In this document: positions 1 to 64,000 of the stretch, piece after piece | Numbering within the stretch: the first letter of the stretch is position 1 | Layout of the letters: each line of letters begins with the position of its first letter | DNA from: Mantamonas sphyraenae STR306 | Taxonomy: Eukaryota; Protista; CRuMs | Reading direction: 5' to 3' | DNA length: 64,000 nt | Assembly: GCA_026936335.1 (NCBI GenBank) | Contig: JAPMXV010000057.1 | Location: 1-64,000 of the forward strand | The notes under the pieces: model-generated | Seen by the model: the letters and a program-made list of their open reading frames with translations, nothing else | What the model was told of the DNA's origin: nothing | Database searches by the model: none | Made by a program: the position numbers and the translations under genes

Positions 1-175
1 ACCCTAACCCTAACCCTAACCCTAACCCTAACCCTAACCCTAACCCTAACCCTAACCCTAACCCTAACCCTAACCCTAACCCTAACCCTAACCCTAACCC
101 TAACCCTAACCCTAACCCTAACCCTAACCCTAACCCTAACCCTAACCCTAACCCTAACCCTAACCCTAGCCCTAA
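1..175. repeat. Telomeric repeat (CCCTAA)n / TTAGGG, chromosome left end
   Basis: About 29 tandem CCCTAA units from base 1, one CCCTAG variant at 164-169, then unique sequence. Confidence 0.99.
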
Positions 176-451
176 CTCGAATTGATAACCGGTAGTGGGA
201 TGTTATGCGTCCGGTCTATGTCGCGTGAGTTGTGCTTGTGTCTGATGTGTGAGTGGCTGAGTTGGGTTGTGACATGGGGCAGTGGGCAACGGGTGGTGGT
301 GGAAATGTTGCTGGTGAGTGGCCGTCGTCCTGCAACGCTGCGCAGTCAGCACTGCCCATCCGCCTTCAACCAAAATATCACCAACACCCACAACACCCTC
401 CATCAGTCCAACACAATCCACATACACTCCAGCACCACCACCACCGCCACG

Positions 452-3400
452 ATGGACAAGGACTACTCGAGCACTCCGAAGCAACAACACACACCCAACA
501 CCTACCCAGCGTGCGTTCTGCCTTCCACTCCGTTTTCTGACTGCCCGCTTCTCGCGCTTGCTTGCCTCTTCCATGCCTCCGTCGCTTCCCTGCACTCCTC
601 CCCTGCATCCCCACTTCCCCATCGCCACCGTTGCTGTCTTCTTCGCTGTTCTCCGATCCCCTCCCCCCTGTCACTGCCCTCCCCGTTGCCAGTTTCCCGG
701 TCTGGCAATCTCCTTCGTTTTCCCTCTCTGCTCGTTCCAGCCTCCCTTCACCCCGCTTCTGCCCTGACGGCGTCCATTCCGCCTTCCGCTCACCGTTTCC
801 ACCCCGCCCTGCTCCTCCCGTCTCCCCCACAGCTACGGGTTCGTGGTCCCTCCCATGGCTGCCCAGCAGTTTCCGAACATGCTGCCCGTGCCAGGCGTAC
901 AAAACCAGTACCAGCACCCACAACCACCCATCATGTGGGTCCCTGTCAACACCCATCCCCAGCAGCACCACGCATATGCTCATCAGGGCCATCCATACTA
1001 CACCTTCCCTCCTCCGCCGCCTCCTCAGCCGCGACAAACCGCCCAGACGCACTTCGCTCAGCCTCCGTTTCACCCTCCGCCTGCTCAACGCACCACAAAC
1101 CACAACCGCGTCCCCAAACGCATCAGCCCTGCGTTTGTCGGCATCACACGGACCACATCCACCACCACATCGTCGTCCTCCTCCCACCAGGCCACACGGC
1201 AGACTGGAGACAGCGACGACAACGACGCACACCAAGACACACACACACATGACACCGGCGACGTGGAGGATCTGATGTTCCTGAACTTTGGCCACCGTGA
1301 ACCACTGTCAACCTCCAGCAACACAGAGTGGGTGACCAGCTCAGGGATGGAAGCGTACGAAGAAGACGGCGAGGCAAACGACGCAACCCCGCAGCACCTG
1401 GACGACGAATTGGAAACTCAGGGCTCACTCAGCATTGCAGACACTGGTGATGCCATGGATGAGGAGTACGTGCCGCAAGATGACAGCGACGACGACGCAG
1501 ACGACATGGAGCAGGAGGACAGGTACGAATGGCAGCCGCAACGCACAGATAGAGGCCGCACACAACGCCGCAGAGGCAGAGCCAGCCGACGTACTGTTCC
1601 ACAGAAGATGAAAGGCAGCGGACAGCGCAGGGTCAGGGTCACGGCTGGCAGTGGCACAGAGACAGGAACGTCGAGCACACTGGTAAGGAGGGCCAAGAAC
1701 GGAGACACCGGCGCACGGATGAAAGCAGGCGTGAAAAAGACGAAGAAGTTGCCAGATGGCGTTGTGTGCAAAGGGTTGACATGGGGGTACAGTGACGAGC
1801 GCAGCCGCAGCAACAAGAAGGAGCACACGGCACTGCTGAACCACATGCGAACCCTGTCCAACGAGCATCGCATCGACGATATCCCTGACCTCATGAACCT
1901 GCAGGCGCGTGTTGTGGTCTGCCATGGCACTCTGCTGAGGCTGGTCCGACAGATTCCGCTCGCTCTGGGCAACATCCCCCTCTCCCAGGGTGACATGGCC
2001 CTCTGCCTCACTCTTCTCGGCCGTGACATGGATCAATATGCGTGCAGCAATGCCATCAAAGACGCTGGTCTGGCCACGGGTGTGACAAAGGCTGGGTTGA
2101 AGGTGTGCTGGCTGGAGGAGCCACACGATCACGGCGACCCCAACTACGCCCTCCTCCACCTGATCATGACAGAGATGGGCAAACTCGGCGACAGGCCCCA
2201 TCCCACCACCTGGAAGGAGCACAAGCAGACCCAGCTGTGGCTGCAGAAAGCACGACGCCCTGCTGACAACGACAGCGACCCACACTGGACACAATGCGAC
2301 TACGACCACCACCTCGCTACCACCAACGTGGAACAGTGGCAACCAGAGTCTGTGCGCACTGGCTGGAGCAACAAGGCCGACGAGCGTGGCAGCTGCACGG
2401 CGCGGGAGTTCCAGACGCTGCTGGCACACATGAAGGCACGCGCAGCCAAGCACCCTCGCCATCAGCACACACACGAGCACCATGCACTGCGTGAGCTGAT
2501 CAACAACGGCAACCTGCTGTCCCTGCTGCGACACATCATCCTGGCGCTGGGCAACGTTGGCGTGCCGCCTGTCGACCTGGCCTTCTTTGTGCGCCTCCTC
2601 AGGCCACGCCTCACTTACAGGCTGCTTTCCCCTGCCATCGGCAACACACTCGCCCGTGGCGTCACCTCCCTCTCCCTCAAGATCGCCTGGCTCGACAACC
2701 CCAAACCCAGCGACGCCACACTGCACACCCTCCTCCACACCCTCATCGACCGCATCACACCCCACATCACCACCCGTCCCACCACAGTCGACGCCGTCAA
2801 CACCCTCGACATCCCAGAGCTCGTTCTGACCAAGCCTACAACGGAGGAGATGGCCGTGGAGGATGGACTGCCAGATGGCGTTGTGCGCAGTGGCTGGACG
2901 AGGTGGCGCAAGAGCGAGCGCAGCCACAGCAACAAGAAGGAGCATACGGCACTGCTGAAGCACATGCACACCCTGGCCAATGAGCATTTCATCGACGACA
3001 TCCCAGACCTTATGACCCTGCAGGCGCGTGTTGTGGTCTGCCATGGCACCCTGACCACGATGGTCCGACAGATTCAGCTCGCTCTGGGCAACATTCCCCT
3101 CTCCCAGGGCGACATGGCCTTCTGCCTCACTCTTCTCGGCCGTGATATGGATCAAAAGGCGTGCAGCGATGCCATCATCCACGCTGGTCTGGCCATGGGT
3201 GTGACAAAGGCTGGGTTGAAGGTGTGCTGGCTGGAGGAGCCACACGACCACGGTGACCCCAACTACGCCCTCCTCCACCTGCTCATGACAGAGGTGGACA
3301 CTCTCGGCAACAGACCCCATCCCACCAGCTGGAAGGTGCACGAGCAGACCCAGCTGTGGCTGCAGAAAGCACGACGCCCTGCTGACAACGACAGCGACCC

Positions 3401-4025
3401 ACACTGGACACAATGCGACTACGACCACCACCTCACCACCACCAATGTGAACAAGTGGCATCCTGAACCTGTGCGCAGTGGCTGGAACAGTGCCAATCAC
3501 GGCGACGAGCGTGGCAGCTGCACGGCGCGGGAGTTCCAGACGCTGCTGGCACACATGAAGACACGTGCAGCCAAGCACCCTCGTCATCAGCACGCACACG
3601 AGCACCAGGCACTGCGTGAGCTGATCAACAGCGGCAACCTGCAGTCTCTGGTGCGACACATCATCCTGGCGCTGGGCAACGTTGGCGTGCCGCCTGTCGA
3701 CTTGGCCTTCTTTGTCCGCCTCCTGAGGCCTCCCGTCACCTACAAGCAGGTTCACGTTGCCATCAAGAACACCCTCAGCCGAGGCGTCACCTCTCTCTCC
3801 CTCAAAATCGCCTGGCTTGACAAACCCAAACCCAGCGACGCGACACTGCACACCCTCCTCTACACCCTCATCGACCGCATCACACCCCACATCACCACCC
3901 GCCCCACCACCATCGCACTCGTCAACGCCTACCCCATCCCCTCCTTCACCGTCCCCAAGCGCAAAGACCACGCCTCCTCCTCCTCCTCCTCTTCCTCCTC
4001 CTCCAAACGCCAACGCATCGAATGA
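452..4025 (+). CDS. Telomere-adjacent protein of unknown function with large internal repeats; join(452..510,833..4025)
   Basis: ATG at 452, GTGCGT donor at 511 and CAG acceptor at 832 splice in frame into the 1060-aa ORF. Pro/Gln-rich and acidic N-terminus, duplicated ~373-aa unit, C-terminal KRQR NLS-like motif. Confidence 0.8.
1749..3960 (+). repeat. Intragenic tandem duplication, ~1119-nt period, two units
   Basis: LPDGVV starts at 1749 and again at 2868, with long near-identical DNA blocks such as cagctgtggctgcagaaagcacgacgccctgctgacaacgacagcgaccc. Confidence 0.95.
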
Positions 4026-4156
4026 ACCTTCCGCACCATCCATCTCACCCTCCCCTCCCCAACCACCCAATCACCCTCTCTGTGTCATCCACCAACCACT
4101 GGGCACATGTGAGGCCGTTGCACGTTGCGGGCCAGCGTAACTTGAGCACAGCAACG

Positions 4157-7100
4157 ATGCAGGGCAACCTCGCCCTTTTTGTTGGCTCTCTCTATGTCAT
4201 CCTTCAGTCAGCACTGCTGCACACCCGCCTTTCTGGTGTATACGTGGACTGGTTCACGGTATGCCACACAACTTGCCTTCCCTCCTTCGCACACATGCCA
4301 CTCACCCCCCTTCCTCTCACAGGTTTTCGTTCCAACTTTCATTCTTGTCCCGTTCATGTATCGATATGTGTCCAAGACCATGACGAACTCCCTTTCTTTT
4401 GAGGATCCTACGGTCTGTGGCTGCTTTGTGCCTGGTGTGGCCTTGTTTGTGTTTTTCATCCTCATCGCGACCCAGTTGAGCGCACAGGACACCCTCATGC
4501 TGCCAGTCAAGGTGATCGACAACATGCCGCGAGACTGCTGTGCACACACTTCTCTCAACCGCACCGTCATCATGGGCATCAGCGAGAGCAACGAGCTGCG
4601 TTTTGCATCGTTCAACGCGACCTACCCAGCCAGCGTGCTTGTCACAGGCAAAGTCATGGACGGAGAATTTGACTACATGGGGCTAAGCACAAAGAGATCA
4701 TCATTTTCCACGTCCACAAGGAAGCAGATCCTCTGGAATGGGAACCTCGCTGTTGACTACACCACTGAAGACGACGAGTACAGCCTTACGGCCAGCTGCA
4801 TACCGGCAGGCCAGTACTACATTCCTGTTCACACCGATCGCGATGACTCACGCATCAACATCACGGTACGAGAGACGCGAAACTGTGTTCCTCCGGCCCC
4901 TCCGCCACCAGGCCACGGCGTCGAAGCTCTCGGCGACGGTACTGTCCGTTTGGAGTACCGTGCAGTGTACACGCGACGTATTGGCACAATTGGACAGCGT
5001 TCGTTGGTGTACGTTGACGTGGAGACGGTCGCAGGAGCAGCTCCAAACCTCCTTGTTTTCCGCGACTTTGCGCCCACTTTCAACAGCTATCACTATGTGG
5101 GACGTGGTGATGCAATCCGTACCGTGTTTTCATCATGCTTGGACGCTGGTACCTGGTATATGGGTGTGGAGGGGCGCACATCGACATCAATTCCCTCAGC
5201 GCGCACACGTATCCGAATCCTCGACGTACACGTCTCATCGAACCCGTGTTTACCGGGCACAGACATTCCTCTCACACCCATGGGTTCAACTGTGTGGATT
5301 GGCGCCCACTACACGCTCGATGGGCGTTTGACCTCCGTCGCGATGCAGCAGTCACCTTCCCTGGAAATTCATCTCATCCAAGGCCAAACGTACCGTTTTC
5401 TGGTTCCAAAACTCATTTCATCATCTGGAATACGTCTGTTCCGTAAGGACGTGGGGGAATCGATTGTCAACATGACCACAGATGTCGTGCAAAACGTGGT
5501 GTTCTCCCACCCCAACGGAAGTTGGCCCTTCCAGCCACGCAGCAACACCCTGGACGACTTTTTCCAGTTCACTCCCACGCTGTCAGATGTTGGGAAACGA
5601 TACAGCTTGGGTGTGGATTCTGGTTCTGTGGGTGTGCGCATTCTTCCGGCAAATGGGGTCAGCAAACTGACGTTCGGCAATGCGATCTCATTCACGTTGC
5701 CCACGACCTCCTCCATCTCTGCGCGGATCCTCTCGTACATAGATTTAGACCATCCTCACTCGGTACAGGTGCGCTTGGATGCAACAGGAACGAGCTTCGG
5801 GGCTGCCATCGGGGTTGCCTCTGCTCTTTTCCGCGACACGGTGCAGTTTGGCAATCGTGTGCAAAGCACGTCCACACAAGCCGTGACATTCAATGCTTGC
5901 TTGCGCTCTGGGCGCCATTGGATCAGCAGCAGGCCGCACACATCCTCTGGGAACGGCCGCGCGGTTTCGCTCGTTGTGGAAGAGCAGTCCAGCTTCTGCT
6001 CAGGCTATCTGAATCCAACCGACCCGACCCGCACAAGCAGTGGGAGTGGAACGACGTCGGTCTCGTACAGCAATCTGTGTCAGCGATGCATTCCGACCAC
6101 TTCGGAGGTGCCCACGGACACACTTTTCGTTCCAGCGTACGTTTACCTAGTCTGGATGTTCGTCTTTGTGCTCATGCGTGCCTCTGTTACCCTCGATCCA
6201 CAACACAACTCGCAGAAGGAGCAGATTGCATTCACACTGCGCATCGCTGTCCGCTTGCTGTTGCTCATTGGCCTCACCTTTGCTCAACTGATATTGTTCA
6301 ACGCCAACGCTGAGCAGTCCACCACTGTCCCGGTATACTTCGTTCTCATGCCTCTCAACATCCTGTTCACGTGGATGACGTTCTTTTTCGTGCGAGCACG
6401 CAAGGAGTCGCTTGCTGTGGATGGTCATGGAAACCAACCTGGGCGCAAGATTAACCTCGGCGCTGTCCACCTACTGCTGTGGTTGGTAGCCTTGTCCTTC
6501 CTCACGCTCCTCCACCTAGCTTTTGCTGGACTGGTGCGAGCAGATGCCGCCGTGCTACCAATTCTCATCGGCGCAGTCTGCTCCCTCATGCTCTCCGTCC
6601 GCTTCCAACTCGCTCGCATGGATCTGTTGGGAAGCATGTGGTCTTTCTATACGGACAGAATTGTTGACGTAGGCTACCTCTCTGAGCAAGATCGACTCAC
6701 CAACGCGTCAACTCGCTTTGCAGACGATCCAGGATGGAGAGACCGGCCACATCCGACATTCCCCTTTGTGCAGAGTGAATCAGTGCGTCGCTCCATGTTG
6801 CAACTGGGGTTGGTTTGGTTTGCATTGATGGCATGGGTGGCTGTTGCGGCGGGGGCTGGGTACTTTGGGCTGAACGTGGTACCTCACACAGAGCCAGGCC
6901 GCCAAGCTGCAACAATCGCTGCGCCGTGGTTTGCTCTGTGGATTTTGGCACCCGTGTTCTTTTTGGTTGTTGCAAAGGCTCTTCACCAAGCCTGGTACGC
7001 GCAGCTTGATGCCAATGGCAACTCGCGGGCCATAACTCTCTCCAATCGGCGACAATACGCGTCTTTTGGTCTCGGAGTCATCGTCATGGTCCTGGGGTTG

Positions 7101-7904
7101 ACTGCTACAGGCATGATTGCAGACTATGGACAACTGTATGGTTCGGTGAGGGTGCTCGTGCCGCTGTTTGTGATGGCTGGCGTGAGCATCCTTGCAGTTC
7201 TTTCGTCGCTCTTTGCGGTGGAGGAACGGACCCTGGAAGATCGACGGGCCATGGTGCTATTCGCCATGTCGATCGCTGTGACAACCTTGTTTGCCACTCA
7301 GTTGGTGATGACTTTGGTGTGGTTTGAGGGGGTGGTTTCGGGGATTGCAGCACTGAGTCCCATGCTGCTTGTTGGTGCAGGTGAGATCTTCCTGGCAGTG
7401 CGCATGCTCACATACTACGATGCAGAAGGCTTCCGGCCAAAGCAACCGGTCACTGTGTACGCGCTTGTGGGCGTGCTGGTCGTCAATGGGGTTTGCCAGC
7501 TTGCGTTTTCGGTGATGCTTGGGTACGTCATGGACGGGGATCCCACAATGAGGACGTTCCTTTTTCTGCCTGTATTTGTCTGCGTCGCCTGTTGGATGGG
7601 ATTGGTGGGCCTGTGGTGCCACCGCTACGACTGGTGCCCGGACAGCCTCCTTCCAGCACGAATTCCCCTGGCCGTCGCAGCTGTGGAGGTCCAACCCTGC
7701 GGCAGCGAGACGATCGTATTGTTGGACACGACTTTGCCCGCATCAGGGGATTCTCACGAACCCCACGCGCTGTCAACAGGGCCTGCCGAACCCGTGATTG
7801 AAATCAAAGATGACGTGGATGCGACACCATCGAAGCAGGGAAATGGCGCCGAAACAGAGGAGGAAGTGGTGAACATCGGCCCACACGGGGTCAATCTTTC
7901 CTGA
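4157..7904 (+). CDS. Multi-pass membrane protein with extracellular beta-rich repeats and TMEM185-like 'VFxP' hairpin repeats; join(4157..4258,4323..7904)
   Basis: GTATGC...CAG phase-0 intron joins in frame. Three related segments (SC-xx-G-x-Y/W-Y/I) and more than 10 hydrophobic helices with recurring VFVP/VLMP/VLVP/LFLP. Confidence 0.7.
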
Positions 7905-7976
7905 AAACCAATATCAGCGTGCTCATTCGGTTCGGGAGGGTGATTCATTACCCTCCACCTTCAATAAACCCCCTTC

Positions 7977-9611
7977 CTAATTGTTCACCCTCCCCCCCGT
8001 CGCAATCGCCAGCTGCGTCACCACAAACACCGACACACTGAACAGCCAAAAATGCTTCCAAAGATGCTGCCTCCTCACCGCATGACACTGCAGCACCAGT
8101 GGCTCATCTCTATCCACATCGAAATCCGCAAACATCCCCGGCAGCTTCCCGTTCTTCAACTCGTACTCCTTGACCTCCTGTTCGTACAGCTCCAGCTTCC
8201 TGTTCAGCATCCTCACGACGAGCATCCCACTGACCACCTTGACCACAAAGAGCACCCCAAACTGCGCCAGCAACTGCAGCAACTCTGCATCGGATGACGT
8301 GCGGCACAGCAAACACGGGCCATCCAACCACGCATCGCTCATCAACATCGCCGCCAGAACAATGTCTGCCGTTTGCTCCGACAACGCATCCTGGAACGAA
8401 TACAGCACGTACTTCCTCAACTTGATGCACTTGCGCTGCAGTCTCGCCGCCTCCGACTCTTCCCCTGTGTACGCTTCGCTTCGTCCACGAAATCTCTCCC
8501 AAGCATGATCAAACCATTCCTCAAAATAACCGGCGTCGCGTAGCACAATCCTCGACACCAGAATGAACAGCATGAGCATTGCAACCACGTCAAACGCACT
8601 CGCTTGCAGAAACAGCACGTTGGAGAACAGATCGTCCACGATGATGAAGCCAAAAAGCGGCGGCAGAAAATTGTAAACGTTTGTCGCAAAACGCGACGCC
8701 GTCCATACAATGTACACAATCACAGACATCATCACCATGTAAATGAAAAGCACCAAAAGCTGCAGCTCCTCGCTGACCTCTTTTGACACCGCCGTGGCGA
8801 TCACCGGCACGATCGGTGCGCCGAGGATCGTCACTGCCGTCAGCGCAGCATAGGAACGACTATAGTGCAGCCCCTTGTTGCGGTCCAGCCACATGCACAC
8901 TACCCAGATCGTTGCCAGCACCAAAATCAGCACCGAGCCCACCTCGAGCGGGTATGCGCCGAGCGGGCCGAGCACATCCCTTGCGGTGACCATAATGGGC
9001 GGCACCGCCGCAATAACCGGGTACATCTTTGTGTCCACATGCCCATGCACATGCGGCCTTGGCCCAAACGAAAAGGATTCCGAGTTCTCTCCCTCCTCGC
9101 CCTTTGGCGCTTCTTGAACGTGAAGCGGGTAATCGCTGCTCTGCAAACGTCTCAACGTCGGCAAATTCTCGCGTTTCCTCCACCATGCCTCAAACACAGC
9201 AGGCATGATCAGCACGCCCACCATCACACGGAAGTACTCGTTCGGTATTCGCTCCAGCAGCGTGTACTCCAGCGTCGCCCGGCCGTTCAAGTCGACAACG
9301 CGTGGCGCGTCAAAGGCCGCGTGTGCGAGCGGAAACACCGTCGTCAGCGCCGAACTGAGCAGAAGCACCCACCTCAAAGTCCCTGCGGGCATCTTGTGTT
9401 CGTAGCAATGGTTCAGCACCAGCACCACCAACGGGCCCTCGACAATGCCATAAAAAACGGCGTCCACAAAAACCACATTGCGCAAAAGCAAAACCTGCGA
9501 CACCGTGAACCCCACAACCACCACAACAAACGCCAGCCGCAGTAGCATCGCCATACGCGCATCGTGCGACGCCAGCGGAATCTGCGACCACGCTGAGCTG
9601 CTCTTGCGCAT
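7977..9611 (-). CDS. Hypothetical multi-pass membrane protein
   Basis: Long ORF with about 12 hydrophobic segments; first ATG downstream of the Rieske stop is 9611. Confidence 0.7.
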   Translation of the reverse strand: MRKSSSAWSQIPLASHDARMAMLLRLAFVVVVVGFTVSQVLLLRNVVFVDAVFYGIVEGPLVVLVLNHCYEHKMPAGTLRWVLLLSSALTTVFPLAHAAFDAPRVVDLNGRATLEYTLLERIPNEYFRVMVGVLIMPAVFEAWWRKRENLPTLRRLQSSDYPLHVQEAPKGEEGENSESFSFGPRPHVHGHVDTKMYPVIAAVPPIMVTARDVLGPLGAYPLEVGSVLILVLATIWVVCMWLDRNKGLHYSRSYAALTAVTILGAPIVPVIATAVSKEVSEELQLLVLFIYMVMMSVIVYIVWTASRFATNVYNFLPPLFGFIIVDDLFSNVLFLQASAFDVVAMLMLFILVSRIVLRDAGYFEEWFDHAWERFRGRSEAYTGEESEAARLQRKCIKLRKYVLYSFQDALSEQTADIVLAAMLMSDAWLDGPCLLCRTSSDAELLQLLAQFGVLFVVKVVSGMLVVRMLNRKLELYEQEVKEYELKNGKLPGMFADFDVDRDEPLVLQCHAVRRQHLWKHFWLFSVSVFVVTQLAIATGGRVNN

Positions 9612-9651
9612 GCTGACGTTCTCTTTGGGAAACTCGCGCGTACATTTTTCC

Positions 9652-10212
9652 TCACCGCCGCACCTCCTTCCCCAGTGCAACCAGAACCACCCCATCTTCC
9701 ACCTTTGTCTTGTGCGTACGCTGCACTTTCCCCTTGCTCTGCCACTTGCCATCCAACCCCTGATACAACCCTTTGCCGCTGCTCACCTCGATCGTGTACA
9801 TGTGCCAAGGACACCGTATGCACAGCATCGTGTCCTCGATCTCCACCAGCTTGCCCTCCGACAACGGCCCTCCTGCATGATAGCACACCGCATTCAACGC
9901 GTGCACCTGGCCGTCCACCCACAGCAAAAACACTTTGACTCCTTCCACCTCTGCCTCCAGCCTCCCTGCGGCTTCCAACTCCTCCACGGTGCACACGGGC
10001 GAATACACGTCTTCCTGTTCCTCCTGTTCCCCCTCTCCTTCCCCCTCGCCCTCCTCCAACACCTTTCCTTTCTCGCCCGCGTCGAGATCAATCACCTTTT
10101 CCACACCGTTGATCACCACCGTGACCAGCCGCCGCACTCGCTTCTTCTTCTTCTTCTTCTTCTTCTCCTCTTGCACACCCCCTTTACCCTCAGCAGCCTC
10201 AGCCTCGGACAT
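9652..10212 (-). CDS. Rieske [2Fe-2S] domain protein (RFESD-like)
   Basis: CYHAGGPL and CPWH Rieske ligand motifs. Confidence 0.9.
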   Translation of the reverse strand: MSEAEAAEGKGGVQEEKKKKKKKKRVRRLVTVVINGVEKVIDLDAGEKGKVLEEGEGEGEGEQEEQEDVYSPVCTVEELEAAGRLEAEVEGVKVFLLWVDGQVHALNAVCYHAGGPLSEGKLVEIEDTMLCIRCPWHMYTIEVSSGKGLYQGLDGKWQSKGKVQRTHKTKVEDGVVLVALGKEVRR

Positions 10213-10240
10213 GCCACCAACCAATCACACCACTTGGCCA

Positions 10241-11077
10241 ATGTCGCGCAAAAACAACCTCGACCCCTCCGAGGTCGCCAAATTTGCCGCCATGGCCTCC
10301 CGCTGGTGGAACGTCAACAGCGAGGTCAAAGCGCTCCACAAGATGAATCCCCTTCGCATGGGCTTCATCAAAGAAGCCGTCGCTCTCCAGCTCGACCGCG
10401 ACGTCCGCGATCCGCAGATGTTTGCCGGCCTGCGCTTCCTGGACATCGGTTGCGGCGGAGGTATCACCGCAGAGAGTGCAGCACGTCTCGGCGCAGACGT
10501 CGTTGCTCTGGACGCCGCCCAAGCCTCGATCCACGTCGCCCAGACCCACGCCCTTGACTCTGGCCTCGCCGGCAAAATCGACTACCGCTGCACCACCACC
10601 GACGACCTCCTTCACGACGAACCAGACCAGCACGAGCATGCCTACGACATTGTTGCCGCCCTCGAGGTCATCGAGCACGTGCCCGACCCTCGTGCCTTTG
10701 TCCACACGGCCGCCCGTTTTGTCCGCCCCGGCGGTGGCTTTGCCGTCAGCACCCTCAACCGCACCCCACAGTCCTTCCTCCTCGGTGTCCTTGCTGCCGA
10801 GTACCTCCTCGGCTTTGCCGAGCCCGGTAGCCACCAGTGGAGCAAGTTTGTACAGCCTTCCGAGCTCGAGGAATATCTCGAGACCGCCCACCTCTCCGTC
10901 ACCTCACGCAGTGGCCTTGTCTACGACACCCCTGCCAACCTGCGCGACCTTGTCCGCCGTGGGCCTGCTGCAGGTGCCATCGTCAACCGCTGGCGCCTCG
11001 ACCAAGACGACCTCGACATCAACTACCTCATGTTTGCCGAGCGGCCACGTTCATCCTCCAACTCCCCACCACAGTAA
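10241..11077 (+). CDS. COQ3: Ubiquinone biosynthesis O-methyltransferase
   Basis: EVAKF..RWW..LHKMNPLR, LDIGCGGG, LEVIEHV, STLNRT and INY motifs. The start could be 10211. Confidence 0.95.
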   Translation: MSRKNNLDPSEVAKFAAMASRWWNVNSEVKALHKMNPLRMGFIKEAVALQLDRDVRDPQMFAGLRFLDIGCGGGITAESAARLGADVVALDAAQASIHVAQTHALDSGLAGKIDYRCTTTDDLLHDEPDQHEHAYDIVAALEVIEHVPDPRAFVHTAARFVRPGGGFAVSTLNRTPQSFLLGVLAAEYLLGFAEPGSHQWSKFVQPSELEEYLETAHLSVTSRSGLVYDTPANLRDLVRRGPAAGAIVNRWRLDQDDLDINYLMFAERPRSSSNSPPQ

Positions 11078-11084
11078 ATCACTC

Positions 11085-11569
11085 TCACACATCCAAGTTG
11101 ACAATCTCTGCCGGCAACTTCAGTGTCAGACCGTCCATGTCCCTCGTCACCGGAATCTGGCACGACAACCTTGACGACTCCGTCATCTCGTGCGTAATAT
11201 CCAGCAGATCCTCCTCATCCTCAGTCGCCTTGGGCAGACTTGCGTACTGCACTTCGTCCGGGACATACACGTGGCATGTCGAGCAAGCCAGCGACCCCTG
11301 AAAGACCCTGTGTCAGCTCCCGTCCCCCCCCCCCCGTACCCAACCCCCCCACCCCCACCCTCCCTCTCCCCTTCCCCCCCCCCTCCCTCCCCCTTCTTCC
11401 AACTCACGTCACACGCTCCTTCCACTGGCAACCCGGCATCCCTCAACGCATCCATCAAAAACCCTCCGACTGGTGCCGCCACTGTCGTCGGATGCCCTTG
11501 ACCATGCGCATACACCTGTACATTCACTGTTTTCACCACTGCGCGTGCTTGTGTATTCACTCGCGACAT
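11085..11569 (-). CDS. Adrenodoxin-type [2Fe-2S] ferredoxin; complement(join(11085..11297,11408..11569))
   Basis: Splicing GTGAGT...CAG restores GACDGSLACSTCHV; SRLSCQI is downstream. Confidence 0.93.
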
Positions 11570-11618
11570 TTCCCCTTCTCAATTCTCAATTCTCCTGCAA
11601 CGCCTCGCGCCGCCGTCT

Positions 11619-12947
11619 CTACACAGCCTTCTCCACCAACTGCAGAAAGTGCTCTGCCAACGCACGCGTTCCCATCAACACAGCCCTCCGCGTTGCAACC
11701 AGCTTCACCAGCTGCTCCTCAATCGCGTCAAGACTGCCTGCCTCCTCCCCCGCCGCCTCCTCCAGACCCCACTTCTCCAAACAAGCATCCACCAACGCCA
11801 CCACCGCCTTCAACGCCCTCACTTCGTTGGCCTTGCCAATCGGCTGGTCATCCAGCGTCCGCAAATATTCCCCGCTGTCCAGCTCGTCGTCGTCCATCAC
11901 ATTCATCCGCATCGTCGTCAGCAACCGCGGCGCAATTGTCCGTTCAAACAGCCACAATCGTTTCTTCAACAACCCGTGTTGCTCCAGCATTGCCCGGTTC
12001 TCCTCGTTCACCATCCCTACAGCATCCAGCTCCACCTCCACCCGGTCGTACTCGTTCCTCTCCGCATCCACAAACCCGTACGTGATCATCAACGCCTCGT
12101 TCGGTTTCTGTCCGTAAAACACCATAAACTGCTCACCCCTCTTGCACAGCAGTTCGCTCTCCATCACAAAATGCCCCCGCCGAAAGTCCACACTCAGCAG
12201 ATGCCGCCCGTCGTTCGCCGCATCGTGGTTGAAAATGTCTGCAAACGGCACCAGTGCATTCAACCGCTGCGATTGGTGCTCTGGGTGCGACCGCGTGTTG
12301 TACGACCGCGACAGGATTGTCGTCAGCGCCCACCGAAAATCCTCCCAGCCGTACTGCGCCCCCAGCTCCTTCCGCGACACTCCTGGGGCCAGGAACGCAC
12401 CTGGGGTGCGCCGCACACGTTCCAGAAGCTCCCTATGCTGTGCGTGCATGCGTGCAAGCCGTCTCGTCATCTCTGCGTGCACAGGCAGCCGCCGCACGCG
12501 CGCCAAGTGCTTTTCTTCAAAGTACGCCAGACTCGTGTACGCCGTCGGCAGCACCCCAATGTACGCTGCAATCCGTGACCTATCCCCCGCATATCGTTCC
12601 TTCAGCAGCCACGCCGCCATCCGCACCGTGTCTGTAAAGTTGTCCGACCCGCCTTGCATTGCCTGCATCACAGACGTGTTTGCCAGACGCTCCACCGTAA
12701 ATCCCAGATGCAATGGCACCCGCAACACCGCCGTGTCTGCTGCAATGTCCCGCATGCATCGGAACCCACGCCCTGCCTCTCCATACTGCCATATCTTCAA
12801 GCCGTCCATCACCACCCCCTGCGCGCGGCCCCACTGCACAAACGCCTCCGTCGCACTCACTCTCTTCTTGTGCGTGTGCGTCCCTGGTTTCGCCATGCAC
12901 ACCAGCACACACGTCAGCACAACCACACTTGCCCAGCCCAATTTCAT
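11619..12947 (-). CDS. SET-domain lysine methyltransferase (SETD3/Rubisco-LSMT class) with N-terminal hydrophobic signal-like peptide
   Basis: GRG, LVPFADIFNH and YGQKPNEALMITYGF motifs plus a C-terminal LSMT substrate-binding-like region. Confidence 0.88.
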   Translation of the reverse strand: MKLGWASVVVLTCVLVCMAKPGTHTHKKRVSATEAFVQWGRAQGVVMDGLKIWQYGEAGRGFRCMRDIAADTAVLRVPLHLGFTVERLANTSVMQAMQGGSDNFTDTVRMAAWLLKERYAGDRSRIAAYIGVLPTAYTSLAYFEEKHLARVRRLPVHAEMTRRLARMHAQHRELLERVRRTPGAFLAPGVSRKELGAQYGWEDFRWALTTILSRSYNTRSHPEHQSQRLNALVPFADIFNHDAANDGRHLLSVDFRRGHFVMESELLCKRGEQFMVFYGQKPNEALMITYGFVDAERNEYDRVEVELDAVGMVNEENRAMLEQHGLLKKRLWLFERTIAPRLLTTMRMNVMDDDELDSGEYLRTLDDQPIGKANEVRALKAVVALVDACLEKWGLEEAAGEEAGSLDAIEEQLVKLVATRRAVLMGTRALAEHFLQLVEKAV

Positions 12948-14788
12948 TCCTCCCGTTCCCGCGAACACCGCACTGCAATCTGGTCCACCACAGCACACAT
13001 CGCCGCCACGTCCTTGCCCTTCCATCCAAACACATGGTGCACAAACTCCACCAGCCGCTCCATCCACTCTGCAAGCGCCCCCGCCCCGTCTTGTCCGCTC
13101 TCAAACACCCACATCACCGTCCCCTTCCTCGCCGCCCCGCGCATCACCTTGCCTCCCGTCACACCACTCCCTCCACCCGCACTTGCTCCTTCCCCGCTTC
13201 CCAGATGTGCATCCAGCACCTCCTGTACATGCCCGATCTTTGGGTCACTCACCGCAAAGCTCGCCAGCAGCTCCTCGTTCAAACTTGCGTTCCAGTGCAC
13301 TGTGTACAACCGCAGCAGCGCCGCCCACTGGCCCGCCCACTCCTCCCACTGCTGCGCCGACAGTTCCATCCGCAACGCAAACATCCAGCATGCAATCCAC
13401 CTCAGTTCCTGCTGCCGCGTCCGGTTTGCTTCCCACCGCTTCTCCTTCCCTTGCCTCCCCACCACCTTGCCGTACAGCCACTGTGTGATGCACTGCACGT
13501 TGTGTGCACTCGGCACACGCAGCGACAGACACACACGCCGCGTCAGCGCCATCGTCACGTGCACATCCGGCAGCCGCCGACCCATCTGCTTCTGCAGCAT
13601 CTGCATTTCCTCCTGCAGCAGCGCCACTGACGGAAGGTACGACGGCACCAACGGACACGCCGCCACAGATCGCAGGAACCTCAGCGAGCTCGGCAGCTGC
13701 TCCAGCGCGTCCACGTACGTCACCTGCTTCCTCCCGGCCCACCGTATCAGATCCGACAGCAGCACCGGCAGCCGCACGTGCCTCGCCGCCATATACAAAA
13801 GCACCAAGTTCGTCACCAGGCTCAGCGGTCGCGACGCCCTTGTCTTTCGCACTTCCAGCTCGTCCAACTCCTGCGCCCACTGAAGCCGCCCTTGCCACCC
13901 GCTCCCGTATCCGCTCCCGTCCTCAAACGACACCAGCTCCTCGCTGCCCACGTGGCCCACACGTGCAAACTCGCACCGCAGCACCAGATTGTTCATCGAA
14001 TACCGTACCTCTCCCTGCCGGTTGATATGAGCCATCCGCCGCGCCCTCCTTTTCCGCCGCCTTGCCTGCAGCCGCGACCCCGTACGCGGCCGCTTGGCCC
14101 CAATCTCCACACGCAGCGTGTTTGAGCTCGCCGACCGCGTCATCGTCGGGCCCTGCTCCCCGTCCCCTGCCTCCTCTGCCTCCTCGTCGCTCAACCAGAT
14201 CGTCCCCTGCGACTCAAACTCGTCAAACAGCTGCTCCTCTGCCTCCTCCAGCGTGATAGACCCTGAACTCGAACTCGAGCTCAAACTCCCGCCTGTGCTT
14301 GACCCTGCCTGCCTCCGTGCCTCCTCCACCAGTTCTCTCGCCTCCTCCTCCGTCAACGCTTGGCCCAGCTCCATCCCTGCCGCCATCTGCCGCAGGTGCA
14401 TCGGTGCCTCTCGCTGCAGTTTCCCCTTTTCCACGTGGTACGCACACAGATGCGACACATACCATGTCCACATCCTCCTCAGCGTCTCTGGAAACGCTGC
14501 CAGCGACGCCTGCTGCTGCGTGTGTGCAAGCAACCTCTGCACCTGCACCCCCTGTGCATGCAGCAGATGCTGAAACGCGTACACCACGCACTGTGCCAGT
14601 GCCTCGTCACTCAACGATGCCTGCGTCTTCTTCTCGTTCGTTTTGTATGTCCTCACCCCTGTGTTTGGTGTCGACGCCAAATCCTGTTCCTCCCGAAACT
14701 CCTGGCTTTGCATACCGCACTCCTGACACACCAGGAACCCCTGGTCCGACTGTACAAACCGCGTCGACCGACAATTCTCGCACCGCAT
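12944..14788 (-). CDS. RRN7/TAF1B-like Pol I initiation factor
   Basis: N-terminal Zn ribbon CENC...GFLVCQECG, AFQHLL.AQ and LY.A....RLPVLLSDLIRW. Confidence 0.8.
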   Translation of the reverse strand: MRCENCRSTRFVQSDQGFLVCQECGMQSQEFREEQDLASTPNTGVRTYKTNEKKTQASLSDEALAQCVVYAFQHLLHAQGVQVQRLLAHTQQQASLAAFPETLRRMWTWYVSHLCAYHVEKGKLQREAPMHLRQMAAGMELGQALTEEEARELVEEARRQAGSSTGGSLSSSSSSGSITLEEAEEQLFDEFESQGTIWLSDEEAEEAGDGEQGPTMTRSASSNTLRVEIGAKRPRTGSRLQARRRKRRARRMAHINRQGEVRYSMNNLVLRCEFARVGHVGSEELVSFEDGSGYGSGWQGRLQWAQELDELEVRKTRASRPLSLVTNLVLLYMAARHVRLPVLLSDLIRWAGRKQVTYVDALEQLPSSLRFLRSVAACPLVPSYLPSVALLQEEMQMLQKQMGRRLPDVHVTMALTRRVCLSLRVPSAHNVQCITQWLYGKVVGRQGKEKRWEANRTRQQELRWIACWMFALRMELSAQQWEEWAGQWAALLRLYTVHWNASLNEELLASFAVSDPKIGHVQEVLDAHLGSGEGASAGGGSGVTGGKVMRGAARKGTVMWVFESGQDGAGALAEWMERLVEFVHHVFGWKGKDVAAMCAVVDQIAVRCSREREE

Positions 14789-14847
14789 CCCCACCTCCGC
14801 AAGTCCCTTGCCTCTCCCCGCGCAGCTGCGCCACTCCCCACAACCCA

Positions 14848-17800
14848 ATGTCATCCTCATCCTCATCCTCCTCCTCCTCCTCCTCCTCCACCCACACCAC
14901 CACCCCCACCACCCCCTCCACAACCACCCCCTCCACCCCCTCCTCCTCCCTCCTCGATGACTCGCTCAAATCCTCCCGCTCCAAAGCCGGCCAAGAAGCA
15001 CGTGAACACATCTACAACTCCGACCCCCTCCTCAAACGCATTGTATGCACTCTCCCTCCCCCCCCTCCCTCCCTCCTCCCTCCCCCCTCCCCTCCCCACC
15101 AACCACCCGCTCTAACCCCCCCCCCCCCCTTCCCCCCTTTTCCCTCAGTGCGAAGAAAACGGCATCAAAGAAGACCTCTTTGTCCTCCGCATCCATGAAA
15201 TCCAATCCCTGGAAATGTTCAACCAAAACCTCGACTCCTTGGAACCCTTTGACCACTTCCCAGCCCTCCTCAACCTCTCCGTCGTCAAACAACCCGACCT
15301 CCACACCCTCCACCCGCTCCAAGCCTGCACAAACCTCCGCACCCTCTCCCTCATCGACACAAACATCTCCCGCATCCAATCCCTCCACGCCCTCACAAAC
15401 CTCAAGACTCTGCACATGTAAGCCTCTGTGCCCGCGCCCCGCAGCCGTTTTTTGGCGCCGACTGACCCCGTCGCCGCCCCACCTCCCAGATGCAACGCAA
15501 ACATCTCCCACATCGAGTCCCTTGACAATCTGCCCTTTCTCCAGATCCTCTGGCTCAACCAGAACAGCATCACCTCTCTCCCCTCCCTCGCCGCCCTCCG
15601 CTCCCTTCGCTCGCTCTGGATCGCCTCCAACTACATCCGCGAGATCGGCGACGCCCTCAACGACAACGTAGAGCTCGAGCAACTCAATCTCAGCGACAAC
15701 CTCATCGGTTCCTTCAAGGAGATCCTCCACCTCACTCGCCTGCCCAAGCTCCGCGACCTCGCCTTCAACGACCCCCACTTTGGCGAGAATCCCGTCTGCC
15801 TCCTCGGCCACTACCAGACCTATGTCCTCTGCCACCTCCAGCACCTCGACACCCTCGACGCCTTTTCCGTCTCCGACGACTCCAAGCAGCTCGCCCAGGC
15901 CACCTACCTCAAGAAGAAGATGTACTACAACATGCGCATCAAAGCCCTCAAGCGCATGACCACAAGCTACATCTCTGTCGCAAACGACGCTTTCGACACA
16001 AAGCTCAGCCGCCTCTCCATGCGCCTTGCCACAAACATGCGCCGCCTCCGCGACATCCAACGGCTCCTCGGCGAACGCGACAACGCAGTCCACGTCTGGC
16101 AGTACGACGACGCACACCAAGAGGTGCCCGTCCAAAACCTCGACCAGGAGCTCCAGCTTGCTGGCTCCATGCTTGCTCGTGTCCAGCACGCCGTCACCAC
16201 AAACGAGGCCGACATGGACTACATCCGCCGCGCCTTCCGCCTCGCCAAGGACGCCATGATGGAAATCAGCGACCAAAACATACGCCGCCTCGTCGTCGAG
16301 TTTGAAACCGGCGGCAACATACGCCTCGAGGACGGCCAGCCCGGCGACATCTGGTACGACTCCTGTGTCGACCTCCTCAAGTCTCGTTTCTACGCCAGCG
16401 AGTTTACCCGCCACGGCGTCGTGGACGTACGCGTCACACGTGTCACACGCATCCACAACCGCTTCCTCCGCAACCGTTTCGAAACAAAGCTCCAAACACT
16501 CGTCGACGTACGCGACTCCCACTACAAGCGCTTCCTCGAGTATCTCTTCTACGGTGAGCGCCTCGACATGGACGACAGCGAGCTCCTACGCATCGTCGAG
16601 GACGGCTTCCGCACAGCCGACGAGTACGCAGACATGGGCCTCCACGGCGCCGTCGAACTCTTCAACTCCCTCAGCGGCTGTGACCTCCCCCACATGGACG
16701 CCAAAGACTACACAGACCAACCTGTCAAGCGTCTCCTCATCACAAAGGTCTTTCTCGCAAAGAGTGCTCCTCTTGACGACACTCTCGACGACCCTCGCGT
16801 CCTGCCCGACGACTACGACGGCTTCCACAGTGTTTTCAACGCAAAGAGCTCCAACAGCAAGCAGCGTACCTGGTACGTCTTTGACCACGAACTTGTCCTC
16901 CCCGAGTACATGGTCGAGTACGAGTACGTCACCACCTCCTCCTCCTCATCCTCCTCCTCTTCCTCCTCCACCACCACCTCCACCCCCATCATGGACTCCA
17001 TCGACACAAGCGCCATCGAACGCCAGCTCGACTCCTTCAAGCAAATCTGCCAACCCAGCAGCAGAGGCAGCGACATGGTCGAGGAAGAACTTCGCAACGC
17101 ACTGCCCCTCCTCTGGAAACGCCCCAAGATCTACGAGCTCACAGACTCCCTCCTCGAGCGCATGTACCCAGACATCCTCCCCACAAACATCACCTACCTG
17201 AACCTCCACGGCAACGGCATCGCCAAGCTCGAAAACCTCGGCTCCCTCATCAACCTCAAAACGCTCATCCTCTCCTTCAACGACCTCGTCGCTATCCAAG
17301 GCCTCGACGACCTTCACCTCCTCGAATCCGCAGACTTTTCCTTCAACAACATCAAGCACATCGACGGCCTCCGCGGAAACCCAAACCTCCGCTCCCTCAA
17401 CCTAAACTCAAACGACATCCAACGCATCGAGGAGCTCAACCATGTGAAAAAGTACGCCGGCCTCCTCCAAGACCTCGACCTCCGCAACAATCCGGTCACC
17501 GCCGTCAAAGGCTACCGCCTCTTTGTCCTCCGCCGCCTCAAGGAGCTCGTACGCCTCGACGGCATCGACGTCGACGCACAAGAAGTCGCCGTCGCCATGG
17601 AGTCCTCCTCAGTCCTCACCTCCGCCGTCATCCGTGACCACTCCTTCACCTCGCCCCAGTTCCACGCCTCCCTCACAAAGCCAAAGAGCGTCCGCCAAAC
17701 CTCCACCACAAACGCCCTTGGAGTCGGCGCTTCCCGCGACTCCAAGGACTGGTGGCGTCGCGTCATTGTCCTCGAGCTCGACCATCACCGCGCACGCAAG

Positions 17801-19183
17801 ATCCAGAACCTCGATCGCCTCGTCTCCCTCAAACGCCTCTCTCTCTGCGACAACGAAATCGCCACCATGGAGGGTCTTGCCAACTGCAAGCACCTCGAGG
17901 AACTCATCCTCGAGGAGAACAACATCCGCAAGATTGAGGGCCTCGAAACCCTCACCCGCCTTCGCCGTCTCGAGCTCGGCAAGAACCGCCTCACCACCCT
18001 CACCGGCGTCGAAAACCTTGTCGCCCTCACACAACTCTCCCTTGAGGACAACCAGATCTACTCCCTCCAGGGCCTGGAGCATCTCGTCTCCCTCATGGAG
18101 CTCTATCTCGGGAACAACAACATCTACTCCCTCAAGGAGCTCCTCGTCCTCAAGAACCTCCGCAAGCTCATCATCCTCGACATGATGGGCAACCCCGTAT
18201 GCAGCGAGCAAGAGTACCGAGGCTACGCCGTCTTTCACCTCTCCAGTCTCAAGGTCCTCGACGGCGTCGGCATCGAGACCGACGAAATCGAGGCCGCAAA
18301 CAACACCTACTTTGGCAAGCTCACCCTCGACCTCCTCGCCGAAAAGATTGGCCACCAGAACTTTGAACTCGTCACAGAACTCGACCTCGGCGGCAACCAG
18401 CTCCGCGAGCTCCCCGACTCCATGGCCTCCGAGTTTGTCAGCCTCCGCGAGCTCAACCTCAACAACAACCTCCTCTCAGACGTCGCTGCCCTCTCACGTG
18501 TCGCCTCTCTCGTTGTCCTCCACCTCAACAGCAACCGCATCGAGCACTTTGGCCGCAAAGGCCTCCGTCTCCCCAAGCTCGAGGTCCTCCAGCTCGCCGG
18601 CAACCAGGTCAAAGACCTTGTTGCCCTCCAACTTGAGCGCCTCCACAGCCTCCGCGTCCTCCACGTCCAGGACAACTCTCTCACACGCGTCGACGGCCTC
18701 GAAGGCCTTGGTCAGCTCCGCGAGCTCGTCCTCGACAAAAACCGCATCCGCTCCCTCGAAGACCACAGCCTTGCCGATCTCCTCAACCTCCAGGAACTCC
18801 ATCTCGAAGAGAACGGTCTTCGCACCCTCGACGGCCTCTCAGGCCTCGACCGCCTCGCTTACGTCCACCTTGGCACAAACCGCATCGTCGACCTCGCCGA
18901 GGTCGAGAAGCTCGACTTTCCCTCCGTTGTCGAGCTCAACATGGCTGGCAACCCCGTTGCACGCAAGCAGCTCTACCGCGCCACCCTTCTCACACGCCTG
19001 CCCACCCTGCAGGAGCTGGACGGCCGCCGTGTCACCCCCGAAGAACGTGTCAAGGCAGACCTCATGCTGACCCCAGACATTCCCCCGCACGTCCAACTCG
19101 ACAACACCACCGGCGCAAGCTCAAGCAGCTCCCGCGTGGGTGGCAAGGTGGCTCTCAAGATGCGCACAATGAACTTTGGCTGA
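14848..19183 (+). CDS. LRRC9: Leucine-rich repeat protein 9 (ciliary); join(14848..15042,15149..15417,15490..19183)
   Basis: Both introns are GT-AG and preserve frame. SDS22-type LRRs, KKKMYYNMRIK, and a central PARP-like segment (EYLFYG...LVLPEYMVEYEY). Confidence 0.88.
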
Positions 19184-19221
19184 ACAGACTGAACCAACCG
19201 AACCCCCCCCCCCCCTCGATC

Positions 19222-22200
19222 ATGCCATCCCCCCGCTCCCTCGGTCTGGCTCTTCTCTTTGTCATCGTCCTCCTCCCATCCATTGCCCTGGCAAACACAA
19301 ACTCCACCACCTCCTCATGCTCCTTCGACAATGCCGTGGTTAACTCCACCTCCCAGCTGATCAAGACTGCCTCCCCGCTCGGCACCGTCTACGAGGTCTA
19401 CCCGTCGTCCGCACGCATTTGCTCCAGCTCCTGGTTCACTCCCATTGCCGTCACCATGGTCCCCATTGAGCTCCGTGCTGTCCTCTACCTCGCCGGCCTC
19501 CTGTACTGCTTCCTCGGCGTCGCCATCGTCGCAGACGTCTTTATGTCGGCCATCGAGCACATCACCAGCAAGACACGTGTCATCCGCCGTGTCGATAAGG
19601 ACGGAAACGTCCACGAGACCACTGTACGTCCGCTCTTTTTCCACAAACACCACACAGCACCCTCGCCTCCACCTTTGGGCTCCCAACGGCCAATTAGCTC
19701 CCTCTCGCGCCCTTTACCCCCCAAAAAACACACCCCTCCCGAGCCGAACCAGCCCCACACCCCACGCAACCCCCTTGTCCTACCCGCCCTGCCCCACTTG
19801 TCACCGCGCACAGCTCTTCCATGCCTCGCCACACGCTCTCCGCCGACCCGTTGCATGCCGCCCGAAACGGACTTTCCCAAATCCAGAAACCACTCGCTAA
19901 CTCTCCCGTCCTCAGGCCTACTTTTGGAATCCGACCGTGGCCAACCTCACCCTCATGGCCCTCGGTTCCTCCGCCCCCGAGATCCTCCTTGCGGTCTTTG
20001 AAACCGTCAGCAACCTCGGCCGCCCTGCAGGTGAACTCGGCCCAGGCACCATTGTCGGCTCCGCCGCCTTTAATCTCTTGGCCATCACTGCCATCTGCGT
20101 CTACTCTATTCCCGACGGACAGGTCCGCCGCATCAAGGATGTCGGTGTGTTTTTCATCACCGCCACCTTTTCAGTTCTCGCCTACCTCTGGCTCTGCGTC
20201 GTCCTCCTCTACTGGACTCCGGACGAGGTCACCCTCGAAGAAGCTCTGATCACTCTTGGCCTGTTTCCTGTCCTCGTTGCCCTCGCCTACGCCCAGGACC
20301 GCTCCTGGTGGCGACGCAAGCCAACTCGCGTCGCTCCAGCCGCACCTGCCGACAGCGACGACGACACACACCCTGTCTTGGCAGGCACAGATGCAGGCAG
20401 TGCCAACGCCGCTGCGCACCACGGCGACGACGACGACGACGACGACGACGCAAAAGACTCTCTTTCCCCGTCCATCCTCAACGTCAACTGGCGCACAGCC
20501 GACAACATGGACCAAGTCATCACCAAAGAACAGCTCGAGGGCGTTCTCCGCAACCTGCAAGCTTCCCATCAGATCAAGGATGTCACTGATCCAACCACAG
20601 TCCAGCGCCTCGGCGACGCCATCTTCAACCAAAACGGCGCCTCTCGCGCCGTGTACCACAGCAACGCCATCCGCGCTCTCACAGGCCAGCGCCGCGTCAT
20701 CTCCACAAAAACAGACTCGCACGAGCGCCAAGAGGCAAAGCGCCTCCACCTCGAGTCTGTCCTCAACCGCTCGCGCTCCGAGGTCCAGGCAGACGCCGAA
20801 CAGATCAACGACGTCAACGGCACCCTCGTCTTTCTTCGCAACTCCATTAGCCTCTACGAAAACGAAGGCCCCGTCGAATGCGTTGTTGCGCGCCAGGGCG
20901 GGGTTACCGGACGTGTCACTGTCGACTACTTCACCGAGGACGGCACCGCCGTCTCCGGCGAGGACTACGTGCCCAAGGAAGGCACCCTGGTCTTTGAGGA
21001 TGGCCAGGTCCAACAGAGCATCTTTGTCGACATTGTCGACAACGAGGTGTTTGAAGAGGACGACAGCTTCATGATCTACCTCACAAACGCACAAGGCGGC
21101 GCAACCATCGGCCAAAACCGCGCCGTCCAGGTCATCATCCTCAACGACGACGCAGAGCCCACCGTCGAGTTTGTCGAGTCCACCGTCTACTGCTACGACG
21201 AAGAGGCCGACGTCGACATCAAGGTTCGCCTTGTCGGTGCCACCGACCTGCAAACCTTTGTCGACTTTCGCACCCTCGACGGCTCGGCCAAGGCCGGCCA
21301 AAGCTACGAACCCACCGAGGGCTCGCTCGTCTTTCCCAGCCGCGGCGAACCCGAGCAGACCATCCGCGTACGCTGCCACAATGTCAACAAGGGAAACGGC
21401 CGCGACGAGCGCTTCTCCGTCCAGCTCTCCAATCCCAAGAATGCACGCGTCGGACGCACAAACATCGTCACCGTCACCCTCGTCTCCGACGAAGGCTTCT
21501 CTCGCATGGTCGACGACGTCATGGCCCAGCTCGTTGCACGCGGCAAGGGCCTCATGCTGAAAAACTCCTCCTGGAGCGAACAGATCAAAGATTCCATGAC
21601 CCTGGGCTTTGACGTCGACGAGCACGGCAACAAACTCGAGCCCGCAACCAGCGACTACGTCATGCACTTCCTCACCTTTTTCTGGAAGGTCATCTTTGCC
21701 ACCATCCCGCCCACAGAAATTGCCGGCGGCTGGCTCACCTTTGTCGTCTCCCTCATCTACATCGGCGCCGTCACCGCCATTGTCGGCGAGCTCGCCTCCT
21801 TGTTTGGCTGCACCGTCGGCCTGCCCGACTCCATCACCGCCATCACTTTTGTCGCCCTCGGCACCTCCTTGCCTGACACCTTTGCCAGCAAGCAGGCCGC
21901 CGTCCAGGAGGACACCGCCGATGCAAGTGTCGGCAACGTCACAGGAAGCAACAGTGTCAATGTCTTTCTCGGTCTCGGCCTCCCGTGGACCATTGCCACC
22001 ATCTACCACGCCATCGACGGATCCAAGTTTATTGTGCCTGGCGGTTCTCTCGGCTTCTCCGTCGCCGTGTTTGCCGTCTGCGCCATTATTTGCCTCTTTG
22101 TCCTTGTCCTCCGCCGCTCCATTGCCGGTGGTGCCCTTGGCGGGCCACGCACCCTCAAGATTGCCACCACCGTCCTCTTCCTCCTCCTCTGGCTTGTCTA

Positions 22201-22252
22201 CGTCCTCCTCAGTGCCCTCCAGGTCACTGGCGCACTTTCCCTCTCGGTATAG
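19222..22252 (+). CDS. Na+/Ca2+ exchanger (NCX/SLC8 family) with two Calx-beta domains; join(19222..19623,19916..22252)
   Basis: Alpha-1 ANLTLMALGSSAPE, alpha-2 ALGTSLPDTFAS, GNVTGSNSVNVFLG, and Calx-beta DGTA..GEDY. Confidence 0.95.
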
Positions 22253-22325
22253 CAAGGAGTAGGGTGCCAAAACCAAGCCATGAAATGTCTCCACCATTCA
22301 ACCACCACCCACTCCCCTTGGGGCT

Positions 22326-22892
22326 TCATTCATCCAACCGCGCCAACACCTCTTCCACTGCATCTCCAGCGGCTTGCCCAACCACCTTGCGAAACACTGC
22401 AGGCGGTGCAAGCGCATACACAACCTTGGCTGTTGCACACACCTCCAAGGCCTCGTTGCGCAGCGTCGTTTCAATCGTCACCAATCCCTTTTCCGTGTCC
22501 TGCTTGCCCAGGGTCCCCTCGGCCAGCAGTGCCTGCCCAACCCGCAGTGGTGCTTTGTAGTCTGTGCTCATGTGCACAGTTAGTCCTGCGCGACGCGTGT
22601 TGTGCAGAAGTGTCCAGAACGCAACGTCGTCGTGGATCAACGCCTGAACGCCCCCGTGCAGCACTCCTGGAAATGAAGCGTGGTCCTCTTCAGGCACAAA
22701 CACACTCCGCACCTGTCCACTCTCGGTGTCCGCATGGAAACGCAGTTTGAGCCCGCGTGCGTTGTCTGGCGCGCACCCCGTACAGTTGAACCCGTCCACC
22801 GCCGTCCACACGTTCTCCAGCTCCACACACCGAGCCAACTGCTCGCTAAACGCTCCTGCAGAGTGAGCCACAGTGCGAGTCCGTGCAAACAT
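22326..22892 (-). CDS. PaaI/THEM4-like hotdog-fold thioesterase
   Basis: CTGC...N..GL and FPGVLHGG...DD motifs; N-terminus resembles a mitochondrial presequence. Confidence 0.85.
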   Translation of the reverse strand: MFARTRTVAHSAGAFSEQLARCVELENVWTAVDGFNCTGCAPDNARGLKLRFHADTESGQVRSVFVPEEDHASFPGVLHGGVQALIHDDVAFWTLLHNTRRAGLTVHMSTDYKAPLRVGQALLAEGTLGKQDTEKGLVTIETTLRNEALEVCATAKVVYALAPPAVFRKVVGQAAGDAVEEVLARLDE

Positions 22893-22978
22893 CGCTGCCT
22901 CGCCTTTGTTGGCACCGCCAGCGCTTGCGCTCCCGCACCCACCCTCCCTCAACCCCCACCCTACGCCCGCGAGCCACC

Positions 22979-25260
22979 ATGGCTGACAACCAGGAAGAGT
23001 CGGACCTCGAAATGGCCATGCGCTTGCAGCGCGAAGAGCAGGAAGCCATGTTTGGCAACTTTGGAGGCCAAGGCGACTCTGTCGACACACAAGACGACAC
23101 AGGCAGCCTCGACGGCAATGACGGCCGTGACCGTGACTACGTCGATTCCACCAATGGCCAATCCTACATTGGCATCGACCAGGGAATGATCCCATCTGGC
23201 GGTGTACGTCCGCGGGCTCCTTCGCACTCGTTTCCCATGCCAACCCTCACCACGCCTCTCTCAAGCTCACCCCTTCCTCCCACTCCACATGCACACCCCT
23301 CCCTTTGCCAACCTTTTTCCTTTGCCCACCACTCCTCGCTCCCCATTATCCACAGGGCATCGTTGTCCTCGACGCTGGCGGAGGCATCAACTTTGTCATG
23401 CCTGGCGAATCCCTCCCTGGCCTCACCAACAACAACTACTCCGTTGGCAACCAAGGCCGCACCGGCAACGACGACGACTCCACCACACGCGCTGCCCAGC
23501 TCGGCGTCTCTGGCAACAGCATCGAACGCACGCCGTCCGACACCATGCAATGGCTCCTGGCCCAGAGTACGTTTTGCGTTTGCGTTCCTGAAACTCAATT
23601 CCACCACCTCCTCCTGACCCCCCCCCCCCCCCTACCTCACACACTCACACAACAACGACCCCTTGTGCCCGTAGCAAACTCCATGGACTCCCAGAATCCC
23701 CTTGTTACCGAGGTGGCCCATCTGCGCAAGTCTACCCAGTCTGTCTTCAACGTCGTCAGCCGCCTGGGCCCCATCAACACCATGAAGATGCGGGTCATGC
23801 ACCTCCTCGGCCAACGTGCCTTTTGCCAGTCCCTCCTCGAAAGCCAGGACTCCTGGGACGAGTCTCTCATCCAGTCTCAGACTCTCCTCATGGAAACCAG
23901 CGACACCATCGACATGCTCGCAGACCTTTTCGGCCTCACAAGCCAAACCAACAAGCCCGCCCCGAAAATCACCTGGGACGACGTCATGGCAAACCTCTTT
24001 GCCCTCCAAGACAGTGCCGCAGACATTGCAGACCCAGACACCCTTCTCAAAGACATCAAGAAGCACACCGTCCAGGCCAACAAGCTGCGCAAGGAGGATC
24101 TCGACGCCTTGGACAAGAAGCGTGCAGAGGCACAGGAGGCCGGCGAGAGCAGCGGCTCAGATACAAGCCTGCAGCAGATCACAAACCCCAACGAAGACAC
24201 CTACCAGACCATCATGTCCATGCTCGCCTCCCTCCGCGCGGGTGTCGCCGAGGCCAAGATCAACCAGCTCAGCGAACGGCTGCAGCACTACGAGGAGCAA
24301 CAGAACGCACAGATCGCTTCCTTCGAAACAAACTATGCCGACCAGGCCAAGGCCCTCTCCAGTGCAGACCTCCTCAGCAGCACAGAGACCCGCCTCGGCA
24401 TGCTCTTCTCCCAGCTCTACGCCATCAAGGAGGAGCTCGAAGAGTGCCACAAGCTGGCTCAGGACGCAGATGTCGAAAACAACTCCACCAACATGACCCA
24501 GCGCGTCCAGGACCTCGTCGACTCGTGGCAAACCATCGACTCGGCCTTCCTCGAAAACCTGGTTCCCCTCTTTGACGCAAAGACACAGACCATGCGTGGC
24601 AACATCAATCAGTACCAAATCGACAACGGCAGCTCTGCGTGCACCACCATCAGTGCCCACGCAGCCATGGGCCTTCTCAGCCCGGTCATCACCCAGGTCG
24701 CCGACCAAATGAGCCTCACCGAACTCCGCGAATCCGGTCTCCTCACGCCACACATGATGGACGACTGGGTGCGCAGTGGCGTCGAGGCACACCCTGTGTC
24801 TGGCCTCGACATGCACCTTGGCTGGACCCTCGGCATCGACGAGCTCGACATTCCCAGCGTCAGCGAAACCTACAAGAACACCCTCGAGACCGTCCAGGAG
24901 CAACAAGGTACCACAGACTCCTCCGAGGAGATGAACTTGGCCAACATTGTTGCCTCTGTCTCGGTCCCGGCTCCGTACGGCCTCGTCCTCACCTGCAATG
25001 GCATGAGCGTCATTGCCATCAAGCTCGCAGGCGGCGCCTGGCTCTTCTTCGACTCCCACGGCATGCCCAACGTGGGCGTTCAGCAGACCTACCTCCGCAA
25101 GTTTGACACCGACCAGCAGCTCCTCCAGTTCCTCGAGAAGCGCTTCCCCTACATGGCCGTCCCCGATCTCGGATCCTCCATCATGTTCAACACCGTCTCT
25201 GCATTTACCATTCAGTGGGATGGCGAAGATGCCGATGCCCAATACGACGAGTTTGTATGA
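22979..25260 (+). CDS. Putative deubiquitinase of the herpesviral-tegument-like (peptidase C76/VTD) type with an N-terminal MIU/UIM and coiled coil; join(22979..23203,23356..23566,23675..25260)
   Basis: EESDLEMAMRLQREE ubiquitin-binding motif; GNINQ....GSSACT (oxyanion Q, catalytic C) and WLFFDSHG (D-x-H). Confidence 0.65.
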
Positions 25261-25539
25261 GCGGAGCAGCGGAGCAGCGGAGCAGCCGAGCAGCACCCGA
25301 ATGAAGAATTGAGCGCTGATTCTTGCCCACCCCATCCCACTCCCTTCCCACACACTTCAACTCTACCCCACACCTCACAACCCTCCAACCACCCTCTGGG
25401 TTGCTTAAAACGACGATGTCGCACCTGCGCCGGCCCACCCAAGAGGATCCTTCTCCACCGATCGCGAACCACCCTGTAACAAACCCCCCCCCTGCGGATC
25501 AATACCCTCTCCAACTGTAAATCTTCCTGTTCATACCCA

Positions 25540-28500
25540 ATGACTACTCAACGCCTCACCATCGCAATCCTTCTGGTTGCACTTGTATCCACCACGACCG
25601 GTACGTGACCCGACAACACCCGTTGGAAGTTTTTGCGCCGGGCCGTTTTTTTCCTTCCATCGCCCAGAAGCTTTTGCGCGAAAAAAACCCTCTTCACCGC
25701 TTTATCCGCCCTGCACTCGCCCTGCACATCCACTCACACCTCATCGCACCCTTGGTGCACCTTGTATCACAGCCCAGTATGCCTGGGTCAGCGAGGAGAC
25801 CTTTGAGGACACCCACCTCGCTGCGTACGACTACGCCTACGCCCGCATCGGCAACACCGTTTTTCTTTTCGGAAAGGCGTCCATCCAGACGCTCGACCTT
25901 TCCACCCGCATCCTCCGCACCCACGACGATGCAAAGCTCAACTTTTACAAGACCGCCCAGCAGCTGTACGCTCCCTCGTCTCCTGCTCCCACCAAGCTCA
26001 CCGGGGGCCTCGACAAGCTCCTGCCCAAGTCCGAAGTCGCCCCCTTTGATCGCTTCGCTGCCACCGCCGAAGCCGTCGACGCCGACAACATCATCGTCCT
26101 GGGAGGTCACCGTGGCTCCTATGTGACCCGTCAGTCGTCTGTGTGGAAGTACACCGTGTCCACAAAGACTTGGACTCGCATGGCCCCGATGCCCGTGGCT
26201 CGCTCGATGCACGTCTCCACAGTCGCCTCCAGCACGATCTACGTGCACTCGGGCGCAGAGACGGAGCATGTTGCACGCACCAGCAGGAACGGCAAGCGCA
26301 CATGGACCCAGTACCTGTCCAGGTACGCCACCACCACCCTCCGCTACGACGTCAACGCAAACGCCTGGAGCACCCTCACCGCTGCAAACGCAGACAGCGC
26401 ACACCCGCCTGTCGTCCACGCCACCTCCACCGCCGCCCCAGCAAACCACTGGTGCATCTACGGTGGCCGCCGCTCAGCCGCTGCTGCCTCTTCCGACGCA
26501 CGTGGACTTGCAAAGTCCCTCGAGCCCAACGTCATGTCCTGCCTCAACCTTCTGTCCCTCTCCTGGAACAGGTACGATGGCCCGCAAGGCGAGACCAAGG
26601 GACGTGTCCACGCACAGATGGCCACCATCCCGTCGGCAACCCACATCTGGCTCCACGGAGGCCTCACCACGGGCAAGGTCCGCAAGACCATCCTGCAGTT
26701 TGAATGGGCCACAAAGACCTGGTCGCCCCTCACCATGTGCACCCTCAGGAAGAGCAAGACCATGCTCAACCGCCGCTCCTCCTTCGCCACCTTCCTCGGC
26801 TCCAAACTGTACATAATCGGAGGCCACGGCGAAAAGACAGGCGACGTGTGGACCCTCGACACATGCTCATCCGCCATCACCACCTTTGTCAACATCGGCG
26901 GCACACGCTTTGCCACCCTCGACAGCGCCGCCTTTGACACGCAGCGCATCACCTGCGACACCAGCGCAAAGTACGTCCTCCCTACAGGTTGGAACTTGGC
27001 CACAGATACCCCCGCTGCACGTATGGCCGTCCGCATGGGCCGCTGGGGCACAGACTGCCTCAAGGTAGGCAACGCTGCCGTGCCCACCACACGCTACCTG
27101 GCCGACCGCAACTGCACCATTGCCGCAAGTGCCATCGACACCTCCGCCGCCGTCGATCTGTACAGCACCGCCACATGCGACCCTGGCAACAGTTTGCGTC
27201 ACCTCATCACCCAGCCAGGCGCTGCAGGCGACCAGAACCGCGCCGATGGCTCCACCCGCTCCATCACAAACTACTTTGTGCACAACGGCCTGCGCTACGC
27301 CCTTTTGGACAACGCTGCCGTCGATGCAAGCAAGAGCGGATGCCAGAGCAAGCCTCTGCCCCTGCCCACTACAGGCGGCTGGCAACTCGCCGCCGACACC
27401 ACAGCAAACCGTGCTGCTCTCCTCGGCAGCAAGCACAAGCTGGCCACCTCCTGTGTCGTCATGGCCAACGGCAACGCCTACAGCACCATCGACGCCTCTG
27501 CCTGCGGCACAAACCTGCTCACCAGCGAAGCCGGCCTGCACATGCCCACCGACTGCAACCGCCGCATCCTCATCACCGCCCCGGCCAGTGGCAGCGACAC
27601 AGACTCGTGGCTGTGGAATGCAACCAGTCTCACCCACACACGCGAGGCCAAGGGCTTCCAGTGGGCTTCTCTCAGCGATGACAAGGTCGGCGCACGAGGC
27701 TCGGGCTCCTGCGCTCACAACGCCGGTCGCCAGCTGCCCGCTGGATGGTCCGTGGCCCCCGACGATGACGCCACCCGCTCTTTCCTTCGCTTTGCTCGCT
27801 TTGGCTCTCGTGGCTGCTTTGTCCTTGCCGACGGCAAGAGTGTCCATCGCAGCGGCAAGCGCAACTGCGCAGCTGCAAACGCCCTCCTCAACCTTGGTTC
27901 CCTCTATGCTGCTCGCGACTGTCAGCATCGCGTCCTCCTCCGCCGTGCCGCCCCTGTTTCCACCAAGAACCGAGGTGGCCAATGCCGTGCCTTTGGCGAT
28001 CCCCACTACACCACCTTTGACGGCGTCCGCTACAACTACTACGGTCTTGGCGACCACGTCCTCATGCAGACCGTGCCCCAGGCCGGAAGTTCCCAGGCCA
28101 AGCTGCGTATCGAAGCACGCCACTTCCGACTCAACCGCGCCTCTGCCAACCAGCGCGTCGCCGTCAGCATCAACGGCACCGTCCTCGCCATCGATGCACA
28201 CCACGAGCCACTGCCCGCCATCACCGTCAACAACGTGCTCACCACCATTGCCCTCGACTCGGCCTCCATGGGCGTCCTCGCGGTCGCTCCGGGCATCTCC
28301 CTCACCCAACGAGGTGCGTCTGTGCCCCTCATGAGCTCTCTCGGCAAGCGCAACCGTGGCAAGAACCTCGCCCGCATGGAATTCCAGCTCGACCTCACTG
28401 CCCCGTACCCACCTGTCACCCTCAACGCCTACATCCGTGCCAGTGGCGTCGCTCCCTTCCGCGTCATGGACCTCAAGGTCACCGTGCGTCAGCAAGACGG

Positions 28501-31360
28501 ACAGGCCGACCTCGTCACGGAAGGACTCTGCGGAAGCCTCGACTTCAACTCCACCAACGACCTCACCAGCCCCAACAACGTCCAATACGTGCGTGCCCAG
28601 GGCCAGCTGTACGGCGCCACATGGGCCGTGCCCAGCAACTCCTCCCTTTTCAACGCCCCGATTCCCGAGGGCACAGATGCAGACTACGTCCCTGCCTCCG
28701 AGCCGCCCTTTGCCACCGGAAAGGAGCGCACCATGGCCAACACTGCCTGTGGCGACATCCAAGATGACGATCTGCGCCACGCCTGTCTCTTTGACGTCGC
28801 CGTGACCAAGGACCCGGCCATGGGTGCCGCCGTCGCCGAGGTTGAGGCTCAGGAGCGCCTCGAGGAGGCAGGCCCCGATGACATCCCTGTCCTCAATGCC
28901 ACTCTCATCACAAACGTCCTCGAGTTTGGCAACCACACCTTTGCCACCCTGGACAATGCGGACCCCACCAGCGTCCACCTCGGATGCCAGGACGCCTGTG
29001 TGCCCATTCCTTCCGGATGGCGCCTCGCTCCAGACACCGCCGTTGTACGTGCTTCCCTTTCCCAGGCCTCGTGGGGCACCGCCTGCCTGGCCTTGGAGAA
29101 CGGACGTGGCTACAACCGCGCCGGCAAGCGCTGCGGCGCAAACCTGCTCCAGTTCTCCGCCGACGACACTCCGTGCATCTCTGTGCGCGAGTGTGACGCA
29201 CGTGTGCTCCTGGTGGCCGACCAGTGCGCCTCCGAGGGCAAGCTGCTCAACCCGGGCTTCGACACACCCACACAGGTGCCCAACGCCATCAACCTGTGCC
29301 TGCCCCCGCACACACGTGCCATGCATTGGGTGCCCAACGGTTTGGGCTACGAACTCGACGCAACCGTCAGCCGAACCGTGGCCGAGGTGCGCACACACCC
29401 CGTCTACAGTGCAAAGGTCACCGCCCTGGACCCCAACCAGATCTACGGCGCCTTCCAACGGGTTGAACTCAACCAAACCGTGCCCGAGGCATTTGGTGTC
29501 TGCGGCTGGAGCAAGGCTGTCGATGTCGTCACACGCACACGTCTGCCCTCTGCAGACTACTCTGTGTACATCGACGTCGAGTACACCGACGGCACCAGTG
29601 TCTTCAGCCTCTACTCCGAGTTTGCCATCGGCACCCACGGTTGGCAGCAGCGCTGCGTCGACCACATCCCGGACAAGCCCGTCAAGGCCGTCATGGTCCA
29701 TGCAAACGCACGCTACATCACCGGACAGGTCTGGTTCGACGACTTTACCCTTGGCTGTGCCTCCACCCATGCTGCAAACCTGCTGCGCAACGAAGACATG
29801 GACGTGGGCACCGGATGGATTGCTTTCAAGGACGGCTTCCAGCCGGACAACACAGAGGACCAGGGTGACCGCGACGGCATGGGCAGCGGAGGCGCACTCA
29901 AGATGAGCAACTCCGATGATACGTCCAGCAAGGGAGCCTTCCAGGTCGTTGTCATGGATCCCTCCAAGCAGGTCGCTCCCGAAGGCAAGTCCCTTGCTCT
30001 GCTCATTGGCGGCTGGTCCAAGGCCGAGAACGTCAGTGGCACCGAGGACGCAAACTATGCCATCTACGTGGATATCCGTTATGCCTCGGGTGAGCACGTG
30101 TGGTCCCAGGTGGCTCCGTTCAGCACGGGGACCCACGATTGGGAACACAAGCAGGTCAGCATCACCCTCGGTGGACCCATCACATCCTTCCAGGTTGTCT
30201 GTCTCTTCCGCAACCACACCGGAACCGTGTGGTTTGACGAGCCCAGTGCCATCCTCACCACCGTCGACTCGCTCAGTGCCCCCGGCATTTCCTACGGCGA
30301 TCCCCACTTCCTCTCTCTCGATGGTCAGTTCTACTCCATGCAGGGCATCGGTGAGTTTTGGCTTTACCGTGACACTCGTCTCAGCGTGCAGACACGCCAT
30401 GTCCAGGCAGGACGTGCCTCTGTCAACGCTGCACTCGCTGTCCAGCTCGACGGCGGCGATGTCTTGCAGCTTGAGCGCGCCACAGGCACAAACCTGCCCT
30501 TGGTCAAGGTCAACGGCGTCGACATGGACTATGTCCACCGTTCAGTCTCTCTCGACAACGGCCAGGGCTCCCTCAGCGTCGTGGGCGACCTCAAGGGCCT
30601 CGGTGGCTCCATGTCGTTCACTCTCGTTCACTTTGCCACGGGCCACGAGGTCACAGCCACCCTGCGTGTGTCTGGTTTTGGCACTCAGTACCTGCAAATC
30701 CATGTCCGTGTGCCCCTTCCCTTTGCAGGCAACGGCGAGGGCCTCCTGGGCAACTTCAACGGCGACCCCACCGACGACCTCATCGATGCCGACGGAAACG
30801 AGCTCGACATCCAAACTGCCACCCAAGACCAGATTCGCACCCAGTTTGGCATGTCCTGGCGTGTCACAGACGACGACTCGCTCTTTGCACGTGCTCCGGG
30901 CGCCTCCGCCTCCAGCGTGGCCGATCTCGAGTTTGTGCCGGCCAAGCTGACCGACTTTTCCCCTTCTCTGGTCCTTGACGCACAGACCAAGTGTGTGGCT
31001 GGTTCCACTGCCCTCCAGCGCGCCTGTATGTTTGACATCCTCGCCACGGGCGACGACTCTTTTGGCTCCAGCGGCACCACCGTCGCTGGCGAAGCAGGCG
31101 GTGTCGCCATGCCCCTCGACACCGGATCCGCATTCTCCGATGGCGGCAACGACTCCTCCTCCACCACCGACCCGGCCAAGACCACAGCCGCCCCCACCGA
31201 AGAGAACTGGTGGACGCCCCTTCGTCTTGGAGGTGTCATTGCAGGCAGCATTGTCTTTGCCCTTCTCCTCATCGCCGCCGTGGCCTACCTCTACATTCAC
31301 CGCAACGAACGCAAGAAGCAGACCGACGACAAGGGCCGAGTGCGCCTCAGCAGCGTCTAA
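25540..31360 (+). CDS. Type I membrane surface protein: signal peptide, Kelch propeller, four Cys-rich modules, two VWD, two CBM-like domains, TM; join(25540..25600,25773..31360)
   Basis: GG-type Kelch repeats; GDPHYTTFDG/GDPHFLSLDG and GLCG/GLLGNFNG VWD motifs; two GWSKA...GTH.W...WFD modules; C-terminal TM helix. Confidence 0.85.
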
Positions 31361-31425
31361 TGCGCAGTAAAAACGCCCAATCTGTACAAACAACATCATT
31401 CGAACTTCCATCCATCCATTCCCAT

Positions 31426-34086
31426 TCACTTTCCCTGCAGCATCCGCAACGCACGAGCCTCCAAGTCTTCCAATTCTTCTTCCTCGCTCTCATCCTCACT
31501 CTCATCCTCGCTCTCGCTCGCACTCTCCTCCACCCGCCTGCGCTTCGGCCCTCGTTGGCTCTCCTCATCGTCACTCTCACTCTCTTCGTCGCCATCGCTC
31601 TCGCTAGCACTGACCCACTCTTCATCGCCGCCAAGCGTCGCCAGCTGCGTCCCGGCCGGCTCATTCAATTCGTCCGCTTTCCTCTTCTTCTGCTTCTCCT
31701 TCATCTTCTTGTGCTTCTCCTTGACCCTTTGCTTCTCTCGCTTCCTGTCTGCCTTGTCCGCCTCGTGCATCTGCTTCTTGAGGGCCGCCATGCGAGCTCG
31801 TGCACGCTCCGCCACAGTACCTCTCTCCATCTCTGCCAGCTCTTCCTCCGTCTGCTGCCCTGCCAGCTCTCGCGTCAGCTTCTCAAACGGCGTAATCTCC
31901 TTGCCATCCTCGTCAAACATCACCCGCTTGCCCAGCGATTGGTTCACTTTGATCTTTGCCAACCGCTTCTTGCTGATCTGTGGCTCCTCCAACATATCTT
32001 CCTCCTCATCACTATCATCCTCATCACTATCATCATCCTCCTCATCGCTCTCGTTCCCTTTGCCCATCCGCTCGTGATGCTGCTTGCCCTTCTTCCGCCT
32101 CAACACGCCACCCACGTCTTCTTCCTCGTCGCTCTCCTCGTCGCTCTCCTCATCATCCTCCTCATCATCATCATCCTCCTCGTCGTCGTCCTCTTGATCC
32201 AGCATGCGCCTGTAGTCTTCCGACAACACGTCTGTGTTCTTCTTGTTGAAAAGCCGAGCCAGCTTTGCGTTCCTCTTGCCCGTCACCGCGGGGGCCTTCA
32301 CCTCCACGTCCTCCTCGTCGTCGGCCTCGCCATCACTCGAACTATCACTCCCCACTTCCTCTTCTTCCTCCTCGACCACCGCCGTCGACGACGACGCCTT
32401 CTTCTTGCCAAACTGGACATTCGGCGTGGACGACAAGCCCAGCGACTGGCCGTACTCAATGTACGGAAGTGCATGCACGTCAAACACTTCCTTGTCCTTC
32501 ATCTTGTACACCGAGCGCAGGTACGCCACAAAGCACTTTTGCGCAAGGATCTTGAACGACGGCTGCTGAATCAGCAGCGCGCTCAGCTTGCCCGTCACGT
32601 CCCGCATCCGATTCGGATTCGGCTTGATCTTCTTCAGTGGGATCTTGCGTGCTTCCAGCCGCTCCACCATCTTCAATTCCGACGGCAGCAGAAACAGAAG
32701 GCTCTTGCCCGTCCCGCCTGCACGTGCTGTGCGGCCCACACGATGAATGTACGTGTCTGTGTCTTCCGGCGCGTCCATTTGCACCACCCAATCCACTTCG
32801 GGAAAGTCCAGGCCACGTGCCGCCACGTCTGTGGCAAACAGCAACGCGCTGTCCAGTTCGCAGAACCGGTAGTACACCAGCATACGCTTCTTGGGCTTGA
32901 GCCGCCCGTGTAGCGACATCAGCGGCACTCCCGGACGCAGCATGCGGAACATCTCAGACACGTACCGCACTTGCTTGCACGTCGACAGAAACACAATGGT
33001 CCGCTTCTTCAGGTTCGACTTGACAAACGAGAACAGCGTGTTCATCTTTTCGTGCAGGCCCACAATCATGTAATTCTGCTCCAGATTCGTCGGCGTCGCA
33101 AAGCGCGACTCGTGGTGCACCGAGAGGAACTGTGGGTCATTCAAGGCCAGCCGTGCCAGGTCGCTCACCTTGGAGGTCTGCGTTGCCGAAAACAGCAGCG
33201 TTTGCCTCTCCTCAGGCAGATTTCCAAGGATGGCATTCACCTCGCGCTCAAACCCCATTGTCAACAGCTTGTCCGCTTCGTCCAGCACCAGCATCTTCAG
33301 GTTGTCGCAGTTGAACCCGGGTGTTTCGTCCATGTGTTGCAGCAGCCGTCCCGGCGTGCACACCAGGATGTTCATCCCGTTCACGTGCTCCTGCTCATAC
33401 TCCACATCCTTGCCTCCAATCAGCAACCCTGCACTCAGCCTTTCGTGCATCGACCCGACCACCCGCAACTCGTCAAAGATCTGCATGGCCAGCTCCCTCG
33501 TCGGCGTGATCACAAGCGCTCCCACCCCGTCCAGATTCGTCCACTGTTCCCTGTACAACACTTCCAACACCTGCGAGCATGCGTGTGGTGTTTCCCGCCC
33601 ACAGTGGCCCCCCGTTTTGTGTCAGCCCTCACCTGCGTCCCAAATTCCGCACATGCGTGCTCCCTTGCTCCTTACCGGCACCAGAAACGCAAGCGTCTTG
33701 CCCGAGCCCGTCTTTGCCGCGCCCAGCACATCTCGCCCCGCCAGTGCGTGTGCAATGGCCGACCGTTGGATGTCCGTCATCTTGTGGTACTTGCGCTTCT
33801 TCAGTCCGCCCAGCGTCCGCTGGCTCACAGGCAGCTCGTGGAAGTGTCGCGCGTTGCCATACGTCACTCGGCTGGGTCCTGCGTACGAATCCGTGTCCTT
33901 TGTGCTTGTCACAGGCGTGCTTCCCGGCGCAGGTGCCTCCAGCGCAATGCGTTCTTCAAGCCGCTTGATATCCTGTCGTTCCTTCTCGCGCTCCAGCTGC
34001 CTTTGCTCACGCTTGTTCAGGCGCTTGCCTTTGCCCTTGCCCTTGCCCTTCTTGCCCTTGCTGCCTTTGCTGTGTGACCCGGCCAT
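31426..34086 (-). CDS. DBP4: DEAD-box RNA helicase DBP4/DDX10; complement(join(31426..33570,33676..34086))
   Basis: [23 protein letters not shown] and HRVGRTAR motifs with DBP4-typical context (LYREQW...[21 protein letters not shown]). Confidence 0.93.
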
Positions 34087-34156
34087 GACAAAGGGAGAAT
34101 TGCTGTGGTCTCTGCGGCGCCTGACCCAACACGACAACGCCACCCCCTCCGTTCCA

Positions 34157-35050
34157 ATGAGCAAGCGCCAGCGAGCCAGGTCCGTCGTCCAGGTCGACGC
34201 AAATATGAAGAGTGTGGATGTAAACCAGAAAGACAAAAAGAGGAAGCAGTCCACCCTCAGTTTCGGCTCCGGAAACAAGCTGCAGCTGCGTGTCGCAAAG
34301 GCCTCCTCTTCAGCCTCCGCCACTGCCAAGAAGGCCCTCGAGAGCTCACCTGCCACAGCCAAGCGCACTGCTTCGGCCTCTTCCATCTCCACACAATCGT
34401 CGCAAGACTCATCCTCCTCTAGCAATGCCAAGCCCGCGGCCAAAAAGACACAAAAGTTTAAATTCACCCCCAAGATTGTGCCCCACGACTCGGATCTGCA
34501 CGGCGAGTCCAACTTTGTCGACCATGAGAACATCCAGGGTAGGTTTAGTATTCGCTGAGGCCTTTTGTGCCTGCCCTACGCCCGTTTCTTCCGCTGTGCA
34601 GCCGCCTTTGTGCAAAGCTGACCCGTCGCCTGCGCGCCACAATCCAGCCAACGGTAACGACGCCCAGGACGACCAACAATCACTCGACGAGCGTCCGCTC
34701 GCACCCAAGCATGTGGCCACCCTCAAACAATTTGACCTGGCCGTCGAGTACGGTCCTGTGTTTGGCGTGTCTCGCAAACAACGCTGGTGCGTGTGTTGCC
34801 TTTTCGTTTCGTGGTTCCCAAGATCCAAATTCCCGGGACCCCCCCTTCCCCGTCTTTTCCGCCACCCCTCTCCCCCGCTGGCCCTCTCACACCCCCCACC
34901 CCTTCGGCATCCCTCCACCCTCGTTTCCACCACAGGCTGCGTGCCCAGGAGAACAACGCAAACCCTCCGCAACAGGTGTGGACCATCCTTTCCGCAATCG
35001 ACGACAACTCAAAGTGGAACCAGAGCCTGTGGCACGGAAGCAACGTGTAA
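34157..35050 (+). CDS. POLD4: DNA polymerase delta subunit 4; join(34157..34538,34648..34786,34936..35050)
   Basis: Spliced product reads LKQFDL..EYGP..GVSR.QRWLRA.....NPP..V...L; PIP-like KQSTLSF near the N-terminus. Confidence 0.85.
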
Positions 35051-35080
35051 ACACCGCTTGTCTCCACACCCTCCTTTACT

Positions 35081-35831
35081 TCATGCCGAGCTGCTGCTCT
35101 CATCCTCCTTCTCCTTGTCCTCCTCTTCATCTTTGCTCTCAACACGCTGCTTCTTCGGTGGCGACCCCTCGCTTGCTTCCGCCTCCGTGCCCACCTCTTG
35201 CGAAGCTGCCTTTTCCGCAGGACTGCTGTCCCCACGCTCTTCCTTCCCCTTCTCATCGCCATCCTCCTTCACAACCGCCGTCTCCTCCGTCTCTTCCGCC
35301 TCTGCATCAGCTCGCTTGCGCTTTGATCCTGTCGCCTCCTCCACCTCCGCTCCCTCCTTCACATCTCCATCCTCTCCCTTCTCCGCGTCCTTCTCCTCTC
35401 CTTCTTCCCCCTTTTCCTCGTCTGCCTACTCCCAGCAAGTGTGTCAGTCCACCGCGAAAAAAACGACTCGGCCCGGGTGAGTGATCAGGAACTGCAGTTC
35501 CCGAGAACCTGTCACCGCAATCAGGATCGCCCAACTTCACACACCTTCCGCCTCAATTTCGAGCAATCATCTTTTCACCCCCACACCCTCCACCAAATAG
35601 GTGCACGCCACCTACCTTGTCCTTCCATGCAGCCTCGCCACTGCTCCCGGTGATGTTGTCCTCCTTCAACAGAACCATCACAGGCTCTTCGCTCACCTTT
35701 TTGTCCTTGTTCGCGTTCGCTTCCACGTTCTCCGTGTCCATCTCCTCTGCGGCCATCGACGTCTCGTCCTTTGCTTGCTCCTTCTCCTCCTGCGCCTGTG
35801 CTTGCACGTTGTCAATCTCAATCTTGGTCAT
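35081..35831 (-). CDS. Small acidic, likely nuclear hypothetical protein; complement(join(35081..35425,35616..35831))
   Basis: GTAGGT...TAG intron joins two E/K-rich ORFs in frame; KRKR and PPKKQRV NLS-like motifs. Confidence 0.6.
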
Positions 35832-35967
35832 GGTTTCAGCTGGTTGTGTGGAATTCAATCGGTTTGTTTCGCGGATGCTCTTGCGTCTTCCCTTGCCTCC
35901 TCCCGCGCTTCCACCTGCATCCCCTTTTGAACCCTTCCCACATCACCCACCACGCGTCCTCTCCACA

Positions 35968-38900
35968 TCACCATCCGTCGTCGCTTCCGTCGTCCCATTC
36001 ATCCTCGTCCACTCCATCAAGCTCCTCACCGGGCACAAAATCGTCGTTTGCCGCCGTGCGGATCTGCGAATAAAACTTGTCAAAGACCATGTCTCGAGTC
36101 AGCTCCTTGGCTGCACCCTCCCGCTTCGCCTGCTCTTCAGCAAAGTCGTACTTGCCGCTCTTGCGAGCCTCCACCGGTGCCTCGCTCAGCTTTGTCATCC
36201 CTTCCGGTTGCACGCTCGCGTACGTCGGCAGAGCGTCCTGGCCCTCCAGCCACTCCGCGCCGCTGAGCGCAGGCTCGCCTGTGCGTTGGTCTGGAAAGAT
36301 GTCGTCCTGGAAGAACTGCTTGCGCGTACGCGGCACTGTGAAGCGGATCGGCCGCAGCTCCTTCGTCGTCAGCTTGTAGATAGTCGCCACCTCGCATTGC
36401 GTCACGTCGTTGCAAGCCTTGGGCAGCATCGCAAGACCCATCTGCGGGTTGCCGCTGTCCGTATACGCGTTGAGAAAGTGCACCTCGTCGTCCACCACCT
36501 CGTACAGCCGAATGATGCCTTCGCCCGTTCCGCCCAGGTACAGCACGTTGATGTCCTCGTCGTAGAACGGCAGCATCCCGCCCGCGCCTACGTCGATGTC
36601 CACACTCGCCAGCGCCTTGTCCATCTTGCGCACATCCCACAGACGCAGCTGTCGCTCGGACGACCGGTTGAACCCCACACTCACAAACTTGTGCTCGTTC
36701 TTGCCCGCCCACGCCAACTTGACCCCCTTGCTACCGTCGTGCAGTTGTGCCACCTCGCTGGCCACCGTTTCGCTGCGCAGGTCCAGCAAGCGGAACGCCT
36801 TGTCTTTGCACGCCGTCGCCAGCGTCTTGCCATCGTACGAAAAGTCCATCGAGTACACCACCGCGTCGCTGTCCCAGTCGTCCGACAGTGACACCGTCAG
36901 CCTCTCGTCGCCACTCTCCAGATCCCACACCTTGACGCAGGCGTCGTTCGAGCTGCTCACAAGCACGTCGCTCGCCAGCGGATGGAACTTGACCAATCCC
37001 ACACGCTTCTGGTGGCCCTGAAGGTCCATCGCTGCGTTTGTCAGGTTCTGTTCGCCCAGGCCTCCCGTAGGCAGGTTCCACACCTTGATATGGGCGTCTT
37101 CCGACGCCGTCGCCAGCATGTGGTCGTTGAAAGGGTTAAAGTCAAAGTCCGTCACGGGGGCGCTGTGCGCAGCAATCACGCTCACGCCGGTCTCCAGTCG
37201 CCCGGGCTTGCTCAAAGGGAACACGCCAAGCTGGCCGCCTCCTCCGGCCCATGGGATCGCAAAGAACTCCTTGTTCACCTTGATCCCCTGAGACTCCGCA
37301 GCCTGCGACGTGGCAATCTTCAGCCCGTCGTATGACTCTTCCGATCGCGCAAGCTTGCCTGTCACGTGGCGGAAGTAACTCTTGCGCACAATGTTCTGTG
37401 CCTTGAGCGCAGACGCAGACAGGCGACGCTCTGCCTTTTCGCTGTCCTGGACTCGGTGCACGCTGTTGTCCGTGTACTTGGCATCGGCCACCACTTCGCC
37501 GCTGCTCGACGACGACGACGACGATGCACCAGCCGACGACGACGACGACGACGACGACGAGCTCGTGTCCACAGAAACCTCGGCCTGTGCCTCGCCATTG
37601 CCGCCTGCGCTGGGATCCACAATGTCCACCAGGTTGGGCTCTCCTGTCTCCCCTGCGAACCACTGCTTGGCATCCACCGAAGGCGTGCCCGCAAACGTGG
37701 GTGGGAACAAATCGTCGTGGAACTGGCGGTAGCTCTTCCTTGGCACCTGCAGCATGATTGGTTCCACACTCTGCTTGGTCAGCTTCAGCACACGTGCCAC
37801 CTCTGCCTGCATGTGGTCACACGCCAGCTTGGGGATCATGGCAACGCCGACCTGCACGTTGCGCGATGCCTCACTCGCCACCTGCACCGTCCACGGCTTC
37901 TTGTCCAGCGTGTCAAACACGTGCACACTGTTGTCCCCCTTCCCTGCAAGCACCATCAGCTTCGTGTCCTCGTCGTACAGCGGAATCAACACGCCCGTCG
38001 ACGTGTCCACGTTCACCGTGTGCACCTTCTCCAGGCTTCCACTGTCCCACAGGCAAAATTGCCGATCCCGGAACTTGGAAAAGCCCGTGGTCACCACACG
38101 ACCGGAACTGCCCAGAAACTGCACACGAGTCTGCTTTGCACCCGCGTGGCACTCCGTCTCCTGTGTGACCCCCCCATGCCTGTGTCAGCCACCCCTCCCC
38201 ACCTGCCCACCTTCCCCGCTCACACACACACACGTACCGCAATCACAGAGCCTGCACGCGGGTCGATGAGACGCAGCTTCTTGTCTGCACACGTGGTGGC
38301 CAGCAGCGAGCCGTTGTGGTTCCACGACATGCTGTACAGCTTGTCCCCGTGGATGTCCTCCAGCTTCAGCACAGCTTCACCGGCCTCCACGTCCCACAGC
38401 GCCACGCTCTGGTCGTACGACGAGCTTGCCAGCACGTTGGCTGCTGTAGGGTTGAACAGAACGTTCGTCAGCTTCTTGGTGTGGCCCTCCAGCGAGCACA
38501 GCACGTCGTTCATCGCCTCCGTCAGCTCCCCTCCGGGCAAACGCAGCAGCTGCACATGCACACCGACCACACACACACACATATGTCATTATCCGTGCGT
38601 TGTGTTTACACACGCCCCGGGATGCGTACCAGCACCGGTGTCAGTGTTGCTTCTCCTTGAACTACGCCCCAAAAGTGCACGCAATCGCACGAGAGGGTTC
38701 CACCCCTGCTTTCTCTTGTCTTTTTGCTGCCCTCCCACGCTGCTCCCTGGCCCTCCCTGGCCCGTGTACACACGCGCAAACGCACCTTGATCAATCCTTC
38801 GTCTCCGCCTGTGGCCAGCAGGGTGCCATCCACGGGACTGAGGTCAAAGTCGGTGATCTTGGCACTGTGTGCGTTGACCAGATTCAACGAGCGGCCCACA

Positions 38901-39103
38901 CGGCCAGTCATGTCCAGCGGGATGGCTGCAAGCGAGCCACCCACGTTGGTCTGCCACTGTACCACCACATATTCCCGCGACGCCTTGATCCCGTTGCTCT
39001 CCGGGTTCACAGACGTGTTCACCTGCAGGTCACTGTAGTGCTCCTCGTTCTTCAGCGTCTTTGCGCGCGAGTTGCGATACTTGGATCCGCCAAACTTGGA
39101 CAT
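35968..39103 (-). CDS. CORO7: Tandem coronin (coronin-7/POD-1); complement(join(35968..38160,38238..38549,38786..39103))
   Basis: Two coronin WD40 units (SKYRN; SYFRH), VPRK...FHDDLFP and VPR...FFQDDIFP, and an acidic DEDEWD C-terminus. Confidence 0.92.
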
Positions 39104-39228
39104 CGTGTATGTTGTTGTACGCGACCGGGTCGAGTTTGGGGCTGCTGTCTTGGTTGAGTGCCTGCACCAGCGCCCCGCGCCAGCTCAGGAAAACCTTCCC
39201 CAACCCCAACCCACCCACCCGCCGGCCA

Positions 39229-42037
39229 ATGTCTTCCACAGAGACTGTGGACACGGGTACGCCCGTCTCAGACGCACCTGAGCAAGCGGAGGAAGAGGGC
39301 CCATCGCAGAGCAGCAACGAGGCTGAGGAGAAGCCCCAGGAGGGCCAGAGTGGCGATGGAGACGAGGAGCAACAGGGAAAGAAGAAGAAGCGGCGACGCA
39401 AGAAGAGGAAGCCCAAGAGCGACGGGGACGCAGAGGGAGAGGATGGCACCGAAGGCGACGCAGACAACGAGGGAAAGAAGAAGAAGAAGCGCAAGAAGCG
39501 CAAGAAGCGCAAGCGCAAAAAGAAGCAGGATCAGCGGGCCTCTTTGGTGCCCATCCAGGCTCTTGGCGACGATGAGGATGCCAGCACGCCGTTTGAGGAA
39601 GTGCTTGCTCTCGAAGCAATGATCGAGAAGTATGCTCATCTGCAAGAGGAGAGCAAAGAACCCGTAGGTTGCCCGTTATCGCGTGAGGGCGCTCCATGGA
39701 ATCGAGGGCCCCCTTTTCTCCCAAAGCTGACCCGTTCCCACTCGTACACAATTGCTGGCACGTGGTTCACAGAGCGACGCGCTGGAAGAGCTGTTGGAGC
39801 GACGAGAGGAAGATTTGGATGTGCTGGAAGAGGCCGTGGAAGAGTTTCTGACGGCCTATACGCTGAACAGCGTGACGGCCCGCAATCTGTACAAGACGGG
39901 CGTGGAACTGGCCGAGAGTGTACAGGAGGCACTTGCGCCTCCGGGAGACATCTACGTACGCCTGCAGCTAATCTCTGTGGCAGTACGTGCATACCACATG
40001 GTGGGTCGATGCATGCTTTTGCTGGCCGTCAATCACGACCGTGACTCAAAAGAGGACGAACAGGCGTGCAGCGAATACCTGCGCGACAGCGAAATCGCCT
40101 TTCGCTGCGCTTCGCTCTTTGTCGATCTGCTGTTTGAACTGGATCTGGAGGCGATGGACGACGAGCTGCGGGAAGAGCTGGAAGGCACGTACGCAGACAC
40201 GCTGTTGGACAATCTCTCCGTGCTGTGTCGTCTGGCTTGCGTCAAGCTCAACCTGGGCGAGTATGTGGAAGCCAACCAGCTGTTCCGCGATGCCATGCAG
40301 TCGTCACACCAGCTCTACGCCACCGAGACCTTCCTTGACGCCGACCAGCGCAACACGCTCAAACTGGGCGAGGTCACGGTGACGTTGGAGTGGGCAGAGG
40401 CTCAACTCCGATGGGCTCTGGCCCAACAAGAGGAGTTGCGCATGCTGCAGGCCATCGTGGGCGATCGACAGGGAGGACGCAACGAGTTTGACGACAGCAT
40501 CGACAATCTGGGCAAAAGCGTCGCTCAGCTCTTCTTCCTGGCTCGCAAAAAGTACCAAAACTTGCTCACCGGCATCAGCGAGCTCACACACAACACATCC
40601 GTCCACTACATGCTGGCCACAGTGCATCTGCTCCACGCAGACGCCATTGTCGAAGGCCTGTGCAAACCCGAAAAGGCCGCAAACAACGGCGGCGGCAGCA
40701 GCAGCAGCAGCAGCAGCACCGCCAGCCCCAAACCCTCCCGCGATGGCAAGGACTCACGCTCGCTTTTGTTGCGGCCGTACTCGCCTTCGTCTCTGGATGA
40801 CGACGACGACGACGACGACGACGAGCGACCCAGCAGGACAACCTCACGCGGGAGCGGCTTCCTGCGTAGCATTTCGCTGGGCGGACGCTCGTCACCCAAA
40901 CCCACGCGCACATCGACTCAGGGCGGAGCACGCAGTCCTCTGCGCAGCTCATCGCGCTCGTCATCCAGCGCCTCGGGCCTGGATGACGACGAGGCAAAGT
41001 TTGATCCGTCCATGCTCAACGAAACAGACGTTGCCCGGCGTGCAAACCTGCTGGTGGCCTTGAATCTGGTACGCAAGGGTGCTGACAGGCTGGAGCAGGG
41101 TATAGGCCAGTACAACCTCGCAGGCGACGAGCTGTCCATGCTGCTTGGCAAACTCAAGTTGCTCGCCGCACAAATCTGCCATGAAATCACTCAGCTCGAG
41201 GTCAAAGCCCTCGAAGAGTACCGGTATGACTTTGAGACGCGTGTTCTGTGTGTGGCGTCGCAGGAGGAGACCTTTATCTGCGAGGCCTGCCAGGTGCTGC
41301 TGCCCCTCATGAAGGATCGCGTGGAGGTGGACCCTGCCATCAACCGGGTTCTCGACGCCCTTTCCAGCCTCATCAGCCTCAGTGTCAACATGCCCCCCGG
41401 ATACGCACGTGCCTTTGGCAAGCTGCAGAAGCGCGGTGGTCTGCGCAAAAACTGGCGCGAGCGCTACTTTGTGGCCACCAATGAGCTCATCACCTACCAC
41501 GACTCGGAAAAGGCCGCACGGGCCTTCCTCGAATCCCGTGGCCAATTGTTCAACAGCAGTCTGGGACAGATTGTGCTCACCGATGTGGCAGAAATCCTCA
41601 GCAACAGCACCTACTGCAAGAACAAGAACATCCAGCCCGACTCACTGGGCATCGACGCAAAGCAAACCTCCCGTGCCTTTGAAGTCATCACGGGCAAGGG
41701 GCGTGACTACCACTTTATTGCCTCGTCCGAGCAGAAGCGCATGGAGTGGATCGAACACCTCATCCGCCTCATCAGCTTCCGCCGCACCATCAACGAGACC
41801 TACGCCTTTCTCGAGGTCATAGGTGTCACCCTGCCAGCTTCCATCAACCACGAGCTCCACCTGTGCTCCACCATCACCTGCCCCAACCTTGTTCAGAAGG
41901 ACAGGACCGTTCACTCCTGCCGTCGCTGCCAACAAGACTTCTGCCCGACTTGCCTACTCGCCAAGGTCGATCTTGAGACATACGGTTTTGTGCGTCCGCA
42001 GACAGTGTGCGTGCGTTGCGAGTTGCTCCTCAAGTGA
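39229..42037 (+). CDS. Helical-repeat + PH + degenerate FYVE-like domain protein; join(39229..39663,39773..42037)
   Basis: GKLQKRGGLRKNWRERYFV...RMEWI (PH) and HSCRRCQQDFCPTC...VCVRC (FYVE-like). Confidence 0.8.
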
Positions 42038-42048
42038 ATGGAAACCAG
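42035..42048 (+). repeat. Left copy of 14-bp direct repeat TGAATGGAAACCAG (putative target-site duplication)
   Basis: Identical to 50191-50204; begins with the host gene's TGA stop. Confidence 0.9.
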
Positions 42049-42119
42049 CGCGCTGTCACACACACAACGCTGGCGTATTGTGGCGTTCAGCGCGCTGTGG
42101 TCAGCAACGCAAAACAAAA

Positions 42120-43139
42120 ATGACCGTCAAAACGAATGCAACGGGTGGGTCATACATCCACGGCAAAGCCTTTTCGGCGGACAAACGAGAATGCATTCTC
42201 TTTCACTACCAATCCAGCTTGCGTCCTTCGTGCAGAGGCACAGCGGAGGCTCTCGGTGTGTCTCCTTCCGTCGTGTCCAAGATTGTACGTCAACACCGAG
42301 CCATGGGCCATGTACGCCCTCTTGTGGCCCAACCACCGTCCAGGCGTCTCCTGGATGCCAATGACGACCAGTTCATTGCTGAACAGGTGGCCGGTGATCC
42401 GCGACTGTACCTGGACGAGTTGCAAGTAGCCGTTGCTCTTCATCGCAACAAGGTGGTATCTCTGTCCACAATTCGCCGTTCTTGTGCGCGCATGGGACTG
42501 ACTCGCAAGAAGGTGAGTGCTATCGCCAAGCAACGGTTCAGGGAATCCACCGTGGCGCGCACACGCGAGTTTACTCGAGCAATGAGGATTCGCGGTGTGT
42601 TCCGAGCGCCGAACGTGGTCTTCTTGGACGAAACTGCAGTGAACAACAGAGTGTGCTACAGGAGATATGGTCGTGCGAAACGTGGGCAACCAGCGGTCGT
42701 TGTGGAGAACCATCCCAAGCAAAAGCGCATCAGCGTGCTGGCGGCCATCAGCACCGGTGGGCGCTCGCCACTGGTAGCGTACACAATGCGAGAGGGGTCA
42801 TACAACCGGCAGCTGTTTATGGAGTTCCTGGAGCAAGACCTCTTGCCCCGCATGCGAGATTGCCGCCAAACAGTTCTGGTCATGGACAACTGCTCCATCC
42901 ACAAAGGCGATGCTGTACGCCAGCTGTGCACCTGGTATGGGGTGGATGTCGAGTTTCTCCCGCCTTGCACACCTACGCTCAACCCCATCGAGCTCATGTT
43001 TAGCAAGTTCAAGGCGGTCCTCCGCAGGGAATTTCATCGAGTGGACATTTGCACTTTCGCGGCGATTTGTACTGCATTGGGGCATGTTACGGCTGCTGAT
43101 GTGAGGAACTGGGTCCATCACTGCGGGTACCGCATGTAG
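42120..43139 (+). CDS. IS630/Tc1-mariner DD34E transposase (339 aa, intact)
   Basis: HTH AEALGVSPSVVSKIV, second HTH LYLDEL..VSLSTIRR..GLTRKK, FLDET, VMDNCSIHK, FLPPCTPTLNPIE; 34 residues separate the second D from the E. Confidence 0.95.
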   Translation: MTVKTNATGGSYIHGKAFSADKRECILFHYQSSLRPSCRGTAEALGVSPSVVSKIVRQHRAMGHVRPLVAQPPSRRLLDANDDQFIAEQVAGDPRLYLDELQVAVALHRNKVVSLSTIRRSCARMGLTRKKVSAIAKQRFRESTVARTREFTRAMRIRGVFRAPNVVFLDETAVNNRVCYRRYGRAKRGQPAVVVENHPKQKRISVLAAISTGGRSPLVAYTMREGSYNRQLFMEFLEQDLLPRMRDCRQTVLVMDNCSIHKGDAVRQLCTWYGVDVEFLPPCTPTLNPIELMFSKFKAVLRREFHRVDICTFAAICTALGHVTAADVRNWVHHCGYRM

Positions 43140-44121
43140 GATCGTGGAGCGTAGCCATTCAGGGCGCACGCTGGTGCTGAAAACCCCGTACTCCCGATGC
43201 CATCTTTGTGTCGGGGGGGCTCAAAGAGAAGCAGGGAGGGCTAAGTGGGGCACCTACAAGGCGTGGATAGTGCCCACCTCCCCTGGCAGCAGTCTCCTCA
43301 GTCAGGAGCGACGGCCTTGCAACTGCGCTTTGCGAACATACCATGCGCCCCGTGCATAAACAATCCATGGAACGCCTGCATACAGTCATCATGCCACATG
43401 GTCCTCTGGTTTTGGCTCCAACACCCGTGGGAGGAGCACCGCCGTGGTCGTCTACGCCGTCGAGATGAACGCCTCGTGCACCAGCACAATGCATTACACA
43501 TGCATCTCCTCCTTTGGACTTTGGAGAACCATGTCCCAACATGTATGTACGCAAACACCATGAGACACAGCGTGTGTGAAGCCACATACACCGAGTTCCG
43601 TCATCTTTCGCGTAGCCTGGGTCTTTGTTGTCATCCAGGACGGGAAGGCACCACAGCAGGTCATAATTCCTGCTGTAGTCCCTGTGTGTTGTCGTGCAGC
43701 CTGTCCACTTGACTCTGTTTGGCTCCTGTGGACGTGTGCCACCTGCGGGTCACGCGACGGCGACGCCATCACATGTGCCTGCCGGTTGGCGGGCAATAGG
43801 GTGTCGTACACGGAGCCACGATGGCCACGATGAAACAGGAACAGCACATCACACCCAGGTGGATGATTCCAACACAAAGCGGGCGAACATGCAACCACCG
43901 CAATGCGAGAAGTACTGATGTCAAGCATGCCGACGCTCCGGTGCCAAAACCCCAGCTGCAACACGATGGAAGTGCTCATGGTGTGCTCGATAACGTCACA
44001 ACCACCAGCCCGTCCTCACGTGTCCCTGGTGTGCCCTACGTGTGTTGCATCGCACGAGTCGATTTCATTGTATCAACCCCGTACACAAGTGCCAGCAAAC
44101 CTGTGCATGCCCGAAATTGAG

Positions 44122-47100
44122 ATGGAAGGGTACTCCAATGTCAACGGTGTCAACAACACGGGGGTGGCGTGTTGGGTGTCTTCCTTCACCACAGCAGTTC
44201 GCTGTTCCCCGATTCTGCGTTCCCTCATGTGCGACTACTTGCTCACCTGGATGGAGGGTATGATTACAGCGGAGGGTACTATTAACTGGGGTACTGGCGT
44301 TGTGTCGGAGGGGGAAGGCGAGGCGGTGAAAGGTAACGCACAACATACACACGCTGCGACGGAGTTGTGCTGACGCCCCGCGTGCTGACGCCCTCCCAAA
44401 ACACACACCCTCCCAAACGCACACCCTCCCACAGACCCCAGAGTCGTCAACCCCCGCCCTCCTGCGCCAGACCTGGTGCGTGGCCATGTTCTGTGACGAT
44501 GAAATGTACGCAGGAGCATGCAACGACGTGTTTCTGGCAGCCACGGTGCTGGCGGGCGATAGCAAACGATGGGGAGACCCTTCCGACCTGTACCTCCATT
44601 TGACGCTCGCGTTCGACTCCAGTTTCCCCGTGTGCCTGCGGGATGTCCGACTGACAGCGGGTCCTGCAGAGTTTGCAGGTCTGGCGGCCGAGCTTGCGCA
44701 CGATGAGCGTGAAAGTGACCGTACGCGACCGCAGAGACGGCAACGACGACGACAACGTGCGCAGGAGCATGAGGAGCAAGAGGAGCAGCACGAGCAGCAC
44801 GAGCAAGTGCCGTTCGGGGTTCTCAGTACCAATGGCGAACACTTTACAGCCTGGCTTCCGTTGGACAACGGCGAGTTTCGCGTGTACAACGACCTCTCCC
44901 GGGCACTCACGGACGAGAAGTGGGCAGGTACAGCACATCTCGGGGTGCAGGTCATGGTACCGAAAACTCAACCACCTTTCGATTGGGCCTCGCCACCCCC
45001 CACCGGGAAGGTGATTCTCCGAAGCAAGCGTTCGGTGTTTCGCTGTCCACAAAGGATCAAGGCGCCAATGGCAATGGAGCACAACGAGAAGTCGACCAGC
45101 GCTGGTACCCGGCTGTACGCTGCGCACGCTACCCGAGCTCGTGCGACAACGCCAGCGCCTCTGGGCAGGCCACCCTCGACTCGTGTGCAGATTGCTGGGT
45201 CAACCGCATCTGTGCGTGGGCTTCGTTTCAATCGTGTGCCCGCCACGCAGACATCGGCAGCAGGGCAGCTGACACAGCTTCCGACTTCCGCCGGCGACAA
45301 GACGCCAGTGACCGCAAAGTGTCTGGACGTGTTGAACGACAACTGGCAACCCCCACCTTTGGCTGACTCTGCTGTCAACGAGGGCGTGGAGGGTGGTGTG
45401 CAGCGTGGCGTCGCTGGGTCGGGGGGAACCCGCCTTGCCGCAGTGTACGTTGGCCTCAGCAGCCTCGCCGCTCGCTACTTGCACCTCTCCGACCATACCA
45501 TCACGCATCCCGCCACGTTCACCTCTGCCTGGCAATGGGTCACCACGATCCTCGACACTGTGTTGCCCAGATTGAGCAAGCTGTTCTCGACTCGCACGGT
45601 TGTGGTTGTGGACGACGTCGTGTCCACAGCCGCACTGTTTGCAGGTCGAGCCACGCCAGCCGAGCTGCAACGCTTCTACCAGCAACTGAGTGCAGCTGTG
45701 TCCCAGGACACCTTCTCCAACGCCAAGCAGCGAGCGTTCGCCGCCCGTGCCACGGTCACCACCCTGGCGCCAGTGATGCGCGACTACCTTGCTGCCCATC
45801 AAGTGGCAACGATGTCACTGGACGAGTTCGTCACAAACCAGGCCGTCAGAAATAAGGCCGTCAGAAAGCAGGCCGCCAAAAACCAGGTCAAGGCCGAGGA
45901 CGATGTCGTTCTGTGCCACCGCGAGGGGCGTCTCATGGCTGGCCTCGCACTCCATGGGTCAGCTCCGGGGCTGCGGGTTGTCAACATCTTCAACGCCCAT
46001 GTGGTGGACACGAAGGAAGTGCACGCCAAAGCGACGTCATGGAAACTGCAAACTTGGGCCAAGGGTGCCAAGAAGAAGCCCAAAAAGGGGAAGACGACAA
46101 AGACCAAATCGCGAGGGAAATCATCGATCAAGAGTGACGACGAAAAGAAGGAAGAAGAGACTGAAGCGCTGAGGCAGCAGCTGCTCACGGTGGGTCTGGA
46201 GGAGACCGAACGTGACCATGGTCCGATGTCGGCCGTCGCCTTGGCGCAAGCAGTCTGCCAGCGGCTTGGAGGAGTGCATGGTCTCGATCATCAACGCGCG
46301 CAGACCGTGATGGAGTCGTTCAGTCGACTGTGTACGCGGGCGAAGGCGCAACCGCGCTCAGTGGAGGAGTTGGCACAAGCATTGGGCTTGACTGAGGTCA
46401 ACATCACCTACAAACACAAGCCAGAGCTGAAGAACACCGATGACACCCGTATGCATATGGAGTACAAGCTCGGGCGTGGCCACAGTGCACGGGAAGGGAC
46501 GCTGCACGTGCAGGAGATGCCATTCCATCTCGCACAGGGCATTCACAAGGATGTTGCGAAGGCCATGGTGGGCAAGGAGGACGCCACGGAGCCGGACGAG
46601 GAGGACTGTGCAGTGCCCTACCTGCTGACGGCAACTGAAGCCGAAATCGCGCAGATTGTGGAGGAGATTCCTGCTGGCTTTGATGCATCTGTCTTCAAAA
46701 AGAACAAGGAGGAGTCACTCAGTTCCCGTGGGGCCGTTGAAAGGTGGACATCTGTTCCACGTGTGATCACAGCACGGCACGAGAAACAACTTGCAGTGCT
46801 CCTGCGAAAAGATGGCCAGGTGCTACGCCCTCCTGCGACCCCATCATCAGCGACCCGTGCGGACCTATTCGAGGTGGCGCTCCAGACAGGGGCAACAACA
46901 GAGGGCGAGACATTGACGCCGCTCAAGGATGCTTTTTATGACAAGGATGACGTAAAGGGAAGCCAGCGGGGGCGACCCGTGTGGATCCCGCACGGGTTTG
47001 ATTTCACCACGCTGCTGCCTTCGGCCACGGCGATCAGGGAGCACGATTTTGTTGAGTACCAGAGCGATCTCAAGAAGAATCTGAAGCTGGAGGCGAACGT

Positions 47101-47584
47101 GCGTGGGCTTGGAAAGAGCGAGGCTGACGTGCTTGGAGCGTTGGCGGACTGTATGCTCGTGCAAACAGCCTTGCTTCGAGCATGGTTCGTCGACCAGGTG
47201 ATTCCAGAGGTGAAAAAGGACCCAACTGCATGGTTCACTGCGCCCCATGGACGTCAGCAATCGGTGGATGGCAGCGACGAGCAGGAGGAGGCGGAGCTGG
47301 ATGAGTCGGAGCTGGACGAGGCGGAGCTGCCAACAGAGGATCAGACGATGATTGACGGGATGGTGGTCGACGGGATGGTGGAAGATCACAGCCGCGTGAA
47401 GCCCTTCTACCTGCTCGAAGCGTTCACGGCCTGCGCAAAGTGGCGACGCACAACCTCAAGGTACTCAAGGAGAACGTGGACACCCCAGAGGAGCTCAAGT
47501 CTGTACGATTTACCAGGAACGGGATACAGAAGGCGGGCGATGGTCAACATGGTTTCGACTTTTCCTTCATGGTCACGCGTCTGA
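44122..47584 (+). CDS. Element ORF with an N-terminal USP/C19-like cysteine protease; probable N-terminal part of the Fanzor; join(44122..44332,44442..47584)
   Basis: Cys box GVNNTGVACWVSS.....SPILR in exon 1. A 109-nt GT-AG intron with two CTGAC branch-like motifs joins in frame. His box GVLSTNGEHFTAW.....FRVYND. Confidence 0.7.
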
Positions 47585-50085
47585 AGGTGGATCTTTCGGA
47601 GGCGCCCGTGTCGAGAATGGCCAATGACATCGCTCGTGCCTTCAATGGCAGCCTGCAGTCGGCCATCTCCTTGTGTGCCTACCCGATGATCGTGGCGCTG
47701 ATGAGGAACGGGGCGCCCAGCGAGCTGCCCATGTCCGCCATCGTGGCCAGCGTCGCCGCGCTCATGCGTACAAGCTATGCAAAGACCAAGAAGGCGTTCC
47801 AAACCCACCAGGTGTCGACAAAGGACACACGTGACTTTGTGTTCTCTCAGCCCATTCACAAGGCCACAAAGGCTGCTGCCGCGGCTGCTGCTCACTCTTC
47901 AGTGGAGGTCCAGGGGCCCTCCATGGATGTGCAGGAGTCCTCCATGGATGTGCAGGAGTCCTCCGTGGATGCGCTGCCCTCTGTGGATGTGGAGTCATCC
48001 ATGGATGTGCAGGAGTCCTCCGTGGATGTGCTGCCCTCTGTGGATGTGGAGTCATCCATGGATGTGCAGGAGTCCTCCGTGAATGTGCTGCCCTCTGTGG
48101 ATGTGGAGTCATCCATGGATGTGCAGGAGTCCTCCGTGGATGCGCAGCTCTCTGTGGATGCGCAGCGCTCACAAGGTGTATCTCCATGGGACCCGTACGA
48201 GGAAGTGTGCACAAGTCTCTCGGATCAACTCGGCAAGCACGTGCGTGGCAAACGGGACGCGTTGTCTGTGCTGTTGGATGTGATGCTCAAGCCCGACCTG
48301 AAGACCAATCTCAAAAGCACACAAGCAAAGCGCGCCATTGCATCGACAGCAGCATCATTGGACTGTGTTGACGCGATGTTTCCCGGTCCGGTTGACATTG
48401 GCGGCCAGTTCGTCTTCGGCGCGTACTCCGTCAAGACGTACGCGTTTAAGATCTTTGTGAACACCATGGAAGCAAGGTGGAAAGCCCATGGAAAGCCGAA
48501 CGGGAATGCCAACCCAGATGACCCCCCAGACGCCAACCCAGACGACCCCCAAGACGCAAACCCGAACGCCAAGTCGGACGCCAACCCGGGTTGGTGGAAT
48601 GCACTGAAAGAACGCGAGTGGGTTTTGACGGATGAGGCCATCCCGAGTCTCCCTAAATGGCTCAAGCAGGCAGTGTATCGGTGTCGGTATGCTCGTCGCA
48701 TGCCAGAAAACAACAGTGACGAGGATCTGCCCAACAAGCACTGGGCAGGGGAACGGCCGCTGCGAACAGTTCCCGTGAAGTCAATACTCATGCTCACGCG
48801 CGGCGTTGGCACGAAAAACGCAAGGTGCCTGCTGAAGAACGTCAGCGCCAGCAGCATGCGCATGCTCTCTGGTGGAATCGCCGCTCAGGGGAAGTACAGG
48901 CGAGCCTTGGTGTTACAGCCACCAAGAGTTCACACTCTCCTGCCTTCACCGGCGAGCCTCGCAACATTGATCAGGCCAAGGATGGCTCATCTCCTGCCCC
49001 TTCTGCTGGACCCCAAGAAGGACGCGCTGATTGCCCTTGCCGTACTGAAGCCCACGGGCATGCCAGACACGTGGACGACCGAGATCCAGAAGATTGCTCC
49101 CGGTTTCCCGAAGTACCCCGTTCCGAAGCGTGGCTTGGTCGAGCACGTCAAGGCCTTTGCCAAGAATGGATACGCAGTCCTTGAGCATGCACGCAAGGTG
49201 CTGTGGATCAGCATTGACCCTGGTCGTGGACGCGACTGGGTCGAGGCGATCTTTGTGCGGGACGGCCAGCTGTATGTGGCCACGCTACCCTTGGACAGCC
49301 ACGAGGTGCAGGCACACAAGGCAGGGCAGGACCGAGTGCTGGCGTCGTACACGGACTTCAAGAAGGAGTACAAGCAACGTGTCTTCGGAAAAGATTTGCA
49401 CAAGGATGCGAAGCACATGCGTGCGCAGTACGCAACGTTTCGCAAACGAAGGATGGCAGGCGTGCGTGAGATGATCTCAGTGATCCACAGGTTCCGTGCG
49501 CATCTGGACCTGGAGCAGGTGATTGTGCTGCAGCCGACAAAGACATTTGGCGGACGCGGGAAATCGCAGGAGATGCGGGAGATGCTGGCCAACCACTTTG
49601 TGGTCATTGCAGCAGACGAGAGGTATACATCGCAGCAGTGCTTCTGTGGCAGCCCTGTCGACAACTTGGACGACTTTGGCGCAGGGAAGTTTGGGCGATG
49701 GCGGACGTGCAGCAGCCACTGCCTGTCGGACATCGACTCCAACATGTTTGACGCCACCAAGCAGCTCAAACGCTTTGCACAACGGCACGCATGCAAAGAG
49801 ATGGAGGGCGAGGGTGAGCACAACTTGCACCAGGCAGTTCAGAGAGACCGAGGCTCTGCACACTGCATCTTCTGGCGGCAGATGCTCTTCTTTGTCACAG
49901 GCGTCTGGATGGAGAAGCCAACAAAGAAAATCAAGGTGCAACGCAAGGCAGCAGACAAGGCAGGCGAGAAAAGCAAGAAGAGAAGAGATGAGGAAGTGGG
50001 GGAAGAAGAGGATTCGGGTGGGTCACAACCACAACAGCATGCTCCCAAGCGACAAAGGGTACAGCGACCAAGGATAGGCAAATGA
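47440..50085 (+). CDS. Fanzor (eukaryotic TnpB-like) RNA-guided RuvC nuclease; frame open from 47356, first ATG 47569
   Basis: RuvC-I WISIDPG (D at 49216), shifted RuvC-II ADERYTSQ (E at 49618), Zn finger CFC...CSSHC, RuvC-III QRDRGSAHCI (D at 49846), basic NLS-like tail. Confidence 0.9.
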   Translation: MATHNLKVLKENVDTPEELKSVRFTRNGIQKAGDGQHGFDFSFMVTRLKVDLSEAPVSRMANDIARAFNGSLQSAISLCAYPMIVALMRNGAPSELPMSAIVASVAALMRTSYAKTKKAFQTHQVSTKDTRDFVFSQPIHKATKAAAAAAAHSSVEVQGPSMDVQESSMDVQESSVDALPSVDVESSMDVQESSVDVLPSVDVESSMDVQESSVNVLPSVDVESSMDVQESSVDAQLSVDAQRSQGVSPWDPYEEVCTSLSDQLGKHVRGKRDALSVLLDVMLKPDLKTNLKSTQAKRAIASTAASLDCVDAMFPGPVDIGGQFVFGAYSVKTYAFKIFVNTMEARWKAHGKPNGNANPDDPPDANPDDPQDANPNAKSDANPGWWNALKEREWVLTDEAIPSLPKWLKQAVYRCRYARRMPENNSDEDLPNKHWAGERPLRTVPVKSILMLTRGVGTKNARCLLKNVSASSMRMLSGGIAAQGKYRRALVLQPPRVHTLLPSPASLATLIRPRMAHLLPLLLDPKKDALIALAVLKPTGMPDTWTTEIQKIAPGFPKYPVPKRGLVEHVKAFAKNGYAVLEHARKVLWISIDPGRGRDWVEAIFVRDGQLYVATLPLDSHEVQAHKAGQDRVLASYTDFKKEYKQRVFGKDLHKDAKHMRAQYATFRKRRMAGVREMISVIHRFRAHLDLEQVIVLQPTKTFGGRGKSQEMREMLANHFVVIAADERYTSQQCFCGSPVDNLDDFGAGKFGRWRTCSSHCLSDIDSNMFDATKQLKRFAQRHACKEMEGEGEHNLHQAVQRDRGSAHCIFWRQMLFFVTGVWMEKPTKKIKVQRKAADKAGEKSKKRRDEEVGEEEDSGGSQPQQHAPKRQRVQRPRIGK
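47920..48165 (+). repeat. In-frame coding minisatellite (21-bp and 57-bp units, SMDVQESSVDxLPSVDVES)
   Basis: 57-bp units start at 47941, 47998, 48055 and 48112 (partial), preceded by a 21-bp copy. Confidence 0.95.
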
Positions 50086-50210
50086 TCGGCCTACAGATCC
50101 AAATCCACAGGCTTACCCATACTACCTTGTCGCACCATGTGGTGCATCGACTAGCCGAAGGCCATGTGCACAGCCATGTGGCCAATACAATGAATGGAAA
50201 CCAGAAGAAT
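50086..50210 (+). ncRNA. Candidate Fanzor omegaRNA (scaffold ~50086-50190 plus guide read from the flank)
   Basis: Lies between the Fanzor stop and the element end. Stems TCGGC(C)TA/TAGCCGA, GTCGCACC-atgt-GGTG(cat)CGAC and GGCCA/TGGCC; three CCATGTG copies. Confidence 0.55.
50191..50204 (+). repeat. Right copy of 14-bp direct repeat TGAATGGAAACCAG
   Basis: Identical to 42035-42048. Confidence 0.9.
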
Positions 50211-50225
50211 TCAAGAATTCAGAAT

Positions 50226-50357
50226 TCATTGCGACCCAGATTGAGTCACGCTCTCCTCTTGCGTCGTTGCGGGAGGTGCCTGCGGAGGCCTCGGTGCACC
50301 CCACCCACCATACCCTGGATGCAGAAACTGCTGTGGATGATGATGCATCTGTGGTGT

Positions 50358-50391
<34 letters not shown>

Positions 50392-53378
50392 GGTGGTGGT
50401 GGCCCAGGACTTGCCCATGGGGAATGGGGCGCAGGCGACGCTGGCATCCACATCATCACTGGCTGCATCCCAGGCATACCCATACCCATGCCGTGCATAC
50501 CCATGGCCATCCCGGGGTAGGCGTGTGCAGGCATTGGCGCCTGCATGGGAGTCTGCGGCTGCGATGGCGGCTTGGAAGTTTCCCCGCCGTCCTCCGGTGC
50601 CTGCTTCTTCTTTTTGGCCAGCGTCAGCAGTTCCCTCAACTGTGCCTGCATCTGCTTCACCTGTCCCTTCAACTCTGCGTCCTCAATCTCTTCAATCTCC
50701 TCCTCCAGCTCCGTCCACAAGGCTTTCCGTTGTGGTCCTGGCCGGCTGCTCCTCTGCTCCTCCTCCCACTCTTCTGCTTCCCTGTTTCCTTCCCCATCCT
50801 CCTCTTCGTCCTCCCTTTGCTCGGGTAATTTGAACCCTCCGCCTGTACGTGGCACACTGCCACTGCGCGCTCTTTGTGGGTCTGGACGTCCTCGCCGCTG
50901 CCCCTGCCCATCATCCTGTGGAGGCATGGGTCGACTGCTGCCATTGCTACCTGCACTTGCTGGACGCCAGGGCTTTGTATGCGTGGGTTGCGACGCAGAA
51001 CCGCTGCGCCGCCTGCGTCGTGGCGCCGTCTTGCGTGTCGCCCACGTTCCCTGTTGCTGATCCCACTCCGACTCCTCCACCACGTACGCGTCATCCAAGT
51101 CCAGGTCGTCCTGGTGAAGCTGCTGCAGGTGCTGGTGGTGGCGGTCATACACATCCACCTCGTCCTCAAAACGCACCACACGGCGTGACGAATTGCCCAT
51201 CCCGTTGCCTCCCCTGCTGCCAGTGCTGTCGTTCCAGCTTCCGACATAGCTACCACCGACCCCCATTTCCTCTTCTTCCATGCGCATCTGTCTGCGCCGT
51301 GCCAGTTCCCGCTTCTGTGCTCGCAGCTGTCGCACGGCCATCCGCTTCTCCCGTTCCCGCTCCTCCATCATCAGTTCGTGCTCCATCAGCTGCTTGGCCT
51401 CGCGGTACTCCTCCATCCAACGCATGTACTCCCGTTCCTGGTGGGCCATTTCCATTTGCCGTTGTTGCATGGGTCGTGCCCAGCTGAACGACGGCACAAA
51501 CAGTTGCGACGGCTCATCAATCACCTTTGGAGCCGCCTGTTTGCGTTCCAAAACCCCCGTGCGACCCATGTTCAGCGAATATTCCATGTGTTCCGTGTTG
51601 TTGTTCTGTGTCAGAAGCAGGTACTGCAGCAACTTCTGTGGATCCTGCAGCATCTTGTGTGCCATGCTCAGTGCCTGATCGTTCACTCCTGTCAGTGCCT
51701 TGACCGCCTGTGCGTTGTCATTGCCTGACAGTGATACCGTGTCACCTGCTGTTGCTGTTGCACTCCCGCGTGTGCCTCCTTCCTCCCCGCTGGTCGTCGT
51801 CGCTCGCTTCTTGCGCTTCTTGCGCTTCGGTCGCTTTGGCCGTGCGCTCCCCGGTTCGCTTCCACTCGCCGACGCCGTCCCTTGTGCCCTCAACATCCTT
51901 CCGTGTCGTCCGCCTGCCCCTGTGCCACTCCCTTCCGCCGATGATGCCGATGCAGGGCGTCCGTGGCTGCTGCTGCGTGTTCGACTGCTGCTCATCTGCA
52001 CTTCCGGCATTTTCACCTGCACCTGCACTTCTTTCCACGTCTCCAACCGCCCATGTCCTCCCTTTACCATGCGTCCATTCCTGGATGGCGATGCCGTGCT
52101 CATCGGTGTCACTGTGCTGCTGCTTGCCGCCGAACGCGGACGCTTGCCCTTCTTCTTCTTCCCCTTCCCGCTCCCCACGCTGTTCGTACTGCTCGTCACA
52201 TCCACTGTCCCCTCCGCAGTTGACGCCGTCTCCTTTCCCGACGTCTGTTTCCGTGCACCTTTCTTCCCTCCCTTTGCCACCCCTCGCTGCTGGCCCTGTT
52301 GGCTGAAGAATCCAGGCACCGGCCAATTCACCTCTTCCTCCTCCTCCTCCTCCTCCTCTTCCTCCTCCTCCTCCGCATTCTCCTCCGCCTCATCTTCCGG
52401 TGCTCCTTCATCGTTGTCTTCTCCTTCGTTCTGGCCCCCCTGTGCATCTTCCTGCACCTCCATGGCGTCGTCCTGGCCTATCCTTGTGGCCATCGAGTCC
52501 CCAGCCTGCTTCTCCTGCTTCTCCTCCTCCTTGGCTGGTGTCGTCGCTGCACTCTCCGTCTCACTCCCTGGCAATTGGTTCACTTCCATCGTTTGCATGT
52601 CCCTTCGCTCCTCAATCGACAGCTGCGGTGGCTTGTTGACCCGCCAATCCCCACTCGACCGCCTTCGCCCGTCCGTCGCCCCTTCCCCCTTCGCCCCTAG
52701 CCTGTCCGTGTCTGTTGTGCTCTCTGTCGACCCTCTCCCTTTGCTCGATGTGTCTTCTTCCTCCATGTCCGCCTGTGTCGCCCTCTTTGCAGGCGCCTGT
52801 GTCGTGGAACCGCCTGCCGCCTGGGCTCCGGCCGTTACCCCGGCCGCCGAACCTTGCTTATCCGCGTCCTTTGCACCCAGACCCACTGCAGAGGCCATAG
52901 GCGACGCTGTGGCGATGGGTGCTGGCACTTCCACCTCGCTGTCCGATTCATCGTGTGTTCCCGTGGCCCTTGCTTGCCCTGCGTTCGCCTCAGTCTTCAG
53001 CTCGGGCGGCGTCCTCGACCCGGTTTTTGGCTGCAGGTGCTCCATGCTGCTGCTCACTGCCTCACCACTGCTTCGTACGCCTGCCACCCCACGTGCACTC
53101 TCCTTGCCCTGTCCTGTGACCCCGTCCTCTTCCGGTCCGCTTGTCTGGCCCGCCGTCTTCAGCTCCACGCTGTCGTCCAGGCCGTCCAGAATGTCCACAT
53201 CCAAGTCCAAATCGTTCAGGAACTCGTCCATATCAAAGTTTGCCAGGTCGCCGTCCAAGTCCAGATCATCAAAGTTAAAGTCATCGTCGTCGTCATCGTC
53301 GTCGTCGTCGTCGTCATCCTCATCCTCGTCAAACACTGTTTGCAGCTCATCAAACTGCGCCTCCGTCAATCCACTCAT
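50226..53378 (-). CDS. Large low-complexity/disordered hypothetical protein with coiled-coil segments
   Basis: ORF of more than 1000 codons with acidic, basic and Q/P-rich tracts; first ATG at 53378. Confidence 0.7.
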
Positions 53379-53469
53379 CGATTCGCCTGCCTCCGTCAAC
53401 GCATTTCCTTCATTCCACCCCCCAACTCACACACACCATACACACACACACACACACACACCCTCAGCC

Positions 53470-56400
53470 TCACTTGCCAAGGATGCCACGGACCTCCACC
53501 ACAAGGTCAAAGCCCCAGTTGGGAAACAGCGAGAGGAGGAGCAGCGACGCCGTGGTTGCAGTGGGAGCCAGGGCACACAGCACCGTGCTGAACATATGCA
53601 CCAGATTGCTGGCCCACTTGAACAGTCGCACCTTCTTCTCCATCTTGAAACTCAGCTCCTCACTGGCCCAAGGCGACGGCGACGACAGCGTTTCACCCAC
53701 CTTCTGCAGCACCACTGCACCGGGAATGAGGATCCAGAAGAGAGAGCGCGAACGGGCCGTGGACGAAATGATGGCTTCGTGACGCGACTCGTCAGCGTCG
53801 TCGTCAAACTCAATGAGGCGGTATGCGCGGCCCTTGATGTTGTACGACTTGACCAGCTCGGCGTTCCACAGACCCAGCGTCATCATGATGATGCGCAGGA
53901 AACCGTGGGCCACCAGAGCCCCCATGCGTTGGTACCCTGTGTACTTCTCAAACGGCCGCGTGGCCTTGCCGGCAAAGAGGAAGAAGTTGCCGCCGACGGC
54001 GACGGCCAGACCGGCAATCATCACAAACAGGGGCAACTGCTTGGCAAATGCGTCGATGTCGCTGCATGCAGCCGCATACGCTGCGTTTGTGTCCCATGCA
54101 CTGCTCATCATGGAGTACAGGAAGAGCACAAACGTCTGCATCACCACAAAGGCTGCCGTCTCCACCAGGGCCGACAGCTTCTCAAAGGCCTTTGCCTTTT
54201 GTGCGTTGCTTTCGCGCTGCTTCATCTGGTTCAGACGGATGGCCACCTGCAGCAACCAGTCCTCGCGCAAGGCACGCACAAACACATACGTGCCCACCAG
54301 CATCAGCACAGCACTCAGGAACATGCTGCTTCCCTTGCAATTCCAGCCCAGGATCAGAGGCACAATGTTGATGTTGCGGAAGGCGCCTGCAAACGCGGCG
54401 CTCATGTCGCCAAAGCCCGAAAACACGCTTGTCAGTGCCACGCGGAGATCGTGCACACTTGGCACCACGGTGGGGAACACAGTGGTCATTGTACCGTGGA
54501 TCACACCCACGTTGAGCATGGCACGCAGCATGCGGAAGATGAATCCCAGAGCTGACAGCACCGCAGTCTGTGCAAGCATTGCACCCTTGCCCACCTCTGC
54601 CGCCGCCTTCTTGGCTCCCGCGTCGTCCACACTCACGTCCACATCCACCATGTCCAAGTCCGCGTCGGGCAGATCCACGTCGGCGGAGGGCATGTCAATG
54701 TCCACGTCCACGCCCAAGTCGCCGCCGGCTTCACCCGCCTTTTCCTGTGCCTCCTTGGCCTTCTCCTGTGCCTCCTTCTTCTTGTCCTCCTTCTCCTTCT
54801 TCTCCTGCTTCTCCTCCTCCTTCTTGGCACGCTTCTCCTTGGCGGCCTCGTCGGCGGCAATCTCATCGTCCGACTTGAGGATGAGCGTATCGCGCACATA
54901 GATGCCCGGCACGTACTCGGCATAGCTGAACGCGTCCTGTACGAGCGACACCAGCTCCAACATGTCAATCTTGCCGTCTCCTCCAGGCATGGCACACACG
55001 CTGCGCACGCGCACCTTCTTGTCCATGAGCAGCAGGCTACCCTTGATGCTCTGCAGCACCGACGAAAACGTCGTCGGGTCTCGCTTGTCCTTCACCAGCG
55101 GCAAACACATCCAGGGCATGTCCTCGTCCGAGATCTGTCCACAGCCCTTGACCAGATCCTCAAACGCAGCGAGCACACTCACGCTCTTGTCACCCTTGAG
55201 CAGCGACTCGGAGGCACTGCTGCTGCTGCTGCTGCTGCTGCTGCCGGCACCGGTCTCTTCGTCTCCACCGGGGCCCAGGTTGATGGTGGGCACATACTGG
55301 TCGTCGGTGTCGGCCAACATGAGCTGCAGTTGCGTCAGAGAGCTCTTCAGACTCATGACGGGGACAGAGAGGGGCGGCAGCTTGTTGCCCAGGCCACTGA
55401 GACCCAACAGGACGTCCTGGATGATTTCCGAGGCGTGGGTGCTCTCTTCGTTGAGTTCGACGGCGGGAATGTCCGCGACACGCTCCAGGGTGTCGATGAT
55501 CTGCAGAACAAGCTGGTGAACGGGCAGGGCAGGCAGACCAAAGTCATCGACCACACACGGAGGCAACTGGGCCTCGTTCATGTCCAGCATGACGTGGAGA
55601 TTGCGCAGGATGCGATCGACGGGCACAGGCTCCTCGCGATCGGCCACCTCGAGGACACTTGGCAACACACGATGGTTGCGTGTCAGATACGCCTGCAGGT
55701 AGCGCAGGAGATCGACAGTGTGCACCACATAACGGTACTCGGCACGCAGGGGCAACTGCACGACTTCCATGCGATCTTCGTGCTCGCCCACCATCACGTT
55801 GGCCGTGCCCATCTCCTTGAGACGAGCCACCAGCTCCTTCATCTTGTCCGGGTTCTTCTTCAGCGTGTAGTAGTAGTATCCTGCGCAGGCGGCGCCGACA
55901 AGGAGGAAGAGGATGTCCACAAAGGAACCGAGGCCGTCTTCAAAGCTGGGAGTCACCGACAGAGAGGTCTGCAAGCCCGTGGTGGACACACTGCCTCCGT
56001 CCACAGTGGCACCCAGGTAGAGCATGGTCTTTGCAAACAGCTTCTGGTCTGTGCTTTCGTACTTGGTGTCCTTCTTGACCATCTCGGAGATCTGGCAGTT
56101 GCTACAGGTGCCCTCCACACGCATTGTGCCATCGCCCAGCAGACGACGAGTGAATGTCATCTTGGGCTGCTCACCGTACGCACCAAACAGCTTGATGCGA
56201 TCCGAGACGGTGTCAAACTTGACGCTGAGCTTGGTGTTGGTGCCGGACGTGGCAATGTCCACCATGGACAGGGCCCCCGAGGTCACCGTCACGCTTGTGA
56301 GCGATTTGTGCACAGCCGAGCCCACGGTGTTGTTGCCGTTGACGCTGCAGCCCAAGCCCACCCAGCCGTCCTGGCACTTGCAGATGCCATCCACACACTT

Positions 56401-56997
56401 GCCGTGTCGTTCGCAGACGCTGGGACACTCTGCGGTGGCCGAGGCCAACACAGTCACAGTGCATGTGGTTGCGTTGGTGGCCGTGTCCGGCAGGTTGATA
56501 CGCAGGTAGTAGGTGGCGTCGTCGGTGTCCTTGGTGCACTCGCACGGGGACATGTCGTCGTAGTCCAGTGTGGGGCCACTGATGCTCGTCTGCATGCTGT
56601 TGTCCCGATCCAGGTTGTACCCCGAGCCGGCCGTGTCCTTGGGGCCCTCGTAGCACGTCGGCGAGGTGCCTGCCTTTTTGCAATTCGTGGCTTTTGCAAT
56701 GCGCACGTTGTCGCACGTGCCACTGCTCTTGGTCACCGTTACGGTGCCAGAAAACGGCCCTGTGTTGGGCAGATGCCAGTTGAACACACGGCCCTCGTAC
56801 CCGGTCATCGTGTACGTCACAGTGCTCCCACTGGTCAGCGTCGCCGTGTCAAAGTTGCACTCGTTTCCGGCGTACCCGCTGTTGCACTGGCATCGCTTGT
56901 CAGCCGAGCTGTACGTTCCTCGCCCATTGCACTGTGCCAGACACACGCCTGCAACAAGCAACAGCACAAGCAATACGTGTCCGATGCTCTGTTTCAT
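53470..56997 (-). CDS. Membrane protein with signal peptide, two EGF-like domains, a TM, a cytoplasmic charged region and a C-terminal multi-TM domain
   Basis: CNGRG...CQCNSGYAGNEC and CERHGKC..G.CKCQDGWVGLGC; hydrophobic segments. The start could be 57045. Confidence 0.8.
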   Translation of the reverse strand: MKQSIGHVLLVLLLVAGVCLAQCNGRGTYSSADKRCQCNSGYAGNECNFDTATLTSGSTVTYTMTGYEGRVFNWHLPNTGPFSGTVTVTKSSGTCDNVRIAKATNCKKAGTSPTCYEGPKDTAGSGYNLDRDNSMQTSISGPTLDYDDMSPCECTKDTDDATYYLRINLPDTATNATTCTVTVLASATAECPSVCERHGKCVDGICKCQDGWVGLGCSVNGNNTVGSAVHKSLTSVTVTSGALSMVDIATSGTNTKLSVKFDTVSDRIKLFGAYGEQPKMTFTRRLLGDGTMRVEGTCSNCQISEMVKKDTKYESTDQKLFAKTMLYLGATVDGGSVSTTGLQTSLSVTPSFEDGLGSFVDILFLLVGAACAGYYYYTLKKNPDKMKELVARLKEMGTANVMVGEHEDRMEVVQLPLRAEYRYVVHTVDLLRYLQAYLTRNHRVLPSVLEVADREEPVPVDRILRNLHVMLDMNEAQLPPCVVDDFGLPALPVHQLVLQIIDTLERVADIPAVELNEESTHASEIIQDVLLGLSGLGNKLPPLSVPVMSLKSSLTQLQLMLADTDDQYVPTINLGPGGDEETGAGSSSSSSSSSASESLLKGDKSVSVLAAFEDLVKGCGQISDEDMPWMCLPLVKDKRDPTTFSSVLQSIKGSLLLMDKKVRVRSVCAMPGGDGKIDMLELVSLVQDAFSYAEYVPGIYVRDTLILKSDDEIAADEAAKEKRAKKEEEKQEKKEKEDKKKEAQEKAKEAQEKAGEAGGDLGVDVDIDMPSADVDLPDADLDMVDVDVSVDDAGAKKAAAEVGKGAMLAQTAVLSALGFIFRMLRAMLNVGVIHGTMTTVFPTVVPSVHDLRVALTSVFSGFGDMSAAFAGAFRNINIVPLILGWNCKGSSMFLSAVLMLVGTYVFVRALREDWLLQVAIRLNQMKQRESNAQKAKAFEKLSALVETAAFVVMQTFVLFLYSMMSSAWDTNAAYAAACSDIDAFAKQLPLFVMIAGLAVAVGGNFFLFAGKATRPFEKYTGYQRMGALVAHGFLRIIMMTLGLWNAELVKSYNIKGRAYRLIEFDDDADESRHEAIISSTARSRSLFWILIPGAVVLQKVGETLSSPSPWASEELSFKMEKKVRLFKWASNLVHMFSTVLCALAPTATTASLLLLSLFPNWGFDLVVEVRGILGK

Positions 56998-57118
56998 GCG
57001 TGGCGAGAGTTTCGTTGGGGATGGTTTCGCGGGTTTCGCTTTCATTTCGCAGCATGACCCTCAGACATTGACACCCACTCAACCACACCCACACCCCACA
57101 GCTTGCCCCTCCCCTCCT

Positions 57119-57691
57119 TTACAACTCGCCACACTCGCTGATGACAACGTCGAGCTGGGGCTTGCTGTTGCGCACAGAGACGGCCTCCATCTTGCGGACG
57201 GTGAGCATGCCGTCGATCACCTTGCCAAAGACAACGTGCTTGCCGTCCAACCAGTCACACTTGGCACAGGTGATGAAAAACTGGCTTCCGTTTGTGTTTG
57301 CGCCACTGTTGGCCATGGAGAGCATGCCTGCGCCTGTGTGTTGCAGCTCAAAGTTCTCGTCCTCAAACTCGAGGCCGTCGTAGATGCTGTGGCCGCCCGT
57401 GCCGTCGCCGTTGGTGAAGTCACCGCCCTGAATCATAAAGTCCTTCATGATGCGATGGAAGGTGCAGCCCTTGTAACCCACAGGTTGCCCCTTGACCTTG
57501 TATTCGCCCGTGCACAGCTGTCGGAAGTTCTCGGCCGTCTTTGGCACCACGTCGGCAAACAGCTCCATCACCACCGACCCCACAAACTCGCCCCCAATCT
57601 CAATGTCAAAGAACACCACTGGGTTCTCCGCGTTCCCTGCGTTCTTGCGTGCTGCCCCAATCGTGGACGAGCCACTCGCCGCACTGCTCAT
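57119..57691 (-). CDS. PPIH: Cyclophilin H-type peptidyl-prolyl isomerase
   Basis: [44 protein letters not shown] and [13 protein letters not shown]. Confidence 0.88.
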
Positions 57692-57740
57692 CTTCCGCTG
57701 GCGTCGCCTGCGCCATCCTCTGCAACCCACGCAACCACCC

Positions 57741-59006
57741 ATGAGCACCACGACAGGCAGCAGCAACACCACTACCAACCAAGGGGAGGAGATGGACACT
57801 GAACCTGCGTCGCCGCAGCCGCAGCCGCAGCAGCAGCAGCAGCAGCAGCAGAGCGGCGGCGCGACTTGGACGGGCAAACCACTAGCCGAAATCTGGGCTG
57901 GCGCGTGCTTGCCCCTGCGCAACGCCACAGACGCCGCAGTGGCATTTGTCCACGTGCACATGCTTTCCAGCGGGTTTCGATTGCACAGCGTGGGAAAGGG
58001 CAAGAATGCGGTGCAGGCCAGCGAGGATGGTAAGCCGGAATGGGGGAGAGAAGAACACGACGACGGAAAAGGCAGCCAGCGAGCGAGTGAAACACACACA
58101 CACACAGAGGCTCACACACGCACACACTTGCCATCAGAGGTACTGCCACAGGGATGGAACGCAGACGAAGACACGTACACGTTTGTGTACAAACACCGAC
58201 GCAGTGCGCTGGAGTTTACACTGAAGTGTGTGGCCATGAACGGGCGAGTGTTTGTGCACGGCGCGTCGTCGGCACCGTCGGCCAAGTTCCACGAGCTTAC
58301 GCTGGATGTGGAGGAGCTGGTGGGGATGGACATCAGCCAGGAGGTGGTGGCTGTGGACATGGACGGCGTGTTTTCAGACAGCGAGGGGTTTGGCGAGAAG
58401 GTGCTCAGCAACTTGGCGCACCAATTCGTCCCACCCATCAACAGCAGCGGAGAGGAGGAGGACGCAGAGGGCCAAGGAGACGGACATGACGAAGGAGAGG
58501 ATGCACAACAGGCACAACAGGCACAAGAGGAGGAGGAGCAACAGCAACAACAGCAACAGCAGCAACGTCGTGGACGTGATCTGCGTGTGCCTGGTACAGG
58601 ACGACGTGGTGGTGGAGGACGACGTGCAGGCGGAGGAGGATACGATGGAATGATTGACGACACAATGCCAGGTGGGTTTAACCTGGGCATCCCAGCAGCC
58701 ATCGGTCCCGGATTCTCCACCGGAGGCAGCGCCGGTGGTGGCGGCATGTCCATCGGTCCCAACCATCCTGGGTTTGGCGACGTGTATGGAGGTGTGGGCA
58801 TGGGAAGCCGCTCGTCCAACAGCCGTCGGCGACGCAACAGCGAGGACGAAGACGAGGAGAACGTGGGTGGACTGCGTTTGCCCCGTGGGTCCGTCCCTCG
58901 CGGTGCTCGCTTTGATCCATTCATGCCTCCCGGTGCCGGGAGTGGAGGCAGTGGAGGAGGAAGCAGCTGGGGCGATGACGATCCTCCGCCTGGAATGTAC
59001 ATGTGA
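57741..59006 (+). CDS. PSMF1: Proteasome regulator PI31; join(57741..58029,58138..59006)
   Basis: FP domain (FVHVHML..GF, LPQGWN...YTFVY), [18 protein letters not shown]-terminal HbYX MYM. Confidence 0.9.
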
Positions 59007-59018
59007 GCTGGGTGGCAC

Positions 59019-59653
59019 TCATTTCCATTCACACTTTTCGGCCAGCACAGCGGCCATGCGCTCGAGCCCCTCTGTGTCGATGTCGGTAAACGTGTTCTTG
59101 TGCGGCGAGTCGATGTCGATGATGGCCAGGACGTCCCCAGAGTCCTTGTGGAGCACGGGGACGCAAATCTCCGATTCACTGGCCGAATCACAGGCAATGT
59201 GGCCTGGAAACTCATGCACATCGTCCACACGCAGCGTGGTTTTGTCTGCTGCACATCCTCCAACCACACCCTTGCCCACTTTGATGCGGATGCATGCTGG
59301 CTTGCCCTGGAATGGACCCAGCTTCAGAACGTCGCTCCCGGCCTGGGCGATGTAGAAGCCAGCCCAGTTGACTGCAGGGAGGGGGAACGAGGGGAGTTAA
59401 CAGAGGGACGCACACACACCCACACACCCACACAATACACAATGCATATCCTACCCTTGTCTCCTGTGTCGCCATTGTGCGTCCAGTAGAGGAGCGACGC
59501 GGCGTTGGCCAGATTGGTGACCCAGTTTGTTTCGTCCTCGCAAAACTCGTGCAGTTGCTCGATGAGGTCATCGTACATTTCGGTGGTGCTGCTCTTGTTG
59601 TTTTCCCCAAAGGAGCCCACGGGGTCGTGGTGGCTGTCGTCGTCGCTGCTCAT
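59019..59653 (-). CDS. Free methionine-R-sulfoxide reductase (GAF, fRMsr/MsrC); complement(join(59019..59371,59455..59653))
   Basis: NLANAASLL, spliced VNWAGFY, LGPFQGKPAC, FPGHIACD..S.SEI.VP and IDIDS. Confidence 0.92.
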
Positions 59654-59699
59654 TGGGAAGAGGATTCTTATGCACGTCTGGGGGCAACCAACTCCCACG

Positions 59700-62600
59700 A
59701 TGCAGGAGGAACTCAGTGAAGCTCACGAAGCGTTTGAATCCGATCCATTGGTCAACGGTGAGTAATGGGCAATTGTTGGAGGGTGGACAAGCGAACCCCC
59801 AATGGTGTGACAGGATGGCTGACACGTGCAACCTGTGATGGGTGCCTTTCCCCAACCCCCCCGCTGGTGTTGCACAGACATTGATTTGGTCGACAATGGG
59901 AACAAAATCACATTTACAGTCAATGGCGAAGCCATGGAGCTGGTTGTGAATGCGCCAGGTGAGCTGGAGACGGAGCAGGAGCAAGTTGTGCACTCAAGCC
60001 CTCTGAACAAGCACTTTCGTTAACATTTCTCGTTGCACGCCGGCACGGCACCTCGCACGCTCATCCACACAGGCATTGTGACGGCCAACTACGTGCACGA
60101 GCCATACGTGGCGACGCCATTGGTGGAAATCATCCAGGATGTGCGCAAACGTGCGTTTCGGTGTTCCCACGAATCGGCAACCCCTGGAGGATTCCCAGCG
60201 AATTCCTCACGCAGCCGTTCTTGCACACCTGCGTGTCACTCCGTGGAGGCACACGCATGCGACTGACACGCAGACACACACACACACACCCGCACACGAC
60301 GACCCGCAACACATCATACAGGATACGTGCGCAAGAACCCAGAGGCGGAGAACGGGAGCAGCAGCAGCAGCAACAACAACGGAAACAGCGCTTATCCAAA
60401 CCTGGAGAAGCCATGGAACGAGATGAAGCGACGAGAGAAGCGAAGCTGGGACGCAGAGTGTTGCGTGGTGGCATGCGAGGGATTGGATTGTTTTGCCAGT
60501 GTGCACTTTGAAGGCAATGCGCTCGGGTTCTCCCTGGCATTGGGAGGAGACAAGGGAGTGGCCCATTACAACCTGGTGCTGGAGGACTATCCAGACATGA
60601 GCATGTTGTTTATGCCCGACGGAGACACGTCGTTCTGCACCGGACGCCTGCAGGACTTTCTGCCGCCGCTGATTGCGGATTGGTGCAAGGGTGCGGGTCT
60701 GGACGTGCCTTCCCTGACAGTGCCCACGGAAGCGGACGTGGAGGTGGTGGGTGGCGCGGCCCTGGAGACGGCCGGGTTGAGCGAGCAGAGCACAGGATCG
60801 TACGTGTACAGCGACGACGATGGCGGATTCACGGACGACGACGACAGTTTGGGCTACAACGATTCGCAGGCGTACGCGGATGACGACGACGACGACATGA
60901 TGGTGGGAGGTCTGGGGTACGGGCAGGGTGCGCTGTCGAAGGAGCTGGAACGGGACATTGAAACGGTGCGCAACTTTGACTTTGGGGACAAGAGCACACA
61001 CGTGTCCATCGATCAGGACAAGATCATGGGCACGGTGGCAATCGATCTCATGCTGGATCCGTCGTTTCTGTCGGGCGACGTCGCACAGGCGTGGGGAGTC
61101 AATCTGGGGAGGCCGATTGTGGTGCGCATCACCTGCCACTCGGCGTACTACTTGGGCTCCACCATCTCCAAGAGTGCCAACATCGAATGTTATCAGTACG
61201 AGGAGGAGTTGCAGGGCAGTGTGACCAACTTTGAAAACCAGGAGGCACGCAACAAGTCGCGGCTGGAGGAGCTGCGTGAAGAGGCCGTGCGCCTGCGAGG
61301 CAACAAGCGCACACGACAGGAGTACGAAAGTGTGCAGGAAGAGGCAGACATGTTGGAGGTGGCCATCATGGAGGAACGTACGGCGTTCCTGAAGAAGCGC
61401 TTTGGGCTGAAGGAGCAGTTTGAATCGATCATGGGCGGATTCATCATGCAGTATTGGGGCGAGGATGCACACAAGCGATGCCAGGAGGAGGTGAGTGCGT
61501 GGGTGGCACATGTGAGTGGCATGGACGACGAGGCGGACGACCTGTTTGCCACGAGAATGGTGGAGCAGTTCCGAGGCACAGGTTTGCACATCGACCGCAG
61601 TGCCATGAGCAGCAGCAGCAGCAGCAGCAGTGGCAGCACCAAGAACATGTTTGGTGCTGGCAGCCAAGGCAACAAAGGCAAGGGCAAGGCGAGTGAACGT
61701 GGTGGACGCCCCAAGCTGCAACGGCAATCGTCCAAGAGCCTGGAGGAACTGGATATGAAGGAGGTTGCACAGCTGTCGGAAATGGGCTATGACGAAGAGG
61801 TGGCCATGGCGGCGTTGCGCCTGTGTGACTCTGTGGAGGAGGCGACGACACTGTTGCTGGAGCGGCCGGAGGATGCCATTGCCCTTGTAAACGAGAACTT
61901 GAAGAAGCAGAGCGGAAAGGGAAAGAAGAAGGGCCGCACGGGCATTTCGGGCTTCTTTTCGGGTATCTTTGGTGAGAATGCGCTGGATGAGGACGCGGAT
62001 GTGGAGGATGTGGACGGTGGAGATCTGGACGACGGAGCGTCTGTGAGCGACGGCGGCTGCTTCCTGACGGACATTCTGTTGTATGCATACGCACGATTGC
62101 CGACGATTTCGGACCATTGTGTGATTTGCGACCGGAAGCATCTGTTCCAGAACGGGTCGATGCTGAAGCCGAGCGTGTGTACGCGAGAGCTGTGCTTCTT
62201 TGCGTACCAGCAGTTGGGTGTGATGAAGAGTGCGGCGGACCTTGTGGCGAGTGGCGCAGAGGTTGTGGATCTGCTGGTGAACATGGCACGTGCGGCAGCA
62301 CTGAGCCCGCGCTCAGAGATGATCTTTGATCCGTACCCGACGATTGCGGACAAGGACAACCCGGAGAAGCTTGCGTTTGATCCGAAGAAGAAGGACATGG
62401 CGAAGCTGAAGAAGCTGTTTCAAGACTTCCCGCCGGTGAAGGAGATTGTGAGTGCCAACGACAAGTCGGACATGGAGCGACGTAGCAACCAATTGTCGCC
62501 GTACGTGTTTTCCATGCTGGGCTGGATCCTGTCGAGCAACCGCTCGCACATTGTGCGACTGGACGAAGAGTTGCATCTGCCGACAATGGGTACGCCGCAT

Positions 62601-63128
62601 CAGTTCCTTCTGATGAGCAGTCCGCCAGAGAAGGAGGCCAAGTTTCGGGAGTTGAAGAAGAAATACGGATCGTACTTTGCGTTCCACGGCTCGCCCGTGG
62701 AGAACTGGCACTCCATCATGCGTCACGGTCTGCGCAATGCGTCGGGTACGAAGCTGCAGTTGCATGGCACTGCACACGGCCACGGGGTGTACTTGTCGAC
62801 CATGGCATCGACCTCGTTGAGCTACTCGCGCATCTACAACAGTGGAGGCGGACGCAACACAGGCAAGGGCAAGGACGAGGAACACTACATCGACACGACG
62901 ACGGCCAACTGCCTGGCCATGTGTGAGGTGGCCGACAAGACAGGGAGTATCCGCAAGGATGGGTCGATCCATGTGGCACAGGACGCCGACCTGGTGGTCA
63001 CTCGTTTCTTCTTTGTGTACGACAGCAAAACACCCTTGGGCAATGCGCAGAGTGCAGACACGACGTCGAGTGCGTTCAAGGCGGAGATTGAAAACGCGAT
63101 GAAGCTGCGGGCAGCGAGCACAGAATGA
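59700..63128 (+). CDS. PARP6/PARP8-like mono-ADP-ribosyltransferase with UBA-like domain; join(59700..59757,59878..59958,60073..60150,60322..63128)
   Basis: CVICD...KPSVCTRELC, FAFHGS..ENWHSI...GL.NASGTKLQLHG, GVYLS and VVTRFFFVY; three GT-AG introns keep frame. Confidence 0.9.
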
Positions 63129-63227
63129 GGAGGGGACGATGGTTGTCATGCGTGGTGGAATGAAAGGGATTGGACGTTGGGCGTAGGGCGTTGGTTGGGA
63201 ATTGGGAGGAAAAGAGGGAGAGAGGAA

Positions 63228-64000
63228 ATGGAGACATTGGACGTGAGCCAAAGTCGCGAACGCCAAAGCACCGGAATTTTGCAAATGAGCCTTGTGGAGC
63301 AACCGATGAACGATTCGACCGCCGCGACGGAGGAGCCTGTGCAGCAGGAGACGGTGGAGACGAGCGTGGAAAGCAGCAGCAGCAGCGGAAGCAGCGCGAA
63401 CGGAGGAGGAGGAGGAGGAAACGGAGGTGGATCGGAGGGTCAGACGGAGGGCGAGAACGGGAAGGGCTCGCAGGGAGAGGAGGGCAACCAACAGAAGGGA
63501 GAGAAGCAGGAGGGAGGCAAGAACGGAAAGAAGAACAAGGCTCGCAAGCGCAAGGACGACCTGAACCTGGATGGCCTGAGTTTGGAGGAGATTCAGAAAC
63601 GCCGAGCCGACTTGCCGATGCTGGTGAAGCCGGATGAGCGCCAGTTCAAGGCGGAGGTGGCAGACATCAACGAGAAGATTGCAGATGCGCAGCGACAGCT
63701 GGTAGGTGCAGAGGATGGGCAGGAAGTGGGCACAGAGGGATGTGTGTGCAGGGCGTGGGGGGTGAAAAGAGAGGGCGTGCATGGAGGGCCCGAAAAAACT
63801 GACGCCGAAACGCCGAAACCACCGGGGGCCGCGGGGCTTTTCTTTGCAGAACGAAATCCAGGACACGCTGCGTGAGAAGGACCTGCTGAAGCAGCAGGTG
63901 TTTGGCGAGGCGGAGGGAGTGCGTGCGGCGCTGGAGGAGCTGCGGGCTCAGGTGACGGCCAAGTTCCAGCAGAAGAAGAAGCTGCAGGGGATTTTGGACG
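63228..64000 (+). CDS. Coiled-coil protein (possibly BFR1-like), truncated by the window end; join(63228..63701,63850..>64000)
   Basis: GTAGGT...CAG phase-0 intron; KPDE..FK.E...I...I heptad pattern. Confidence 0.55.

Follow-up and report, generated by a model that had tools for sequence, protein, structure and literature searches.

A plausible footprint of Fanzor cleavage and abortive homing at one copy of a young IS630/Tc1-Fanzor family in Mantamonas sphyraenae

What Fanzors do for the transposons that carry them is an open question, and one that a locus in the deep-branching protist Mantamonas sphyraenae addresses. In the window (the whole stretch of DNA analysed, 64,000 nucleotides of contig JAPMXV010000057.1), a transposase gene and a Fanzor gene lie between two exact copies of a 14-bp sequence (42035-42048 and 50191-50204) with no other copy in the 25-Mb assembly. 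The initial annotation, which had reported this repeat correctly, had read it as the target duplication of an element that lacks TIRs, does not insert by mariner chemistry and may couple each insertion to cleavage by its Fanzor. We found that this is not a new RNA-guided transposon. It belongs to a young IS630/Tc1-Fanzor family whose TIRs are minimal and whose duplication is relaxed to T-N, and it is the one copy that plausibly records cleavage by the Fanzor in vivo, followed by abortive homing.

The window begins at a chromosome end, with a telomere repeat of the TTAGGG type at positions 1-176. The element lies between a PH-domain gene (39752-42037, + strand; PH E 2e-9), whose TGA stop codon forms the first 3 nt of the left 14-mer, and a convergent host gene (50226-53399, - strand) with its stop codon at 50226-50228. 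The transposase gene (42120-43139, + strand) encodes 339 aa with a PAX-like HTH and a DD34E domain. Its catalytic residues (D170, D256 and E291) and its matches to Pfam DDE_3 (E 1.4e-25) and NCBIfam IS630 (122 bits, cut-off 100), both above cut-off, bear out the DD34E assignment made earlier, and its closest relatives, 30-40% identical, are ITm proteins from fungi and metagenomes. The element is of the IS630/Tc1 DD34E type, and its second gene encodes a giant Fanzor.

The Fanzor gene follows on the + strand as two exons, 43903-44332 (start codon uncertain) and 44435-50085, separated by a GT-AG intron of 102 nt (44333-44434). The spliced joint is present in run X4, so that this run looks like RNA; contig depths there, a rough guide, are 2-5 for the Fanzor transcript and about 100 for the host gene. 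Exon 1 contains a USP-like Cys box, and exon 2 a USP-like His box near its start. Both boxes are visible as motifs only, with no Pfam match when the N-terminus was searched exon by exon and Atlas UCH rows reaching only 0.86-0.88 for this part. Two 1-nt frame breaks, an extra C near 44451 and a missing C at 47429, both in C runs, are unique to the window copy and absent from the read contigs, while the Fanzor frames of eight other copies are unbroken at 1746-2058 aa; the breaks are probably errors of the long-read assembly. A programmed frameshift or a pair of genes at 47430 was rejected, as the change is a single-base deletion unique to the window copy. At least three further ITm families are present, with transposases about 46% identical and longer left ends, and in one copy (C59) a downstream frame with a USP-like His box is probably another giant Fanzor.

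The C-terminus is of Fanzor type, in agreement with the earlier reading of a Fanzor between the repeats. Exon 2 ends with a RuvC domain and a zinc finger that fit the Fanzor motif D-X(125,275)-[TS][TS]-XX-zinc finger-X(5,50)-RD with spacings of 136 and 40, the cysteine pairs CxC and CxxxC being a variant of the Fanzor (Bao-Jurka) motif. The RuvC triad spans 49216-49848 (+ strand), with D at 49216, E at 49618 just upstream of the zinc finger and the D of RD at 49846. This RuvC-II glutamate stands 7 positions before the first zinc-finger cysteine, and a rearranged glutamate about six residues before the zinc finger is a Fanzor feature (PMC13565253). Language-model features (Atlas) placed the C-terminus at 0.96 to TNB/DUF8286 clusters, the Pfam TNB match was below cut-off (E 0.023), and the RuvC region had no sequence relatives at E 0.001 among 1.8 billion representatives. 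The structure model (pLDDT 34) is too poor to test the fold; its best Foldseek match was to RuvC at E 0.012, with Cas12 rows. The context, a DDE element and a large protein, would fit a Fanzor1; no alignable relatives were retrieved.

Downstream of the Fanzor frame, a predicted omegaRNA scaffold (50086-50192, + strand) takes in a 9-bp hairpin (50160-50183), the right TIR and the TG duplication, and is nearly invariant in 10 copies. The structured non-coding tail described in the initial annotation is present, with a fold only weakly above shuffles (z -0.9 to -1.8) and no match in an Rfam search. By analogy with known Fanzor1 biology, the guide would correspond to the sequence that directly follows each insertion on its 3' side. 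Just upstream of this predicted RNA, the final 142 bp of the frame of the Fanzor (49933-50074 in the window) are repeated in tandem two to three times in C40, C68, C71, C52 and C15.

A genome search with both element ends recovered ten two-ended copies (C14, C17, C40, C41, C44, C52, C57, C58, C68 and C71, where C57 is the window copy), besides truncated ones. Their common termini, TTGT...ACAA, correspond to 42078 and 50190 in the window, so the start at 42049 assumed earlier gives way to a true left end at 42078. A TIR is present: it is 4 bp long (TTGT at 42078-42081, ACAA at 50187-50190, + strand), far shorter than the TIRs typical of IS630/Tc1/mariner elements, and is found at the ends of 8 of the 10 copies with the window copy as a ninth; C71, counted as two-ended though its left end lacks 11 nt, stands apart. 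Immediately outside the termini is a 2-bp duplication, the same on both sides: TA in six copies, TG in one or two and TT in one. Six copies are flanked by TG-TA on the left and TA on the right, C14 and probably C71 by TG-TG and TG, and C68 by TG-TT and TT; the truncated copy C29 has AG-TA at its left side. The second base of the duplication thus covaries between left and right, as predicted for a 2-bp target duplication, and a parse with 1 bp and an element ending in ACAAT is indistinguishable from it by sequence. Two sister Fanzor families in the same genome, with 8 and 5 copies, likewise end on the right in ACAA followed by T-N; across 24 right flanks of the three families, the next bases are TG (11), TA (10), TT (2) and TC (1). 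The predicted terminal stem of the sister families pairs the TIR (in one family also the first duplication base), as reported for Fanzor1 omegaRNAs.

The normal route of the family is therefore mariner-like integration at TG-TN with a 2-bp duplication, presumably by cut-and-paste. TA duplications and TIRs in other copies, which the initial annotation had named as evidence against its own proposal, came to light once the ends were searched for; the notions of a non-mariner chemistry, of a 14-bp duplication as the family's insertion signature and of every insertion being coupled to Fanzor cleavage fall with them. There was also no insertion at a fixed distance from a pre-existing guide match, the ten unrelated sites sharing only TG-TN. 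The duplication is likely the 3' half of the TAM, by analogy with Fanzor1 elements (PMC13565253, PMC10711439). Copies of the main subfamily are 96-100% identical and hence young, which together with an empty allele described below implies recent movement. Transposase depth is 7-8.4x flank depth for 9 assembled copies and 2-3x for C68-type sequence (depth table); most copies may be homozygous, or further copies may be unassembled, and homozygosity, if true, would fit homing. Nesting of separate transposase and Fanzor elements was rejected: in eight full copies the two genes share a single pair of ends, and C52 and C71 keep both ends with the transposase internally deleted.

The window copy departs from this pattern at its left side. 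Its target motif is AG-TG (42033-42036, + strand), in place of the upstream CTCAAG proposed before; this predicted TAM compares with a family consensus of TG-TA and with TG-TG, TG-TT and AG-TA in other copies. The right 14-mer (+ strand) comprises the TG duplication and the first 12 nt of the predicted guide, and the left 14-mer (+ strand) the same TG and target positions +1..+12; we read the latter as a retained TAM-proximal broken end. Between it and the true left end are 29 nt of filler (42049-42077) found in no other copy, and the window copy alone among the ten two-ended copies has a 14-bp duplication and filler. The longest piece of filler, 11 nt, copies positions 42088-42098 of the element's own left end and includes a CAG overlap with the 14-mer (42046-42048); an equally long match was found in 8 of 12763 random 50-nt stretches. 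This source coincides with a perfect 10-bp palindrome (42088-42097) that is a recurrent breakpoint: the C71 copy starts inside it, the C60 remnant stops at it and the filler begins with it. GTA, the majority flank of other copies, precedes the left end. The window copy is also a mosaic, of the main subfamily, then of C68 type at about 43270-45200, then of the main subfamily again. Two candidate origins for the junction were rejected, namely a donor flank carried from elsewhere (no exact source for the filler in the assembly) and an old mariner in a palindromic TGTACA target with ends TTGTGGC...GCCAA (that sequence is lacking in the empty allele).

The M. sphyraenae genome is diploid and was assembled with FALCON from PacBio RSII reads (PMC10492846), and we compared read contigs of the same study (runs X1, X2 and X4) with window positions 41600-47550. 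In X4 an empty allele is present, in which position 42048 is followed by one 8-bp unit and then by the convergent gene; the tail of an X2 contig after 42048 has the same length. The initial annotation had reconstructed an empty site with some 32 bp between the convergent stop codons. Such a site does exist in the read contigs, with a gap of 17 bp instead, since the right flank includes 15 bp that only the filled allele has. These 15 bp are extra tandem units: at 50205-50227 the filled allele has three units (8+8+7 bp) against one in the empty allele. Counted from after TG, the extra units are +13..+20 (or +14..+21) and +14..+20, and so start at +13, directly past the end of the duplication at +12. 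An X1 contig ends 31 letters past 42048, where 31 are expected with the three-unit flank and 16 without the extra units, so that short reads indirectly back the filled allele on its right side. Filled and empty alleles thus occur together at this single locus, and the filled one has marks at the predicted cut.

Fill-in of a staggered cut duplicates its overhang, and the extra units are candidate fill-in scars of two such cuts. Tandem duplications of this kind have been shown mainly for 3' overhangs (PMC8355091). The interpretation we lean towards, by a little, is that the window copy is a secondary product, in which the Fanzor repeatedly cut the empty allele and the element was copied in by abortive homing; whether the allele pair as a whole is a natural record of Fanzor homing, with repeated cuts at +13..+20/21 and copying of the element into the break, seems to us evenly balanced. 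Every cut-and-repair step here is inferred from sequence. An ordinary insertion at AG-TG would first have created a guide for this site. The Fanzor would then have cut the empty allele, on the sister after precise excision or on the homolog, in a staggered manner, with the top strand broken after about +12/13 and the bottom strand after +20/21. Fill-in and re-ligation, repeated twice, would have left a 7-bp and then an 8-bp tandem duplication with the target kept; since fill-in leaves the first 20 target bases intact, the site could be cut again. The next cut would have been repaired one-sidedly, the TAM-distal end copying the element in from its 3' side. The new strand would finally have been end-joined to the TAM-proximal end, through the 3-nt microhomology and with filler templated at the palindrome of the left end. 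That TAM-proximal end, being untrimmed, still had TG and 12 target bases and would thereby yield the 14-bp duplication. As this route needs an earlier ordinary insertion to supply the guide, it describes homing or restoration and not primary guided integration. The proposal that the left junction sits in the Fanzor cut region, with the duplicated bases equal to the guide, gains support for the window copy from the allele comparison; homing-type secondary repair is a likelier event here than primary guided integration.

Several features speak for such homing. The extra units, of a length rare at that place in background sequence (figures below), lie near published Fanzor1 cut positions, which are after 16-17 and 20-21 with 5' overhangs for SpuFz1 and after 14-17 for GtFz1 (PMC10432273). 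The junctions of Fanzor-carrying Helitrons, compared further on, are a precedent (PMC3627910). The unit order 8, 8, 7 is that expected from a 7-nt and then an 8-nt overhang, the filler is templated on local sequence, and the copies are subfamily mosaics, which fits copying with template switches. Against it, the top-strand position (+12/13) is 2-4 nt nearer the TAM than the published cuts, and AG-TG is off the family consensus, where SpuFz1 is intolerant of TAM changes (PMC10432273). An unscarred empty allele persists in the same culture, though Fanzor depth in X4 is very low. The GTA before the left end fits a TG-TA donor or chance and not a same-locus TG-TG donor; the element may have served as its template, or it may derive from an ectopic donor, which would agree with the mosaic make-up of the copy. 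The comparison also concerns one locus, with a test window picked after that locus had been seen. Tandem units of 7-9 bp start in that window at 0.4% of background positions, and units of 6-9 bp occur in it at 1.8%, or at 0.7% when nearby flanks are taken. Of the 23 other right flanks in the three families, only that of C14 has such a duplication (6 bp at +13), which is not significant, the chance of such a result being about 0.15 within the family and about 0.35 overall; C14 can also be parsed as a 6-bp duplication with a re-copied TG-TG.

The strongest competitor is an accident independent of the Fanzor, in which either a mariner strand transfer at AG-TG with the right end only or a random break next to a copy already in place was followed by polymerase-theta-like synthesis that duplicated 14 bp, added the filler and iterated the neighbouring 7-8 bp. 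We regard this as rather unlikely, if a serious candidate. Filler and iterated flank copies are generic end-joining products. Tandem duplications are known at staggered breaks (PMC8355091). AG-TG is the poorest match to the target consensus, so that a faulty integration would be plausible there; scars are not significantly enriched across the family, and broken end remnants stand elsewhere (C7 and C60). One-ended transfer, however, nicks at position 0, so a break at +12/+13 would go unexplained, and it leaves unaccounted for the confinement of the extra units to +13..+21, on the other side of the element.

We think it improbable that the left 14-bp extension and the filler are an assembly artefact, produced by a FALCON/Racon consensus that mixed reads of the empty allele, the filled allele and other copies. 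A diploid genome, a heterozygous site and noisy RSII reads (PMC10492846) would invite such mixing, and this copy has two homopolymer frame breaks that are absent from the read contigs. The left junction is also absent among the read contigs listed, none of which crosses the filler, and most other copies are flanked by GTA. Contigs, however, drop short links of low depth; long-read depth is about 100x, the filled right flank with its extra units is backed by the X1 contig end, and the filler, being copied in a structured way from local sequence, does not look like noise. That primary insertion is coupled to Fanzor cleavage as the element's regular route is very improbable, since despite the geometry of the window copy's junction, the 6-bp parse of C14 and a similar tentative proposal for Chlamydomonas Helitrons (Craig 2023; PMC10288648), plain 2-bp duplications at sites unrelated to each other flank at least 7 of the 9 remaining two-ended copies, a site has no guide before an insertion there, and the 14-mer is nowhere else in the assembly, leaving no ectopic copy to supply one.

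Much of this is already known from other systems. The mariner/Tc1-Fanzor1 elements PGv-1, PUl-1 and Spu-1 have the same order of an ITm DD34E transposase and then a Fanzor, with TIRs (PMC3627910, PMC10432273), and Chlamydomonas GEVE families belong to the same group (10.1101/2024.09.03.611062). Shared features are a 2-bp duplication that makes up the 3' half of an upstream motif of 4 nt (TG-TA in this family, CA-TA in SpuFz1) and a non-coding tail running through the right end. The present family differs in a TIR of only 4 bp, a duplication relaxed to T-N (TA, TG and TT, with TC also after the right end of a sister family), and a Fanzor of about 2000 aa whose gene contains an intron and whose N-terminus is USP-like. 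The junction anatomy itself is known from the Fanzor-carrying CRe-1/2/3 Helitrons of Chlamydomonas (Helitron2), which have intact 3' ends, 7-19-bp duplications by the target motif and extra 5' sequence, while their Fanzor-less relatives are without such junctions (PMC3627910); Craig tentatively attributed these junctions to Fanzor cleavage (PMC10288648). A precise 3' end, a duplication beginning at the motif, extra sequence after the 5' duplication and a link to a Fanzor are common to both. In CRe-1/2/3, however, this outcome is common, the elements are HUH-mobilised and one-ended rolling-circle transposition has been given as the explanation, whereas here it marks a single copy in a DDE family, an empty allele can be compared with it, and the predicted overhang coincides with extra tandem units. 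If our reading is true, the variable duplications seen in Helitrons with a Fanzor, so far unexplained, could have arisen by this route too.

Homing by TnpB and IscB of IS605 and IS607 elements likewise involves a guide from the 3' flank, a TAM in the 5' flank, an empty-site target and break repair (PMC13565253). That homing is experimental, in bacteria, with scarless excision and clean gene conversion, whereas here the process is inferred and the product imprecise. The same review lists homing for bacterial TnpB and IscB and names no Fanzor case; for Fanzors homing has been proposed only (PMC13565253, PMC10530073). In the literature surveyed, which covered few subscription journals, we found neither a paper showing a Fanzor cut with the element copied back into the empty site nor a report of such anatomy in a DDE element with an empty allele and extra units. 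What is plausibly new is this junction anatomy in a DDE element, together with an empty allele and units that would map a staggered cut. The scarred filled allele and the clean empty one give exact predictions of the target, of the AG-TG versus TG-TA motif and of the overhang at +13..+20/21, and the scar signature can be screened for in any genome with Fanzor elements. CRISPR-associated transposons also combine a transposase and a Cas12-related protein in one element. They differ from the element described here, in which no TnsC/TniQ-type adaptor was seen, the RuvC triad is intact and insertion sites are unrelated to any stored guide.

Some further observations concern other copies. The C14 copy lies directly downstream of the stop codon in a gene that probably encodes succinyl-CoA ligase. 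In run X4 the transcript of this host gene appears to continue into the left end of the element, and transposase mRNA could arise in this way. The copies C17:156470 and C41:146512 have at least 1.18 kb of left flank in common (99.9%), the beginning of a gene that probably encodes NAD synthetase, and different right flanks, a pattern that either an exchange between copies or a mis-assembly across the repeat could give. Isolated end remnants, possibly products of aborted copying or of excision, comprise about 50 and 20 bp of left end at C7 and C60, 15 bp of right end followed by T at C58:153625, and, at C33:104787, 28 bp from the right end of a sister family with TG after it. The truncated C29 copy (about 4517) is joined to a copy of telomere-adjacent sequence (870-1050 in the window), and a 50-bp piece inside the element (45370-45425) matches a multi-copy repeat.
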